A stretch of 64,000 nt of DNA from an uncultured Candidatus Rokubacteria bacterium (lineage in GTDB: Bacteria; Methylomirabilota; Methylomirabilia; Rokubacteriales; CSP1-6): contig CAVYTA010000006.1 in the NCBI GenBank assembly GCA_963771355.1, positions 1,824,001 to 1,888,000 of the forward strand, given 5' to 3'. Every line of letters begins with the position of its first letter. The stretch's first letter is position 1. The notes beneath the pieces were generated by a model, which saw only the letters and a program-made list of their open reading frames with translations, made no database searches and had not been told where the DNA came from. The position numbers and the translations under genes are program-made. This document shows positions 1 through 64,000 of this stretch, piece by piece.

Positions 1-326
1 TCCTCGCGGAAGCTCACCAGCAGCACCGCGAGGCCCTTCTTCTCGAGCTCAGCGTAGAGCCGATTGACGGGAGGCAACTCCTCCCGGCAAGTCGTTCACC
101 AGGTGGCCCAGAAGAAGACGAGGGTGACCTTGCCACGCAAATCGGCCAGCGCCACCGGTCGCCCGTCGAGATCGGGCAGGCTGAACTCCGGCGCGGGCTT
201 GGGCGGCTCATAGGGCACTGCCTTGAACGACGCCCAGTCGGGCCCGGCGGCGGTTGCCGGCGGGGCGGCGGCCGCAAGGCCCAGCAAGAGGCCGATGATC
301 AGGCCCCACCGGGGGCCCGACATCAT
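1..326 (-). CDS. TlpA/ResA-like thioredoxin-fold redoxin, predicted selenoprotein (UxxC), signal peptide; 3' end runs off the window
   Basis: ATG at 326 overlaps the upstream stop (ATGA). Reads [20 protein letters not shown]...[35 protein letters not shown](98-96)[31 protein letters not shown]; the frame stays open and TlpA-like after the TGA, which sits at the first Cys of WATWCxxC. Confidence 0.9.
61..94 (-). promoter_or_regulatory. Putative bacterial SECIS hairpin
   Basis: Immediately 3' of the UGA: CGA-C-UUG-C-CGGGAGG[AGUUG]CCUCCCG-U-CAA-UCG. Perfect 7-bp upper stem; loop starts 17 nt after the UGA with G at loop position 2. Confidence 0.7.
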
Positions 327-874
327 GCGCCCGAATCCTTGAGCGCCTTGAGCACCTCCTCGGGCTTGAGGAGATCGAGGGCATTGGTCTGGATCTTCAT
401 GTAGCGGACCACCCCGTCCTTGTCGAGGATGAAGTAGGCGCGCTTCGCGTACCGGAAGATGGGGCTCTTGTCGTCGGTGACGAGGGCGTCGTACGCGGGC
501 AGCATCTGTCGGCGGAAGTCGGAGAGCAGTAGGTGCTTCGTCTTGTTGGCGTTCGCGAAAGCTTCGAGAGTGGCGGCGTGGTCGGCGCTGACGCCCACGA
601 CCTGGGCGTTGGCGGCCTCGAAGGCGGGGAGAGTCGCCTCGAAGCCGTTGATCTCCTCCGTTCAGGTCTTGGTGAAGGCCTGGATGAAGGTGTAGAGCAC
701 CACCGGTCCCTTGCCGAGCAGGTCCGAGAGCTTGACCGTCTTGCCTCCGGGCGCCGCCAGGGTGAAGTCCGGCGCCTTCTGACCGACCTCGAGGGCGGGC
801 GCGGCGGTGACCAGCCCGAGGACGAGCGCTCCTGCCGCGAGCGAGATGCCGAGCGTGGTGAACACGGACTTCAT
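323..874 (-). CDS. Peroxiredoxin (AhpC/TSA, BCP/AhpE-like), predicted selenoprotein (TxxU), signal peptide
   Basis: CAGGAGG RBS, ATG 874, [39 protein letters not shown]...[15 protein letters not shown](664-662)[27 protein letters not shown]...[16 protein letters not shown]. The TGA is in frame with ORF 323..598 and occupies the peroxidatic Cys position. Confidence 0.9.
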
Positions 875-933
875 GTGAACCTCCTGGTGAGCTGCGGGGT
901 GAAGGAAGCGGCCGTACCCGCTGCCGCGTCCCG

Positions 934-1509
934 TCAAGGAACCCAGTAGCCGCTGATCCAGTACGGCTGGTAGTAGCCGCTTTGCACGACCTGGGCCGCG
1001 TGATAGCCCGCCACCCAGACGCCGTCCTTGTCGTAGTACCCCGGCACCCAGACGCTGGTGGCCTGGCCCTGTGGAACCCAGGTATAGGCCCAGTAGCCGG
1101 GGACCCAGTGGCCATAGGAGGGGGACGTGACATACGGGACCGCGAGAGCGGGAGGCGCCCAGAGGAATGGCTTCTGGGCATGCGGCACGTGGTTGAAGGA
1201 CCCGCTGTGGTTGAAGGGCGCGCTGTAGAAGAACCGCGGTTGATGCACGACATTGGGAGGAGTGCTGACCACCGTCGGGGGGGCGGGCCGGAAGTGGGGC
1301 CGGTGATGCCCCGAGGGTCCCGCGCTCCCGCCCGGGGAAGGCGATCCGCCGCCCATCCGCAGCGTCTGAGCCGAGGCCGGCGCCGCGCCCAGGCCCAGGC
1401 TGCCCACCCACAGGGTCGCGAGCAGGGCGAGGGCCGAGAGGGCCATGGTGGTGAATGGGGCGGGCGGGTGAGCGCCTCGGCCTGGCGCGATCGCGATCGG
1501 CTGACTCAT
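934..1509 (-). CDS. Secreted Pro/Trp/Tyr-rich protein with WxxGxW-type repeats
   Basis: Hydrophobic signal peptide, low-complexity linker, then repeated WVPGYW/WVPGYY/WVAGYH/WISGYW motifs. Confidence 0.7.
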
Positions 1510-1558
1510 CGCGCTCTCCTTCCCCGCGTAACGCGGCGGGGGACCGTCAGGTTCCCCG

Positions 1559-3331
1559 CTAGCCCGGGATCTCGCCGGGCGCCTTCTGAAGGTCCCGGAT
1601 CAGTCTGGAGTCTACCGCATAGACGGTTGGCGAGGTCTTGAGCTTCACGTAGGTCTGCGGCCCCTCGGACTTGCCCACCAGGAGGCCCGCGATCTCGCCA
1701 CCGTCGGCCTTGAGGAGGGTGACTTCCAGCTCGGGCTTGTCGAGACCGAAGCGCGCCACGTCGTCGCCCTTGGGGGAGACGATGGACTTCCAGCGCAGCG
1801 CCTTGAGCGAGAGGAGGAGATCGGCCACCCGCCGCTCCTTGGTGCCACCGCGCTTGGGCTCCACCACCTGCCAGTCGCTCTCTCCCTTACGCTCGACGAC
1901 GAGGGGGGCACCGCCGGACACCACGCGCGCCCGCTTGACGTCGCTCATCTCGAAGGCGGGGAGGAGGCTCTTGTCGCGGAGGTCGTCGGCCCCACGCGCG
2001 AGGTCGTCGAGGACCTTGCCGTCCACCAGGACCACGGGGCCACGTCCCTCCACCGCCGCCAGCGCGGCGGGTTGCCCGCCGCGCGTCTCTCGCGACGCGG
2101 CCAGGAGGAGGACTTGGGGCTCCTTGGCCCCTTCCTCCCACAATCGCACTGTCACCTCGGGCTTCGGCAGGAGGCGCGGAATGGCCGCCGCGTCCTCGGC
2201 GAGGAATCCACTGGCGCGCAGGTCGCGGATCCTCCACAGCACGCCGTTGACGGCCCCGGTGTCGGCCTTGAGGGCCTCCGGGGCGGTGATCTTCCAGCCG
2301 ATCCCGTCGCGCTCGAGCGTGAGGGGACCGCGCGGCCCCGCGAGCTCCACCCGGCTGACCTTGTCGTACTGATACGCGAGGACCACCTTGTCGCGGAGCA
2401 CGCCCATCGTCTTGGGGACCGCGGCCCAGAGCTCTTCGCCCACCAGCATGACGCCGGGCTCCCCGGAGCGCATCACGTAGACGCCCTTCTTGCCCTTGTC
2501 CTCCCGGCCGAACAGGAGACTTCGCGACGCCCGCTCCTTGTCCTTGCCGATCCACAGGGTGACCGTGGTGGGATGATCGAGGCCGTAAGGCGCCAGCGAC
2601 CGCGGCGCATCCTCCACGAACTCCTTGGCCTTGGCTCCATCGAGCTTCTCGAGGAAGTCGGCCACCACGTCGGGATCGGCGGGCAGGACGCGCGGCTTGG
2701 TGAGGCGCCACTTCCCCGCTTCCGCGCTCTCCAGCGTGAGTGCTTCTCCAGAGAGCTGTAGGTCCACCTGCCCCACCCCCTTGCGGTCGAAGGCGAGCAC
2801 GGTGCGGTCACGCAGCTCGGTCACCGGCTTGGCGAGGTCGCGGGCCACGACCTCGGACAGGGCGACCACCGCCGGCTTGCCCGACTCCTTGGCGAAGAGC
2901 CAGGCGCCGGTCGGGCTCTTGGCGCCCACCAGCAGCGCCAGCGGCGCGCGCCCCTTCACTTCCAGCGTCACCTCGATCTCGGGCGGCGCCAGCCCGAACT
3001 CGTCGAGCTTTCCGGGCGTCGCGGCCACCTCGCGGTCCACCCGCGCGGTGACCAGCGTGGTGACGATGCCGTCGACCGCGCCGCGGTCGGCGCGCGTCTT
3101 CACCGGCTCGAGCAGCTCCCAGCCCGTGTCGGTGCGCCGGATCCGCACCGTCTCCCCCTTGCGCTTGACGGTCAGGGACTCGACATCCTTGGGCTCCACC
3201 TCCCAGAGGCGGCCCTTGACGGAGTCCTTCTTCTCGCGGGCGGGCTCGAGCCAGTAGGTGTCGTAGTAGAAGAAGCCGCCGAGCCCCGCGACGAGGAGGG
3301 CGAGCACGACGAGAGTCTTCCCGCTCATCAT
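1559..3331 (-). CDS. DUF4340 domain protein (three tandem repeats), Gld-type ABC accessory
   Basis: N-terminal TM anchor; three repeats each containing a (F/Y)GLxxP-like motif and ending in LRD; directly downstream of gldAFG-like genes. Confidence 0.85.
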   Translation of the reverse strand: MMSGKTLVVLALLVAGLGGFFYYDTYWLEPAREKKDSVKGRLWEVEPKDVESLTVKRKGETVRIRRTDTGWELLEPVKTRADRGAVDGIVTTLVTARVDREVAATPGKLDEFGLAPPEIEVTLEVKGRAPLALLVGAKSPTGAWLFAKESGKPAVVALSEVVARDLAKPVTELRDRTVLAFDRKGVGQVDLQLSGEALTLESAEAGKWRLTKPRVLPADPDVVADFLEKLDGAKAKEFVEDAPRSLAPYGLDHPTTVTLWIGKDKERASRSLLFGREDKGKKGVYVMRSGEPGVMLVGEELWAAVPKTMGVLRDKVVLAYQYDKVSRVELAGPRGPLTLERDGIGWKITAPEALKADTGAVNGVLWRIRDLRASGFLAEDAAAIPRLLPKPEVTVRLWEEGAKEPQVLLLAASRETRGGQPAALAAVEGRGPVVLVDGKVLDDLARGADDLRDKSLLPAFEMSDVKRARVVSGGAPLVVERKGESDWQVVEPKRGGTKERRVADLLLSLKALRWKSIVSPKGDDVARFGLDKPELEVTLLKADGGEIAGLLVGKSEGPQTYVKLKTSPTVYAVDSRLIRDLQKAPGEIPG

Positions 3332-3340
3332 CCGGGTCGG

Positions 3341-4995
3341 CTACCTCGAGCGGCGGCGGCGGCCGACGACGGCGAGTATCCCCACGAGGACGACGGCCCC
3401 GGGCAGGATGGCGACCGGGAGCCACAGGACGAGCTCGGCCTGGGGCGGCGACAGCACGATGGGATTCGACTTCGTGTCGCGCGCGCGCACGGAGATCTGG
3501 CTCTCGTCCTCGGCCAGCCACGAGACCACGTTCAGGAAGAAATCGCGGTTGCCCTGGGCGCCCAGGAACTGGTTGGACGCGAGGTTCGCGGTGCCGATCA
3601 CCACCAGGCGCGCCTTGGCGGGCTTCTTGGCGGCGTCGGGGGCGTCGCCGTCCTTGGGAGCGGCGGGGGGGCGGCGGGCGCGGCCGGGGCGCCCGGAGTG
3701 GCGGCCGCCGGCGTGGGCGTCGCCGCGTCCACGATGGCGACGGCGGCCACCGGCAGCGGCCCCGGCTTATCGGATGGGTCGGCCTTGGCCTCACCGCGCT
3801 GCAGCGCGTTCTTGTCCGTCTCTCCCCACGACTGCGCGCTGGTCCGCGCCAGTGCCTGGACGGTGGTGCCCTTGGCGGGGGCCTTGGTCACGTCGACCGA
3901 GCGCGAGAGCGGGAACAAGGTCATGAGCCCGCCCAGGTCCCGCGTGATCGGGTGCGGCTCGTACTGGGTGACCACCGGGACCTCGGGGCCGAGCCCGAAG
4001 GCGCGCCCGATGGGGTTGAGCTCGACCACGAGGTCGTCCCCCACCTCGAACCCGTACCGGGCGAGGTACTTGCGCAGCCCATCGGCCTGGAAGGGCGCGA
4101 GCATGAAGAAGGCCTTGCCTCCCCCGCCGATGAAGCCGTCCAGCGCCGCCAGCTCGGGGGCCAGCAGATCGGTCTTGGGCCCCGCCACGATGATGATGGC
4201 GGCGTCCGCGGGCACGGTGGGGTCGCGCGCGAGGGTGAGCTCCTTCACCTCGTAGTTGGCCTTCTCCATCTGCTCCTTGGCCTGGCTGAACCCGGGACGC
4301 TCGGTATTGGCGGCATCGCTCTCGCCGTGTCCCTTGAGGAGATAGATCACGCGCTTGGCGTCGCGGGTGAGCTTGAGCAGGCCGTTGGTGATGCGCTCCT
4401 CGTCGGCGTCGAGCACTTTCTCGGACTTGGCGGCACCCTTGTCACCCACCTTGTCGCGGCGCTCGAGGATGACGGTGCCGTAGGTGTCCACCCCGTAGCG
4501 CTGGGCGAGGCCGGGCGAGCGATCCGGGTCCTCCATGCGCCACGTGAACTTGCCGTTCGAGTAGGAGGCGTAGAGCTTGAGGAGGTCCTCGGCGGTACGC
4601 CGGCCGGGAGTGTCGCCGCGGAAGAAGGCGATGGCCTCCACTGGACCGGGCAGCGAGCCCAGGACCTTGATGCTCTGCGGCGAGAGGCTCTGGCGGCGGT
4701 TCTCGGTGAGATCCCACCGGGCATTGTGGCGCACGGAGAGCGCGTTGGCGAGGACGGCGACCCCGAGGGCCAGCACGATCAGCACCGCCGCCCCCGCGCC
4801 GTAGCGCGCCGCCCGCCGCCCGGAGGCCGCGCGGAGGGCGCCCGCGTTCAGGACGAGAGAAGTCAGGAGCAGCAGGCCGCCGGCGATGAGCAGCGCCCAC
4901 CGGAAGCGGGTGAGCCAGGGCACCAGGCGCCAGACGGCCAGGGAGCCGACCAGGCACACCAGCGCGGCGGGGAAGACCCAGCGTCGGAGGCTCAC
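3341..4995 (-). pseudogene. GldG-like ABC transporter auxiliary component, split by a 1-nt frameshift (possibly a sequencing error)
   Basis: ORF 3598..4995 has RWDLTENRRQSLS and IYLLKGHGE motifs. The C-terminus (ARLVVIGTANLASNQFL...GNRDFFLNVVSWL + TM) continues in another frame after the C7 run at 3665-3671. Confidence 0.8.
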
Positions 4996-4999
4996 CGGA

Positions 5000-5767
5000 C
5001 TATCCCCTCCACCGCTTCGCGTCGAGCGCCCGGAGGGTGAGGAAGAGCGCGAAGGCCGTCACCGTGAGGTAATAGACGATGTCCTTGGTGTCGAGAACAC
5101 CCTTCCCGAAGCTGTCCATGTGCTCGATGATCGAGAGGTACTGCAACACCGTGCGCACCCAGCCTCCCGCCGCGTCCGCGCCCCACCCGATGAGCCAGAA
5201 GCCCAGCAGCGCGCCGAAGGTGGCGGAGCCGGCCACGATCTGGTTCTCGGTGAGCGAGGAGATGAAGACACCCACCGCGAGAAATGCGGCGCCGAGCAGG
5301 AAGAGACCGAGATAGCCGGTGAGGATGGCGCCCCACTCGATGCGCCCGAAGGCGGCCATGAGGCCCGGATAGGTGAGGGTGAGGAGGAGCAGGAGGCCGT
5401 AGACCGCGCCGGCGGCGAGGAACTTGCCCGCCAGCACCTCGCCGTCACGCACCGGATAGGTCAGCAGCAGCTCGATGGTGCCGGATTTCTTCTCCTCGGC
5501 GAAGAGCCGCATGGTGAGCATGGGCATGAAGAAGAGCAGGACCACGCTCATGTTGGAGAAGAGCGGCCGCATGACGTTCTCGGTGGGATTGAGGTTCTGC
5601 GCCGCCCCCGGCTGCATGAACGCGCGCATGGACAGCTCGCTGTAGATGAGGAAGATCTGCGCGAACATCCAGCCCGTCACCAGGAGGAACAGCGCGAGGA
5701 AGGCATACGCCACCGGCGAGCCGAAGTACAACCGCATCTCCTTCTTGAAGATGGGCAGCCAGCGCAT
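5000..5767 (-). CDS. ABC-2 type permease (GldF-like)
   Basis: KEMRLYFGSPVAY and PMLTMRLFAEEKKSGTIELLLTYP motifs; about 6 TM helices. Confidence 0.92.
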   Translation of the reverse strand: MRWLPIFKKEMRLYFGSPVAYAFLALFLLVTGWMFAQIFLIYSELSMRAFMQPGAAQNLNPTENVMRPLFSNMSVVLLFFMPMLTMRLFAEEKKSGTIELLLTYPVRDGEVLAGKFLAAGAVYGLLLLLTLTYPGLMAAFGRIEWGAILTGYLGLFLLGAAFLAVGVFISSLTENQIVAGSATFGALLGFWLIGWGADAAGGWVRTVLQYLSIIEHMDSFGKGVLDTKDIVYYLTVTAFALFLTLRALDAKRWRG

Positions 5768-6768
5768 CAGGCGGTCGCCCCCGGCGCCGGTGCGGCCGAG
5801 GCCCCCAGGTCAGGGACCGCGGCGACCTCGCCGTGCTCCTCGCCGGCGACGACCCGGATGAAGACCTCCTCGAGGCTCATGCCGACCTGATGGAGCTCGA
5901 GCAGGCGCCACCCCCGCGCGGCCACCAGCTGGACCACCTCGCCCCGCACATCGCGCCCCCGCGGCGACTCCACCAGGAACCGCCCGGTGCCGTCCGCCCC
6001 GGAGAGATCCTCCACGCGGAGGATCCCGCCGATGCCGCGGAGGGCCGCTCCCACCGCCTCGCGCGGAGCGCCGATCTCGATCTCGATGCGCGCGGTCGGG
6101 AACACCTGCTCCACGAGCTGCGCCTGAGTGCCCTGGGCCACCACGCGGCCGCGATTGATGATCACCACCCCGTCGCAGACCATCGAGACCTCGGGAAGGA
6201 TGTGGGTCGAGAGGATGACGGTGTGCTGGCCGGCCAGGGACCGGATGAGGGCGCGGATCTCGGCGATCTGCTGCGGGTCGAGGCCGATGGTGGGCTCGTC
6301 GAGGATCAGCACCTCGGGGTCACCCAGCAGCGCCTGGGCCAGGCCCACCCGCTGACGATAGCCCTTGGAGAGCTTGCTGATGAGGCGGCGCTGCATATCG
6401 GTGATGAAGCAGCGGGCCATCACGTCGGCCACCCGCGCCTTGCGCTCGCCACGCGACACGCCCTTGATCTCGGCCACGAACTCCAGATAGGAGCCGACCG
6501 CCAGGTCTCCGTACAGGGGCGCGTGCTCGGGCAGGTACCCGATGCGGCGGCGCACCTCCATGGACTGGGAGAACACGTCGAAGCCCGCCACCCGCGCGCT
6601 ACCGCCCGAGGCCGGCATGAAGCACGAGAGGATTTTCATGGTTGTGGACTTTCCGGCACCATTGGGGCCCAGAAAACCGACGATCTGGCCTTTGTCCACG
6701 TTGAAGGACACGTCCGACACGGCCGTGATGAGGCCATATCGCTTGGTCAGGTGGTCGACTTGGATCAT
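5767..6768 (-). CDS. ABC transporter ATP-binding protein (GldA-like)
   Basis: True start MIQVDHLTKRYG at 6768; Walker A GPNGAGKST, signature LSKGYRQR, Walker B LILDEP. Confidence 0.95.
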   Translation of the reverse strand: MIQVDHLTKRYGLITAVSDVSFNVDKGQIVGFLGPNGAGKSTTMKILSCFMPASGGSARVAGFDVFSQSMEVRRRIGYLPEHAPLYGDLAVGSYLEFVAEIKGVSRGERKARVADVMARCFITDMQRRLISKLSKGYRQRVGLAQALLGDPEVLILDEPTIGLDPQQIAEIRALIRSLAGQHTVILSTHILPEVSMVCDGVVIINRGRVVAQGTQAQLVEQVFPTARIEIEIGAPREAVGAALRGIGGILRVEDLSGADGTGRFLVESPRGRDVRGEVVQLVAARGWRLLELHQVGMSLEEVFIRVVAGEEHGEVAAVPDLGASAAPAPGATA

Positions 6769-6800
6769 GGGGGGGTTCGTTTGGCTCGCGCGCGACCGCC

Positions 6801-6809
6801 AGTATACCA
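6801..6809 (-). promoter_or_regulatory. Extended -10 promoter element (TG-G-TATACT) upstream of the ABC operon
   Basis: Minus strand reads atggtatact about 33 nt upstream of ATG 6768. Confidence 0.5.
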
Positions 6810-6891
6810 TACGGTCCGCGGAGTTCCGGGGGCCCCCTCCTCGCGCTGGCATCAATTCCGCCCTCGTGAGAAAATAGGCACGGTGACGGAG

Positions 6892-9027
6892 ATGACCCGG
6901 ATACTCCGGTCTAGCCTCCGCTCGCGGCTGCTCCTGCTGGTGCTCCTGGCGCTCTTGCCGGCGCTCGTGCTCATCCTCATCACGGCCTGGGAGCAGCGCC
7001 AGCTCGCGGCGGTTGACGCGCAGGAGAGTGCTCTGCGTCTCGCCCGGGTGGCCGCGTCGAACCAGGAGCGGCTGATCGAGGGCGCGCGCTCCCTGCTCAT
7101 CGGACTCGCCCAGATCCCCGCCGCCCCGCCGGGCAAGACCAGCGCCTGCGGCCCCCTGCTCACCGATCTCCGCAATCGCTTCCCGGTCTACGTGAACCTG
7201 AGCACGACCAATGCCGCCGGGGATATCACCTGTAGTGCCGTGCCCCTGCGGTCCCCCGTCAACGTGGCGGACCAGCCCTATTTCCTCCGCGCGCGCGCCA
7301 CCCACGACTTCGTGGTGTCGGGCTACGTGATGGAGCCCGTCACCGGCAGCCCCGCCCTTATCCTCGCCTGGCCCGCGCTGGGGCCCACCGGCGAGGTGCG
7401 CTCGGTGCTCTTTGCCAGCCTGGACCTCGGCTCGATCCACCAGCTCGCCGAGCGCGCGCGCCTGCCGCTCAACTCCTCGTTCGTGGTCACCGACGCCAGC
7501 GGCATCATCCTCGCCGGATACCCGGAATCGGAGCGTCTGGTGGGCCAGCCCATACCGGAGTCGGAGGTGGCTCAGGCCATCCGGGCGCAGCAGAGCGAGG
7601 CCAAGATCACGGTGGAGTCGCTCAACAGCAGCAACGCCCGCCTGTTCGCCTTCACCGCGGTGGGCGGCGTTCCGCCCGCCGACCGGCTGTATGTCTCCGT
7701 GGGGATCTCCCGCGCGGTGGCGTTCACCGAGGCCGACCGCACGCTGCTCCGCAACCTGCTGTCGCTGGGGCTGGTGGGCGCGGTGGCGCTCGGGGTGGCG
7801 GCCATCGTCGGCCACCTGCTCATCATCCGACGGCTGCGCGAGGTGGTCCGGACCGCCGAGCTCGTGCGCGCCGGCGACCTGTCCGCGCGCGCGGAAGTGG
7901 ACGGGACCGACGAGATCGCGGTGATGGGCCGGGCCTTCAACGCCATGGCGGAGCGGCTCTCGGCCATGGTCAAGGCCGAGCAGGAGACGCGCGAGGGCCT
8001 CGCCGAGCGCGTGAACGAGCTCGATCACATCAACCGCCTGGGCGAGCTGCTGCAGGCCTGCTTCACGCTGCCAGAGGCCTACGCGGTGGTCGAGCGCGAG
8101 CTGCGCGAGCTCTTCCGCGGCGAGACGGGCGCGGTGTTCTCCTGCAGCTCCTCGCGCAATCTCATCGAGGCGGTGGCGCGCTGGGGTCCCGGCCCCCAGA
8201 ACAGCGCGGGCGTGTTCGCCATCGAGGAGTGCTGGGCCCTCCGCGGGGGGCGCGCGCACGTGGTGGAGGACATCCGCTCCGGGCCGGTCTGCACGCATCT
8301 GCCCTCGCCCCCGCCCGGCGCCTATCTCTGCACGCCGCTGGTGGCGCAGGGCGACGCCCTCGGCGTGCTCTACGTGGGCTTCCTCGCCCGCGGCCCGCTC
8401 GCCCCGGTACCGCTCACCGAGGCCAAGCGGCGCCTCGCCGCCGCGGTGGGCGAGCAGGTGGCGCTGGGTCTGGCCAACGTGAAGCTCCGCGAGGTGCTGC
8501 GCAGCCAGTCCATCCGCGATTCCCTCACCGGGCTCTTCAACCGCCGGTACATGGAGGAGACGCTGGAGCGTGAGGTGCGCCGCGCCCAGCGCGCGGGCCG
8601 GCCCATGGCCGTGCTCATGCTGGACCTCGACCACTTCAAGCGCCTCAACGACGACTTCGACCACGACGCCGGCGACGCGCTCCTGCGCGAGCTGGGCGCC
8701 CTCCTCATGCGGAACCTGCGGCGCGAGGACGTCGCCTGCCGGTACGGCGGCGAGGAGTTCGTGCTGGTGCTGCCGGAGGCCTCGCTGGCGGACGCGGAGC
8801 GGCGGGCGGAGGAGCTGCGGGATGAGATCAAGCGGCTGCGTGTGTCGGACAAGGGCCGGCTCCTAGGCCCCCTCACCGCCTCCTTCGGGCTGGCCGCCTA
8901 CCCCGAGCACGGCCTTGCCGGTGACGTGCTGCTCCACGCCGCCGACACCGCGCTGTACCGGGCCAAGCGCGAGGGCCGCGACCGCGTGATGGTGGCGGTC
9001 CCGGCCGAGGTCCCGGGCTCGCGGTAG
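6892..9027 (+). CDS. Membrane diguanylate cyclase (Cache-HAMP-GAF-GGDEF)
   Basis: Two TM helices flanking a periplasmic Cache-like domain, HAMP (GDLSAR...DEIAVMGRAFNAM), GAF-like CWALRGG segment, DLDHFK, I-site RRED and GGEEF. Confidence 0.93.
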   Translation: MTRILRSSLRSRLLLLVLLALLPALVLILITAWEQRQLAAVDAQESALRLARVAASNQERLIEGARSLLIGLAQIPAAPPGKTSACGPLLTDLRNRFPVYVNLSTTNAAGDITCSAVPLRSPVNVADQPYFLRARATHDFVVSGYVMEPVTGSPALILAWPALGPTGEVRSVLFASLDLGSIHQLAERARLPLNSSFVVTDASGIILAGYPESERLVGQPIPESEVAQAIRAQQSEAKITVESLNSSNARLFAFTAVGGVPPADRLYVSVGISRAVAFTEADRTLLRNLLSLGLVGAVALGVAAIVGHLLIIRRLREVVRTAELVRAGDLSARAEVDGTDEIAVMGRAFNAMAERLSAMVKAEQETREGLAERVNELDHINRLGELLQACFTLPEAYAVVERELRELFRGETGAVFSCSSSRNLIEAVARWGPGPQNSAGVFAIEECWALRGGRAHVVEDIRSGPVCTHLPSPPPGAYLCTPLVAQGDALGVLYVGFLARGPLAPVPLTEAKRRLAAAVGEQVALGLANVKLREVLRSQSIRDSLTGLFNRRYMEETLEREVRRAQRAGRPMAVLMLDLDHFKRLNDDFDHDAGDALLRELGALLMRNLRREDVACRYGGEEFVLVLPEASLADAERRAEELRDEIKRLRVSDKGRLLGPLTASFGLAAYPEHGLAGDVLLHAADTALYRAKREGRDRVMVAVPAEVPGSR

Positions 9028-9077
9028 GTTACCCGCGACGGCGCCCCCCTGCGTAGAACAGGCCCCCTCGAGGCCCC

Positions 9078-10751
9078 CTAGAACAGGCCGGTGATGCGGC
9101 CGTCGGGCGTGACGTCCACTCCTTCCGCGTTGGGCTTCCGCGGAAAGCCGGGCATGGTCGTGATGTCGCCCGTGATCGCCACGAGGAAGCCCGCCCCCGC
9201 CGAGACGTAGAAGTCGTTCACCGTGATCTTGAATCCGCGCGGCCGGCCGAGCAGGGTCGGGTCGTCGGAGAGCGACCGCTGGGTCTTGGCCACGCAGACG
9301 GGAAGGCCGCCATAGCCCAGCGCCTCCAGCTCCGCGATCTGCCGCTCCACCCGGCCGGGATAGACCACGCCGTCGGCGCCGTAGATGCGCCGCGCGATGG
9401 TGTCGAGCTTGGCCTTCACCGGCTGATCCAGGGAGTACAGCGGCGTGAAGTCGGAGGGCTCGCGGGCGAGGAGCTCGCGGAGCCCCTTGGCCAGATCCCC
9501 GCCGCCGTCCCCACCCCGCGCGAAGATGTCGGCCACATGCACGCGGACGCCCAGCTTGGCGCAGTGCTCGGCCACCAGCTGGTACTCGCGCTCGGTGTCG
9601 CTCGGATAGCGGTTCAGCCCGACGATGGCGGGCACCTTGAACTGCCGGATGATCTCCACGTGGGCATCGAGGTTGGCGAGCCCGCGCCGGAGCGCGTCCA
9701 GGTTCTCCGGCTCCAGGTCTTTCACCGCCACCCCGCCGTGATACTTCAGCGCCCGGCAGGTGGCGACGATCATGGCCGCGTCCGGGCGCAGCCCCGCCAG
9801 CCGGCACTTGATGTCGAAGAACTTCTCCGCGCCGAGGTCGGTGGCGAAGCCCGCCTCGGTGAGACAGATATCCCCGAGCTTCAGCGCCAGCCGGGTCGCC
9901 ACCACCGAGTTGCAGCCATGCGCGATATTGGCGAAGGGGCCGCCGTGGACCAGCGCGGGCGTGCCCTCCATGGTCTGCACGAGATTGGGGTGGATGGCGT
10001 CACGCAGCAGCGCGGCCATCGCGCCGGTGACGTGGAGGGCGTCCGCGGGCACCGCCTTGCCGTCCCGGGTCAGCGCCACCACCATGCGGCCCAGCCGCTG
10101 CTTGAGATCCGCCAGGCTCTCGGAGAGGCAGAGCACGGCCATGATCTCGGAGGCGGCGGTGATGAGGAAGCCGCCCTCCCGGGGCACCCCGTCCATGCGC
10201 CCGCCCAGCCCCACCACCACCTTCCGCAGCGCGCGGTCGTTGACGTCCAGCGCCCGCTTCCAGAGCACCTGGCGCACGTCGATGCCGAGCGCATTGCCGT
10301 GATGGAGGTGATTGTCCAGCGCGGCGGCCAGGAGATTGTTGGCGGCGGTGATCGCGTGAAAGTCTCCGGTGAAGTGGAGGTTGATCTCGTCCATGGGCAC
10401 GATCTGTGAGCGCCCGCCGCCGGTGCCGCCGCCCTTGAGGCCGAGCGTGGGCCCGATGGACGGCTCGCGCAGCGCGATGACCGGCCGCGCGCCCGCGCTC
10501 CAGAGCGCCTGGCCCAGCCCGATGGTCATGGTGGTCTTGCCGTCTCCCGCCGGGGTGGGCGTGATGGAGGAGACGACCACGAGCTTGCCGTCGGGCCGGG
10601 ACCGGCGCGCCTCCAGCGCGCTCAGGTGGACCTTGGCCTTGGTGTGGCCGTAGGGCAGCCACTCCGACTCGGCGAGACCGAGGTCGGCGGCCACCGCCCG
10701 GATCGGGCGCGGGGGGCTAGGCTCGAACGGCGGGGGGGTCGAGGTCGCCAT
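9078..10751 (-). CDS. fhs: Formate--tetrahydrofolate ligase
   Basis: TPTPAGDGKTT, INLHFTGDFHAI, HGGPFANIAHG, TEAGF motifs; 557 aa. Confidence 0.97.
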   Translation of the reverse strand: MATSTPPPFEPSPPRPIRAVAADLGLAESEWLPYGHTKAKVHLSALEARRSRPDGKLVVVSSITPTPAGDGKTTMTIGLGQALWSAGARPVIALREPSIGPTLGLKGGGTGGGRSQIVPMDEINLHFTGDFHAITAANNLLAAALDNHLHHGNALGIDVRQVLWKRALDVNDRALRKVVVGLGGRMDGVPREGGFLITAASEIMAVLCLSESLADLKQRLGRMVVALTRDGKAVPADALHVTGAMAALLRDAIHPNLVQTMEGTPALVHGGPFANIAHGCNSVVATRLALKLGDICLTEAGFATDLGAEKFFDIKCRLAGLRPDAAMIVATCRALKYHGGVAVKDLEPENLDALRRGLANLDAHVEIIRQFKVPAIVGLNRYPSDTEREYQLVAEHCAKLGVRVHVADIFARGGDGGGDLAKGLRELLAREPSDFTPLYSLDQPVKAKLDTIARRIYGADGVVYPGRVERQIAELEALGYGGLPVCVAKTQRSLSDDPTLLGRPRGFKITVNDFYVSAGAGFLVAITGDITTMPGFPRKPNAEGVDVTPDGRITGLF

Positions 10752-11139
10752 CGGGCATGATCTCCTTGAGCCAGTCGGGCAGCGCGATCATCTTCTGGGA
10801 CCGGGGGTCCCAGCACGCGTGGCGCGTGTGGCCGTGCGCGACCAGCTCGCGCTTCTCATTGTGGATCTCGTACTTGAAGGTGAAGCTGGCGCGCCGCCGC
10901 TCGCTCACGCGAGAGGTGACGTCGAGGAGATCGTCGAGGAGGGCGGGCCGGGCGTAGTGCACGCAGGCCTCCACCACCGGCATGTGGATGCGCCGATCCA
11001 CCTCGGACATGGGCAGGCCCCGCTCGCGGAGATACTCCACGCGCGCGACCTCGAAGAAAGTGAGGTAGTTGCCGTAGTAGACCACCGACATGGTGTCGGT
11101 GTCCTTGTAGCGCACGCGGATGCTGGTGTGGGACGGCAT
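10717..11139 (-). CDS. Acyl-CoA thioesterase, YbgC/4HBT family
   Basis: RVRYKDTDTMSVVYYGNYLTFFEVAR hotdog motif. Confidence 0.92.
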   Translation of the reverse strand: MPSHTSIRVRYKDTDTMSVVYYGNYLTFFEVARVEYLRERGLPMSEVDRRIHMPVVEACVHYARPALLDDLLDVTSRVSERRRASFTFKYEIHNEKRELVAHGHTRHACWDPRSQKMIALPDWLKEIMPDGDLDPPAVRA

Positions 11140-11159
11140 CGAGAGCGGAGGACCGCCGA

Positions 11160-12143
11160 TCAGAGGTACTGGCCGTAGCGGGTCTTCTCCACGACCTCCC
11201 GGATTCGCCGATAGCCGTCCAGCTGCTGGAGGAGATCCTGCGTGGTGACCAGTCCGGCGTCCCGCCCCTCGCCCGCCGCCTGCACCTTCTGCTCCAGCGC
11301 GCGCCGGAACACCTCCGAGATCTCCGCGCCGCTCATCCCCCCCATCGGGGGCAGCAGCGAGCGGTAGTCGATCTCGTCGAAGAGAGGACGCCCGGCCTTG
11401 GCCTCCGCGCGCTCGCGCACGAGCTGGAGGATCTCCTGCTGGGCGGCGCCGTCGGGCAGGGCCACCTCGACCAGGCGGTCCAGGCGGCCGGGCTCCACGA
11501 GGGAGCGATCCACCGAGTCGGTGCGGTTGGTGGAGGCCACCACCAGCATGCGCGCGGACTCGTCGAGCCCGTCGAGCTTCTCGCAGAGCGCGGCCACCAG
11601 GCGCGCGCTGGACTCGCGGGCCTGGGCGGGCGGCAGCAGGTGCTCGAGCGAGAGCGCGTTGGCCTCGTCGAGATAGACCACCGCCTTGCCCTCGGTCTTG
11701 GCGATGTTGATGATCTCCTGGAGCAGCTCACCGGTGTTCGGACCGAACTTCGAGGTGAGGTTCATCATCTTCAGGTGGTAGAAGATGGCGCCCGCGCTGG
11801 TGGCGAGCGCCCGCGCGAGCATGGTCTTGCCGGTCCCCCGCGGGCCGTAGAGCAGGATGCCCCGGGGCGGGCTGATCCCCCACTTCCGATAGAGATCGGG
11901 CTCGGTGAGCGCGGTGGTGAAGCCCCGGATGGCGGCCTTGGCCTGCGGAATCCCGCCGATGTGCTCGAACGGCGTGTCCGGCTTGATCGTCACCACCACC
12001 CGGCCGCTGAGATCGCCGAACTTCTCCCCCAGCTTGGTGAAGACGTCCTCGATGCGGCGCTGGATGGCCCACTGCTGGCCCTCCGGCTCGGGCGTGGAGG
12101 CTCGTCCCGAGGGGCCGGCGTCGCGCGGGAGCTCGTCGGCCAT
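11160..12143 (-). CDS. Single-domain classic-clade AAA+ ATPase with C-terminal GQYL motif
   Basis: FEHIGG, GILLYGPRGTGKT (Walker A), VYLDE (Walker B), STNR...EPGRLD (second region of homology); ends EKTRYGQYL-stop. Confidence 0.9.
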   Translation of the reverse strand: MADELPRDAGPSGRASTPEPEGQQWAIQRRIEDVFTKLGEKFGDLSGRVVVTIKPDTPFEHIGGIPQAKAAIRGFTTALTEPDLYRKWGISPPRGILLYGPRGTGKTMLARALATSAGAIFYHLKMMNLTSKFGPNTGELLQEIINIAKTEGKAVVYLDEANALSLEHLLPPAQARESSARLVAALCEKLDGLDESARMLVVASTNRTDSVDRSLVEPGRLDRLVEVALPDGAAQQEILQLVRERAEAKAGRPLFDEIDYRSLLPPMGGMSGAEISEVFRRALEQKVQAAGEGRDAGLVTTQDLLQQLDGYRRIREVVEKTRYGQYL

Positions 12144-12145
12144 GG

Positions 12146-12682
12146 TCAGATCCTGGGCCCGCTGGGTGGAGGGGACGACGGCGGGCGCTCCGACTTCTCG
12201 AACACCTTGTCCTCGACCAGCACCGGCGCGCCCGCGCGAATGGCCAGGGCGATGGCGTCGGAGGGGCGCGTGTCCAGCGCGAAGCTCTCGCCGCGCGCGG
12301 TGAGGTGGAGCACCGCGTAGTAGATGTCGTCGCGTAGGTCGGTGATCACCACGCGGGTGACGGTCACGTCGAGCCGCCCGAAGAGGGTGAGAAACAGGTC
12401 GTGGGTGAGCGGGCGCGGGGGGGTCCGCTTCGCCAGCGGAAACGCGATCCCGGTGGCCTCGGCGGGCCCGATGGACATTGCGAGGGTGCGTCCGTCGCGA
12501 CGGCCCTCGAGGACCACGGTGGGCACGCCGGTCTGCGGGCTCAACACCACCCCGAGCACCGTGACCTCCTGAGCGCCGGCGGCGCGCGGAGCCGGCGTGT
12601 CACCGTGGCCGCTCACGGCCACGAGCAGCACGCCACCGCCGAGCAGCAAGGCCAGGAACGGCATCCGTCTCGGGTTGGGCAT
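12146..12682 (-). CDS. Bifunctional nuclease family (DUF151) protein with an N-terminal hydrophobic segment
   Basis: IGPAEA, PPRPLTHDL and DTRPSDAIALA motifs; probable start MPNPRR at 12682. Confidence 0.88.
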   Translation of the reverse strand: MPNPRRMPFLALLLGGGVLLVAVSGHGDTPAPRAAGAQEVTVLGVVLSPQTGVPTVVLEGRRDGRTLAMSIGPAEATGIAFPLAKRTPPRPLTHDLFLTLFGRLDVTVTRVVITDLRDDIYYAVLHLTARGESFALDTRPSDAIALAIRAGAPVLVEDKVFEKSERPPSSPPPSGPRI

Positions 12683-12722
12683 GTGCGTCCTCCGCGCCCG
12701 CCGTCCGCGCGAGCGCTCACGC

Positions 12723-12751
12723 AGTATCGGCCGCGGCCCGGGGCAAGTCAA
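12723..12751 (-). promoter_or_regulatory. Sigma70-type promoter for the DUF151-AAA-thioesterase-fhs operon
   Basis: TTGACT-N17-GATACT on the minus strand. Confidence 0.5.
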
Positions 12752-12752
12752 C

Positions 12753-14017
12753 TCAGCGGTCGGCGGAGAGCTTCGCGGCGGCGGCGCTCTGGGCGGCGCG
12801 CGTGGGGGGCAAGATCTCGGGCACGCGGACCACGCCCGGACCCGGCGCGAGCCGATAGCTCGCGACGATCCCGCCGGACATCACCACCGCGAGCGCGATC
12901 CACATGAAGGAGTAGCCGGCGCCATGCGCGAAGATAGCCGAAGACGACGGCGCCGACCGCATTGCCGAGCAGGCACACCGCACTGAAGATGCCCACCGCG
13001 GTGGCGCGCCGCGCCTCGGGTGTCACGTCCACGAGCAGCGCGGACAGCGCGGGATAGAGAAATCCATGTGCCGCGCCCCCCAGGAGACCGGCGAGGAAGA
13101 TGAACGGCAGCACGGGGACCCGCACCCCGGGCCCCACCGCCCCCGCGAGGAGCGCGAAGATGCACACCGCGGCGGCGAAGATGATCATGCACGGCACGAT
13201 CACGGCGCGGCGGCCCCGCGTGTCGATGAGGTCACCGCCGAAGACGCGCACTGCCACCGCGGAGACGGAGTACGCGGTGTAGAAGAGGCCGAGGCCCGTC
13301 ACGCCGAGCTGCTCGGCAAACGTGGGCACGAAGGTGAACAGCGTCCCGGTGCCCAGGCCGAAGAAGAAGCCGAGCACCATGTGCACGCGGTAGAGCTCCT
13401 CGCAATCCCTCGCGGAGCTCTTCGAGGCCCGGGCCGCCGCCCGGCTCGGGCGGGCGGATCCCCCGCGTGCGCAGGATGATGGTGAACGCCCCGGCGGCCA
13501 GGAGCGCCGCCAGGACGAAGCACCAGCGAAAGCCCGCTTGCCGGATCACGGCCTCGCCGAGGAGCGGGGCCAGCGCGGTGGAGGTGAGACCGGAGAGGCC
13601 GAAGATGCCCAGCGCCCAGCCCCGGCGGTCGATCGGCACCAGATCCACGATGTGGATGTAGCTGGCCACGAAGAAGGCGGAGAAGGCGAGCCCCTGCAGG
13701 GCGCGCAGCACGGCGTGGAGCGGGATGGAATGGCTCAGCAGGAAGCCCACCGCCGAGAGCGCGAGCAGCAGCGCACCCAGGCGCATGAAGAAGCCGCGGC
13801 CGAGGCGATTCACCCACAATCCCACCAAGGGCTGGAACAGGATCCCGGCCAGGCTGTACGCGCCCTGGACGAGGCCCACGTGCGCCTCGTCGCCGCCCAT
13901 TTGCTGGACGTGGATGGGCAAGAGGAGGAAGAGGTTCATGCTCATGAAGAAGAGAAAGTTCATGAGCATGGCCTCGAGGAACGGCCGGCTCACGAGCAGC
14001 GGAACGGCCGAGGTCAC
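12753..14017 (-). pseudogene. MFS transporter with two 1-nt frameshifts (possibly sequencing errors)
   Basis: Three frames join into a 12-TM MFS (GLWVNRLGR, GDLIDTRGRR motif A copies). One extra base near 13400 (LR/ELYRVHM) and one near 12931 (GY/FAHGAGY). GTG start is uncertain. Confidence 0.8.
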
Positions 14018-14172
14018 GCGCGTTGCGGCGAGGCGGGGCGGGACAGTAGAATGACGGCCGCCATGAGACACGCGAAGTGTAGCACGCGGGCGCGCGCCTG
14101 ATCACCATCGCCGCCGCGCTCGCCGCCGCCGCCACGCTCGGCCCCGACGGGCGCGGGCGTTTCGACGCGCCT

Positions 14173-14952
14173 ATGGTTCTGCAGAGCTGGCCCGGCATCG
14201 TGCACGGCGGCGGGCTCGTCGCCATTCTCGACGCCGCCGCGCGCGCGCTCGGCGCCCGCGACGAGCCGCGGGTGATCGAGGGCCGGCTCACGTCGTCGGT
14301 GCCCGTGGCCACCGCGCTGGTGCTGGAAGGCTCCGCGCGTGCCGAGGGCGCGCTGGTCACCATTCTCCAGGACGGCCAGACCTTGACCTCGGCCTCGGTG
14401 CGGCCCTCGCCGGCGGCGCCGGTGACCGCGCCGCCGGCGCCGGGACCGCGTGACGGGACCACGCTGCCCATGTCCGACGACTGCCTCGCCTGCGGAGCCC
14501 GTAATCCCCTGGGACTCCAGCAGACGCTCCGCTTCGACGCGGACGGCGTCTGGGCGCGCCTGGTGCCTCGCGGGCCCTGGCGGCTGGACGACGGCCGGGT
14601 TCATGCCGCCCTCGCCCCGGTGATCCTCGACGAGGTGGCGTGGTGGCTGGGCGCGCTGGTAATGCGGGAAGGGGGACTGACCAACCGGATCCAGGTGGCG
14701 TTCCACGCCCCCACCCTGCCGGCGACGGGCTCGCTCCTCGCGGCCGGGCGCTTCGCCGATGTCACTCCGGTAGACCGCAAGCGCACCTTCTGGCGGACGA
14801 CCTGCGCGCTCTTCGATGAAGGCGGCCGCACCCTCGCGGAGGCCGTCATCGTCTTTCGCGGCGGGCCGGAGTGGTCGGCGCGACAGATTCCCTACTTCAA
14901 GGCCCGGGCCGATGCCGCGACCTTCGCCCGGATGTTCCCGAACTACAGCTGA
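14173..14952 (+). CDS. Double hotdog-fold thioesterase-like protein
   Basis: QSWPGIVHGGGLVAILD and CLACGARNPLGL...VHAALAPVILDE PaaI-like motifs; the frame is open back to about 14083, so the start is uncertain. Confidence 0.75.
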   Translation: MVLQSWPGIVHGGGLVAILDAAARALGARDEPRVIEGRLTSSVPVATALVLEGSARAEGALVTILQDGQTLTSASVRPSPAAPVTAPPAPGPRDGTTLPMSDDCLACGARNPLGLQQTLRFDADGVWARLVPRGPWRLDDGRVHAALAPVILDEVAWWLGALVMREGGLTNRIQVAFHAPTLPATGSLLAAGRFADVTPVDRKRTFWRTTCALFDEGGRTLAEAVIVFRGGPEWSARQIPYFKARADAATFARMFPNYS

Positions 14953-15545
14953 GCCGCGGAGCCCTTCGCCTTGAGCCGCTGGACCAGCTCGCCGTAGCCG
15001 GACGTGCGGATCACCTTGTCGAACTGGGTCCGGAAGTTGCCGATCAGGCTCACCCCCTCCACCTGCACGTCGTAGACGCGCCAGCGCCCGTCCCGGTTCA
15101 CGAGCCGGTAATCGATGGGGACTTCCTGACCCTGCCGGGTGATGATGCGCGTGTTCACGACACCGAGGTTACCGTCCACCTTCTCGCCCGTGAAGCGCAC
15201 GGGCTCCCCGTTATAGCGCTCCACCTGGTTCATGTAGGAGCGCTGGATGAGGTTGCGAAACAGGTCCACGAACTCCGCGCGCTCGGCCTCGCTGCGCGGC
15301 TGCCAGTGCACGCCCAGGGAGCGGCTCGCCATCTCGCGCCAGTCGAACGCCGGCTCGGCCACCGACCGGATGGCCTCCTGCCGCCGCGCCGCGTCCAGCC
15401 CGTTCTTGCCCGTTTCCTCGATGACGCTCAGGACACGCTCGAGGTCCCCCTTGAACTGATCGGTGAGCGGACCCGCCCCGACCGTCGGTGCGGCGGCGAG
15501 CCACACCGTCAACAGCGCAGCGACGAGAACTGCGACGCGGCGCAT
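14943..15545 (-). CDS. mlaC: MlaC/Ttg2D family phospholipid-binding periplasmic protein
   Basis: Signal peptide; FDWREMASRSLG and WRVYDVQVEGVSLIGNFRTQF motifs. Confidence 0.9.
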   Translation of the reverse strand: MRRVAVLVAALLTVWLAAAPTVGAGPLTDQFKGDLERVLSVIEETGKNGLDAARRQEAIRSVAEPAFDWREMASRSLGVHWQPRSEAERAEFVDLFRNLIQRSYMNQVERYNGEPVRFTGEKVDGNLGVVNTRIITRQGQEVPIDYRLVNRDGRWRVYDVQVEGVSLIGNFRTQFDKVIRTSGYGELVQRLKAKGSAAQL

Positions 15546-15548
15546 GCG

Positions 15549-15905
15549 TCAGTCGAACAGCTTGGTGAAGAAGCTCTTCACCGAGTGCCCGAACGACGAG
15601 GCGCCTTCCTTCACGTGCTGCCAGGAGCTCTTGGCCCCCGGCTCCGCGGCCTTGCCCGCCTCCTTGAACTTCTCACCCGTGTACTTGGCGCCCTCCTCGA
15701 CGGTCTTGCCCACGCCCTTGGCCGTCTCCTCGGCGCCCTTGCCCACCTCACCGTCGCCGATCTTCTTCGCGCCCGTCTCCACCTGCTGGGTCGCGCCCTT
15801 GACCTTGGTATCATCGGCGGCCGGCGCGGGCGACGCCGCGAGTAGGAACGCCGCCAGGGTGGCCGGCGGGATGGCCAGGGACAGGGACCGCATTCGCTTG
15901 CTCAT
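15549..15905 (-). CDS. Secreted hydrophilic helical-repeat (LEA-like) hypothetical protein
   Basis: AGGAGG RBS, signal peptide, K/E/G/A-rich repeats (VGKGAEETAKGVGKTVEEGAK). Confidence 0.7.
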   Translation of the reverse strand: MSKRMRSLSLAIPPATLAAFLLAASPAPAADDTKVKGATQQVETGAKKIGDGEVGKGAEETAKGVGKTVEEGAKYTGEKFKEAGKAAEPGAKSSWQHVKEGASSFGHSVKSFFTKLFD

Positions 15906-16031
15906 GATCAAGCCCTCCTGCGGACAGGAGAAGCAAGCGGCGTTCCCACCAGGAAGTGATTGATTTACCAAGGAGTCTCCCCGGTAGGAGAGTCAGCCTG
16001 GTCATGCGGCGAGTAAAAGTTACGCGTCGAC

Positions 16032-16877
16032 TCAGGCAGGGCGGGTGCTTCGCGCCTCGGCGATCCGGACGGACAGGGCCTCCCACACGGCGAGCGGGAT
16101 GGCCGGATCGCCCAGCTGGCTTGCCCGGACGCGCGGCCCGTGGAAATCGGAGCCGCCGGTGGCGACCAGACCGTACTGACGGCAGAGCTCCACGTAGGAG
16201 CCGGTCCTGGCCGCCGAATGCTCGGGGTAGTAGCACTCGATCCCCATGAGGCCGGCCCGCACCAGGCCCGGAATGAGCTCGTCACGCCCGGCGAGCCCCG
16301 GGTGCGCGAAGACGGGCACGCCGCCCGCACGGCGCAGCAGCCGCACCGCATCCTCCGGCGTGAGCTTCTTGCGGGGCACGTGGCCGGGCTTGCCGGCGGC
16401 GAGATAGCGGTCGAAGGCGTCGCGCACGCTCTTCACGTAGCCGCGCTGCACCATGATCTGCGCCACGTGCGGGCGCCCCGCCGAGCCCTCCTTGACGATC
16501 GCGAACACCGCCTCCGGATCGATGGGCAGGCCCAGCGTCGCCAGGCGCTCCGCCATCCGGTACACGCGCTCGCGGCGCTCCGCCCGCTGGGCGCGGCAGA
16601 ATTCCTGGAACCAGGACGCCTCGTAGTCCATGCCGTAGCCGAGGACGTGGATCTCGGCGCCCTCGACGTCGCAGTTGATCTCGATGCCGGGGACGATGAC
16701 GAGCGGCCGGAGCGTCTCCGCCTCCGCCATAGCGTCCGCCAGGCCCTCGGTGGAGTCGTGGTCCGTGACGGCGAGGACGCGCACGCCGCGGCGCGCCGCC
16801 TCGCGGGCCAGCTCCCGCGGCGACAGCGTGCCGTCCGACGCCGTGGTGTGGGAGTGCAGATCCACCGCGCCCGCCAT
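16032..16877 (-). CDS. PHP domain phosphoesterase (TrpH/YciV-like)
   Basis: DLHSHT, TDHD, AHP and GGSDFHG motifs. Confidence 0.93.
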   Translation of the reverse strand: MAGAVDLHSHTTASDGTLSPRELAREAARRGVRVLAVTDHDSTEGLADAMAEAETLRPLVIVPGIEINCDVEGAEIHVLGYGMDYEASWFQEFCRAQRAERRERVYRMAERLATLGLPIDPEAVFAIVKEGSAGRPHVAQIMVQRGYVKSVRDAFDRYLAAGKPGHVPRKKLTPEDAVRLLRRAGGVPVFAHPGLAGRDELIPGLVRAGLMGIECYYPEHSAARTGSYVELCRQYGLVATGGSDFHGPRVRASQLGDPAIPLAVWEALSVRIAEARSTRPA

Positions 16878-16886
16878 GCGTCCGCC

Positions 16887-18389
16887 CTAGCGTCGGCTGC
16901 CGGCGGCCCGGGTGAGGTAGGCGATGAGGGTGCGCACCGTCACGCCGGTACCGCCCTTGGGCCCCAGGGTCCCGTCCCGCTCGGCGTACGCGGTGCCGGC
17001 GATGTCGAGATGCGCCCACGGCACGCCCCCGGTGAACTCACGCATGAAGAGCGCGGCGACGATGGAGCCCGCGCCTCGCTGGCTCGAGATGTTGTTGAGG
17101 TCGGCGATGTCGCTCTTGAGCCCGTCCTTGTAGTCGTCGTGGAGGGGAAGCCGCCACATCCGCTCCCCCGATGCCTGGGACCCCGCGAGGAGACGCTGGG
17201 CGAGGCCGTCCTGGGTCGCGAAGAGGCCGGTCACCTGCTGGCCCAGCGCGATCACCACCGCCCCGGTCAGGGTGGCCATGTCGACCATCTCGTCGGGCTT
17301 GATCTCCTTGGCCGCGTAGGACAGCGCGTCGGCCAGCGTGAGCCGGCCCTCGGCGTCGGTATTCCCGATCTCGATGGTGAGCCCGTTCAGGGCGCGGACG
17401 ATGTCGCCCGGCCGCTGGGCGGTGCCCGACGGCATGTTCTCGGTGGCGGCGATGAGACCGTGGACCTCGACGGGCAGGCGCAGCTTGGGGAGCGCCTGGA
17501 AGAGGCCGAGGACGGCGGCGGCCCCCCCCATGTCGTCCTTCATGCGCAGCATCCCGTCGGCGGACTTGAGATCGAGGCCGCCGGAGTCGAAGGTGATGCC
17601 CTTGCCGATGATCGCCACCTTGCGCCGCGCGCGGCGGCGGGGCGCATAGGTGAGGTGGATGAACTGGGGCGGCTCCTGGCTGCCCTGGGCCACGCCGAGA
17701 AAGGCGCCCATGCCGAGCTTCGCGCACTCCTCGCGGTCCAGCACGCGGACGCGGAGACGGCCGGCCCGCGCGATCTCACGCGCGTGCTCGGCGAGGGAGG
17801 TCGGCGTCACCACGTTGGCGGGCTCGTTGACGAGGTCGCGCGCCAGGGTGGTGGCGGCGGCGCCGATCTCGCCGAGCCGCGCGCCCTCGCGGGCGGCCGC
17901 GCCCTGGCGGGCATCCGGCTCCAGCACGGTCAGGCCGGTGAGCACCTTGGCGCTCTTCTCCTTGAGGTACTTGTCGAACCGGTACGTGCCCAGCAGCGCG
18001 CCCTCCACCGTGGCCTGGGCCCGGGCACGCGCCGGGAGTCCCTCCGCGGCGCAATACATGGCCACGGTGGCGGCGCCGAGGTCGCGGGCGCGCCTCGCCG
18101 CAGTGGCGGCGGCGTTGCGCACCGCATCGGAATCCGCCTCGCGACGCGGTCCCAGTCCCACCACCATCACGCGCGCGGCGGGCAGCTTGCCATTGGTGAA
18201 GAAATAGGAGACCTGACCCGGCTTCCCCTCGAACTTCTCGGCGGCGAGCACTCGCGAGAGGAGTCCGCCCAGCCGTGCGTCCACCGCCGCCAGCTCGGGG
18301 CCGGGCCGCGCTGCGTCGCTGTGGCGTCCCAGCACGAGCACGTCGGCGCGCGCCTCCAGGGGCTTCCGGATCTGGACGGAGACTCTCAT
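16887..18389 (-). CDS. pepA: Leucyl aminopeptidase (M17)
   Basis: GKGITFDSGG, MKDDMGG and NTDAEGRL signature. Confidence 0.96.
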   Translation of the reverse strand: MRVSVQIRKPLEARADVLVLGRHSDAARPGPELAAVDARLGGLLSRVLAAEKFEGKPGQVSYFFTNGKLPAARVMVVGLGPRREADSDAVRNAAATAARRARDLGAATVAMYCAAEGLPARARAQATVEGALLGTYRFDKYLKEKSAKVLTGLTVLEPDARQGAAAREGARLGEIGAAATTLARDLVNEPANVVTPTSLAEHAREIARAGRLRVRVLDREECAKLGMGAFLGVAQGSQEPPQFIHLTYAPRRRARRKVAIIGKGITFDSGGLDLKSADGMLRMKDDMGGAAAVLGLFQALPKLRLPVEVHGLIAATENMPSGTAQRPGDIVRALNGLTIEIGNTDAEGRLTLADALSYAAKEIKPDEMVDMATLTGAVVIALGQQVTGLFATQDGLAQRLLAGSQASGERMWRLPLHDDYKDGLKSDIADLNNISSQRGAGSIVAALFMREFTGGVPWAHLDIAGTAYAERDGTLGPKGGTGVTVRTLIAYLTRAAGSRR

Positions 18390-18877
18390 CGGTCGCCTCT
18401 CCTTTCGCTCGTCGCGCGGGTCGCGACGGCGCGGTGGATCATGTCGGCCAGCCCATCGGTGGTGTCATAGCGCGCGACGTCGGCCACCGGCACCCAGCGC
18501 GCATCGGCGGCATCACTTCCCGCGCAGACGGCGCCGCCCGCCGGCTCCGCGACATAGTCCACGATCACCCAGTGGTACCGGACGCGCGGCGCGCCGCCCG
18601 GAGGGGCCCCACTCGGCCCGGCGGGGTCGCACACGATCCGATCGATCACGCCGCAGACATCGAGCACGCGCACGCTGAGGCCACATTCCTCGGTCACCTC
18701 GCGGCGCACCGCGTCCTCGAGCCGCTCCCCCACGTGCACCAGGCCGCCGGGCAGGCTCCACTTCCCCTGGGAGGGGGGCTGGCCGCGCTGCACCAGCAGC
18801 ACGCGATCGCCGTCGAGCACGACCGCCCCCACGCCCACCCGCGGGGCGTCGGGATACTCGCGCGGCGCCTCGGTCAT
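18386..18877 (-). CDS. NUDIX hydrolase
   Basis: Nudix box GGLVHVGERLEDAVRREVTEECGL. Confidence 0.92.
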   Translation of the reverse strand: MTEAPREYPDAPRVGVGAVVLDGDRVLLVQRGQPPSQGKWSLPGGLVHVGERLEDAVRREVTEECGLSVRVLDVCGVIDRIVCDPAGPSGAPPGGAPRVRYHWVIVDYVAEPAGGAVCAGSDAADARWVPVADVARYDTTDGLADMIHRAVATRATSERRGDR

Positions 18878-19692
18878 AGGAGCGTGGCGATGCGGCCGGC
18901 GCGGGTCCAGTCGGCCGAGCCGTACTTGTCCCGCGCGAGCGTGTCGGCCAGGGCGATCTCCGCGGGGGTGAGGCCGCCCGGTCCGAGGGTGAGCCCGTGC
19001 ACGGCGCGGAATCCCTCGGCGAGCGCGGCCACCGTGGCATCGAAAGATGGGCGCCGGCCCAGGACCGTCTCCAGCGTGGTCATGCCCGCGAGGGGATCCC
19101 TCTCGCCGGGAAAGACGCGGCGCAGCCGCGCGGGATCGGCCCCCAGCATCACCGCGCCATGCTGGAGGAAGCCCGTCCCCTGCCGGCGCTGGGCGCTGCC
19201 CACCACCTTGAGCCCGCTCACCTCGAGCTCGTAGGAGCCGGTGCGCGCGAAGCAGAAGGCCGGCATGCTCCGCGGATCGGACGGCTGCACCGGAACCATG
19301 GCCACGGGCGCGCCGAGGGCGCGGAGCCCGGCCTCCAGGGCCCGCCCGATCCAGTGATACGTCTGCAGGAGGTCGTCGGCGCCCGGGAAATCGCCGGCCG
19401 CCGCGCTGACACTGTAGGTGACCTCCAGGTCCGGACCCTCATGGAGGATGGCGCTGCCTCCGGTGGGCCTACGCACCAGACCGATGCCCATGGCGCCGGC
19501 GGCGTCCACGTCCACTCGCCCGTCGAGCCGCTGGCCATAGCCCAGCGAGATGGTGGCGGGATCCCAGGCGAAGAAGCGGAGGCTCGGCGGCGCCTCGCCA
19601 CCGAGACGGGAGAGCAGCAGCGCCTCGTCCAGCGCCATGTTGGCGGCGCCGTCGAGCGGCTCGGTGACGAGCAGCCGGAAGTCGGCGCTCAC
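18874..19692 (-). CDS. Lipoate-protein ligase / octanoyltransferase (LipM/LplA family)
   Basis: GTG 19692 coupled to the gcvPB stop; [22 protein letters not shown] and QHG motifs. Confidence 0.9.
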
Positions 19693-21161
19693 CCCTGTCC
19701 GGGCGCCCACTTGAGAACGGGCTGGCGCGCGGCAAGCGTCTGGTCGAGTCGCCGTACCGAGGTGGTCACCGGCGCCTCGTGGAGCAGATGGGGATTGGTC
19801 TCCGCCTCGCGCGCGATCTGGATCATGGCGTCGCAGAACTGGTCGAGCGTCTCCTTGGACTCGGTCTCGGTGGGCTCGATCATCAACGCCTCTTCGACGA
19901 TCAACGGGAAGTACGTGGTGGGCGCGTAGAAGCCCAGGTCGAGCAGCCGCTTGGCGATGTCGGTCGCGGAGACGCCGAGCTTCTTCTGGCGTCGCGCCGA
20001 GACCACGCACTCGTGCATGCACGGGCCCGGGGTGGCGCGGTCGTAGTCGCCCTCGAGCCGCCTGAGGATGTAGTTGGCGTTGAGGACCGCGTTCTCCGAG
20101 ACCGCGCGCAGCCCATCCGGGCCCATGGTGCGGATATAGGCGTAGGCGCGCACCAGCATGCCGAAGTTGCCCCAGAAGGCCTGGAGCTTGCCGATGGACT
20201 GGGGCCGGCTCCAGTCCAGCGCGTACCCGGTGTCATCGTCCTTTACCACCACCGGCGTCGGCAGGAAGGGGGCGAGATGCGCCTTGACTCCCACCGGGCC
20301 CGACCCCGGGCCGCCCCCGCCATGCGGCGTGGTGAAGGTCTTGTGCAAGTTGAAGTGGCAGACGTCGAAGCCGAGATCGCCCGGGCGGGTGATGCCGAGG
20401 ATGGCGTTGAAGTTTGCGCCGTCCATGTAGACCTGCACGCCCTTGGCGTGGCACATCTCGGTGATCTGGTGGATCTTGGACTCGAAGAGCCCCAGCGTGT
20501 TCGGCTGGGTGATCATGAAGGCGGCCACGTCCTCGTCGAGATGCCGCTCGAGGTCGGCCAGATCCACCTCGCCCGCCTCGTCCGACTTGAGCTGCACCAC
20601 CTGGTAGCCGGCCAGCGCGGTGGTGGCGGGGTTGGTGCCGTGGGCGGAGTCGGGGATGAGCACCTTGTGGCGCCGCTCGCCGCGCGAGAGATGCCAGGCG
20701 CGGATCATGAGCACGCCCGCGAACTCGCCCTGCGCGCCGGCGGCGGGCTGCAGCGAGACGTGGTCCATGCCCGAGATCTCGGCGAGATCGCGCGCCAGCT
20801 CCCACATGAGCTGGAGCGCGCCCTGGCTGGCCGCCAGCGGCGCCAGCGGGTGCAGCCGCGCGAAGCCCGGCAGCCGCGCCATGTCCTCGTTGATCTTCGG
20901 GTTGTACTTCATGGTGCAGGACCCGAGCGGGTAGAAGTGCGTGTCCACCCCGTAGTTCATCTGGCTGAGGCGCGAGTAGTGGCGGACCACGTCCACCTCG
21001 GACACCTCGGGCAGCGCAGGCGGGGTGGCGCGAACGAACTGCGCGGGCACGAGGCTGCTGGGATCGGCCGACGGCACGTCCAGCGCGGGCAGCGAGTGGG
21101 CGAAGCGGTCCGGAGCGGAGAGCTCGAAGATCAGCTTGTCGTAGGCAGGCCTGGCTTCCAT
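19689..21161 (-). CDS. gcvPB: Glycine dehydrogenase subunit 2
   Basis: [20 protein letters not shown] and [16 protein letters not shown] (PLP Lys). Confidence 0.97.
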
Positions 21162-21171
21162 GGCGGGCCGC

Positions 21172-22515
21172 TCACGCCACCGCGGCGGCCAGCGCCGCGG
21201 CGTAGGCGTCGATCTCGTCCTTGGTCCGCCGCTCGGTCACCGCGACCAGGAGCACGTTCTTGGCGCCGCGGTCGAAGAGCTTGAGCGGCACGCCCGCGAG
21301 GATGCGGTCCTTGAGGAGGCGCTTGACCACGCGGTCCGGCGCCTTGGGCAGCTCCAGGGCGAACTCCTTGAAGAAGGGCGCGCGGTGGCGCAGCCGGACG
21401 CCGGGGACCCCCGCGAACCGCTCCGCCGCGTAGTGGGCCTTGGCGGTGGCGAGCTCACCCACCCGCCGCAGCCCCTGCTTGCCCATGATCGCGACGTAGA
21501 TCGTCGCCATGAGGGCGCACAGGGCCACGTTGGTGCAGATGTTCGAGGTGGCCTTCTCGCGGCGGATGTGCTGCTCGCGCGTCTGGAGGGTGAGGACATA
21601 GCCGCGGTGGCCGTCGCGGTCCACGGTGGCGCCCACGAGGCGCCCGGGCATGCGGCGCACGAGCTCCGCACGGCAGGCGAAGACGCCCAGGTTCGGGCCG
21701 CCATAGCTGAGCGGCACGCCGAGGCCTTGGCCCTCGCCCACCACGATGTCGGCGCCGAGGGCACCCGGCGGCGTGAGGAAGCCCAGGTTCACCGGGTCCG
21801 CCGCCACCACGAGGAGCGCGCCCTTGGCGTGGGCGATCTCTCCCGCCGCGCGGACGTCCTCGAGGCAGCCGAGGAAGTTGGGGTACTGGACCACCACCGC
21901 CGCGGTGCGCTCCGTCACCGCGCGCCGGAGGATGTCGAGATCGGTGACGCCGTCGGCCAGGGCCACCCGCTTGAGCCGGAGGTCCGGTCCCTCACAGTAG
22001 GTCTCGACCACCTGTCCGTACAGCGGGTTCACGCCTCGGCTGAAGGCGGTCTCATTCCGCCCGGTGACGGCATGGGCCATGAGCACCGCTTCCGCCAGCG
22101 AGGAGGCGCCGTCGTAGATGGACGCGTTGGCGACGTCCATCCCCGTCAGCTCCGCCATCATGGTCTGGTACTCGAAGATGGTGCGGAGCGTGCCCTGGCT
22201 CGCCTCGGGCTGATAGGGCGTATACGCGGTGAAGAACTCGCCTCGGGAGATGAGGTGGTTGATCGGGCTCGGCACGATGTGGTCGTAAGAGCCGGCGCCG
22301 AGAAAGCACGCGTAGTCATCGGCGGAGGCGTCCTTCGCGGCGAGCGCGCGGAGGTGGCGGACGAGGTCCGTCTCCGCCATCGCGGCGGGCAGTCCCAGCG
22401 GGCGGGACAGCCGCGCCTTGGCGGGCACGTTGGAAAGCAGGGCCTCGATGCTGGCCGCGCCGATCCGGCCCAGCATTTCCTTCTGCTGGGCGGGGGTATT
22501 CGAGATATAGCGCAT
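21172..22515 (-). CDS. gcvPA: Glycine dehydrogenase subunit 1
   Basis: [11 protein letters not shown] and [18 protein letters not shown] motifs. Confidence 0.97.
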
Positions 22516-22523
22516 GGGGCTCC

Positions 22524-22916
22524 TCAGTGCCCGCCGGCGGCGATGAGCTGCTCGTACTGGGCCGCGCTCAGGAGTGCGTTCGCCTCCGCCGGATTGGCCA
22601 TGCGGATCACCAGCATCCAGCCCTGGCCGTAGGGGTCGCGGTTCACCGTCTCCGGCTTCTTCGGCAGCTCGGCATTGACCTCCACCACTTCGCCGGTGAG
22701 CGGGGCGAAGAGATCCGACACCGCCTTCACCGACTCCACCACCCCGAAGGTCGACATGCTGGTGACCTTGGCGCCCACCTTGGGCAGCTCGACGAACACG
22801 ACGTCGCCGAGCTGCTCCTGGGCGAAGTCGGTGATGCCGATGCGGGCGCGGTCACCCTCGATCTTCGCCCACTCATGCTCTTTCGTGTACTTCAGATCCC
22901 CCGGAACATTGGACAT
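22524..22916 (-). CDS. gcvH: Glycine cleavage system H protein
   Basis: EHEW, GITDFAQEQLGD and VESVKAVSD (lipoyl Lys). Confidence 0.97.
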   Translation of the reverse strand: MSNVPGDLKYTKEHEWAKIEGDRARIGITDFAQEQLGDVVFVELPKVGAKVTSMSTFGVVESVKAVSDLFAPLTGEVVEVNAELPKKPETVNRDPYGQGWMLVIRMANPAEANALLSAAQYEQLIAAGGH

Positions 22917-22925
22917 CACGCCCCC

Positions 22926-24041
22926 CTACGACTTCTTGGCCTTGGAAGGAACGAACGGCGTGCGGACGACGCGGGCCCGCTGGCCCACGCCACGGATCTC
23001 GACGTCCCACTCGCTGCCCACGGCGGCGAGGTCCGCGCGCACGTACCCCATGCCGATACCGCGCTCGAGGCTCGGCGAGAACGATCCCGACGTCACCACT
23101 CCGACCTCCGTGCCGTCCTTGAGGATCCGGTAGCCGTGGCGCGCCACCTGACGCTCGACCATCTCGAAGCCGATGAGCTTGCGCGCCACGCCCCGGGCGC
23201 GGAGGGCCTCGATGGCCGCCCGCCCGATGAACTCGCCCTTGGCGGGCTTGACCACCCAGCCGAGGCCGGCCTCGAGCGGGTTGGTGGTCTGGTCGATGTC
23301 GTTGCCGTAGAGCGCGAACTTCATCTCGAGCCGCAGCGTGTCGCGGGCCCCGAGACCGATGGGCCGGATGCCGTCGGGCCGGCCCGCCTCCATGAGGGCG
23401 TGCCAGAGCCGCGCCGCCTCCCCCGCGGGGACATAGAGCTCGAAGCCGTCCTCGCCGGTATAGCCGGTCCGGGAGATGAGGCCGGGCACCCCCGCCACCT
23501 TGCCCGGCGCAAAGTGGTAATAGCGGATCGAGACCACGTCGGTGTCCGCGAGCCGTTGCACCAGCCCTTCGGCCTTCGGGCCCTGCACGGCGAGGAGGGC
23601 CGTCTCCGCGCTCACGTTCTTCCAGCCGGCGCCCGGCTGGTGCTCGGTCACCCAGCGCCAATCCTTGTCGATATTGGACGCGTTCACCGTGAGCATGTAG
23701 CGGTCGCCGGCGAGGCGATAGAGCGTGAGATCGTCCACGATGCCGCCCTCGGGATAGCAGAGCACCGAGTACTGCACCTGGCCCTCGGCGAGCGGGGCGG
23801 CGTCATTGGTGCAAAGGCGCTGCACCGCAGCGAGCGCGGCGGCGCCGGCCACCTCGAACTCGCCCATGTGGCTGATGTCGAAGAGGCCGACGGCGGAGCG
23901 CACCGCCTTGTGCTCCTCGACGATGCCCGCATACTGCACGGGCATGTCCCAGCCGCCGAAGGGCACCATCTTCGCTCCGGCCTTGACGTGGACGTCGTGG
24001 AGCGGCGTGCGCTTGAGCGGGCCGGATTCGTGTGCGGTCAT
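22926..24041 (-). CDS. gcvT: Glycine cleavage aminomethyltransferase T
   Basis: LFDISHMG, RTGYTGEDGFE and GLGARDTLRLE motifs. Confidence 0.97.
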   Translation of the reverse strand: MTAHESGPLKRTPLHDVHVKAGAKMVPFGGWDMPVQYAGIVEEHKAVRSAVGLFDISHMGEFEVAGAAALAAVQRLCTNDAAPLAEGQVQYSVLCYPEGGIVDDLTLYRLAGDRYMLTVNASNIDKDWRWVTEHQPGAGWKNVSAETALLAVQGPKAEGLVQRLADTDVVSIRYYHFAPGKVAGVPGLISRTGYTGEDGFELYVPAGEAARLWHALMEAGRPDGIRPIGLGARDTLRLEMKFALYGNDIDQTTNPLEAGLGWVVKPAKGEFIGRAAIEALRARGVARKLIGFEMVERQVARHGYRILKDGTEVGVVTSGSFSPSLERGIGMGYVRADLAAVGSEWDVEIRGVGQRARVVRTPFVPSKAKKS

Positions 24042-24093
24042 CGGGAAGCCGGCGTCATCTTAACCGAAGGGCGCAGAGCCCGCAATTGCGGCA

Positions 24094-24429
24094 TCACTCG
24101 AGGAACTGGACCCCGCGGGGCGCGTTCACGTAGATGAGGGTCTCCTCGTCGGCCACCAGGTCGTGCTTGCCGCCGGGCGGCGTCCAGAAGAAGTCGCCGG
24201 TCTTCACCGGCTGCCCGCCGATCCGCGCCCGCCCGCCCAGCACGTACACTTCCTCGCCCCCGGGATGATCGTGCAGCGGCACCCGCGCGCCCTGGGCGAT
24301 GCGCACCAGGAAGGTCGCGCCTCCTTCGGATCCGTGGCTGCGCAGCCCGCAGTACTCGACGCCCGGTGTGGCGGTCGCCTTCCAGCGTTGCCCCTCCACC
24401 GTCCGGTGCACCACCTCATCGGCTTCCAT
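24094..24429 (-). CDS. Cupin domain protein (ChrR-like)
   Basis: PLHDHPGGEEVYVL...PPGGKH cupin motifs; AAGGAGG RBS. Confidence 0.85.
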   Translation of the reverse strand: MEADEVVHRTVEGQRWKATATPGVEYCGLRSHGSEGGATFLVRIAQGARVPLHDHPGGEEVYVLGGRARIGGQPVKTGDFFWTPPGGKHDLVADEETLIYVNAPRGVQFLE

Positions 24430-24442
24430 GCTGATCCTCCTT

Positions 24443-24498
24443 TGCTCGCGGGCGGCGGGCTCTGCTCGCGGGCGCGGGCTCTGCTCGCCGGCGCGGGC
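24443..24498. repeat. Three imperfect tandem copies of a 19-20 bp unit
   Basis: tgctcgcgggcggcgggctc / tgctcgcgggcgcgggctc / tgctcgccggcgcgggc. Confidence 0.75.
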
Positions 24499-24504
24499 CG
24501 GACG

Positions 24505-25896
24505 CTACTCGAGTATGCCGCACCAGCGCACGAGAAGCTCGATCAGCCCCTCGATGGCGGCGTGGTACTCGGCCAGCGGCACGAACTCGTCGGGGCGATG
24601 GGCCCGGCCGATGCTACCCGGACCGAATATCGCCGCCGGCATGCCGCCCTGGTTCACGAGGTGGCGGATGTCGCAGCAGAAGGGCCCGCCGCTCGGGGCA
24701 GCGGCGATCCCGGCCGCGCCCAGCGCGACAGCCACCTCGGCGGCGAAGGGCAGCGCAGCGGGCTGGGCCACGCCGTCATCGTGGTGGAGAAAGCGCAGCC
24801 GGGCCGGGTGCGCGGTCAGGAACGGATCGGCGGCGTTCAGCCGCGCCACCGCCGCGCGCATGGCCGCCATCACGTCCGCGATCTCTCCCGAGCCCGGCGC
24901 GAAGTAGGCCGAGCCCCGCAGGGTGGCGGAGAGCGCGGTCACGGTCTCGTAGTGGCCGCCCGTCACCTTGCCCAGCACCAGCGCGAAGGGATTGCCGTCT
25001 CGGTGCAGCGGATGCGCGGGCCGCGCATTGTACTCGCGCTCCACCGCGAGCAGCGCTCCGATGGCGGCGGGTAGCTTCTCCACCGCGCTCACGCCCACCT
25101 GGCGGGTCCCCTGCCAGCGGGCCCCCGGCGAGGTCGGCACCCCCGGCACCTCCAGCTCCCAGTACAAGCCGCCCGGCGCGGTGACGAAGAGCCGGCACTC
25201 GGTCGGCTCGAGGACCAGCGCGGCGTCGGCACGCTGACCACGGGCAACGAGGTCCAACGTGCCGTTGCCGGCATGCTCCTCGTTGACCACGCTCTGGAGG
25301 AGCACGTCGCCCCGGAGCCGGACCCCGGCCTCGGTGAGGCAGGCCAGCGCTTCCACCGCCGCACCCAGCCCGGCCTTCATGTCCGCGGCACCGCGGCCGT
25401 ACAGAAGCCCATCCTCGATGGCCGCGCCGAAGGGATCGCGCGTCCACGCCCCGCGGGGCTCGACGGTGACGGTGTCCACGTGGCCGTTGAGGATGAGCGA
25501 GCGCCCCCCGCCCGTCCCCGTCCGGCGCGCCCAGAGATTGGGACGGCCGCGGTAGTGCAGCACCGTCTCGAGCCCGCTCGCCTGCAGCGACTCGAAGGTG
25601 GGCAGCGCTTCGTAGGGCAGAATGAGATCGTGCTGCCAGTGGGTCGGATACTGGGCTACCGCCGGGAACCTGCGGAAGAGCCGCTCCACGTCCGGCTCAC
25701 CCGTCTCCACCGTCAGCCCGAGGGCGTCGAGGCGCCGCGCCAGATACTCCTGGCCGGGCCCCTCCTCGCCGGTCAGGCTCGGCGTGCGCACGAACCCGGC
25801 CAGGAAGGCGGTTGCCTCCGCGCGCCGGCGGCGGGCCACCGCGCGCGCCGCCGCCGCGGCGGCGGGCCCGGCCGCGCGCGCTACTTGCTGAGCCAC
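24505..25896 (-). CDS. M20 family (ArgE/DapE-like) amidohydrolase
   Basis: LNGHVDTV, GRGAADMKAG, VNEE, LEPT and AHRPDE metal-binding motifs. Confidence 0.9.
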   Translation of the reverse strand: MAQQVARAAGPAAAAAARAVARRRRAEATAFLAGFVRTPSLTGEEGPGQEYLARRLDALGLTVETGEPDVERLFRRFPAVAQYPTHWQHDLILPYEALPTFESLQASGLETVLHYRGRPNLWARRTGTGGGRSLILNGHVDTVTVEPRGAWTRDPFGAAIEDGLLYGRGAADMKAGLGAAVEALACLTEAGVRLRGDVLLQSVVNEEHAGNGTLDLVARGQRADAALVLEPTECRLFVTAPGGLYWELEVPGVPTSPGARWQGTRQVGVSAVEKLPAAIGALLAVEREYNARPAHPLHRDGNPFALVLGKVTGGHYETVTALSATLRGSAYFAPGSGEIADVMAAMRAAVARLNAADPFLTAHPARLRFLHHDDGVAQPAALPFAAEVAVALGAAGIAAAPSGGPFCCDIRHLVNQGGMPAAIFGPGSIGRAHRPDEFVPLAEYHAAIEGLIELLVRWCGILE

Positions 25897-27503
25897 ACCT
25901 GGTCGAAGCTGGAATACAGCGCGATGGGGCCGCGGAAGACGTCCTGGACGCGCCGGTTGTACACGGTGGTGGTGCCCATCTCCATGAGCCAGAGCACGGG
26001 CAGGTCCTCGACCAGGATCTCCTGCACTTTCTTGTATTGCTGGACGCGTATGGCGGGGTTCATCTCGCGCCCCGCCGCCGCGAAGAGGTGGTCCACGGCG
26101 GGATTGTTGTAGCTCATCGAGTTGGTGAACGGCACGCCCTTGAGGATATTGGTCGAGATATAGGTCCGCTCCACCCCGATCGCCGGATCCGCGTAGTTGT
26201 TGCTGAAGGTCGAGGTGAGCTGGAAATCCCAGTCGGTGTAGACGCGCTTGAGCCAGCCCGGCAGATCGGAGGCGCGCGTGGTGACGCGGATGCCGACCTT
26301 ACCCAGCGCCTGCTTGACGTACTCGGCCAGGCGCACCCAGTTCTCGCCGTATGGCAGAAAGTCCTGGGTGAGGTCGAAGCGGACGCCGCCGGCGCCGCGC
26401 TTGAAGCCCGCCTCGTCGAGCAGGCGCTCGGCGGCGGCGGGATCGAAGGGATAGCGCCGCACCGCCGGGTTGTAGAAGGTGGAATTCCCGCTCACGATGG
26501 GCCCGGTGGCGGGCTTCCCCACCCCGAACCAGATGGTGTCCACCACCACCTTCTTGTCGATGGCCTGGGCCAGCGCGCGACGCACCCTCACGTCCGACAG
26601 ATGCTTGTCGCGGAGGTTCAGCTCCAGCCACATCAGCGGGCCCAGCGCCTCGTAGCCGCGGTCGGTGGAGGCCAGATGCGGCAGCTTGACCAGACGCCCG
26701 ATCTCCGCCTCGGGCACCGCGCCGGAGGGCGCCAGATCCACCTCGCCCGTCTCGAGCGCGGCCACCCGCGCGCCGCCATCCGGGATCACCTTGTAGATGA
26801 TGCGGTCGAGATACGGCCGCCCCCGCTTCCAGTAGTCCGGGTTCTTTCCGAGCACCAGATAGCTCCCGCGCGCCCACTCGGTGAGCTTGAAGGGCCCCGT
26901 CCCCACCGGCTGATTGTTGAAGGCGCTCTTCCGGAAGTCGGTCTCGTTCTCGAGGAGATGCCGCGGGAAGATCGGCACCTCGGTGGGCTGGAATACCGAC
27001 AGGAAATGCGCCTGGGGCGCCGAGAGCCGGAAGATCACGGTGTGCTCGTCGGGGGTCTCGATGGCGCGGAGGTCGCGGAAATTGGCGCGCCCGCGCGAGT
27101 GGAGCGGGCGGACGATCCTCTCCACCGAGAACTTCACGTCCGCGCTCGTGAAGGGCTTGCCATCGTGGAACTTCACCCCTCGCTGGAGCTTGAAGGTCCA
27201 GGTGAGACCGTCCGGGGTGACGCTCCAGGACTGGGCGAGCGCGGGCACCGGCTTCATGCCGGTCTCGTAGGCGAGCAGGCTCTCGAAGATCTTGCTCGCC
27301 ACCAGCGCGGTGGGCACCGCGGTGGTGGCAATGGTGGTGAGCGCGGTCGGCTCGGGATGGAAGGAGAGCGTGAGGGTACCCCCCGCGCGGGGGGCCGCCG
27401 CCGGCGTCGGGGCGGCCGGGGCCTGAGCCTCGACTTTCACGGCCGCGGCGAGGACGACGGCGCCCGCGATGAGGAGCGCCGCCGCCCGCACCCTGCCTCT
27501 CAC
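25881..27503 (-). CDS. ABC transporter substrate-binding protein, family 5 (peptide/nickel)
   Basis: GTG coupled to the upstream stop; signal peptide; PALAQSW, GVKFHDGKPFTSADVKFS and PVGTGPFK motifs. Confidence 0.93.
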   Translation of the reverse strand: MRGRVRAAALLIAGAVVLAAAVKVEAQAPAAPTPAAAPRAGGTLTLSFHPEPTALTTIATTAVPTALVASKIFESLLAYETGMKPVPALAQSWSVTPDGLTWTFKLQRGVKFHDGKPFTSADVKFSVERIVRPLHSRGRANFRDLRAIETPDEHTVIFRLSAPQAHFLSVFQPTEVPIFPRHLLENETDFRKSAFNNQPVGTGPFKLTEWARGSYLVLGKNPDYWKRGRPYLDRIIYKVIPDGGARVAALETGEVDLAPSGAVPEAEIGRLVKLPHLASTDRGYEALGPLMWLELNLRDKHLSDVRVRRALAQAIDKKVVVDTIWFGVGKPATGPIVSGNSTFYNPAVRRYPFDPAAAERLLDEAGFKRGAGGVRFDLTQDFLPYGENWVRLAEYVKQALGKVGIRVTTRASDLPGWLKRVYTDWDFQLTSTFSNNYADPAIGVERTYISTNILKGVPFTNSMSYNNPAVDHLFAAAGREMNPAIRVQQYKKVQEILVEDLPVLWLMEMGTTTVYNRRVQDVFRGPIALYSSFDQVWLSK

Positions 27504-28828
27504 GCACGCGCCCCGAGAACCCGCTTCACCGCTTCCACGAATCGGTCCACGTCGGCGTCGGTCATGGCCAGCGAGCAGGCCCCGAGCCCGCGCTGGGAGA
27601 TCAGGAAGCCCTCGTTGATCAAGGCCATGAAAGTCTCCACCGACGCGGTGGGGTCGGCCGGCCGCTGCGAGCGATAGTCGGTGAGCCGCTTCTTGGTGTG
27701 GTGCAGCCAGAAGAGCGAGCCCGTGCCGGTGATCTGGCCGGGATACTTGAGGGACCGCAGTGCCTTCGCGACCCCCGCGCGCAGGCGGTCGCCGAGGGCG
27801 TCGAGCCGCGCATATGCCTCCGGCGTGAGCTGCTCCATGGTGGCTACCCCGCCCGCCATGGTGAGCGGATTGGCGTTGAAGGTGCCGCCGTGATTGATCC
27901 GCCCCTTGCCCCCGCGTGGATCGTAGTAGTTCATCACCTCCGCGCGGCCGCCGAAGGCGCCCACCGCGAGACCGCCCCCGATGATCTTGCCGAGCGTGGT
28001 GAGATCGGGCCGGATGCCGAAGCGCTGCTGCGCGCCGCCGGTCGCCACCCGAAATGAAATCACCTCGTCGAAGATGAGGAGGATGCCGAGCTTCGCGGTG
28101 GCCGCGCGCAGGCCCTCGAGGAAGCCCTCTGCCACCGGGATCATCCCGGCATTGGCGAGCATGGGGTCGATGATGAGGGCGGCCAGATCCCCCGCTTCCT
28201 TCTCGAGAATCTTCACGCAGGCGTCGAGGTCGTTCCAGGGCAGCACCACCACGTGCTTCATCACCGCCGCCGGCACCCCCGCCGACCACGCCACCGACTT
28301 GGGCCGCTTGCGCGAGCCCCCCTGCCCTTCCTCGGTGGACACGCTCACCAGCACCCAGTCGTGGGTGCCGTGATAGGCGCCCTCGAACTTGGCGATCTTC
28401 GACTTTCCGGTGAACGCGCGGGCCACTCGGATGGCGTGCATGGTGGCCTCGGTGCCGGAGTTGGCGAACCGGACGACCTCCATGGTGGGAATACGCCGGG
28501 TGAGGATCTCGGCGAGCCGGATCTCGTGCTCGCTGGGGCCGGGGAAGGACATCCCGTGCACCGCCGCGTCCTGGATGGCCTGGACCACTGCCGGATTGGC
28601 GTGGCCCAGGATCAAGCTCGTGTAGTTGCCGTTGAAGTCCAGCCGCTCGTTCCCGTCCGCGTCCCAGATCCGCGCCCCCGCCCCGCGGGCGATGTAGAAG
28701 GGATATGGATCGAAGAAGGTAGTGGTGCGGCTGTTCCCGCCGGGCATGACGCGCAGCGCGTCCTCGAAGAGCTGGCGGGAGCGGGGCGTCTTGGCCTGAT
28801 AGTCGCGGATGGTGGTCTCGAGCGTCAT
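27500..28828 (-). CDS. Class III PLP aminotransferase, glutamate-1-semialdehyde aminomutase-like
   Basis: NSGTEA, FEGAYHG, FDEVISFR and TLGKIIGGG motifs. Confidence 0.9.
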   Translation of the reverse strand: MTLETTIRDYQAKTPRSRQLFEDALRVMPGGNSRTTTFFDPYPFYIARGAGARIWDADGNERLDFNGNYTSLILGHANPAVVQAIQDAAVHGMSFPGPSEHEIRLAEILTRRIPTMEVVRFANSGTEATMHAIRVARAFTGKSKIAKFEGAYHGTHDWVLVSVSTEEGQGGSRKRPKSVAWSAGVPAAVMKHVVVLPWNDLDACVKILEKEAGDLAALIIDPMLANAGMIPVAEGFLEGLRAATAKLGILLIFDEVISFRVATGGAQQRFGIRPDLTTLGKIIGGGLAVGAFGGRAEVMNYYDPRGGKGRINHGGTFNANPLTMAGGVATMEQLTPEAYARLDALGDRLRAGVAKALRSLKYPGQITGTGSLFWLHHTKKRLTDYRSQRPADPTASVETFMALINEGFLISQRGLGACSLAMTDADVDRFVEAVKRVLGARA

Positions 28829-28849
28829 AGTGAAGCCTCCATGGTCAGG

Positions 28850-29779
28850 TTAAGCGATCGCGGATTCGAGCGCGGCGCGGCGCGCCGCGAGGACGGCATG
28901 CGCTTCCGCCACCTCCACATGCTTGAAGCGGAGCTTCTGCCCGGGCTTGACCTGCCCGACACGGCCGATGTCGTACGAGCACACGGCGCCGATCTTCGTG
29001 TAGCCCCCGGCGGTTTGCCGGTCCACCAGCAGCACGATGGGCTGCCCGTCCCCGATCACCTGGATCCCGCCCAGCGGGATGCCGTCCGAGATGATGTCGT
29101 GGCCGCGCGCATGCTCGATGCACAGGCCCCGGAAGCGGGCGCCCATCCGGTCCGACTGGGGTAGCATCTCATACGCGCCCTCGAAGAGGGCGGCGATCCC
29201 GGCGGGGGTGAAGCGATCGGCCTGGGGGCCGAGGATGGTGGCGATGTCGGGCTCCCCGCCATGGAGGGGAATGCGCTCGGCGCGCACCCTCCTCTCGCCC
29301 GCCGCCCCGGCCGGCGCACCCAGCGGCAACACGTCGTCTCTTCGGATGGCGCGCCCACTCATGCCGCCGAGGGCGCCGCGGAGATAGGTCGCGCGCGAGC
29401 CGAGGGCGAGCGGCGTGGCGAGGCCGCCGGAGATGGCGAGATAGGCGCGCACGCCGGCCCGCGCGGCTCCGATCTTGAGGACGCCGCCCGCGCGCACCGG
29501 GAACGAGGCCCAGCGGGGCATCTCCGCTCCGTCGAGGGTGACGGGGATCTCGGCGCCGGTGACCGCCACCCAGCGCGCGTCCCCGAACTCCAGCCGCGGG
29601 CCCATGAGCGTGCACTCGAGCCCGGCGGCGCCGTCGGGATTGCCCACGAGCCGATTGGCGAGCACGAAGGCCTCGCGGTCCACCGGTCCCGACGGCGGAA
29701 TGCCGACGCGGAGGTGGCCGGCACGGCCGAGATCCTGGACGGTGGTGAGCGGGCCCGCGTCGAGCACCTTGACGCTCAT
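28850..29779 (-). CDS. pxpC: 5-oxoprolinase subunit C (KipA/AHS2 family)
   Basis: TTVQDLGR, SDRMGAR and DRQTAGGYTK motifs. Confidence 0.9.
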   Translation of the reverse strand: MSVKVLDAGPLTTVQDLGRAGHLRVGIPPSGPVDREAFVLANRLVGNPDGAAGLECTLMGPRLEFGDARWVAVTGAEIPVTLDGAEMPRWASFPVRAGGVLKIGAARAGVRAYLAISGGLATPLALGSRATYLRGALGGMSGRAIRRDDVLPLGAPAGAAGERRVRAERIPLHGGEPDIATILGPQADRFTPAGIAALFEGAYEMLPQSDRMGARFRGLCIEHARGHDIISDGIPLGGIQVIGDGQPIVLLVDRQTAGGYTKIGAVCSYDIGRVGQVKPGQKLRFKHVEVAEAHAVLAARRAALESAIA

Positions 29780-30507
29780 CGCGCCTCCGTCACCCGCGGC
29801 CGGAAGCGGCCCGCCGCCACCTCGGCCGCGGCCGCGTCGTACTCGGCGCGCTCGACGGGGCGGAAGCGCACCTGATCTCCGGCCCGCAGGAGGATGGGAT
29901 CAGCGGCGGCGGGATCGTACAGTCGCGCCGGCGTGCGGCCGAGCACCCAGAACCCGCCCGGGCTCTCCACCGAGTAGATGCAGCACTGGACGCCGCCGAT
30001 GGCCACGCTGCCCGGCGGTGTCTTGGTGCGCGGGTTGACGAGGCGGGGAATATTGAGCCGCTCGGGCATCCCCGTCATGTAGGGCAGGCCGGGGGTGAAG
30101 CCCACGAAGTAGACGTGGTAGGTGGCGCCGGCGTGCAGCCGCACCATCTCGTCGGGCGCCAGGCCCAGCTTGGCGGCGGCGGCCTCCAGCTCGAACCCGA
30201 GCTCGCCGCCATAGCAGCAGGGCAGCTCCACCGTGCGCGCGGGCGGCAGCACCTCGGGCCGCGCTTCCGCGGCCAGCGCGCGGAGGGTGGCGTTGACCTC
30301 GTCGGCGGCGATGACGGCCGGATCGTAGTAGACGAGCAGCGAGCGGTACGTGGGGAGCGTTTCGGTGATCCCCGGGACCGCCTTCTGCTGGAGCAGGTAT
30401 TCGAGCGCCAGGACCCGCGCATTGACCTCGCGGTTGATCTCGTCGGCCAGCTCCACCGACACGGCGAGGTCGCCGCAGGGCAGGAGGCGCGGCTCGGGAT
30501 AGATCAC
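29776..30507 (-). CDS. pxpB: 5-oxoprolinase subunit B (KipI/AHS1 family)
   Basis: PTYRSLLVYYDP, GFTPGLPY, GSVAIGG and SPGGFWVLGRTP motifs. Confidence 0.9.
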   Translation of the reverse strand: MIYPEPRLLPCGDLAVSVELADEINREVNARVLALEYLLQQKAVPGITETLPTYRSLLVYYDPAVIAADEVNATLRALAAEARPEVLPPARTVELPCCYGGELGFELEAAAAKLGLAPDEMVRLHAGATYHVYFVGFTPGLPYMTGMPERLNIPRLVNPRTKTPPGSVAIGGVQCCIYSVESPGGFWVLGRTPARLYDPAAADPILLRAGDQVRFRPVERAEYDAAAAEVAAGRFRPRVTEAR

Positions 30508-30522
30508 CCGGGCGGGCCTGCC

Positions 30523-31311
30523 CTAGATCGCCGCCAGCTGGTGGTTCGGCAGGTCGGTGACGAACATGTGGCCGGGGCTGTGGGTGATCATGAACTCCGG
30601 CTTGGAGGCGAGCGCCACCGCCTGAGGCGTCACGCCGCAGGCCCAGAACACCGGGACCTCGCCCGGCTGGATCCCCACGAAATCGCCCCAGTCCGGCCGC
30701 GTCACGTCCTTGATGCCGATGGCGGCGGGATCGCCCACCTGGACCGGCGCGCCGTGGGCATTGGGAAAGCGCGCGGAGGCGGTCACTGCCTTGGAGATCA
30801 TGCTCTGGGGGATCGGGCGCATCGAGACCACCATGGGGCCGTGGAAGCGCCCCGCCGGCCGGCATTCCACGGAGGTCTTCCACATCGCCACGTTCTTGCC
30901 CTGCTCGATGTGGCGCATGGGTATGCCGGCGTCGAGCAGCGCCCACTCGAAGGTGAAGGAGCAGCCGAGGAGGAAGGACACCAGGTCGTCGCGCCAGAAG
31001 GGCGTGATATCGGTGACCTCGTCGGCCATCACGCCGTCCTTGTAGATGCGGTAGCGCGGGAGGTCCGTGCGGAGGTCGGCGCCCGGCGCCACCCCCACCG
31101 GCTCGGGCGAGCCCGCGTCGGTCACCTCGATGAGCGGGCACGGGCGCGGGTTGCGCTGGCAGAAGAGGAGGAAGTCGTAGGCGGCATCCCGGGGCAGGAT
31201 GGCGAGATTGGCCTGGACGAAGCCGGGGGCCAAGCCCGCGGTCACGCCCGTGAGCGCTCCGCGGCGAATATCCGCTCGGATCTCCTTCGGATGGCGCGCG
31301 TCGATCGGCAT
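30523..31311 (-). CDS. DUF1445 putative hydro-lyase / D-glutamate cyclase family
   Basis: FCQRNPRPCP, GCSFTFE, PVFWACGVTPQ and THSPGHM motifs. Confidence 0.92.
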   Translation of the reverse strand: MPIDARHPKEIRADIRRGALTGVTAGLAPGFVQANLAILPRDAAYDFLLFCQRNPRPCPLIEVTDAGSPEPVGVAPGADLRTDLPRYRIYKDGVMADEVTDITPFWRDDLVSFLLGCSFTFEWALLDAGIPMRHIEQGKNVAMWKTSVECRPAGRFHGPMVVSMRPIPQSMISKAVTASARFPNAHGAPVQVGDPAAIGIKDVTRPDWGDFVGIQPGEVPVFWACGVTPQAVALASKPEFMITHSPGHMFVTDLPNHQLAAI

Positions 31312-31324
31312 GGTGGTCTCCAGC

Positions 31325-32308
31325 CTACTTGAGATGGCCGAGCTTCGGCCAGCAGTCGGGGTTGGCAAGCACGTGCGGCTTCTCGCCGCGCAGCACGCGG
31401 AGCATCTCCTCGGTCACCTGGAGGGCCATCCCCCGCATGGTCTCGCGCGTCACGCCCGCGATGTGCGGCGACACGACGACCTGATCCAGCTGGAGCAGGC
31501 GGTTGTCCGAGGACACCGGCTCCTCCTCGAACACGTCCAGGCCGGCGGCGCGGATCTTTCCACTCTCCAGCCCCGCCAGCAGCGCGGACTCGTCCTGGGT
31601 CTTGCCGCGCGAGGTGTTGATGAAGATGACGCCGGGCTTCATCTGGGCCACCGCGGCGGCGTCGATCATGTGATGCGTTTCCTTGGTGTGCGGCGTGTGG
31701 CAGGTCACCACGTCGGCGGCGCGCAGCACCGAGGCCAGATCCGGCATGGGCTCCACCCCGCGGTTCCGGAGCTCGTCGGCGGATACGTACTTGTCGTAGC
31801 CGATCACCTTCATGCCCAGCGCTCCCGCCGTTTTCGCCACCCGCCGGCCGATATTGCCCACGCCGATGATACCCAGCGTCTTGCCGTCCATCTCCAGGAG
31901 CGACTCCCACCGCCCCTTGCCCCAGTCCGCCTTGCGCGTGCGCTGGTCCACCACCACCGCCTGCTTGGCGCAGGCGAGCATGAGCATGACGGCGTGCTCG
32001 GCCACCGAGCTGGAATTCGAGCCGGGCGCGTGCACCACCGCGATACCGAGATCGGAGGCGGCGGGCAGGTCCACGATGTCGAGCCCCACCCCGTGCCGGC
32101 CGATCACCTTGAGATTGGGCAGGGCCGCCATGAGCGAGCGCGAGCAGAGCGGCTTGGAGCGGAAGAGGATGCCGGCCGCGTCCTTCGCCGCCGTCACCAT
32201 GCCGGCCTCGGTCTCGGAATCGGAGACGAGGGTGACGCGCGCTTCCGCCTCCATCAGCTTGAGCCCATCGGGATGCAGGCCGCCGCCGACGACGATATGT
32301 GGCTTCAT
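31325..32308 (-). CDS. D-isomer-specific 2-hydroxyacid dehydrogenase (SerA-like, no ACT domain)
   Basis: GRHGVGLD, GVGNIG, INTSRG, DVFEEEP and SPHIAG motifs. Confidence 0.92.
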   Translation of the reverse strand: MKPHIVVGGGLHPDGLKLMEAEARVTLVSDSETEAGMVTAAKDAAGILFRSKPLCSRSLMAALPNLKVIGRHGVGLDIVDLPAASDLGIAVVHAPGSNSSSVAEHAVMLMLACAKQAVVVDQRTRKADWGKGRWESLLEMDGKTLGIIGVGNIGRRVAKTAGALGMKVIGYDKYVSADELRNRGVEPMPDLASVLRAADVVTCHTPHTKETHHMIDAAAVAQMKPGVIFINTSRGKTQDESALLAGLESGKIRAAGLDVFEEEPVSSDNRLLQLDQVVVSPHIAGVTRETMRGMALQVTEEMLRVLRGEKPHVLANPDCWPKLGHLK

Positions 32309-32377
32309 GGGGTCTCCTGGAAGTTGAGCTTGCCGTGGAACACGAGCCGCATTATACCGGAACGGGAGGTTTCACAG

Positions 32378-33364
32378 ATGACGACGCTGGTCACGGGCGC
32401 ATTCGGTTGCATCGGGTCGTGGGTAGTCAAGCGGCTGCTCGCCGGCGGCGAGACGCCGGTGGTCTACGACCTGGGCGACGACCCGTGGCGCATGCGCATG
32501 CTGGTGGGTGCCGACGCGATCCGTGACGTAGTCATGGTACGCGGAGACATCGCGGACAAGGACGCGCTGATCCGCGTCATCGGCGAGCACAAGATCGACC
32601 GGGTCATCCACCTCGCCGCCTGGCAGGTGCCGTTGTGCCGCCAGGATCCCGCCCGCGGCGCCCTCGTGAACGTGGTGGGCACCGCCAATGTCTTCGAGGC
32701 GGTCAAGGCGCACCGCGACCGAGTTTCCCGGGTCGTCTACTTCTCCTCCGGGGCGGTATTCGGGCCGCCCGAGCACTACGGCCCCGGGCCGGTGACCGAC
32801 GACTCGCCGCCGCGCCCCGCCACGCACTACGGTGTCTACAAGGTCGCCAACGAGGAGACCGCCCGCATCTACTGGGACGAGCACAAGATCCCCTCCATGG
32901 GCTTCCGGCCGCTGTCGGTGTACGGGCCCGGCCGCGACTTCGGCCTCACCGCCGACCCCACGCTGGCCATGAAGGCCGCCGTGCTCGGCCGTCCCTATCA
33001 GGTCCGCTGGGGCGGCGCCACCGACCTCATCTATGCCGAGGATGTGGCGCAGGCCTGCCTGGCAGCATCCACTTCCACGCTGGATCGCGCGCGGGTGTAC
33101 AACCTGCACGGCGAGTCCGCAAAGATCGCCGACGTGGTGCGGATGATCGAGGAAGCGTGGCCGGCCGCCCGAGGCAAGCTCTCGCATGTGGAGCAGCCCA
33201 TCCCCTTCCCGGGCGCCCTCGACGACCCCGGGTATCAACGCGATCTCGGCCCGCGGCCGCGCACCGGCCTCCGCGACGGCATCCGCAAGACGCTCGACGA
33301 GTTCGCCGCCTTGCAGAAGGCCGGCCGGCTCGACGCGCGGGAGCTCGACCCGCCCAAGGCATGA
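32378..33364 (+). CDS. NAD-dependent epimerase/dehydratase (extended SDR)
   Basis: GGAGG RBS; TGAFGCIG, HLAA and YGVYK (YxxxK). Confidence 0.9.
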   Translation: MTTLVTGAFGCIGSWVVKRLLAGGETPVVYDLGDDPWRMRMLVGADAIRDVVMVRGDIADKDALIRVIGEHKIDRVIHLAAWQVPLCRQDPARGALVNVVGTANVFEAVKAHRDRVSRVVYFSSGAVFGPPEHYGPGPVTDDSPPRPATHYGVYKVANEETARIYWDEHKIPSMGFRPLSVYGPGRDFGLTADPTLAMKAAVLGRPYQVRWGGATDLIYAEDVAQACLAASTSTLDRARVYNLHGESAKIADVVRMIEEAWPAARGKLSHVEQPIPFPGALDDPGYQRDLGPRPRTGLRDGIRKTLDEFAALQKAGRLDARELDPPKA

Positions 33365-33855
33365 CCGCGATCGCCATCCGCGCCGCCACCGACGCCGACG
33401 CGGGAGCCATCTGCCTCGTCTACAACCAGGGCATCGAGGACCGTATCGCCACGCTGGAAACCGAGCCGCGCACGCCCGAGGAGCGCCGGCAGTGGCTGGC
33501 CTCCCGCGGCCCGCGGCATCCGGTGTTCGTGGCCGAAGCGGAGGCGAGGGTGGTCGGCTGGAGCAGCCTCAACGTGTACAACCCGCGCCCGGCCTATCAG
33601 TACGTGGCCGACCTCTCCATCTATATCGAGCGCGGGTGGCGGGGAAAGGGCGTGGGACGCCGGCTCCTCGAGCACCTCATCGAGCAGGCGCGGGCCCTCG
33701 GCTACCACAAGATGATGCTCTCGGCCTTCCCCTTCAACGCCTCCGGGGTGGCCCTCTACGAGCGCATGGGCTTCACCCGGGCGGGCGTCTTCCACGAGAT
33801 GGGCCAGCTCGACGGCCGCTGGGTGGACACCCTGATCATGGAGAAGCTGCTCTAG
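33361..33855 (+). CDS. GNAT N-acetyltransferase, phosphinothricin/arsinothricin (ArsN1-like) family
   Basis: ATGA coupling; VYNQGIEDRIATLE, RGKGVG, NASGVALY and GQLDGRWVD motifs. Confidence 0.85.
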   Translation: MTAIAIRAATDADAGAICLVYNQGIEDRIATLETEPRTPEERRQWLASRGPRHPVFVAEAEARVVGWSSLNVYNPRPAYQYVADLSIYIERGWRGKGVGRRLLEHLIEQARALGYHKMMLSAFPFNASGVALYERMGFTRAGVFHEMGQLDGRWVDTLIMEKLL

Positions 33856-34328
33856 AACGGTCGCTCGCGCGTATGGTCCGGTGGAGTCCCCAGGGCGCAG
33901 AGCGCCTCGATGATCAGGTCCGCGGTGGCGAGATTGGTGGCCACCGGCACGTTGTGGACATTGCACACGCGCAGGAGCGCGCGGATGTCGGGCTCATGGG
34001 GCTGGGCGCTCAGCGGATCCACGAAGAAGAACACGCCGCCGACCACCCCGGTGGCGACCAGCGCCGCGATTTGCGCGTCACCGCCCTGAGGGCCGCTGAG
34101 AAGCGCCTGCACCGGCAGCCCGACCTTCGAATGGACCAGCTGGGCGGTGTGTCCGGTGGCCACGAGGTCGAACAGGGACAGCGCGGCCCGATTGAAGGTG
34201 GCCCAGGCCACCAGGTCGACCTTCTTGTTGTCGTGGGCGATCAGGGCGAGGGTGTGCAGGCGGCCGCCGCGGCCGACGCTGCGCGCCGATTCCCGGGACC
34301 GATGATCCACGGAGCCCCGGCCCATCAT
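33852..34328 (-). CDS. mgsA: Methylglyoxal synthase
   Basis: ALIAHDNKK, ATGHT, SGPQGGDAQI and DPLSAQPHEPD motifs. Confidence 0.95.
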   Translation of the reverse strand: MMGRGSVDHRSRESARSVGRGGRLHTLALIAHDNKKVDLVAWATFNRAALSLFDLVATGHTAQLVHSKVGLPVQALLSGPQGGDAQIAALVATGVVGGVFFFVDPLSAQPHEPDIRALLRVCNVHNVPVATNLATADLIIEALCALGTPPDHTRERPF

Positions 34329-34915
34329 CGCGGGCGGAACTCCACGGACACCACCCCTTCCTCGAGCTTGCGCTCCGTGATCTCGGTGCGGCGGGCCAGC
34401 AACCCGAGCATGCGGCGGTTGTCCGCGAGCACGAAGGCGCGGAACTGCCTCACGCCGCGCGCCACCGCCGCCCGCAGCACCGCGTCCAGCAGGATGGTGC
34501 CGAGCCCCCGCCCTTGCCACGCGTCCTGCACCACGAAGGCGACTTCCACCGACGAGGGCACGCCCGCGGGCGCCCCGTCGGGCGTGTCGGCCGGCTCGTA
34601 GCGGCCCACTCCGACGAGCTCGGAGCCGGCCGGCCCGACCAGCTCTGCCACGATGGCGAGACGCTGCCGATAGTCCACGTTGGCGAAGACTTTCGCGTAG
34701 GCCGGCGGCAACCGATTGAGCACGGAGAAGAACCGCTGGTAGGCGGTGTGCCGGCTCAGCCGGTCGAAGAGCGCGACGAGCCCCGGCGCATCGTCGGGGC
34801 GGATGGGCCGGAGGTGTATGACGGTCCCGTCCTTCAACGTCGCGTCGCCCTCGAGCTCCTTCGGATACTCCGCAGGCAGGGTCACGGTCGCGGTACCCGG
34901 CCGTTCCTCGGTCAT
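34325..34915 (-). CDS. Stand-alone GNAT acetyltransferase (Pat-type GNAT domain)
   Basis: LRPIRPDD, YQRFF, EVAFVVQDAWQGRGLG and VLADNRRM motifs. Confidence 0.88.
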   Translation of the reverse strand: MTEERPGTATVTLPAEYPKELEGDATLKDGTVIHLRPIRPDDAPGLVALFDRLSRHTAYQRFFSVLNRLPPAYAKVFANVDYRQRLAIVAELVGPAGSELVGVGRYEPADTPDGAPAGVPSSVEVAFVVQDAWQGRGLGTILLDAVLRAAVARGVRQFRAFVLADNRRMLGLLARRTEITERKLEEGVVSVEFRPR

Positions 34916-35050
34916 CGGCTCACCCTCCTCTCTTTCGACGTTCTGCGTAGGATCGGGGATGCCAGAGGAGAGAAACGGCCAAGTGGCCAGAATCGCCGAC
35001 CCGGAAAGAGACCTCCGGCCTTCGTGGTGCTCGTTGGGTAGGCGGCTGCC

Positions 35051-35896
35051 TTACTTGATGGCGCCGTGGGTAAGGCCGGACACGTAGTAGTCGAGAAAGA
35101 AGACGTACAGGATGACGATGGGCACCGAGCCCAGCACCGCGCCCGCCATGAGCGAGCCCCAGAAGTAGATGTCACCGCGAATCAGCTCCGTGGTGACGCC
35201 CACGCTGGCGGTGATCTGCTCCGAGGAGGAGGTGAAGGTGAGCGCGTAGATGAACTCGTTCCACGACAGCGTGAAGGCAAACAGCGCCGCGCACACGAGC
35301 CCGGGCACCGCGATGGGCAGGACGATGCGCCAGAGCGCCTGGATCCGGGTGGCGCCGTCCACCATGGCGCACTCCTCGATCTCCTTGGGGACGGTGCGGA
35401 AGTAGCCGATGAGCAGCCAGGTGCAGAACGGAACCAGGAAGGTGGGGTACGTGAGCACGAGCGCCCACTTTGAATCACCCAGCCCCACCCAGTTGATGAT
35501 CTGGGCCAGCGGCAAGAAGAGCAGCGACGTGGGCACGAGGTAGGTGACGAATATGACCGTGCCCAGGGCGGCCACCCCGGCGAACTTCAGCCGCGCGAGC
35601 GCGTAGGCCGCCACGGTACCGAGGACGACCGACACCACGGTGGACAGACCGGACACGAGCAGACTGTTCATGGTCCAGGTGATGAACTCGGTGTCCCAGA
35701 GGAGCTTGCTGTAGTGCTCGAGCGTGGGCCCCTGCTTGATGATGAGGGGCACCGCGTGGCGGTCGTAGAGCTCGCGGTCCTGCTTCAGCGAGGTGAGCGT
35801 CATGTGATAGAAGGGAAACAGCGCGAAGACGAGAAACGGCAAAAGCAGCAAGTGCTTCCCGACTTTACTCATGAACGGTCGGCGGGCCACCGTCAT
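35051..35896 (-). CDS. Carbohydrate ABC transporter permease
   Basis: EECAMVDGA (EAA loop) and SWNEF motifs. Confidence 0.93.
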   Translation of the reverse strand: MTVARRPFMSKVGKHLLLLPFLVFALFPFYHMTLTSLKQDRELYDRHAVPLIIKQGPTLEHYSKLLWDTEFITWTMNSLLVSGLSTVVSVVLGTVAAYALARLKFAGVAALGTVIFVTYLVPTSLLFLPLAQIINWVGLGDSKWALVLTYPTFLVPFCTWLLIGYFRTVPKEIEECAMVDGATRIQALWRIVLPIAVPGLVCAALFAFTLSWNEFIYALTFTSSSEQITASVGVTTELIRGDIYFWGSLMAGAVLGSVPIVILYVFFLDYYVSGLTHGAIK

Positions 35897-35899
35897 GCG

Positions 35900-36841
35900 C
35901 TAGTACACCTGCTTCCGCACGAAGCGGAGCTGGGCCCAGACCACGAAGACCAGCAGGGGGAAGAGGTAGAGCGAGATCGCGGCGCCCTCGCCGATTCGTC
36001 CGGTGTCGATGCCGATCATGCGCGACAGCGTGGCGAAGAGGTGGGTGGAGTTGATGGGCCCACCGTGGGTGAGCACGTAGACGATGTTGAAGTCGCTGAA
36101 GGTGAAGATGGTGGAGAAGAGCACCACCACCGCGAGCACGGGCTTGAGCAGCGGCAGCGTGATGTGCCAGAAGCGGGCATTGGCGCCGGCGCCATCCGCC
36201 TCGGCCGCCTCGTAGAGCTCTTTCGGGATGGCAACGAGACCGGCGAGGATGGTGATGGCGAAGAACGGCAGACCTCGCCAGATGTTGACGGTGATGACCG
36301 CGGCCATGGCGTAATACCGCTGGCCGAGCCAGTTCGGGCCGGGCGGATCCATGAGTCCGGTGGCGATACCAGTCCAGTTCACCACGCTGTAGAGCGAGTT
36401 GAACATCCACCACCAGCCCAGCGTGCTGAGCGCGGTGGGAATCACCCACGGCAGGAGCACCGCGCCGCGGATGAGTCGCTTCAGCCAGAGCTGCTCGTTG
36501 AGGAGGAGCGCCAGGCAGATTCCCAGCACCACCTTGAAGACCACCGCGATCCCGGTGAAGACGAACGCGTTCTGGAAGGTCTGGCGGAAGGCATCGCTGT
36601 CCCAGAGCTTCACGAAGTTGCGGAATCCGATGAACTCGCTCGGCCGGCCGATGAACGCGTTGGACATCGAGAAGTAAAGTGCCACCACGAAGGGATAGGC
36701 GACGAGCAGGAGCAGGAGGAGCAGGGTCGGCGTGACGAAGACCGGCCCCAGGACGTCCTCGCGGTCGAGCAATCCCCTCACCCGGGCGACCAGCCCCGGG
36801 CGTCCGCGTGGTACCTGAATCTCCTCCGCTCTGACCGCCAT
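35900..36841 (-). CDS. Carbohydrate ABC transporter permease
   Basis: YEAAEADGA...FWHITLPLLKP motif. Confidence 0.93.
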   Translation of the reverse strand: MAVRAEEIQVPRGRPGLVARVRGLLDREDVLGPVFVTPTLLLLLLLVAYPFVVALYFSMSNAFIGRPSEFIGFRNFVKLWDSDAFRQTFQNAFVFTGIAVVFKVVLGICLALLLNEQLWLKRLIRGAVLLPWVIPTALSTLGWWWMFNSLYSVVNWTGIATGLMDPPGPNWLGQRYYAMAAVITVNIWRGLPFFAITILAGLVAIPKELYEAAEADGAGANARFWHITLPLLKPVLAVVVLFSTIFTFSDFNIVYVLTHGGPINSTHLFATLSRMIGIDTGRIGEGAAISLYLFPLLVFVVWAQLRFVRKQVY

Positions 36842-36862
36842 GCGCTACCCTGACCTCTTTTT

Positions 36863-36898
36863 CATATCCGTTCGGCTCGCCTTCGGCTGCGCCTCACC
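36863..36898. repeat. REP-like dispersed repeat, copy 1
   Basis: catatccgttcggctcgccttcggctgcgcctcacc; near-identical to the copies at 39425 and 39489. Confidence 0.75.
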
Positions 36899-36906
36899 CT
36901 GCGCGG

Positions 36907-38184
36907 TTAGCCGGCCAGAATCTTCTTCATCTCGTTCTCAGCCCAGGCGATGGCGTCCTTGGTCGGGGTGCCGGTGACCGCCTTGGCGATCATGTTGGGC
37001 AGGAGATAGGTATTGGTGATGAGCTGCACCTTGTCCGAGGGCGGGGCCGGCCAGCCGTAGGTGTGGTACTGCACGCCCTCGCCCTTGAGCGCGGCGTACT
37101 TAGGATCGGTCCGGAGCACCGGATGATCCTGAAGCTTCTCGTAGACAGGCAGATTGAAGGCGTCCCCGGCCATGATGTACTCATCGTAGTTCTCGCGCTT
37201 GCCGAGGAGGTACCGGATCCACTCCTTGGCGGGGTCGATGTTCTTGGAGAACTTCCAGATGCCGATGTGGCGCGGCGTGTCCGTCTCGTGGCGCCCCTGA
37301 GGGCCGCCCAGGCTCCGGTGGTGGTTGATCCCGTCGGCGGTCACGAGCTTGCGCTGCTTGGCGACGATGTAGGCGGACACCGGGTTGTGGACCCATCCCG
37401 CCTTGCCCTGCTGGATCGACTCGTTGTTGCTCGAGTCCGACCAGGACAGCACCTCGGGCTCCATGCAGTCCTTGAACATCTTCTGGTACCACTCGATGGT
37501 CTGCACGGTGGCGGGCGAGTTGATGCGCACGGTCTTGCCGTCCTTGTCCACCTCCATGCCTCCGAATGACCAGAGCACGGGCCCGGCGGTGGAGATCGAA
37601 TCGTAGTTCTGCGAGATGGGGATGCCCACCGGGTTCCCCATCTTCTTGAGCTCCTTGCCTGCCGTGTAGAGATCCTCCCAGGTGTCCGGCACCTTGAGGC
37701 TCGCCTTCTTGAAGAGATCTTCCCGGTAGGTCGCCACGAACATGCCGTGGTACTGAGGCACCGCCCGCCACACGCCTTTGACGTGCGCCCCCTCGTACGA
37801 GGAGGCGATGGCCTTCCCATACTGCTTCTCCAGCCCCGTCACCACGTCGGAGACGTCCGCGAGCTGGGGCTCGTAGAGCCACGGGAAATGCATGCGCATC
37901 TCCACGAGATCGTGGCCGGCTTGCGTCTGCACCTCGGCCGCGTACTTGGCCTGCTGCGGGCCCATGTGGGAGATGTGGTCGATCTTGAGCTTGATGCCGG
38001 TGTCCTTGGTGAAGCGCTGCCCGATCTCCGCCATCTTCTTGTCCGAGGCGGGGGCGAAGTTGTTCCAGCAGAGATAGGAGATCTCTCGCTGCTGGCCCCG
38101 TGCGGGCGGGACGCGGGCGGCGAGGATGCCGGCGAGGCCGGCGGTGCTCCCAATGACGAAACGGCGGCGGCTGACAGGCTCCAT
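36907..38184 (-). CDS. Carbohydrate-type ABC substrate-binding protein with a Tat signal
   Basis: AAGGAGG RBS; MEPVSRRRFVIG twin-arginine signal; lies upstream of two permeases. Confidence 0.9.
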   Translation of the reverse strand: MEPVSRRRFVIGSTAGLAGILAARVPPARGQQREISYLCWNNFAPASDKKMAEIGQRFTKDTGIKLKIDHISHMGPQQAKYAAEVQTQAGHDLVEMRMHFPWLYEPQLADVSDVVTGLEKQYGKAIASSYEGAHVKGVWRAVPQYHGMFVATYREDLFKKASLKVPDTWEDLYTAGKELKKMGNPVGIPISQNYDSISTAGPVLWSFGGMEVDKDGKTVRINSPATVQTIEWYQKMFKDCMEPEVLSWSDSSNNESIQQGKAGWVHNPVSAYIVAKQRKLVTADGINHHRSLGGPQGRHETDTPRHIGIWKFSKNIDPAKEWIRYLLGKRENYDEYIMAGDAFNLPVYEKLQDHPVLRTDPKYAALKGEGVQYHTYGWPAPPSDKVQLITNTYLLPNMIAKAVTGTPTKDAIAWAENEMKKILAG

Positions 38185-38369
38185 GAACGCCTCCTTGTGT
38201 GGGAAACGGGGCGCGGACGGGACGGAGCGGACGGGCTTCAGCATCGGCCACCGGCGGGGCCGGAGTTGGCAGCGGGGAGCGGTCTCGGGATACCGAATCG
38301 AGGCATGCTCGCCTCCCAGGACAGCGGCACAGCAAACCGGGCGCGCACAACGCGCGCTGAGTTGAAGCG

Positions 38370-38398
38370 ACTTTACGGGCTCACCCCTCACGTGTCAA
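38370..38398 (-). promoter_or_regulatory. Sigma70 promoter for the sugar ABC operon
   Basis: TTGACA-N17-TAAAGT. Confidence 0.7.
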
Positions 38399-38415
38399 GG
38401 CGCCCGTCTGCCAGC

Positions 38416-38444
38416 TTGACCGGCCGCGGCGGGGGTCGTACTGT
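38416..38444 (+). promoter_or_regulatory. Sigma70 promoter giving a probably leaderless transcript
   Basis: TTGACC-N17-TACTGT, then 6 nt, then ATG 38451; no Shine-Dalgarno. Confidence 0.6.
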
Positions 38445-38450
38445 CAGCCC

Positions 38451-39416
38451 ATGACGACTTCACGGGCGGCGGCGGCACGGACGGTCTCCTCGCGGCTTGA
38501 TACCCTGTGGGACTTCGACTACGAGCCCACCCACGCCGAGCTCGAATCGCTCTACGAGACGGCCAAGAAGAACCAGTGGAACGGGAGCATCGATCTGGAC
38601 TGGAGCCGTCCCATCGGCCAGGAAGGGCCAGTCCTCAACACCCATCTGGCCTTCTTGGGCACCGAGTTCTTCCCGCGCCTGTCCTCCGAGGAGCAGAAGG
38701 AGGTGGAGATCCGCGTATCGGCCTGGCGGCTCTCCCAGTTCCTCCACGGCGAGCAGGGCGCCCTCCTGGTGGCGAGCCAGCTCGTCAACCCTCTTCCCGA
38801 GCTGGACTGCAAGCTCTACGCGTCCACCCAGGTGGTGGACGAGGGGCGGCACGTGGAGGTGTTCGAGAGGTACGTGAAGAAGCTTCACAAGATCTATCCG
38901 GTGGATCCCCTCTTGAAGGGGCTCATCGACGAGATCCTCACCTCGGAGCACTGGGAGCTGAAGCTCCTCGGCATGCAGATGCTCATCGAGGGGCTGGCCA
39001 TCGCCGCCTTCAACGTCATGCACAAGCAAACGGGAGATCCCACCCTCGCCCAGCTCCTGGACTACGTGCTGCAGGACGAGGGCCGCCATGTGAACTTCGG
39101 CTACTTCGCGCTGAAGCGCGCCCTGCCCGACATGGACGGCGCCAAGCACGAGCTGCTGGAGGACTTCGCCCTGCGCGCCTGCGACTCGATGTTCGCCCGC
39201 GACGAGCGGACGGGCTTTCAGTCCATCCGGGGCGTCTGGAAGGAGATGGGCTGGGACGCCGATGCCATCTGGCGGGACACCATGACCAACTCGCAGACCG
39301 CCAAGGCCTTCAACCGCTTCCTCTTCACCGAGGTGCTGATCCCGCGCCTCAAGCGCCTCGGCCTCATCAGCTCCCGCGTCGAGACCCGCTACCGGGAGAT
39401 CGGTCTCCTCGACTAG
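38451..39416 (+). CDS. Ferritin-like diiron protein (AurF/aldehyde-decarbonylase-like)
   Basis: HGEQGAL, DEGRH, IEGLA and a second DEGRH: the diiron E...ExxH twice pattern. Confidence 0.85.
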   Translation: MTTSRAAAARTVSSRLDTLWDFDYEPTHAELESLYETAKKNQWNGSIDLDWSRPIGQEGPVLNTHLAFLGTEFFPRLSSEEQKEVEIRVSAWRLSQFLHGEQGALLVASQLVNPLPELDCKLYASTQVVDEGRHVEVFERYVKKLHKIYPVDPLLKGLIDEILTSEHWELKLLGMQMLIEGLAIAAFNVMHKQTGDPTLAQLLDYVLQDEGRHVNFGYFALKRALPDMDGAKHELLEDFALRACDSMFARDERTGFQSIRGVWKEMGWDADAIWRDTMTNSQTAKAFNRFLFTEVLIPRLKRLGLISSRVETRYREIGLLD

Positions 39417-39424
39417 CCGGTCCA

Positions 39425-39524
39425 CATACCCCGCTCGTCTCGCCTGCGGCTGCGCCTCGCCCCCCTCGCTCCGCTCGGGAACCATCTCCATATTCGCTCG
39501 TCTCGCCTTCGGCTGCGCCTCGCC
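39425..39524. repeat. REP-like dispersed repeat, copies 2 and 3 (direct)
   Basis: cataccccgctcgtctcgcctgcggctgcgcctcgcc (39425-39461) and catattcgctcgtctcgccttcggctgcgcctcgcc (39489-39524). Confidence 0.8.
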
Positions 39525-39533
39525 AAGCAGCGA

Positions 39534-39629
39534 CTAGGACGCGTAGAGGCGGAGTACCCCGTAGGCGAGGGTCCCCAGCACCAGCGCGCCCGCGATCAGG
39601 GTCAGCGCCACCTGCTGGGCCCGGCTCAT
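39534..39629 (-). CDS. 31-aa single-TM small protein
   Basis: MSRAQQVALTLIAGALVLGTLAYGVLRLYAS; ATGA overlap with the TRAP permease stop; upstream GGAG. Confidence 0.5.
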   Translation of the reverse strand: MSRAQQVALTLIAGALVLGTLAYGVLRLYAS

Positions 39630-41560
39630 CGCGCGGCTCCGATCAGGCCCTCGGGAGAGACATCGGGGCGCCGGAGCTTCTGCGAGGCGATCGCGATCGC
39701 GATCAACCCCAGCCCGAGCAGATCCGTGAGCAGGCGGGGATCGATGAGCAGGAGCGCCGCGGCCACGAAGAGCGCCCGCTCCAGCCAGGTCGCGCGCCGG
39801 AAGAGGTAGCCCTCCAGTCCCGCGGCGAGGAAGACCACGCCGACGCCCCCGCTCACCACGGCCTGGGTGATCTCGCCCCAGGAGCCCTGGAACAGCAGCG
39901 CCGGGTAGTAGACGAAGAAGAACGGCACGATGAAGCCCGCGGCGGCGAACCGCATGGCGTGCCAACCCGCCGCCCACACGCTGCAGCGGCTGATGGAGGC
40001 CGCCGCGTACACGGCCAGACACTCCGGCGGTGTCACCGCGGAGAGGCACCCGAAGTAGAACGCGAACATGTGGGCGGCCAGCGGCGGGACGCCCAGCTTG
40101 ATGAGGGCCGGGATGAGCAGCGCGGCCAGCATGATGTAGGCGGGGGTGGTGGGCAGCGCGGTACCGAGGATGATCGCCGCGAGCATGGTGATCACCAGCG
40201 CGAGGAACAGCGAGCCGCCCGCGAAATCCACCAGGAAGCTCGTGAAGCGGATGGCCAGGCCGGTCTGGAGGATGACCCCGATCATGATGCCGGCGGTGGC
40301 GGTGGCCATGGCCACCGGGACGGTCTGCTGCGCGCCGTCGCGGAACGCCTGGAGCGCCCTGCGCAAGGTGATGCGCGACTCCGCCCGGAACCAGGACACC
40401 ACCACCACCGAGGCGGTAGAGATGATGGCGGCGTAGGTGGCGGTGTAGCCCAGGAGCAAGAGCCAGAAGATCACCAGCACCGGCACCAGGAGATGCCCCT
40501 GGCGGCGCATGATCACGCCCATCTTCGGCAGCTCCGCCTTCGGGATCCCCTTGAGCCCGTTCCGCCCCGCGTTGAAGTGGATGGCCGCGAAGAGAGTCCC
40601 GTAGTAGAAGATCGCCGGGATCGCCGCCGCCAGCATGATGTGGGAGTAGGGGACGCCGAGGAACTCGGCCATCACGAACGAGGCCGCCCCCATCACCGGC
40701 GGCATGATCTGCCCGCCGGTGGACGCCACCGCCTCGATGGCCGCCGCCGCCTCCGGCTTGAAGCCGGTGCGCTTCATCATGGGAATGGTGAGCCAGCCGT
40801 CTACCATGACGTTCGCCACCGCGGAGCCGGAGATGGTCCCGAACATGCTCGAGGACACCACCGAGACCTTGCCGGGCCCCCCGCGCTGGCCGCCCGCGAT
40901 GGAGTTGGCGAAGTTCATGAAGAACTGCCCCGCGCCCGATTGCTCGAGGAAGGCGCCGAAGATGATGAACAGGATCACGTAGGAGGCGGCCACCCCCAGC
41001 GGAATCCCGAACAGACCCTCGGTGGTGAAGAACGTCTGGTCGATGAGGATCTCGTAGGTGAGCCCCTTGTGCCGGAGGGGCCCGGGCAGCCAGGGCCCGC
41101 CCAGCGCATAGGCGATGAAGAGCAAGGCCAGGATGGGCAGGGCGATTCCGAGCGTGCGCCGGGTGGCCTCCAGCACGAGGAGCACGGTGACGGTGCCCAC
41201 CACGATGTCCATGACGGCCAGCGGATGCGCGGTGGGAAAGCGCTGGGTGATGTAGTCGTAGTAGACGAACACGTAGGCGAGGCAGGCGAGGGACAGCGCG
41301 GCGAGCCCCAGGTCGATCCACGGGATGGTGGTGGGCGCGTCATCCTGGGGTCCCAGCCGCGTGCCGTCCTCGTCGAGCGGGGCGGACGTCTTGAACGGGA
41401 AGAGCAGGAACGCGAGAACGAGGCAGAACGCCAGCGCGATGATCCTGAGGACGAGGCCGTCGGGCGCGGCGGGGGTGAGGCGCGCATAGACGAAGTAGAG
41501 GGACATGACGACCCCCACCACGCCCACCACGAGCGCCGCGTAGCCGGCGAGCTTGCGCAC
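39626..41560 (-). CDS. TAXI-TRAP transporter fused 4TM/12TM permease
   Basis: EGLFGIP, GGPGKVSV, SGSAVAN and ASTGGQIMPPVMGAA motifs. Confidence 0.95.
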   Translation of the reverse strand: MRKLAGYAALVVGVVGVVMSLYFVYARLTPAAPDGLVLRIIALAFCLVLAFLLFPFKTSAPLDEDGTRLGPQDDAPTTIPWIDLGLAALSLACLAYVFVYYDYITQRFPTAHPLAVMDIVVGTVTVLLVLEATRRTLGIALPILALLFIAYALGGPWLPGPLRHKGLTYEILIDQTFFTTEGLFGIPLGVAASYVILFIIFGAFLEQSGAGQFFMNFANSIAGGQRGGPGKVSVVSSSMFGTISGSAVANVMVDGWLTIPMMKRTGFKPEAAAAIEAVASTGGQIMPPVMGAASFVMAEFLGVPYSHIMLAAAIPAIFYYGTLFAAIHFNAGRNGLKGIPKAELPKMGVIMRRQGHLLVPVLVIFWLLLLGYTATYAAIISTASVVVVSWFRAESRITLRRALQAFRDGAQQTVPVAMATATAGIMIGVILQTGLAIRFTSFLVDFAGGSLFLALVITMLAAIILGTALPTTPAYIMLAALLIPALIKLGVPPLAAHMFAFYFGCLSAVTPPECLAVYAAASISRCSVWAAGWHAMRFAAAGFIVPFFFVYYPALLFQGSWGEITQAVVSGGVGVVFLAAGLEGYLFRRATWLERALFVAAALLLIDPRLLTDLLGLGLIAIAIASQKLRRPDVSPEGLIGAAR

Positions 41561-41569
41561 GAGCGGCGG

Positions 41570-42556
41570 CTACTTCGCCAGTCCGGCCTCCTTGAAGTAC
41601 TTCTCCGCCCCGGGATGGATGGGCATGCCGTGGCTCTCCGCCATCTGCTTGGGAGTGACGCCCTTCATGGCCGCGGTGACGCGCCCGAAGTCCTCGCGCC
41701 CTTCGACGATGGCCTTGGTGATCTTGTACACGACGTCGGCCGGCGTCTTGGCATGCGCGATGAGGATGGTGGGGGACTGGAAGGTGACCACGTCCTCTTC
41801 GATGCCGTAGGAGCCGTAGGTGGCCTTGGGGATGACGTGGCGCACGAAGCCGGGATTGATCTGGCGGAGCTTCTCGAGAACGTCGTCGGGCACCGACACC
41901 ATGCGGAGCTTGAGCGAGGTGCCGAGATCGAGCATGAACGCGGCGGGCACGGTGGTGAACCAGCCCATGGCGATGGCTTGCCGGTTGCGGATGGCCTCGG
42001 CGTTCTCGGTGATGGAGCCGTAGCTCTTGGTGCCGAGATCCTCGAGCTTCATCCCGTACGCGCGCAGCAGCAGCTCCCAGCCCTCGGCCAGGCTGGTGTT
42101 CCCCCGCGGGGGCAGCGCCACCGCCTTGCCCTTGAGGTCGGGGAACTTGAGGATGTCGGCCGAGGCCGGCGCCACCAGCTGCCAGACGTTGGGATAGTAG
42201 TTGGCCACGAAGAGCGGCTTGTCGGTCTGCTTACCCTTCCAGGAGTTGGTGCCGGCCCGCGCGTCCGAGAGCACGGTGGTCATGGACCAGCCCAGATCGG
42301 TCTTGTCGTTGCGCATCTTCTCCATGTTCACCAGCGCGGCGCCGGGCTCCACCTGCACATCGATCTCGGGGAACTTCCGCTTGATCACCTCGGCGGTGGC
42401 GGCGGCCATCGGCGTCCAGCTCCCGCCGGTGGGGCCGGCGGAGAAGACGAGGTTGACCTTGTTCTGGGCGGCGGCGGGCGCCGGTACCCCCGCGAGGAGC
42501 ACGAGGGCGGCGGCCACCAGCGAGTACATACGCACGCAAACCTTCAGATCCAGCAT
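41570..42556 (-). CDS. TAXI family TRAP substrate-binding protein
   Basis: Signal peptide; AGPTGGSW and PIHPGAEKYFKE motifs. Confidence 0.93.
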   Translation of the reverse strand: MLDLKVCVRMYSLVAAALVLLAGVPAPAAAQNKVNLVFSAGPTGGSWTPMAAATAEVIKRKFPEIDVQVEPGAALVNMEKMRNDKTDLGWSMTTVLSDARAGTNSWKGKQTDKPLFVANYYPNVWQLVAPASADILKFPDLKGKAVALPPRGNTSLAEGWELLLRAYGMKLEDLGTKSYGSITENAEAIRNRQAIAMGWFTTVPAAFMLDLGTSLKLRMVSVPDDVLEKLRQINPGFVRHVIPKATYGSYGIEEDVVTFQSPTILIAHAKTPADVVYKITKAIVEGREDFGRVTAAMKGVTPKQMAESHGMPIHPGAEKYFKEAGLAK

Positions 42557-42587
42557 GAGCGAACCCCCTTGTTCACGAGTGAGAACG

Positions 42588-43841
42588 TCAGTGAGCGAGC
42601 AGCGGCGCGATCCGGCCGCCGGCGTCGAAGCCGAGCGGGCGCGCCTCGCCCACGACCTCGAGGTCGGGGCGCTTGGCAATGTCGGGCAGGAAGGCTTCGG
42701 AGCATTCGATCTCGCCGAGCACGAGGGTGTTCTTGATCCGGATCACCCGGGCTTGCTCGGGCGCGGTGAGGCCGATGCAGGACAGCGCGGTCTCCACCGC
42801 CTCGCGGTCGGAGTCGAAGGTGGCCGGAATCTTCGCCCCATTGGGCGTGCAGGCGGTGATGCAGTTGATCAGCGTCGGCTTCATGTCGATCTTGTCCACC
42901 AGCCGGCGCGTGGCGAAGTCCGCGTTGCCGATGCCGGTGGCGTTCCCGGAGCTGTCGTCGGTGAGATCGAGCGCCACGATCCAGAGGATCCTGGGATCAT
43001 TGGGAAACGGCTCGTGCGGGTTGGAGGGCCGCCCGATCACGTTGGTGTCCATCCCCGCTCCCGAGATGTTCTTGCCCATCTCCTCCACCACCAGGACGTC
43101 GATGGGCGAAAAGGGCAGGCGCGCCATCCACTCCCGCGCCTCCTTCAGCAGGCGCCGCTCCCCCGCCTCGAGGTCCGCGGCGGGGAAGGCCTCCACCTTG
43201 GCGGTCTCGTCGTAGCCATTCTCGACGATGCCCAGCCCGAAGCCGATGCGGGCCTTGGCCAGCACCTCGCGGCCCACCGCGGTGATGACGGTCTCGTAGC
43301 CGTGGGTGACGTTGGCGCGATGGTACTGGGTGGCGCCCTTGAGCTTGCCCAGCCCGATGGTCATCATCTTGAAGAGCCCGGACTCGATGGAACCCTTGAA
43401 GTCGGTGTGCGGCTTGACGCGGTTCACGAGACCGATCCAGTCCGCCTCGCTGGCCACGCGGTCCACCCAGACCGGCAGGTCGAGCGCCTGCCCGATCTGC
43501 ACGACCTCCATGGAGGCTCGGAGCTCGCAGCCCATGGTGGGCTCGGTGATGCCGTAGTGCGCCAGGACGTCGAGCTGCCCCTCCGCGGTGGCGCCCCCGT
43601 GGCTGCCCATGGCGGGGAAGACGAAGGGGTGGGCACCGATATTCTTGAGATGGTCCACGGTGGCCCGCACGATGGTCGCGATGTTCGCGATACCCCGGCT
43701 GCCCGCGCCCACCGCGACCGTATCGCCGCGCCGTATCGGGAGGGGGGCGCCGGCGAGCGCCGATCGGACGGCCCCGGGGATATCCGCCAATCGGGGACCC
43801 GTGAAGGATTGGCGCACCTTTACCATCCTGGGGAGGGCCAT
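42588..43841 (-). CDS. Lactate racemase (LarA)-like / DUF362-type protein
   Basis: GSRGIANI, PAMGSHGGAT, NRVKPHTDF, SGLFKMMTIGLGK and GKNISGAGMD motifs. Confidence 0.8.
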   Translation of the reverse strand: MALPRMVKVRQSFTGPRLADIPGAVRSALAGAPLPIRRGDTVAVGAGSRGIANIATIVRATVDHLKNIGAHPFVFPAMGSHGGATAEGQLDVLAHYGITEPTMGCELRASMEVVQIGQALDLPVWVDRVASEADWIGLVNRVKPHTDFKGSIESGLFKMMTIGLGKLKGATQYHRANVTHGYETVITAVGREVLAKARIGFGLGIVENGYDETAKVEAFPAADLEAGERRLLKEAREWMARLPFSPIDVLVVEEMGKNISGAGMDTNVIGRPSNPHEPFPNDPRILWIVALDLTDDSSGNATGIGNADFATRRLVDKIDMKPTLINCITACTPNGAKIPATFDSDREAVETALSCIGLTAPEQARVIRIKNTLVLGEIECSEAFLPDIAKRPDLEVVGEARPLGFDAGGRIAPLLAH

Positions 43842-43849
43842 CGCGGGCG

Positions 43850-43878
43850 ATCTTACGCAAGGGGGGGGAGCCTGTCAA
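43850..43878 (-). promoter_or_regulatory. Sigma70 promoter for the LarA-like/TAXI-TRAP operon
   Basis: TTGACA-N17-TAAGAT, 8 nt before ATG 43841. Confidence 0.7.
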
Positions 43879-43883
43879 TGTCC

Positions 43884-43912
43884 TTGACTTTGCAGAGGTC
43901 TGACCTTACCTT
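43884..43912 (+). promoter_or_regulatory. Sigma70 promoter for the bamD operon
   Basis: TTGACT-N17-TACCTT. Confidence 0.55.
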
Positions 43913-43922
43913 TCACGCACAA

Positions 43923-44708
43923 ATGCACGCCCCGTTCCGAATGTTCCCGGTCGCAGTCCTCTCCCTGACGCTGCTGCTCGGAGGCTGTTCCTCCGTCGGT
44001 GGATGGGTGGCGGACCTCTTCAAGACTCCGCCGACGCCGCTGCCCCCGGCCGCCGAGCTCTACGCGACGGGCGAGCTCGAGATGACCAAGAAGCGGTATG
44101 AGGACGCGCGCCTGCCGTTCCGCAAAGTGGTGGAGCGGCACCCGCAGTCCAGCTACGCCCCGCGGGCACGCTTCCTCATCGGCGAGGCCTATTACCGCGA
44201 GGGTGAGTTCGACAAGGCCATCAAGGAGTTCGAGTCCTTCCTCGCCTTCTTCCCCCGCCACGAGATCTCCGACCTGGTCCAGTACCGGCTCGCCATGAGC
44301 TACTACGACCAGATGAAGCCGGTGGAGCAGGACCAGTCCATCACCGCGAAGGCGGGCGATCAGTTCCGCAAGCTGGTGCGGGAGTACCCGGACAGCCGCT
44401 ACGCCTCGGACGCACTTTCCAAGATCGAGATCTGCCGCGGCCGGCTCGCTCAGAAGGAGCTGTGGATCGCCGCCTACTACATCAACCAGGGCAATGCGCC
44501 GGCGGCACGTCAGCGTCTCGAGCTCGTGCTGCGGGAATATTCGCGCACGCTGGTGGTGCCGGAGGCGCTCTACCGCTTGGCCGACGTGGACACCCAGGAA
44601 GGCCGCCACCAGGACGCCCGCGGCCGGCTGGAGCGCCTGGCCAACGAGTTCCCCTACACGGAATGGGGGCGGCGCGCGGCGCAGCGCCTCCGGACCGCCG
44701 CGAGGTAG
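43923..44708 (+). CDS. bamD: Outer membrane protein assembly factor BamD
   Basis: Lipobox LLGGC; TPR repeats with FLAFFPRHE, YPDSRYA and LAQKELWIAAYY motifs. Confidence 0.9.
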   Translation: MHAPFRMFPVAVLSLTLLLGGCSSVGGWVADLFKTPPTPLPPAAELYATGELEMTKKRYEDARLPFRKVVERHPQSSYAPRARFLIGEAYYREGEFDKAIKEFESFLAFFPRHEISDLVQYRLAMSYYDQMKPVEQDQSITAKAGDQFRKLVREYPDSRYASDALSKIEICRGRLAQKELWIAAYYINQGNAPAARQRLELVLREYSRTLVVPEALYRLADVDTQEGRHQDARGRLERLANEFPYTEWGRRAAQRLRTAAR

Positions 44709-44713
44709 CCCGG

Positions 44714-45754
44714 ATGCACGACATCGTCGAGCTGCGATCGGACACGTTCACGCTCCCCAGCCCGGCGATGCGCGAGGCCATGGCGCAGGCCCAGGTCGGC
44801 GACGACGTGTGGGAGGAAGATCCCACCGTCCAGCGCCTCGAGGCGCTGGCGGCCCGGCGGACGGGGAAGGAGGCCGGACTCTTTGTGGCTTCCGGGACCC
44901 AGGGCAACCTCGTTTCCATCCTCGCGCAGACCGAGCCCGGCCAGGAGATCCTCCTCGACGCCGATTGCCACGTGTTCGGCTCGGAGGTGGGCGGCGCGGC
45001 GCGACTGGGCGGGCTGCAGACCCGCGCGCTCGTCACCGAGCGTGGCTTCCTCACCCCGGCCCAGGTGCGCGACTCCGTCCGCCCCAGCAATATCCACCTG
45101 CCCGTCACCGGCCTCGTCTGCATCGAGAACACGCACAATCGCCACGGGGGCACCTGCTGCACCCCCGAGGAGATCGCCGCGCTGGCGACGGCCGCCCATG
45201 CCGCCGGCGTGCCCGTGCACCTGGACGGCGCCCGCATCTTCAACGCCGCGGTGGCGCACAAACGCCCGGTGGACGACTTCACCCGGCCGGTGGACTCTCT
45301 CACCTTCTGCCTGTCCAAGGGCCTGGGGGCGCCGGTGGGATCGGTCATCTGCGGCCGGCGCGACTTCATCGCGCGGGCCCGGCGTGTGCGCAAGATGATC
45401 GGGGGCGGGATGCGGCAGGCGGGCGTGCTCGCCGCCGCCGGGATCGTGGCCCTCGAGACCATGGTGGAGCGGCTCGCCGAGGATCACGCCCACGCGCGCC
45501 GGCTCGCCGAAGGGCTCACCACCCTCCCCGGGCTCCGCGTCGATCTGGCCACGGTGGAGACCAACATCGTCCGTTTCCAGATGACCAGCGCCGAGCGCGC
45601 GACCGAGCTCGTCACCGGCTGCCTCGCCCGGAAAGTCAAGGTCCATCACGCGGGCCCGGCCGCGATCCGGTGTGTCACCCACAAGGACGTGGACGCCGAG
45701 GACATCGACCGCGCCCTGGACGCGTTTCGGGAGATCACCGCCGCCTGGCGCTGA
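44714..45754 (+). CDS. ltaE: Low-specificity L-threonine aldolase
   Basis: [32 protein letters not shown] and GGGMRQAG motifs. Confidence 0.95.
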
Positions 45755-45767
45755 GAGGACATCGCAC

Positions 45768-46745
45768 ATGGCCGAGCGTCTACTCGAAGTCAAGAACCTC
45801 AAGACGTACTTCTTCACGGACGAGGGCACCGTCCGCGCCGTGGATGGCGTGGACCTGCACATCGACAAGAGCGAGACGCTCGGCGTGGTCGGCGAGTCCG
45901 GCTGCGGCAAGTCCGTGACCGCGCTCAGCGTGATGAAGCTGATCCCGCAGCCCCCCGGCAAGATCGTGGAGGGCCAGATCCTCTACGACGGCCGGAACCT
46001 CGTGGACCTGCCGGCCAGTCAGATGCGGAAGATCCGGGGCAAAGAAATCTCGATGATCTTCCAGGAGCCCATGACCTCGCTCAACCCCGTGTTCACCTGC
46101 GGGGAGCAGATCGCGGAGGCCCTGCGGCTGCACGAGGGCCTGGGCCGCCGGGACGCCATGGACAAGACCGTCGAGATGCTCAAGCTCGTCCACATCCCCA
46201 ACGCGGAGCGGCGCGTGAAGGAGTATCCGCACCAGCTCTCCGGCGGCATGCGGCAGCGCATCATGATCGCGATGGCGCTGTCCTGCAATCCAAAGCTCCT
46301 CATCGCCGACGAGCCCACCACCGCGCTGGACGTGACCATCCAGGCCCAGATCCTGGATCTCCTCAACGAGCTCAAGTCGCGATTGAAGATGGCGATCATG
46401 CTCATCACCCATGACATGGGCGTCATCGCGGAAACGGCGCAGCGCGTGGTGGTGATGTACGCGGCCAAGGTAGCCGAGGAAGCCTCGGTGGCGGACCTCT
46501 TCAAGGAACCGCTGCACCCGTACACCCAAGGCCTCTTGCGATCGATCCCCAGGATCGACCTCGCCGCCACCGAGCGGCGCCGGCTCGAAGTGATCGGCGG
46601 CACCGTCCCGACCCTGCGCGGCGACATCGCCCCCGGCTGCCGGTTCGCGCCCCGGTGCCCCTTCGTCAAGCCCGTGTGCACCGAGAAGGACCCGGTGCTC
46701 AAGGAAGTCAAGCCCGGGCACAAGGTCTCCTGCTGGCTGTACTGA
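45768..46745 (+). CDS. Oligopeptide/dipeptide ABC ATPase (OppD/DppD-like)
   Basis: [20 protein letters not shown] and C-terminal GCRFAPRC Fe-S motif. Confidence 0.95.
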
Positions 46746-46759
46746 GAGGAACGCACGCC

Positions 46760-47734
46760 ATGGCTGAGACGCCGCTCCTCCGAGTCAAGAATCTCAAGAA
46801 GTACTTCCCCATCCGCGGGGGCCTGTTCTCGCGCGAAGTCGCCCGCGTCCACGCGGTGGACGACATCTCCATGGAGATCCTCAAGGGCGAGACCTTGGGC
46901 CTCGTGGGCGAGTCGGGCTGCGGCAAGTCCACCACCGGGCGCTGCATCCTCCGCCTCATCGAGCCCACCGCGGGCGAGGTGTGGTTCGAGGACAAGAACG
47001 TCACCACCCTGGACAAGCGGTCCCTCCGCCACCTGCGGCGGGACATGCAGATCATCTTCCAGGACCCCTACGCGTCGCTGAACCCGCGCATGACGGTGGG
47101 CTCGATCATCGGGGAGGCCCTGGTCATCCACAAGCTCGCCAAGTCGCGGCGCGAGCGAGAGGAGCGGGTCGTCCATCTGCTGGAGACGGTGGGCCTCGGC
47201 GCCGACCACCTCCGCCGATACCCCCATGAGTTCTCCGGCGGTCAGCGCCAGCGGATCGGCATCGCGCGCGCGCTGGCGGTGAATCCCAAGCTCATCGTCT
47301 GCGACGAGCCGGTGTCGGCGCTGGACGTGTCCATCCAGGCCCAGGTCATCAACCTCCTGGAGGACCTCCAGAAGCAGTTCAACCTGACCTACCTCTTCAT
47401 CGCCCACGACCTCTCCGTGGTCGAGCACATCTCCACGCGGGTGGCGGTGATGTATCTCGGCAAGATCGTCGAGATCGCGCCCGCCAAGGAGCTCTACAAC
47501 AACCCGAAGCACCCCTACACCGAGGCGCTGCTCTCCGCGGTGCCCATCCCCGACCCGCAGGTGAAGCGCAAGCGCATCCTGCTGGAGGGCGACGTGCCCA
47601 GCCCCATCAAGCCCCCTTCCGGCTGCCGCTTCCACACCCGCTGCGCCATCCGGGTGCCGTCCTGCTCGGAGAACGAGCAGGTGCTGAAGCAGATCTCGCC
47701 CGGCCACTGGGTGGCCTGCCAGGTCCGCGCCTGA
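46760..47734 (+). CDS. Oligopeptide/dipeptide ABC ATPase (OppF/DppF-like)
   Basis: [21 protein letters not shown] and GCRFHTRC motifs. Confidence 0.95.
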
Positions 47735-47760
47735 TCGACTGGTCGGGCATCTTTCACATC

Positions 47761-48627
47761 ATGGCGACGCCGTTCACGGACGGCGGCGCGCTGGACCGTG
47801 ATGGGCTGCCGAGGCTGGTGGAGCGGGCGCTCGAGACCGGCATCACGGGCTTCACCGTCCTCGGCATCGCCGGTGAGGCACATCGCCTCACCGACGACGA
47901 GCGCCGGCAGGTGGTGGAGACGGTGGTCAAGGAAGTGCGCGGGCGGGTCCCGGTGGCGGTGGGCGCCTCCGCCTCCGGCACCCATATCGCGGTGGCCCTG
48001 GCGCGCATGGCGCAGGATTCCGGCGCCCAGGCTCTCATGCTGGCCCCGCCCACCGGCTCGCGGAACCTCGACGCGGTGCTCGCCTACTACCACGCGGTGG
48101 CGACGGCCACCCCGCTCCCCATCGTGCTCCAGGACGAGCCGGTGACCACCCAGGTGGTGATGCCGCCCGCCTTCATCGGGCGCGTCGCCGCCGAGATTCC
48201 CAGGGTGGAAGCGGTGAAGCTCGAGGAAGCGCCCACCCTGCCCAAGATCACGCGGCTGCGCGCCCTCTGCGAGCGCCGGGTGGCCATCTTCGGCGGGCTG
48301 GGCGGCTGCTACTTCTTCGAGGAGCTCTCCCGCGGCGCCGACGGCGCCATGACCGGCTTCCCCTACCCCGAAGCCCTGCGCGCCATCCGCGACGAGTTCG
48401 TGGCGGGGCGACGCGGTACCGCCCGTGCGCTCTTCTACCGGTGGCTACCGCTGATCCGGTTCGAGAGCCAGCCCGGCTCCACGCCGGGCACGTCGGTGGG
48501 CATCCGCAAGGAGATCCTCCGCCGGCGCGGGTGGATCGGCTCCGCCTTCGTGCGACCCCCCGCGCCGGCCCTGGACGCGGAAACCCTCGAGGAGCTCACC
48601 GAGATCCTCACCGCCGTCGTCGGCTAG
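47761..48627 (+). CDS. Dihydrodipicolinate synthase/N-acetylneuraminate lyase family protein (non-DapA)
   Basis: ATPF, LGIAGE and Schiff-base Lys in AVKLE; homology probably extends to a CTG at 47731. Confidence 0.88.
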   Translation: MATPFTDGGALDRDGLPRLVERALETGITGFTVLGIAGEAHRLTDDERRQVVETVVKEVRGRVPVAVGASASGTHIAVALARMAQDSGAQALMLAPPTGSRNLDAVLAYYHAVATATPLPIVLQDEPVTTQVVMPPAFIGRVAAEIPRVEAVKLEEAPTLPKITRLRALCERRVAIFGGLGGCYFFEELSRGADGAMTGFPYPEALRAIRDEFVAGRRGTARALFYRWLPLIRFESQPGSTPGTSVGIRKEILRRRGWIGSAFVRPPAPALDAETLEELTEILTAVVG

Positions 48628-48638
48628 GCGGCGCCCCG

Positions 48639-49451
48639 ATGCCCCGCCTTCCCGTCAACGGCATCGGCCTCTTCTATCAGGACCTGGGCGCTCCGTCCGG
48701 CGAGCCGGTGGTCCTCATCATGGGCTGGGGCGGCGATCACACCGCCTGGGCCTTCCAGATGCAGGCCCTCGCCGGGACCCATCGCGTGATCGCGCTCGAC
48801 AATCGGGGCGCGGGGCAGAGCGATCAGCCGGACATCCCGTACTCGATCGCCGGCATGGCGGAGGACGTGGCGGGCCTGATGGAGGCGCTCGGCGTGGCCC
48901 GCGCGCACATCTGCGGCGCCTCGATGGGCGGCATGATCGCGCAGGAGCTGGCACTCCGGTATCCGGCGCGCGTGCAAACCCTCCAGCTGCACTGCACGCT
49001 GGGACACATCGACCCGTACGGAACCTTGGTCGTGGAGAGCCTGCTTCGCGTGCGCGCGCGCGAGGATCGCGAGGAGTGGGCGCGCGCGATGCTGCCCTGG
49101 GTCCTCTGCCGGAAGACCGCCCGCGAGCGTCCCGAGTTCGTCGAGCTCATGCTGCAGCGCTCGCTGGACAACCCTTACCCCACGAGCTATATCGGGCTCC
49201 GACGCCAGGCCGAGGCCATCGGCGGGCACGACACGCTGGACCGTCTGCCCACGCTGCGCGTCCCGACCCTGGTGACGCTCGGCGCGGAGGACATCCTCGT
49301 CCCGCCCGCCTTCTCGCGCGAGGTCCACGCGCGCATCCCGGGCGCCGACCTCGCCGTGATCCCCGACGCCGGCCACGTCCACTTCCTCGAACAGCCCGAC
49401 GCCTTCAACTCGGTAATGCTGGCCTTCCTACGGAAGCACGCCGCCCGCTGA
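48639..49451 (+). CDS. Alpha/beta hydrolase
   Basis: DNRGAG, GASMGG nucleophile elbow, GAEDI and AGH motifs. Confidence 0.93.
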   Translation: MPRLPVNGIGLFYQDLGAPSGEPVVLIMGWGGDHTAWAFQMQALAGTHRVIALDNRGAGQSDQPDIPYSIAGMAEDVAGLMEALGVARAHICGASMGGMIAQELALRYPARVQTLQLHCTLGHIDPYGTLVVESLLRVRAREDREEWARAMLPWVLCRKTARERPEFVELMLQRSLDNPYPTSYIGLRRQAEAIGGHDTLDRLPTLRVPTLVTLGAEDILVPPAFSREVHARIPGADLAVIPDAGHVHFLEQPDAFNSVMLAFLRKHAAR

Positions 49452-49457
49452 CCCGCC

Positions 49458-49585
49458 GGCGCGCGCCGAGAAGGGTCCAGATGCAAGGCGGCGCCCGAGA
49501 TCCGCCTGCGAGGCGTACCCCTGGTACGTTGAGCAGGCGGACGAGTGGCGCCAACGAAGCAGATGGGCCCTTATCGGCGCGCGCC
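49458..49585. mobile_element. 128-bp palindromic MITE/REP-like element between convergent genes
   Basis: 27-bp imperfect terminal inverted repeats (ggcgcgcgccgagaagggtccagatgc / gcagatgggcccttatcggcgcgcgcc) and nested internal stems TCCGCCTGC/GCAGGCGGA and CGTACC/GGTACG. Confidence 0.7.
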
Positions 49586-50493
49586 TAATCCCAGAGGTAG
49601 GAGCGGGGATTGACGGGCGAGCCCTTCACCTGGATCTCGTAATGCAGGTGCGGGCCCGACGAGCGGCCCGTATTTCCCGTGAAGGCGACGACCTGGCCGC
49701 GCTCCACCTGCTCCTCGGCCTGGACGCCCACGCGGGTGAGATGGCCGTACAACGTCTTGATGTCGTTTCCATGGTCGATGATGAGAGTGACCCCGTACTC
49801 CGCGTGCTGGCCCGCGTAGGTCACGATGCCGGGGGCGGGCGCCACCACCGGCGTCCCCCGCACGGCCCCGATGTCGAGCCCGCTGTGAACCTCGACGGAG
49901 TCATCCTGCCAGGGCGAGCTGCGGCGACCGAACTCGGAGTTGACGGAGCCGCGCACGGGCCAGCGAGACGGCAGCGAGGCCAGCACCCGGCTCGCCTTAC
50001 CGACGAAGCGCTCCAGCGACCGGAGACTCTGCCCCTCCTGGGTCACCACCGCGGCCAGACGCTCGAGCTCGTCTGCCACCGCGCCGCCCTCGTCCCCATC
50101 CACGTCCTTCGCGGCCGTGCGCCCGCCGATGCCGCTCTCACTCCGCTCCTGGCCCGCGTCGGGCCCGAAGGGCTGCCAGATCCGGTCGTGGAGGGCGCGC
50201 CAGCCGTCGACCTCGGCCCGGACGCGGGCCACGCGCTGCTGGAACCCCTCGAGCAGCCGCTGCTGATCCGCGAGCCGGGCCTGGAGCGCGGCGAATTCGG
50301 CGCGGTGGACGCGGAGCGCGGAGTAGTCGTGGTACCAGGCCCCGCCGGCGACGAGGAGCAGGCCGAGCAGCCCAACCGCCACCGAGACCAACCAGCGGGG
50401 GGCCGGGAGCCGTATCAGCCGACTGCCATCGGGACGCTCCACCACGACGTGAACTCGCTCGGCCGCCTGCTTCGGTCTCTGCTGTGCGCTCAA
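49585..50493 (-). CDS. M23 family metallopeptidase with N-terminal TM and coiled coil
   Basis: HSGLD, YGHL and GRSSGPHLHYE motifs. Confidence 0.93.
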   Translation of the reverse strand: MSAQQRPKQAAERVHVVVERPDGSRLIRLPAPRWLVSVAVGLLGLLLVAGGAWYHDYSALRVHRAEFAALQARLADQQRLLEGFQQRVARVRAEVDGWRALHDRIWQPFGPDAGQERSESGIGGRTAAKDVDGDEGGAVADELERLAAVVTQEGQSLRSLERFVGKASRVLASLPSRWPVRGSVNSEFGRRSSPWQDDSVEVHSGLDIGAVRGTPVVAPAPGIVTYAGQHAEYGVTLIIDHGNDIKTLYGHLTRVGVQAEEQVERGQVVAFTGNTGRSSGPHLHYEIQVKGSPVNPRSYLWD

Positions 50494-50720
50494 ATGGTCC
50501 TCGCCTCTCGGTGATGGCCGTCGTTCTTGATTTTCTCCCGGGACGCCGCTTGGGGGCGACGGGAGCGCTCGTCTTCGAGCGGACCAGGCACTGCCGGATG
50601 GGTGCCGGGAGGCCGTTTGCCCCTGCGGCTAGCGAGTTTGTAACATCGACTCCGGAGGGTGTCAACCCTGAATCGCCACGAATCGCCTCAGCTCTTGAGC
50701 CCATGCATCCGCTCGATTTG

Positions 50721-50750
50721 TTGACAGTTTTGACAAGGCAGGAGTATGAT
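50721..50750 (+). promoter_or_regulatory. Sigma70 promoter for alaC-hom
   Basis: TTGACA-N18-TATGAT; a second TTGACA at 50730. Confidence 0.6.
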
Positions 50751-50766
50751 TTTCGGCGGGTTTCCC

Positions 50767-51939
50767 ATGGACGACTTCTACCGCATCAAGCGCCTTCCTC
50801 CCTACGTCTTCGCCATTGTGAATGACCTCAAGGCCAAGGCCCGCGCCCGAGGGGAAGACGTCATCGATCTCGGCATGGGCAATCCCGACCAGGCCACCCC
50901 CAAGCACATCGTGGACAAGCTCGTCGAGGCGGCGCGCAATCCGCGCAATCATCGCTACTCGGCGTCCAAGGGCATCACGCGGCTGCGCAAGGCCATCACC
51001 ACCTGGTACGCGACCCGCTTCGGGGTGGAGCTCGATCCCGAGACCGAGGCCATCGCCACCATCGGCGCCAAGGAGGGGCTGGCCCATCTCGCCCTGGCCG
51101 TGCTCCAGCCGGGCGACGGCGCGCTGGTCCCGAACCCCACCTACCCCATCCACTCGTACTCGGTGGTCATCGCCGACGGAGACCTGCGCTCGGTGCCGCT
51201 GGTGCCGGGCGAGGACTTCTTCGCCCGCCTCACCGAGACCGCGCGCCTGTCGTGGCCCAAGGCCAAGCTGCTCATCCTGTCCTTTCCGCATAATCCCACC
51301 ACGCTCTGCGTGGACCGCGACTTCTTCGTCAAGGTGGTGGCGTTCGCCAAGGAGCACCACCTGATGGTGGTGCACGACTTTGCCTACGCGGATATCGCCT
51401 TCGACGGGTACCGGCCGCCCTCCTTCCTGGAGGTCCCGGGAGCCAAGGACGTCGGCGTGGAGTTCGTCTCGACGACGAAGTCCTACAACATGGCGGGCTG
51501 GCGGCTGGCCTTCTGCTGCGGCAACCGGCAGATGGTCACTGCGCTCGCGCGGATGAAGTCCTACCTCGACTACGGCGTGTTCCAGCCCATCCAGATCGCG
51601 GGCATCGTGGCGCTGGAAGGCGACCAGAAATGCGTGGCCGAGATCAACGAGCTGTACCGCCGCCGCCGCAACGTGCTCGTGGACGGGCTCAACAAGATCG
51701 GCTGGCAGGTGGAGAAGCCCAAGGGCACCATGTTCGTGTGGGCGCCGGTGCCCGAGGCCTTCCGAGCCATGGGCTCGCTCGAGTTCTCCAAGATGCTCAT
51801 CCAGGAGTGCAAGGTCGCGGTGTCCCCGGGCATCGGCTTCGGCGAGTACGGCGAGGGCCACGTCCGCTTCGCCCTCGTCGAGAACGAGCAGCGCATCAAG
51901 CAGGCGCTGCGCGGCCTCAAGACCCTCGCCTCCCGGTGA
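50767..51939 (+). CDS. alaC: PLP-dependent class I/II aminotransferase, AlaC-like
   Basis: [29 protein letters not shown] and [10 protein letters not shown] motifs. Confidence 0.85.
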
Positions 51940-51964
51940 AGCGCCCCGGGGCGGCCATCCCCGC

Positions 51965-53266
51965 ATGAACGAGATCAAGGTCGGTCTCCTCGGGCTCGGC
52001 ACCGTGGGCGCGGGCGTGGCGCGAATCCTCCAGACGCACGGCGCCGAGATGGAGGAGCGCGCCGGCTGCAAGCTCACGCTCGCCGCCATCGCAGACCTGG
52101 ACCTCGTCCGCCCGCGCGAGGGCCTGGACCTGGCGCGCCTGCCGCTGACCTCCGACGTGGAGCGCGTGCTCGGCGACCCCGCGGTGCACATCGTCATCGA
52201 GCTGGTGGGCGGACTGGAGCCCGCGCGCACCTTCATCCTGCGCGCGCTGGCCTCCGGCAAGCACGTGGTCACCGCCAACAAGGCCCTGCTCGCCCACCAC
52301 GGCCCGGAGCTCTTCGAGGAGGCGCGGCGGAACGGCGTGATGCTCGGCTTCGAGGCGGCGGTGGCGGGCGGCATTCCCCTCATCCGCGCCGTCAAGGACG
52401 GCCTGCCTGCGAACCGCATCCGCTCCGCCTTCGGCATCGTCAACGGAACGTGCAACTACATCCTGTCCAAGATGACCGACGAGGGCCTGGACTTCTCGGG
52501 TGTGCTCAAGGAAGCGCAGGCGCGCGGCTACGCGGAGGCCGACCCCACGCTGGACATCGAGGGGCTCGACTCCGCCCACAAGCTCCAGATCCTCGCCATG
52601 CTCGCCTTCCGCACCGCGGTGGATCTCAAGGACATCTACACCGAGGGGATCACGGGGGTCTCGCAGGCGGACGTGGTCAACGCCCGCGAGCTCGGCTACC
52701 GGATCAAGCTCCTCGCCATCGCCAAGGCGGGCGACGGCGCGCTGGAGGCCCGGGTGCATCCCACCATGATCCCGGCGATCTCGCCCATGGCCGCCGTCTC
52801 CGGCGTCTTCAACGCGGTCTTCATCACCGGCGACAACGTGGGGGACCTCATGTTCTACGGGCGCGGCGCGGGCCAGCTGCCCACCGCCTCCGCGGTGTGG
52901 TCGGACGCGCTGGACATCGCCCGTCGCGTGGCCCACGGCGTTCCCGCGCTCGCGGTGGACCTGCCCTCCGCCGCGCAGACGCCGCTCCCCATCCGGCCCA
53001 TCGACGACATCCGCACCGCCTACTACCTCCGCGTGATGGCCCTGGACCGGCCGGGTGTGCTCGCCCAGGTGGCGGGCATCCTGGGGCAGCACGGCATCTC
53101 GCTCGTCTCCGTGCTCCAGAAGACGCGCGCCGAGCAGCACGAGGCGGTGCCGGTGGTGATGATGACTCACGAGGCGCGCGAGCGCGACATGCGGGCCGCG
53201 CTGGCCGCCATCGACCGGCTGCCGGTGGTGGTCGGGCCCACCACCATGATCCGGGTCGAGGCCTGA
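51965..53266 (+). CDS. hom: Homoserine dehydrogenase with C-terminal ACT domain
   Basis: GLGTVG, VVTANK, FEAAVAGGIP, GYAEADP and DRPGVLA motifs. Confidence 0.97.
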   Translation: MNEIKVGLLGLGTVGAGVARILQTHGAEMEERAGCKLTLAAIADLDLVRPREGLDLARLPLTSDVERVLGDPAVHIVIELVGGLEPARTFILRALASGKHVVTANKALLAHHGPELFEEARRNGVMLGFEAAVAGGIPLIRAVKDGLPANRIRSAFGIVNGTCNYILSKMTDEGLDFSGVLKEAQARGYAEADPTLDIEGLDSAHKLQILAMLAFRTAVDLKDIYTEGITGVSQADVVNARELGYRIKLLAIAKAGDGALEARVHPTMIPAISPMAAVSGVFNAVFITGDNVGDLMFYGRGAGQLPTASAVWSDALDIARRVAHGVPALAVDLPSAAQTPLPIRPIDDIRTAYYLRVMALDRPGVLAQVAGILGQHGISLVSVLQKTRAEQHEAVPVVMMTHEARERDMRAALAAIDRLPVVVGPTTMIRVEA

Positions 53267-53297
53267 TGCCCGATCTCTCCGAGCGCTGACTCCGCGC

Positions 53298-54290
53298 GTG
53301 CCGTCGCGCGGACGGCTCCTCAAGATCGTCCTCGGGCTCGCGGTCAGCGCGGCCCTCATCGTGTATCTCTTCTCGCACGCGGACCTGCGCGCCATCGGTG
53401 CGCGCCTCGCCGACACGCACTGGGGCTTCCTCGCCGCGAGCGTCGCGCTGAGCCTCGGCTCCCTCTGGGCTCGGTCCCGGCGCTGGAGGTATCTCTTCCC
53501 GCCGGGCGCAAATCCCTCGGGCCTCTTCAACGCGGTGATGATCGGCTACATGGCCAATAACCTCCTTCCCCTTCGTGCGGGCGAGGTGGTCCGAGCCTAC
53601 GTGGTCACCCGGCGCGGTCAGCGCTTCTGGACCACGGTGACCACCATGGTGGTGGAGCGCGTGCTCGACGGGCTCGCCATCGGGCTCCTGCTCGCCTCGC
53701 TCTTCCTGCTCATCCCCGTCCCGCGCGAGCTCGAGTGGGCCGCCCTCGTCTTCCTCTCGTTAGATCTCGCCCTCATCGCCTTCCTGGGAGTCTTCGCTCT
53801 GGCGCCCACACGGTGCAACCGGCTGGCCCGCATCCTCACCGGCGGCCGCCCCTCGCTCGCCGCTCGGTTGGAACGGCTGCTCGACACCTTGGACCGCGGC
53901 CTCGCCGGGGTGCGGGCGCCGCGCCATGTCCTGCCCATGCTCGGCTGGTCCTGCGCCATCTGGATCGCGCAGGTGGCCTCCATCTGGGCCGGCTTTCACG
54001 CCGCGCGGCTGGATCTGCCGCTGGTGGCGGCCTGGACCACGCTGGCCTTTCTCGGCCTCGGGGTGAGCCTTCCGTCGAGCCCGGGCTTCGTCGGGGTGAT
54101 CCAAGCGGCGGTAGTCACGGCCCTCCGTCTCTTCAGCGTGCCGTACGACGACGCCCTGTCCTTCTCGCTGCTCTTCCACGTCTCGCAGTTCGTCCCCGTG
54201 ACCGTCTGGGGGCTGGTCTTGCTCTTCGTGGAGCACGTGAGCCTGGCCGAGGCCGTGCGGACCCAGGACGTTACCCAGGATCTACGCTAA
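53298..54290 (+). CDS. Lysylphosphatidylglycerol synthase TM / flippase-like membrane protein
   Basis: RW, NNLLPLRAGE, VERVLD and PSSPGFVG motifs. Confidence 0.9.
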   Translation: MPSRGRLLKIVLGLAVSAALIVYLFSHADLRAIGARLADTHWGFLAASVALSLGSLWARSRRWRYLFPPGANPSGLFNAVMIGYMANNLLPLRAGEVVRAYVVTRRGQRFWTTVTTMVVERVLDGLAIGLLLASLFLLIPVPRELEWAALVFLSLDLALIAFLGVFALAPTRCNRLARILTGGRPSLAARLERLLDTLDRGLAGVRAPRHVLPMLGWSCAIWIAQVASIWAGFHAARLDLPLVAAWTTLAFLGLGVSLPSSPGFVGVIQAAVVTALRLFSVPYDDALSFSLLFHVSQFVPVTVWGLVLLFVEHVSLAEAVRTQDVTQDLR

Positions 54291-54310
54291 CTTAGCCGGC
54301 ACCCCCGTGT

Positions 54311-54337
54311 GTAAACGGGGTCCCGCGGCCGCGCGTC
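54311..54337 (+). promoter_or_regulatory. ECF-type promoter upstream of the sigma gene
   Basis: GTAAAC-N17-CGTC, matching the general ECF AAC/CGT pattern. Confidence 0.55.
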
Positions 54338-54406
54338 TTACCAGCGAAGGGAAGCGGGGGAGGGCATTCGCCTATCCGCCCGCCACTAGGTGGCGCGCAT
54401 GAGCAT

Positions 54407-55009
54407 ATGGGAAGATCGGACCGAGACGAGTCCGTGGAGCCATCCGATGAAGCACTGTGCCGGAGCGTGGCAAATCGCGAGCCGGAGGCCTTCGACCTCC
54501 TCGTGGAGCGGTACCAGGAGCGGGCCTACCGGATCGCCTGGTCCGTCGTTCGCGATCGCGAGGACGCCAAGGATTGCGCCCAGGAAGCCTTCATCCGCCT
54601 GCACGACGCGGCGGGGTCCTTTGCCGGCGAGTCCAAGTTCTCGACCTGGTTCTACCGGATCCTGGTCAACTGCTGCCTCGACCATCGCCGCCGCGGACGC
54701 GGCTGGCGCCGCCTTCTCGTCTGGCGCGACGCCGAGGACGAGGACGAGGCCGGCGGTCTCGTCGAGCGCCAGCCGGCGCCGCCGGACGATCCCGGTGAGC
54801 GCATGGACGAGGATCAAAAGATGAGCCGGATCTGGGAGGCCGTGGAGACGCTCTCGCCCCAGCAACGCGCGGCGGTAACGCTGCAGTGCCGCGAGGGGCT
54901 GGCCACCAAGGAGATCGCGTCGGTGCTGGGCACCTCGGAGGCCACCGTCCGCGTGCACCTGCATCGGGCCTTCGCGACGCTCCGCCGCCGCGTGGGAGGC
55001 ACCCCGTGA
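54407..55009 (+). CDS. ECF RNA polymerase sigma factor
   Basis: DAKDCAQEAF, FSTWFYRI and region 4 EIASVLGTSEATVRVHLHRA. Confidence 0.95.
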   Translation: MGRSDRDESVEPSDEALCRSVANREPEAFDLLVERYQERAYRIAWSVVRDREDAKDCAQEAFIRLHDAAGSFAGESKFSTWFYRILVNCCLDHRRRGRGWRRLLVWRDAEDEDEAGGLVERQPAPPDDPGERMDEDQKMSRIWEAVETLSPQQRAAVTLQCREGLATKEIASVLGTSEATVRVHLHRAFATLRRRVGGTP

Positions 55010-55500
55010 CCGCGCATCCGTCCGACCGGCTGCTTCCCTATCTGCGCGGGGAGCTGGCCACCGCAGAGCGCGCGGCGGTGGACACCCATCTGGCCGTCTG
55101 CGCGGAGTGCCGCGACACCGTCCGGGACTTCGCCATCCTCGCGGAGCGGCTCGCCCGCGCGCCGGAGCCGGCGCCGCCGATTCACTGGGGCGCGTTCCGG
55201 GCCCAGCTCCACGAGAAGCTGGACCGCCGGGAGCGCCCCGTCGCGACCGGACGGCGCTGGTCGATGGGCCCCGTGCCCGCGACGCTGGCCGCCGGCCTCG
55301 CCGCGGTGCTGCTGTATCTGGGCGTGCTCGGCCCGGGCGCACTGACGCCCGTGGGCAATCAGGCCCTGCTGGAGGGCGAGGTGCTGGACGGCCGCCTCGA
55401 CGTGGTCTCGCAGCTCGATCTCGTCCAGAACCTGGACCTCTTCGAGGACTTCGACGCCATCGATCGGCTCGACCCCCTGGCACCGAGCGAGGAGAGCTGA
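55006..55500 (+). CDS. Zinc-finger (ZAS, zf-HC2) membrane anti-sigma factor
   Basis: GTGA coupling; HLAVCAEC (HxxxCxxC); one TM helix. Confidence 0.88.
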   Translation: MTAHPSDRLLPYLRGELATAERAAVDTHLAVCAECRDTVRDFAILAERLARAPEPAPPIHWGAFRAQLHEKLDRRERPVATGRRWSMGPVPATLAAGLAAVLLYLGVLGPGALTPVGNQALLEGEVLDGRLDVVSQLDLVQNLDLFEDFDAIDRLDPLAPSEES

Positions 55501-55504
55501 GGCC

Positions 55505-56155
55505 GTGTTGACACGGCTCTTCGTGGCCCTCGTGGCCGCGCTCGTCCTCGGGCTGGCCTCCCATCCCACGGGCGCCCAGTCGCCGCCCCCGGCGAGCCAT
55601 CCGCCCAGTGCAGACTTCGACAAGCTCTCGCCCGAGGAGCAGGCCGGGATGCGGCAGAAGCGGGAGCGCTGGCGCACGATGTCGCCCGAGCAGCGCGAGC
55701 AGGCCCTCGAGAAGTATCGCCACTGGAAGTCGCTCACCCCCGAGGAGCAGCAGCAGGCGCGGCAGAACAAGGAGCGCCTCCAGCGCTTGACGCCGGCCGA
55801 GCGCGCCCAGATCCTCCACGATTTCCAGCGCTGGAACGAGCTGCCGGCGGAGCGCCGGCAGGAGCTGGAGCAGGCCCACGATCGCTTCCAGAAGCTGCCG
55901 CCCGAGCGCCAGCAGCAGATCATGGAGCGGCTGCGCCGGTACCAGAGCCTCTCGCCCGAGGAGCGAGAACGGGTGGACAAGAATCTCGAGCGCTGGCGGA
56001 ACATGTCCCCCGAGGAGCGCCAGAAGGCCCGCGAGGCCATGCGCGAGCGCCGCCGCGACCGCGAGACGGACGGCGGCACGCCGACCCGCCCGCGCGCCGG
56101 CGATCCCTCCGGCGTCGTCCCCGGTGCTCCGGGCGGAGCCGGGCCCAACCGGTAG
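55505..56155 (+). CDS. DUF3106-like periplasmic helical repeat protein
   Basis: Signal peptide; ~18-aa repeats (W/F)xx(L/M)(S/T/P)PE(E/Q)R. Confidence 0.85.
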
Positions 56156-56181
56156 CGGGTCATATGGTAAATTGGCCCCTC

Positions 56182-57411
56182 ATGGGCCAGTTGATCGTCC
56201 AGAAGTACGGCGGCTCTTCAGTCGCCGATCCCGAGAAGATCAAGAACGTGGCCCGCCGCGTGGCCGAGGGTGCGCGCCAGGGCCACCGCATGGTGGTGGT
56301 GGTCTCGGCCATGGGCAAGACCACCGACTCCCTCATCGCCCTCGCCGGCGCCATCACCCCGATGCCGGATCCGCGCGAGATGGACATGCTGCTCGCCACC
56401 GGCGAGCAGGTCACCATCGGGCTCCTCGCCATGGCGCTGCAGGCCATGGGCCACCCCGCCCGCTCCTTCACCGGGCCGCAGGTGGGCATGGTCACGGACG
56501 ACGCGCACACGCGCGCCCGCATCAAGCGCATCACCGCCGAGCGGATCGGCGCCGCGCTCGCCGCGGGGAAGGTGGCGGTGGTGGCGGGCTTCCAGGGCAT
56601 GACCGAGGCCGGCGACATCACCACGCTGGGCCGCGGCGGCTCCGACCTGACCGGGGTGGCACTGGCCGCCGCGCTGAAGGCCGACGTGTGCGAGATCTTC
56701 ACCGACGTGGACGGTGTCTACACCGCGGACCCCAACGTGGTGCCGGACGCCCGCAAGCTCGCCCGGGTCTCTTACGACGAGATGCTCGAGATGGCCGCGC
56801 TGGGGGCCAGGGTCCTCCAGGCCCGCTCGGTGGAGTTCGCCAAGAAGTACAGCGTGCCCGTCCATGTGCGCTCGACGTTCAAGTCCGACCCGGGCACGCT
56901 GGTGACGAGGGAGGATCTCAGCATGGAAGAGGTGGTGGTCACCGGCATCACCCACGATCGGGGCCAGGCGAAGCTCTCGATTCTCCGCGTCCCCGACCGC
57001 CCGGGCATCGCCTCGCGGGTCTTCGGCTCGCTCGGCAGCCAGAACATCGTGGTGGACATGATCGTGCAGAACATCAGTCGCGACGGTTACACCGACATCT
57101 CCTTCACCCTCGCCCGCGCCGATCGCGCCCGCGCCGAGCAGGTGCTGGGCAACGTGGGCAAGGAGGTGGGCGCCTCCGGGGTGATGGCGGACGACCGCGT
57201 GGCCAAGGTGTCCATCGTGGGCGTGGGCATGCGCAGCCACGCCGGGGTGGCGGCGCGGATGTTCGATACGCTGTCCCGGGAAGGCGTCAACATCCAGATG
57301 ATCTCCACCTCGGAAATCGCGGTGTCCTGCGTGATCGAGGACAAGTACACCGAGCTCGCGGTGCGGGCACTCCACGACGCCTTCGAGCTGGGCAAGGAGC
57401 GAGGAGCCTGA
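56182..57411 (+). CDS. lysC: Aspartate kinase
   Basis: [29 protein letters not shown] and two ACT domains. Confidence 0.97.
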
Positions 57412-57413
57412 CC

Positions 57414-58529
57414 ATGGCGCAGACCGCGACCGCCGCCGTCTTCTTCGGACCGGGCAAGCCCTTCGAGGTGCGCGCGGTTCCCATCCCCGAGGTGGAGCCC
57501 GAGGGCGTTCTGATCCGCGTGACCCGCGCGAGCATCTGCGGGAGCGATCTGCACTTCTGGCGCGGCGACGCCCCCCTGAAGTACCCGGAGGACGGCTGGA
57601 TCTTCGGCCATGAGATGACGGGGACGGTGGCGCGCCTCGGGGCCAAGGTGAAGACGGACTCGCTGGGCCGCGCGCTCAAGGAAGGCGACCGCGTCGCCTA
57701 CACCTACTTCTACCCGTGTGGGCGATGCCATGCCTGCCTGCACAAGGAGCCCGCGGCCTGCCCCAACAAGATCGAGCGGCCGCTCGGCCCCAGCGCGTTC
57801 CCGCATCTGCACGGCGCCTTCGCCGACCACTACTATCTCCGCCCCGGCGGCGCCATTTTCAAGGTGCCGGACACGCTGTCCGACGACGTGGTCGCCCCCG
57901 TCAACTGTGCGCTGTCCCAGGTGCTCTACGGGCTCTGGGTGGCCGGGGTGCGGATGGGTGATCGGGTGATCATCCAGGGCGCGGGCGGGCTCGGCGTCCA
58001 GGCGGCCGCGGTGGCCAAGGACATGGGCGCCTCCTGCGTCATCGTGGTGGACCAGATTCCCGGCCGTCTGGAGCTGGCACGCGCCTTCGGCGCCGACCAC
58101 ACGCTGAACATCAAGGAGATGCCGGAGCGGCGCGACCGCGTGAAGCAGGTGCGGCAGTGGACGGAGGGGGTCGGCGCCGACGTGGCCTGCGACTTCGTGG
58201 GGTTTCCCGCCGTCATCCCGGAGGGCATCGAGATGCTCCGGTCGGGCGGCACCTATCTGGAGATCGGCACCATCAGCCGCGGGGCCAAGATCGACCTCGA
58301 GCCGTCCCTCCTGGTGTGGGGGTCGAAGAAGATCCTGGGCGTGATCCAGTACGATCCGTGGGTGATTCCGCGCGCGCTCGACTTCCTGGTGCGCACCCGC
58401 GAGCGCTTCCCGTGGAGCCGGATCATCTCCCACAAGTTCCCGCTCGCCCAGATCAACGAGGCGTTCGCCGCCTCGGAGTGGCACAACAAGGACACCCTCA
58501 ACATCACGCGCGCCGCGCTGGTTCCCTAG
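57414..58529 (+). CDS. Zinc-dependent alcohol dehydrogenase (MDR)
   Basis: ICGSD, GHE, CGRCHAC...C and GAGGLG motifs. Confidence 0.93.
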   Translation: MAQTATAAVFFGPGKPFEVRAVPIPEVEPEGVLIRVTRASICGSDLHFWRGDAPLKYPEDGWIFGHEMTGTVARLGAKVKTDSLGRALKEGDRVAYTYFYPCGRCHACLHKEPAACPNKIERPLGPSAFPHLHGAFADHYYLRPGGAIFKVPDTLSDDVVAPVNCALSQVLYGLWVAGVRMGDRVIIQGAGGLGVQAAAVAKDMGASCVIVVDQIPGRLELARAFGADHTLNIKEMPERRDRVKQVRQWTEGVGADVACDFVGFPAVIPEGIEMLRSGGTYLEIGTISRGAKIDLEPSLLVWGSKKILGVIQYDPWVIPRALDFLVRTRERFPWSRIISHKFPLAQINEAFAASEWHNKDTLNITRAALVP

Positions 58530-58554
58530 CACCGGAAGGAGAGGCGAGCATCCC

Positions 58555-58959
58555 ATGGAAGCCGAGTCGCCGGCTGTCCCGCCGCAGGCCACCATCCTGG
58601 TCGTCGACGACGACGATCCGGTGCGCGCGTTCGTCAGCGACGCGCTCGCCAGCGAAGGCTACACCGTCGTCGACACCGCCGATCCGCTCGAGGCCCGGCG
58701 CATCGTCACCTCCCGCACCGTTGACCTCCTGCTCACCGACGTCGTCATGCCGAGGATGAACGGGATCGAGCTGGCGGAGCGCGTCGAGGTAACCAGCTCC
58801 GCGACCAAGGTGCTGCTGATGTCGGGCTACATGACCGCCCTCATGAAGGCCTCCGGCCGGCCCATCCTCACGAAGCCCTTCACCATCGACGGCCTGCTGC
58901 GCGCCGTCCGCGAGGCCCTGGGCGGGCCAGCCGCGTTCCGGCGGTCCCCTCCGCGCTAG
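58555..58959 (+). CDS. Single-domain response regulator receiver
   Basis: AAGGAG RBS; ILVVDDD, TDVVMP, MSG and KPF motifs. Confidence 0.92.
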   Translation: MEAESPAVPPQATILVVDDDDPVRAFVSDALASEGYTVVDTADPLEARRIVTSRTVDLLLTDVVMPRMNGIELAERVEVTSSATKVLLMSGYMTALMKASGRPILTKPFTIDGLLRAVREALGGPAAFRRSPPR

Positions 58960-58986
58960 GCCGCCCACCCGAAGGGGCCGGGGCGG
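58960..58986. terminator. GC hairpin between convergent genes, possible bidirectional terminator
   Basis: ccgccc-a-ccc[gaag]ggg-ccg-gggcgg; no U-tract. Confidence 0.35.
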
Positions 58987-61506
58987 TCAGCGGATGGCCG
59001 CGGCCTTGACCTGCCGGTAGTCGGTGATGCCCTGCAGGGCCTTGAGGATCCCGTCCTGCACCATCGTGGTCATGCCCTCGCGCTTGGCGCGGGCGAGGAG
59101 CTGGGGCACGCGCGCCCCCTTCTGCATGCGGCGCTTGATGGCGTCAGTGCCGATCAAGAGCTCGTGGATGGCGATCCGCTCCCGGTATCCCTTGCCCTCG
59201 CACTGCTCGCAGCCCACGCTCTCGTAGAGCTCGACGTCGTCCGTGTAACGGTACCCCTGCCGCTCGAGCTCCTCGACGCCGAAGGCCTCCGCCAGCTCGT
59301 TCCAGTCGCGGCGCGTGGGGTGGTAGGGCCGCCGGCAATCGGGGCACAGGCGCTTCACGAGGCGCTGCGCGAGCACGCCGAGGAGCGCGTCGGAGAAATT
59401 GTACGCGTTGAGGCCCAGGTCCAGCAGTCGGACGACGGTCTCCACCGCGCTGTTGGTGTGGAGCGTGCTCAGCACCAGGTGCCCGGTGAGGGAGGCCTCC
59501 ACCGCGAGGCCCGCCGTCTCCGGATCGCGCATCTCCCCGACCATGATGACATCGGGATCGGCCCGCAGCAGGGCGCGCATCGCGGCGGCGAAGGTGTAGC
59601 CGATCTTGGGGCGCACCTGCACTTGCCGGAGCCCGTCCTGCGTGATCTCGACGGGGTCCTCGGCGGTCCAGATCTTCCGCGTCCCCGTGTTGAGGTGCCC
59701 CAGCACGGCGTGGAGCGAGGTCGTCTTGCCGGCGCCGGTGGGGCCCACGCTGAGGATGAGGCCGTAGGGCTTCTCCGCGATGGCCTTGAGCTCGCGGAGG
59801 TTGCGGTCGCTGAGGCCCAGGTGCTCGAGGGTCAAGAGGCCCGACGAGCCCAGGAGACGGAGCACCACGTCCTCGTTGCCGCCCACGGTCGGCACGGTGG
59901 CCACGCGGAGCTCGATGTCGCTCCGGCCCGGCGTGCGCACCCGGATCTTCCCGTCCTGGGGCTTGCGACGCTCGGCGATGTCGAGCCCCGCCATGATCTT
60001 GAGGCGCGCCACCAGAGGATTCCGGAGCGTGGGCGGGATGCGCTGGTAGTCCACGCAGGTGCCGTCCACGCGGAAGCGGATCGCCGTGTCCCGCGTATTC
60101 CCGCGGGGCTCGAGGTGGATGTCGGACGCGCGGGCCCGGTGGGCGTCGAGGATGATCTGGTTGGCCAGCCGGACGACCATGCTGTCGTTCTCGCTGATCT
60201 CCGCGTTGCCGGCCTCGGGAGCGTCCTCCGTGACCGGCTCCGCCGCCACCTCGCCGAGAATCTCGACCACCGTCCCCGGCCGCCCCTCGGTCCCCGTCAT
60301 CTCGTCCAGCGCGCCCAGGATGCGCTCGCGGACGGCCACCACCAGGGTGACCTTGCGCGGCCGGAGCACCGCCTCGATGGCGTCGACCTTGAGGAGATCG
60401 TGCGGATCGTCCACCGCGACGGTGACCACGTCGCCCACGCGTTTGATCGGCAGCCAGGCACCCGCTCGTAGCCTCGGCCGCTGCAGGCCCGACAGGAGCT
60501 CGGGCGACAGGACCGTCCGCTCGTCGAGGGAGACGTAGGGGCAGCGATAGTAGAGGGTGAGCGCGGCGGCGAGGTCGGCCTCGCGGATACCGTGAACCTC
60601 GAGCAGGATCGACTCGACGCTGACCTGACGCTGCCGGGCCTCGGTGGTGGCGTGGGCGAGCTGCGCCCGGGTGGCGAGGCGCTGGGCGATGAGGTAGTCG
60701 AACTTCGACATCCGGCCGTTGCGGCCTGGCGGCCGGGAGGGCGCCTCGGGCGCCGGCGGAGCCGGCTCCGGGACCTCGGGACGGGGAGTGGGAAGTGGCC
60801 GGCTGGTGGCGCGGGAGGCGGGAACCCGCAGGTTCGCGCGCTGATAGTCCGCGACGGTTTCCATCCGGCACAGCGTCGCGTCGCGAAACTGGATCCGCTG
60901 GCCTGCCTGCTCCCAGACCGCGGGGCCCCCATTGCCCGGCACGTCCAGCCACGCGGCGTCCTCGCGCCGGACGAGCGCCAGGCCGGCGGGCACACCGCCG
61001 ATCGCGGCCCATAGCGACGTCCCCGGACGCGCGCGCGCGGCGGCGAGGAAGCGATCGACCACCGGACTCCGCAGCACGTCGCACCGGATCACCAGGACGT
61101 CGCCGTTGAGCTCGGTGCCGAGGCGTGCCAGGATCGCGCCCTCCGGCTCGTCGGCGGGAACCCGCAGGAAGTCGAGCGCGATCCCCCACCGCTCGCCCGT
61201 CCCCAGCAGACGCTCGACCTGTTCGGCATGAGAGCCGAGCACGACCAGCGCGGAGCGGATGCCGGCGGCGCGGAGCGATTCCAGGGCGAGCTCGGCAAGC
61301 GTCACTCCGGCGACGGAGAGGAGCGCGGCGCAGGTGTCCTGAGTGAGCGCGCGCAGCCCCTCGGGGGCGGTATGAGCGAGGAGCACGGCGTGGAGGCCGT
61401 CGGGTCCCGGATCCGAGCCGGCCAAGGGAAGCTGGGGACGCGCATCCGCGACGGCGGCCGATTTGCTTCTAGACTTGTCTACTTCCGAGGGGGCGGTGGT
61501 GTGCAT
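58987..61506 (-). CDS. PilB/GspE secretion ATPase fused to an N-terminal degenerate sugar-nucleotidyltransferase domain
   Basis: C-terminal: ASDIH, GPTGAGKT, EDPVE, LRADPDVIMVGEMRD, TGHLVLSTLHTN, CPDC..CEQC. N-terminal: AVLLA...LRALT...LLSVAG...GERWGI. Start at 61506 or 61554. Confidence 0.88.
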   Translation of the reverse strand: MHTTAPSEVDKSRSKSAAVADARPQLPLAGSDPGPDGLHAVLLAHTAPEGLRALTQDTCAALLSVAGVTLAELALESLRAAGIRSALVVLGSHAEQVERLLGTGERWGIALDFLRVPADEPEGAILARLGTELNGDVLVIRCDVLRSPVVDRFLAAARARPGTSLWAAIGGVPAGLALVRREDAAWLDVPGNGGPAVWEQAGQRIQFRDATLCRMETVADYQRANLRVPASRATSRPLPTPRPEVPEPAPPAPEAPSRPPGRNGRMSKFDYLIAQRLATRAQLAHATTEARQRQVSVESILLEVHGIREADLAAALTLYYRCPYVSLDERTVLSPELLSGLQRPRLRAGAWLPIKRVGDVVTVAVDDPHDLLKVDAIEAVLRPRKVTLVVAVRERILGALDEMTGTEGRPGTVVEILGEVAAEPVTEDAPEAGNAEISENDSMVVRLANQIILDAHRARASDIHLEPRGNTRDTAIRFRVDGTCVDYQRIPPTLRNPLVARLKIMAGLDIAERRKPQDGKIRVRTPGRSDIELRVATVPTVGGNEDVVLRLLGSSGLLTLEHLGLSDRNLRELKAIAEKPYGLILSVGPTGAGKTTSLHAVLGHLNTGTRKIWTAEDPVEITQDGLRQVQVRPKIGYTFAAAMRALLRADPDVIMVGEMRDPETAGLAVEASLTGHLVLSTLHTNSAVETVVRLLDLGLNAYNFSDALLGVLAQRLVKRLCPDCRRPYHPTRRDWNELAEAFGVEELERQGYRYTDDVELYESVGCEQCEGKGYRERIAIHELLIGTDAIKRRMQKGARVPQLLARAKREGMTTMVQDGILKALQGITDYRQVKAAAIR

Positions 61507-61774
61507 GCCGGTCAATGGGAGCAAGCGGAATGCCAGGGGCCTTCCGGGGGACATCGCCGCCTAAGTATTCGGAAAAGCGTATCTGATCGAAGGGTGCGAG
61601 GGCTCTTGAAGAGTCGCGGCAGGCTACAAACTTTGGTAGAGAGCATCCGCATCTCGGGAGCCTGACGCCCGCGTCACACGTCGACCCCGAAAAGATCTGC
61701 ATGGTGTGGACACCGCGCCGCCCCATTGGCTTCCCCGTTCACCACCGGGTATTCTCCGGGGCGAGGAGGACAAC

Positions 61775-62707
61775 ATGAACGTCGGGTTCATCGGGCTGGG
61801 GCTCATGGGTGGGAGCATGGCGTCGAACCTCCAGGCCGCGGGGCACACGCTCGCGGTCAACGATCTCCGGAAGGAGTCCGCGGCACCGCACCTCGCCAAG
61901 GGTGCCGCATGGAAGGACACGCCGCGGGCGGTGGCCGAGGTGAGCGACGTGGTCTTCACCTCGCTCCCCGGCCCACCCGAGGTGACCGCGGTCGCGACCG
62001 GCGCCAACGGCCTGCTCGACGGGATGCAGCGCGGGAGCGCCCTCTTCGACCTCTCCACCAATTCCCCCGCCGCGATCCGCCGGCTGCACGCGACATTCGC
62101 CACGAAGGGCATTCACGTTCTGGACGCCCCGGTGAGCGGCGGCCCCTCCGGAGCCAAGTCGCGCAAGCTGGCGATCTGGGTGGGCGGCGACCGCGCGCTC
62201 TTCGACCAGCATCGTCCGCTGCTCGAGGCGATGGGTGATCAGCCGTACTACGTCGGCCCCATCGGCGCCGGAGCGGTGGCCAAGCTCGTCCACAACTGCG
62301 CGAGCTTCACCATCCGCGCCGTCCTGGCCGAGGTGTTCTGCATGGGCGTCAAGGCCGGCGTGGAGCCCGAGCTCCTCTGGCAGGCCGTCCGCCAGGGGGC
62401 CACCGGGCGCGCGCGCACCTTCGACCGGCTCATGGACAAGTTCCTGCCCGGCACCTACGAGCCGCCCTCCTTCGCGCTCAAGCTGGGCCACAAGGACGTC
62501 TCGCTGGCCACCGAGCTGGGCCGCGAGGTGGGGGTGCCCATGCGGCTGGCCAACCTCGCCCTGGCGGAGATGACCGAGGCGCTCAATCGCGGCTGGGGTG
62601 AGCGCGACTCCAGCAGCTTCATGCAGCTGGAAGAGGAGCGGGCGGGCGTGAAGATCGCGGTGCCGCCGGCGCGGCTGCGCGAGATGATCGAGCGCGACGG
62701 CGCGTGA
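61775..62707 (+). CDS. 3-hydroxyisobutyrate dehydrogenase family NAD(P)-dependent oxidoreductase
   Basis: GAGGAGG RBS; GFIGLGLMG, DAPVSGG and AKLVHN motifs. Confidence 0.93.
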   Translation: MNVGFIGLGLMGGSMASNLQAAGHTLAVNDLRKESAAPHLAKGAAWKDTPRAVAEVSDVVFTSLPGPPEVTAVATGANGLLDGMQRGSALFDLSTNSPAAIRRLHATFATKGIHVLDAPVSGGPSGAKSRKLAIWVGGDRALFDQHRPLLEAMGDQPYYVGPIGAGAVAKLVHNCASFTIRAVLAEVFCMGVKAGVEPELLWQAVRQGATGRARTFDRLMDKFLPGTYEPPSFALKLGHKDVSLATELGREVGVPMRLANLALAEMTEALNRGWGERDSSSFMQLEEERAGVKIAVPPARLREMIERDGA

Positions 62708-62729
62708 GGGAGACGGTGGGAGCGCCTGC

Positions 62730-63261
62730 CTAGCCGCCGCGGATCTGCGTGCAGCCGAGCGAATACGCCTCCCGCGGCTCGGTGCGGGTCGGATATCGGC
62801 GGTAGAGATCCGTGAGCTGCTCGCACGGGCCCGAGCGGCCGGGCATCACCGGTAGCGCGGAGAGGGCGCGCAGATGCGCGGCGACCAGTCGGAACGCCAC
62901 GCCCTCCTCGACCCCCCAGGCGCGCACCATGACCTCCACCGACTTCGCGTTGGCGTCCAGCTCCTGCTGGGGCGGCCGCGGGTCGGCCGCATCGGAGTGC
63001 CCGAGGATATGGTGCGCGAGCTCATGCGCGAGAGCGGCCGAGCCGGAGTCGTTCGTCAGGAGCGCCCGGCCCAGCACGATCCGGCCCCGCTCATAACGAC
63101 TCGCCCCGCCCGGCTCCAACTCGACCCGCACCGGCGCCATCTCATAGGCGTGCACCGCCGCGTCGGCCAGTCGCTGGGCGCCCCGGAGGTTCACCTCGTC
63201 GACCGGGCGTGAGCCCGGCACAGCCCGCCAGGAGTCCGGCGAGCAGCACGACACGCTTCAT
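62730..63261 (-). pseudogene. Small HExxH metallopeptidase-like lipoprotein with a 1-nt frameshift after the signal peptide
   Basis: MKRVVLLAGLLAGC (lipobox) AGLTP, then one extra base near 63205 before VDEVNL...LAHELAHHILGH...QELDAN. Confidence 0.7.
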
Positions 63262-63630
63262 CGCCAGACAGGCTCGCCGGATCGCCATCGGCCCTATCCT
63301 CCGGGAGCGGACACGCGAGCGCAACCGACGGCGTGTACCCGAACCGACACGTCCTCGGCCCGCTCAGGAACCGCAGAAAGATGGGACTCCCGACACGGCA
63401 GAGGGCGGCACGACACAGCACCGGACGCCGAACGGGGCTGACTACGGTGTATCCACCCCGGCGACACTTCTCTACCGCTCGCGCTAGAGTCGGCCCGCCA
63501 TGCCCGGCTATGGATCGGACTCCCGTTTGAGGGCTCGGTGCGGGCGGTTGCCGTCACAAGAAGATCACGTTGGCCAGGACGAGCGGGCATCAGAGTTGAA
63601 GAATCCACGGGCAGCGGCTACTATCGGCCC

Positions 63631-63933
63631 ATGAAGCTCTGGCTAGTGGCCCTGCTATTCGTTGACCTGGCGCTCCCGATGGCTCCCGGCGCGTTCCAGC
63701 CCCTCGAAGGGCCATCCGTTGAGGTCGCCCGGCGTCTGACAGTTCAAGCCGCTGCCGCCGTCGTCCCGCCGCCGTCGCTTCAACCGCGGTGCCCCATCGC
63801 GCCGCATACTGCTCCGCGAATCTCGATGGGCCGTGCCTCGCGGCGAGAAGTTGCCCGCACCTTCACCGCCCAGAAGAACCCGCAGGAATCAGAAGCGCCG
63901 ATTTCAGAAGCTGACCCGCCGCTCCCCTCCTAG
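63631..63933 (+). CDS. Hypothetical protein with hydrophobic N-terminus
   Basis: MKLWLVALLFVDLALPMAPGAF...; weak codon bias and no recognisable family. Confidence 0.4.
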   Translation: MKLWLVALLFVDLALPMAPGAFQPLEGPSVEVARRLTVQAAAAVVPPPSLQPRCPIAPHTAPRISMGRASRREVARTFTAQKNPQESEAPISEADPPLPS

Positions 63934-64000
63934 CTCCTAGCTGATCCTGTCTGCTCCGCTAGTCCAACGGCCGAAGTTCGCCGTCTGGCAAGTCAAACGG

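Follow-up and report, generated by a model that had tools for sequence, protein, structure and literature searches.

A stretch of 64,000 nucleotides from an uncultured Candidatus Rokubacteria bacterium (assembly GCA_963771355.1, contig CAVYTA010000006.1, positions 1,824,001 to 1,888,000; hereafter, the window) contains a long open reading frame in which a domain resembling sugar-1-phosphate nucleotidyltransferases precedes an ATPase of the PilB/GspE type. This locus raises the questions of whether the fusion is genuine, where the additional domain comes from, and what it could do on a pilus or secretion motor. An initial annotation, made from the letters of the sequence, had proposed a catalytically dead nucleotide or NDP-sugar sensor that gates such a motor, in an architecture that it did not recognize.

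A single-frame fusion of a nucleotidyltransferase fold and an extension ATPase

The fusion was confirmed as a single frame, with the Pro-rich linker in the place assigned to it initially (Table 1). The linker, at which a stop or misassembly had been considered, is crossed without gaps by two sequences from the runs of two studies, one of which could be the source sample: a 2583-nt contig (window positions 59720-62302, 5 differing letters, 0 gaps) and a 2777-nt piece (58400-61176, 8 differing letters, 0 gaps). Misassembly was rejected, given that the junction is carried by these gap-free contigs, by seven other genomes and by metagenome loci. A model of the full-length fusion, built with 21 sequences, reached a pLDDT of 39.6 and a pTM of 0.26, too low to be informative. 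Scattered contigs of the gene occur in two RNA libraries, one of them running past the promoter; these were not counted as evidence of expression.

The C-terminal part has the intact motifs of a PilB/GspE-type ATPase: Walker A, Asp box, Walker B, His box and Arg finger were present in 19 of 19 fusions and the Cys4 motif in 18 of 19, as expected from the intact ATPase with a Zn-Cys4 motif described in the initial annotation. Pfam profiles matched MshEN at residues 336-425 (E 1e-13) and T2SSE at residues 455-849, N1 aligns to the N1 domain of PilB, and the best match of the motor among solved structures was the M. xanthus-type PilB entry 3jc8 (E 6e-108). The N1-N2-CTD layout, the ATPase motifs and Cys4 are common to the fusion and to PilB, GspE and MshE (3JC8, 5TSG, 5ZFR; V. 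cholerae MshE). In contrast to these proteins, the fusion has an extra N-terminal domain and no platform gene nearby, scores below the PilB/GspE equivalog cut-offs (TIGR02538, 479 against 676; TIGR02533, 456 against 630), and lacks the c-di-GMP motif of MshEN (RLGxx..G....L...L..Q; 0 of 19 fusions, with KFD in place of RLG), which is present in both PilB copies of the same genome. According to excerpts of PMC5013675, Gly11 of MshEN is needed for c-di-GMP binding. The MshEN segment, which begins with KFDYL at residues 284-288, is indeed degenerate, as initially described, but this is not specific to the fusion, being a trait of the clade to which its ATPase belongs.

The fusion domain was detected in 8 of 8 genomes of the genus (E below 1e-77), contrary to the possibility that no other genome has the fusion, and was absent from the 243 other genomes of the phylum, many of them incomplete, in a profile search of 251 genomes at E 1e-15. 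A search of a protein collection with residues 50-250 returned 24 proteins, of which 20 were full fusions (among them the window's own cluster), three were unfused relatives and one was a frameshifted copy, and a search with the N1 region added two further, more divergent fusions; the domain is kept whole in proteins down to about 55% identity. Within the set of 20 full fusions, one is frameshifted within the ATPase. Among the metagenome loci with the domain, 15 of 16 run in frame into KFD and 12 of 16 reach Walker A; at one of the 16 (L180), the domain is cut short and no ATPase follows it. The carriers appear to represent one genus of uncultured Rokubacteriales-type soil bacteria. One homologue is labelled Methylomirabilota by its source. 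No description of a nucleotidyltransferase-PilB/GspE fusion was found in the open-access literature, in line with the initial failure to recognize the architecture. The fusion is a real, undescribed, genus-restricted architecture made of known parts and folds.

Table 1. Features of the fusion gene and its upstream region in the window.
Feature	Position	Strand	Remarks
Fusion gene, longest open frame	58987..61554	-	855 codons; actual protein likely 839 residues, from the ATG at 61506
Variable N-terminal leader, residues 17-53	61396..61506	-	unconserved in the fusion alignment; putatively disordered
Pseudo-nucleotidyltransferase domain, residues 54-243	60826..61395	-	fold preserved; without glycine loop and sugar subdomain, and without Arg, Lys and second Asp
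Pro-rich linker, residues 244-280	60715..60825	-	mean identity across the genus 32%
N1 domain (MshEN/GSPII fold)	60280..60714	-	starts KFDYL; without c-di-GMP motif
N2 domain of extension ATPase, about residues 455-570	59845..60192	-
ATPase C-terminal domain	58990..59844	-
Walker A	59719-59745	-
Asp box	59647-59667	-
Walker B	59524-59553	-
His box	59452-59469	-
Cys4, residues 737-785	59200-59346	-
Sigma-54 (-24/-12) promoter motif	61520..61536	-	found in 18 of 19 upstream regions; one additional base in the remaining region
Imperfect palindrome, candidate activator site	61624..61639		88 nt upstream of the promoter; motif defined afterwards from these promoters

Losses and probable origin of the N-terminal domain

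Nucleotidyltransferase profiles matched residues 55-163 of the N-terminal part below their thresholds (Pfam NTP_transf_3, residues 77-187, E 2.5e-5, 25 bits against a cut-off of 27; NCBIfam MurU, E 1.7e-9, below cut-off), with further weak NCBIfam matches to MurU, GlmU and RmlA across residues 55-170. Structure prediction with AlphaFold yielded a confident nucleotidyltransferase fold (pLDDT 93, pTM 0.90, 132 sequences). The top structural matches of the model were MurU and RmlA (Foldseek E 3e-11); comparison with MurU gave Z 21.0 and rmsd 2.7 over 186 aligned residues, and Z was 19.9 for the eIF2B entry 5b04 and 18.8 for the GMPPA/GMPPB entry 7d72. The initial assignment of a nucleotidyltransferase-type fold is therefore upheld, and so is its N-terminal location, but not its extent, which was given as about 240 residues and comes down to approximately residues 54-243.

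Of the features of an active nucleotidyltransferase, the fold is present, but the loop with its Lys, the pair of Asp residues and the EKP subdomain are not; the loop, the Lys and the two Asp positions are those that we take to be catalytic or metal-binding. Residue losses were scored on alignments against MurU and two enzymes of the same genome. In alignments with MurU and RmlA, the segment AVLLAHTAPEGLRALTQDTCAALL falls on the GxGxR loop, the glycines, Arg and Lys of which are all substituted in it. The GxGxR loop was found in 0 of 19 fusions, 1 of 90 members of the family from which the domain likely derives (see below) and 9 of 9 controls, a comparison that is partly circular because the controls were selected by a pattern that includes the first Gly. 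In the fusion, the nucleotide-binding glycine loop consists of bulkier residues, His-Ser-Asp-Pro, the Lys after the loop is Ala in 16 of 19 fusions, and the position of the second metal-binding Asp is occupied by Arg (R230) in 19 of 19; the first metal-binding Asp (D159) is retained in 16 of 19. The EKP sugar-binding subdomain is present in 0 of 19 fusions, 3 of 90 donor-family members and 6 of 9 controls; without it, the domain is about 40 residues shorter, and a hairpin joins the flanking strands. These alignments indicate that the inserted domain lacks the catalytic residues of sugar-phosphate nucleotidyltransferases, and the loss of the catalytic signature noticed initially extends to all 19 fusions. 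An unusual transferase activity could be retained in the domain, given the first metal-binding Asp, but the domain has lost its glycine loop and sugar subdomain together with the Arg, the Lys and the second Asp. The probability that either such activity or an assembly artefact, already refuted by the independent contigs and seven other genomes, explains the fusion is close to nil.

A search of the domain profile against 1.84 billion representatives returned, after fragments of the fusion, a family of roughly 490-residue proteins that consist of the pseudo-nucleotidyltransferase domain, an LbH domain and a degenerate sugar-transferase domain (hereafter, donor family). Members of this family are the nearest relatives of the fusion domain (53% to P0022; profile E 1e-51) and are annotated 'NDP-sugar synthase' or 'sugar transferase'. 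The donor proteins show the same losses and the same deleted subdomain as the fusion domain, and their loop reads Asp-Arg-x-Gly-x-Glu. Because GxGxR survives in only 1 of the 90 full-length members, these sequences indicate that catalysis was lost in the domain before the fusion. Degeneration that predates the fusion is not evidence of adaptation to gating a motor.

The 80 donor loci from named genomes (Thiocapsa, Methylococcaceae, Binataceae, Deltaproteobacteria, Acidobacteriota and others) are exopolysaccharide clusters, as seen in the best 56 of the 80. A priming-transferase match adjoins the donor gene in 67 of the 80 loci and a match to the WecG glycosyltransferase was found in 66; neither ATPase query matched in any of these loci. 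The fusion contains a dead domain of the same subfamily, but it holds the first domain of the donor only, ending at its last helix, without LbH, the sugar-transferase-like domain or a membrane part, and has no WecG or priming-transferase neighbour. The Asp-Arg signature has changed as well, with the donor-conserved Asp61, Arg62, Gly64 and Glu66 replaced by His, Ser, Pro and Gly. Donors and fusions alike keep charged residues close to the former active site (E136, R144, R157, D159, R162). Since no unfused donor was found in the phylum (profile search, 251 genomes, E 1e-15) and a search of all 8 genomes of the genus did not detect the WecG family, the domain was probably acquired from outside. 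Its source is likely to have been a gene of exopolysaccharide (slime) synthesis. Docking to WecG was rejected, because an ancestral contact with WecG cannot be kept in genomes in which this family was not found. No other long fusions of the domain were found in a weak test, the ten longest donors being ordinary, and a protein atlas search with the domain returned generic nucleotidyltransferase clusters only.

ATPase clade, promoter and probable history of the insertion

The KFDYL-type N1 domain was identified in 100 of the 251 genomes of the phylum, and most of the copies inspected have a GAF domain ahead of it: GAF was found in one copy (L155) and, by motif, in 26 copies. The fusion protein has no GAF, and its dead domain occupies the slot where these 26 relatives have a GAF sensor. 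The two copies in the genus both lack GAF, one being the fusion and the other a short paralogue beside nadE; a GAF query against this genome gave only two weak matches, both elsewhere. In a quick tree of 44 rows (leaving out L023, the fusion of G006, for which P0012 stands in, as well as a broken copy at L153 and a split one at L164), 11 fusions form one branch (support 98) within the KFDYL clade, which has support 100 against four paralogues from the genome of the window. The fusion branch adjoins GAF-less copies of two other genera (97 and 92), tentatively, given the long branches. By this phylogeny, the fusion ATPase belongs to the KFDYL clade, which elsewhere carries an N-terminal GAF domain. 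Compared with GAF-bearing members such as P0030, a Pseudoduganella GspE/PulE family protein, with which it has the N1 signature and tree branch in common, the fusion has lost GAF and instead has the pseudo-nucleotidyltransferase domain and a sigma-54 promoter. No paper on the GAF-bearing KFDYL clade was found in the open-access literature.

The genome encodes rpoN, and in 16 of the 18 fusions with the sigma-54 motif, the first ATG lies 12-15 nt past it. Because this conserved promoter overlaps codons 7-12 of the longest frame, Met17 is likely to be the true start, on a nearly leaderless message. The chance rate of the sigma-54 motif is 0.005 per 300 nt. A relaxed form of it was found before 11 of 11 unfused GAF-less copies, 220-293 nt before KFD; these copies come from the genus and four genomes outside it, and kin among them are not independent. 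In one of these copies, the motif is identical to the window's 16 letters. In one set of loci used for this comparison, 4 of 12 had no readable frame. Among 26 GAF-bearing copies, the motif was found before one, 624 nt upstream of KFD, where GAF is encoded. The leader and linker together amount to 57-87 residues in 14 fusions, matching the tails of the unfused copies. The sigma-54 motif common to GAF-less copies, together with this tail-like length, suggests that the motor was likely GAF-less and under sigma-54 control already when the domain entered its disordered tail. Under this scenario, a duplicate of the phylum's GAF-ATPase would have lost GAF and come under a sigma-54 promoter, with a flexible tail of 60-90 residues left by the loss; in the ancestor of the genus, the N-terminal domain of an exopolysaccharide-locus pseudoenzyme would then have been inserted into this tail.

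A palindrome-like element, the candidate activator site, lies 82-88 nt upstream of the promoters of both GAF-less genes, the fusion and the short paralogue; of 193 relaxed sigma-54 sites, a single further one is preceded by it. Where a PilZ gene intervenes, the element remains next to the promoter. It was not found at the pilA or the exopolysaccharide promoter, and an enhancer common to the fusion and either of these was rejected. Sigma-54-like motifs are present at the major pilin and at one other pilin, and a gene for a sigma-54 activator lies beside pilA.

The domain could be a tolerated passenger or structural spacer in a flexible tail, at most stabilizing or spacing the hexamer, with the motor controlled purely at the level of transcription. 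Eleven unfused GAF-less copies with the same type of promoter have no such domain, and a single genus carries the fusion in the set of 251 genomes; GAF-less copies persist without a folded N-terminal domain even in the same genomes, so this ATPase type does not need the module. However, the domain is whole in 8 of 8 genomes and in the divergent homologues, whereas erosion of the kind seen in the linker is what one would expect of a true passenger. Simple counting across the 8 genomes, which have high GC, with no housekeeping comparator, gave dN/dS of about 0.23 for the domain, below the 0.32 of the adjacent N1; the linker reached 0.59, and both ATPase domains had 0.19. By these estimates, the dead domain is under purifying selection similar to that on the ATPase, which is equally expected for a domain that merely needs to stay folded. 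On balance, we consider a passenger distinctly improbable.

Possible roles of the fusion

No pilus or T2SS gene was found among the open reading frames at 50000-64000, five of which were profile-scanned, so the initial remark that none lies nearby holds within this interval; the platform, secretin, PilM and pilin matches of the genome are all outside the window. Genome-wide, there are three PilC/GspF loci, one Tad locus and six extension ATPases, and with three PilC/GspF loci for six such ATPases, a motor without a platform of its own could act in trans. The fusion lies 3-7 kb from comEA-comEC wherever contigs reach, but a link to competence was rejected: the order lysC-ADH-(variable slot)-comEA is kept in 13 of 13 loci from other genera, with the fusion in none of these slots, so this proximity is background. 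A PilZ protein was rejected as partner, its gene lying just upstream of the fusion in 3 of 8 genomes and 3 of 16 metagenome loci and not in this genome.

We tentatively favour, with confidence somewhat short of an even chance, an inducible auxiliary motor that acts in trans and in which a non-catalytic module for docking or allosteric control takes the place of GAF. The hexamer would engage a PilC/GspF platform encoded elsewhere, most plausibly that of the type IVa pilus system, the major pilin of which has the sigma-54-like promoter, and the inserted domains may bind a partner protein that recruits or restrains the motor. As the donor proteins sit beside one, a priming sugar transferase would be the lead candidate for this partner. 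Our preference for docking comes from the combination of a conserved fold with a deleted sugar site, a filled nucleotide loop and a donor signature that has drifted. Two extension ATPases on one pilus have a precedent in TfpB of Acinetobacter baylyi (PMC11656802, section 11), but, according to the same source, extension ATPases are usually specific to one machine, which speaks against the auxiliary-motor reading. TfpB belongs to a subfamily other than that of the fusion (NCBIfam TfpB, 383 bits against a cut-off of 850). In this 2024 review (PMC11656802), the account of TfpB includes no fused domain like the present one, and regulation by c-di-GMP and partner proteins is covered without the words 'GAF', 'fused' or 'nucleotidyltransferase'.

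The domain could, alternatively, gate the motor allosterically by binding a small molecule with a phosphate, be it a nucleotide, a second messenger or, with lower likelihood, an NDP-sugar, as GMPPA does for GMPPB. The pyrophosphorylase fold is known from non-catalytic regulators, such as GMPPA and eIF2B gamma and epsilon, as well as GlgD and GalF; GMPPA and the eIF2B subunits keep LbH and regulate a paralogous enzyme or translation factor, whereas the fusion domain is truncated and joined to a motor. GDP-mannose binding by GMPPA without catalysis is described in PMC11228364. The position of the domain in the slot of a GAF sensor is compatible with such a role, as are the retained Arg and Asp residues (R144, R157, D159 and R162), E136 and the invariant R230. 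Against it stand the His-Ser-Asp-Pro sequence in place of the glycine loop, the absence of the EKP subdomain and the change of all four donor-conserved signature residues. We regard this reading as somewhat unlikely, and the NDP-sugar sensor of the initial annotation, to which the GAF slot lends itself, is weakened by the deletion of the sugar-binding subdomain as well as by the filled loop and the altered Asp-Arg-x-Gly-x-Glu signature.

A third possibility is that the fusion has ceased to drive a pilus and is a signalling ATPase for exopolysaccharide production, which would extend the role of PilB in Myxococcus, with its domain as the tie to the priming sugar transferase. Donor genes lie beside such transferases, a sigma-54 motif (C6:768814) is present at one of the two priming transferases in the genome, and PilB controls exopolysaccharide in Myxococcus xanthus (PMC11656802). 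However, the genes that are conserved around the fusion include no sugar gene, the promoter of the transferase does not have the candidate enhancer, and all motor domains are retained, which makes this explanation highly improbable. A related proposition is that the domain keeps its donor role and reads the initiation of exopolysaccharide synthesis through the priming sugar transferase or a nucleotide-linked precursor. We hold this to be unlikely; if it is true, one polypeptide would wire a pilus or secretion motor directly to matrix synthesis, as a pseudoenzyme-gated motor.

The reach of the finding is limited to a single uncultured genus and known folds. Nevertheless, it bears on what activates extension ATPases and on the reasons for which bacteria maintain several of them. 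Members of one ATPase clade either carry GAF, lack it under sigma-54 control, or lack it and contain the inserted pseudoenzyme domain, and these three states provide a natural domain-swap series for testing. The 190-residue domain is a compact, confidently modelled and membrane-free representative of the exopolysaccharide-locus pseudoenzymes and, if it keeps the donor role, would be the first soluble handle on this widespread, unstudied family.

Paralogues and the most divergent fusion

The short GAF-less paralogue of the fusion ATPase was identified in all 8 genomes of the genus, the copy in one of them (G006) being broken, and retains a GAF remnant that is apparently the last GAF helix alone. 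It lies close to nadE and has a conserved sigma-54 promoter of its own, together with upstream boxes. The second PilB is nearly identical to the first across the ATPase; it carries a long, Pro-rich N-terminal extension and is flanked by Roadblock-like genes, apart from any platform gene.

Among the fusions, P0027 (locus L182) is the farthest from the rest (55% in the domain), with a different gene neighbourhood and an unchanged promoter type, and may come from outside the genus.

Location of the features discussed (G000, genome of the window; L, loci)
Feature	Location
Short GAF-less paralogue	L028:8360-10258 = G000:C6:618359-620257
Second PilB	G000:C6:2153284-2155527
Small PilZ gene, directly upstream of fusion promoter	L021:8141-8461; L023:7653-7943; L024:11190-11462; L169-L171
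G000 homologue of small PilZ gene	C7:458501-458782
lysC-ADH to comEA-comEC interval	window 58529-64000; L247-L259
Small protein, weak Peptidase_M78 (HExxH) match	window 62730-63254

Gene neighbourhoods

The lysC-ADH to comEA-comEC interval is a variable slot, the contents of which are unrelated between genera of the family. The small protein with the weak Peptidase_M78 match, the annotated start of which may be too short, is found in part of the genus. Some relatives have an inserted small PilZ gene directly upstream of the fusion's promoter, its product showing RxxxR and DxSxxG-like motifs; the G000 homologue is located elsewhere. In the donor loci (best 56 of 80, L037-L092), an anti-sigma/STAS/SpoIIE partner-switch module often adjoins the pseudoenzyme gene (anti-sigma in 29, STAS in 15 and SpoIIE in 13 of the 56).

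Genome-wide sigma-54 motifs

The genome-wide scan of G000 identified 46 strict sigma-54 motifs, some of which form a cluster at C1:108-158 kb. Judging from their N-termini, the genes behind these motifs appear to include stress genes (universal stress proteins, Ku) and a priming sugar transferase, and two of the products are likely PEP-CTERM proteins.
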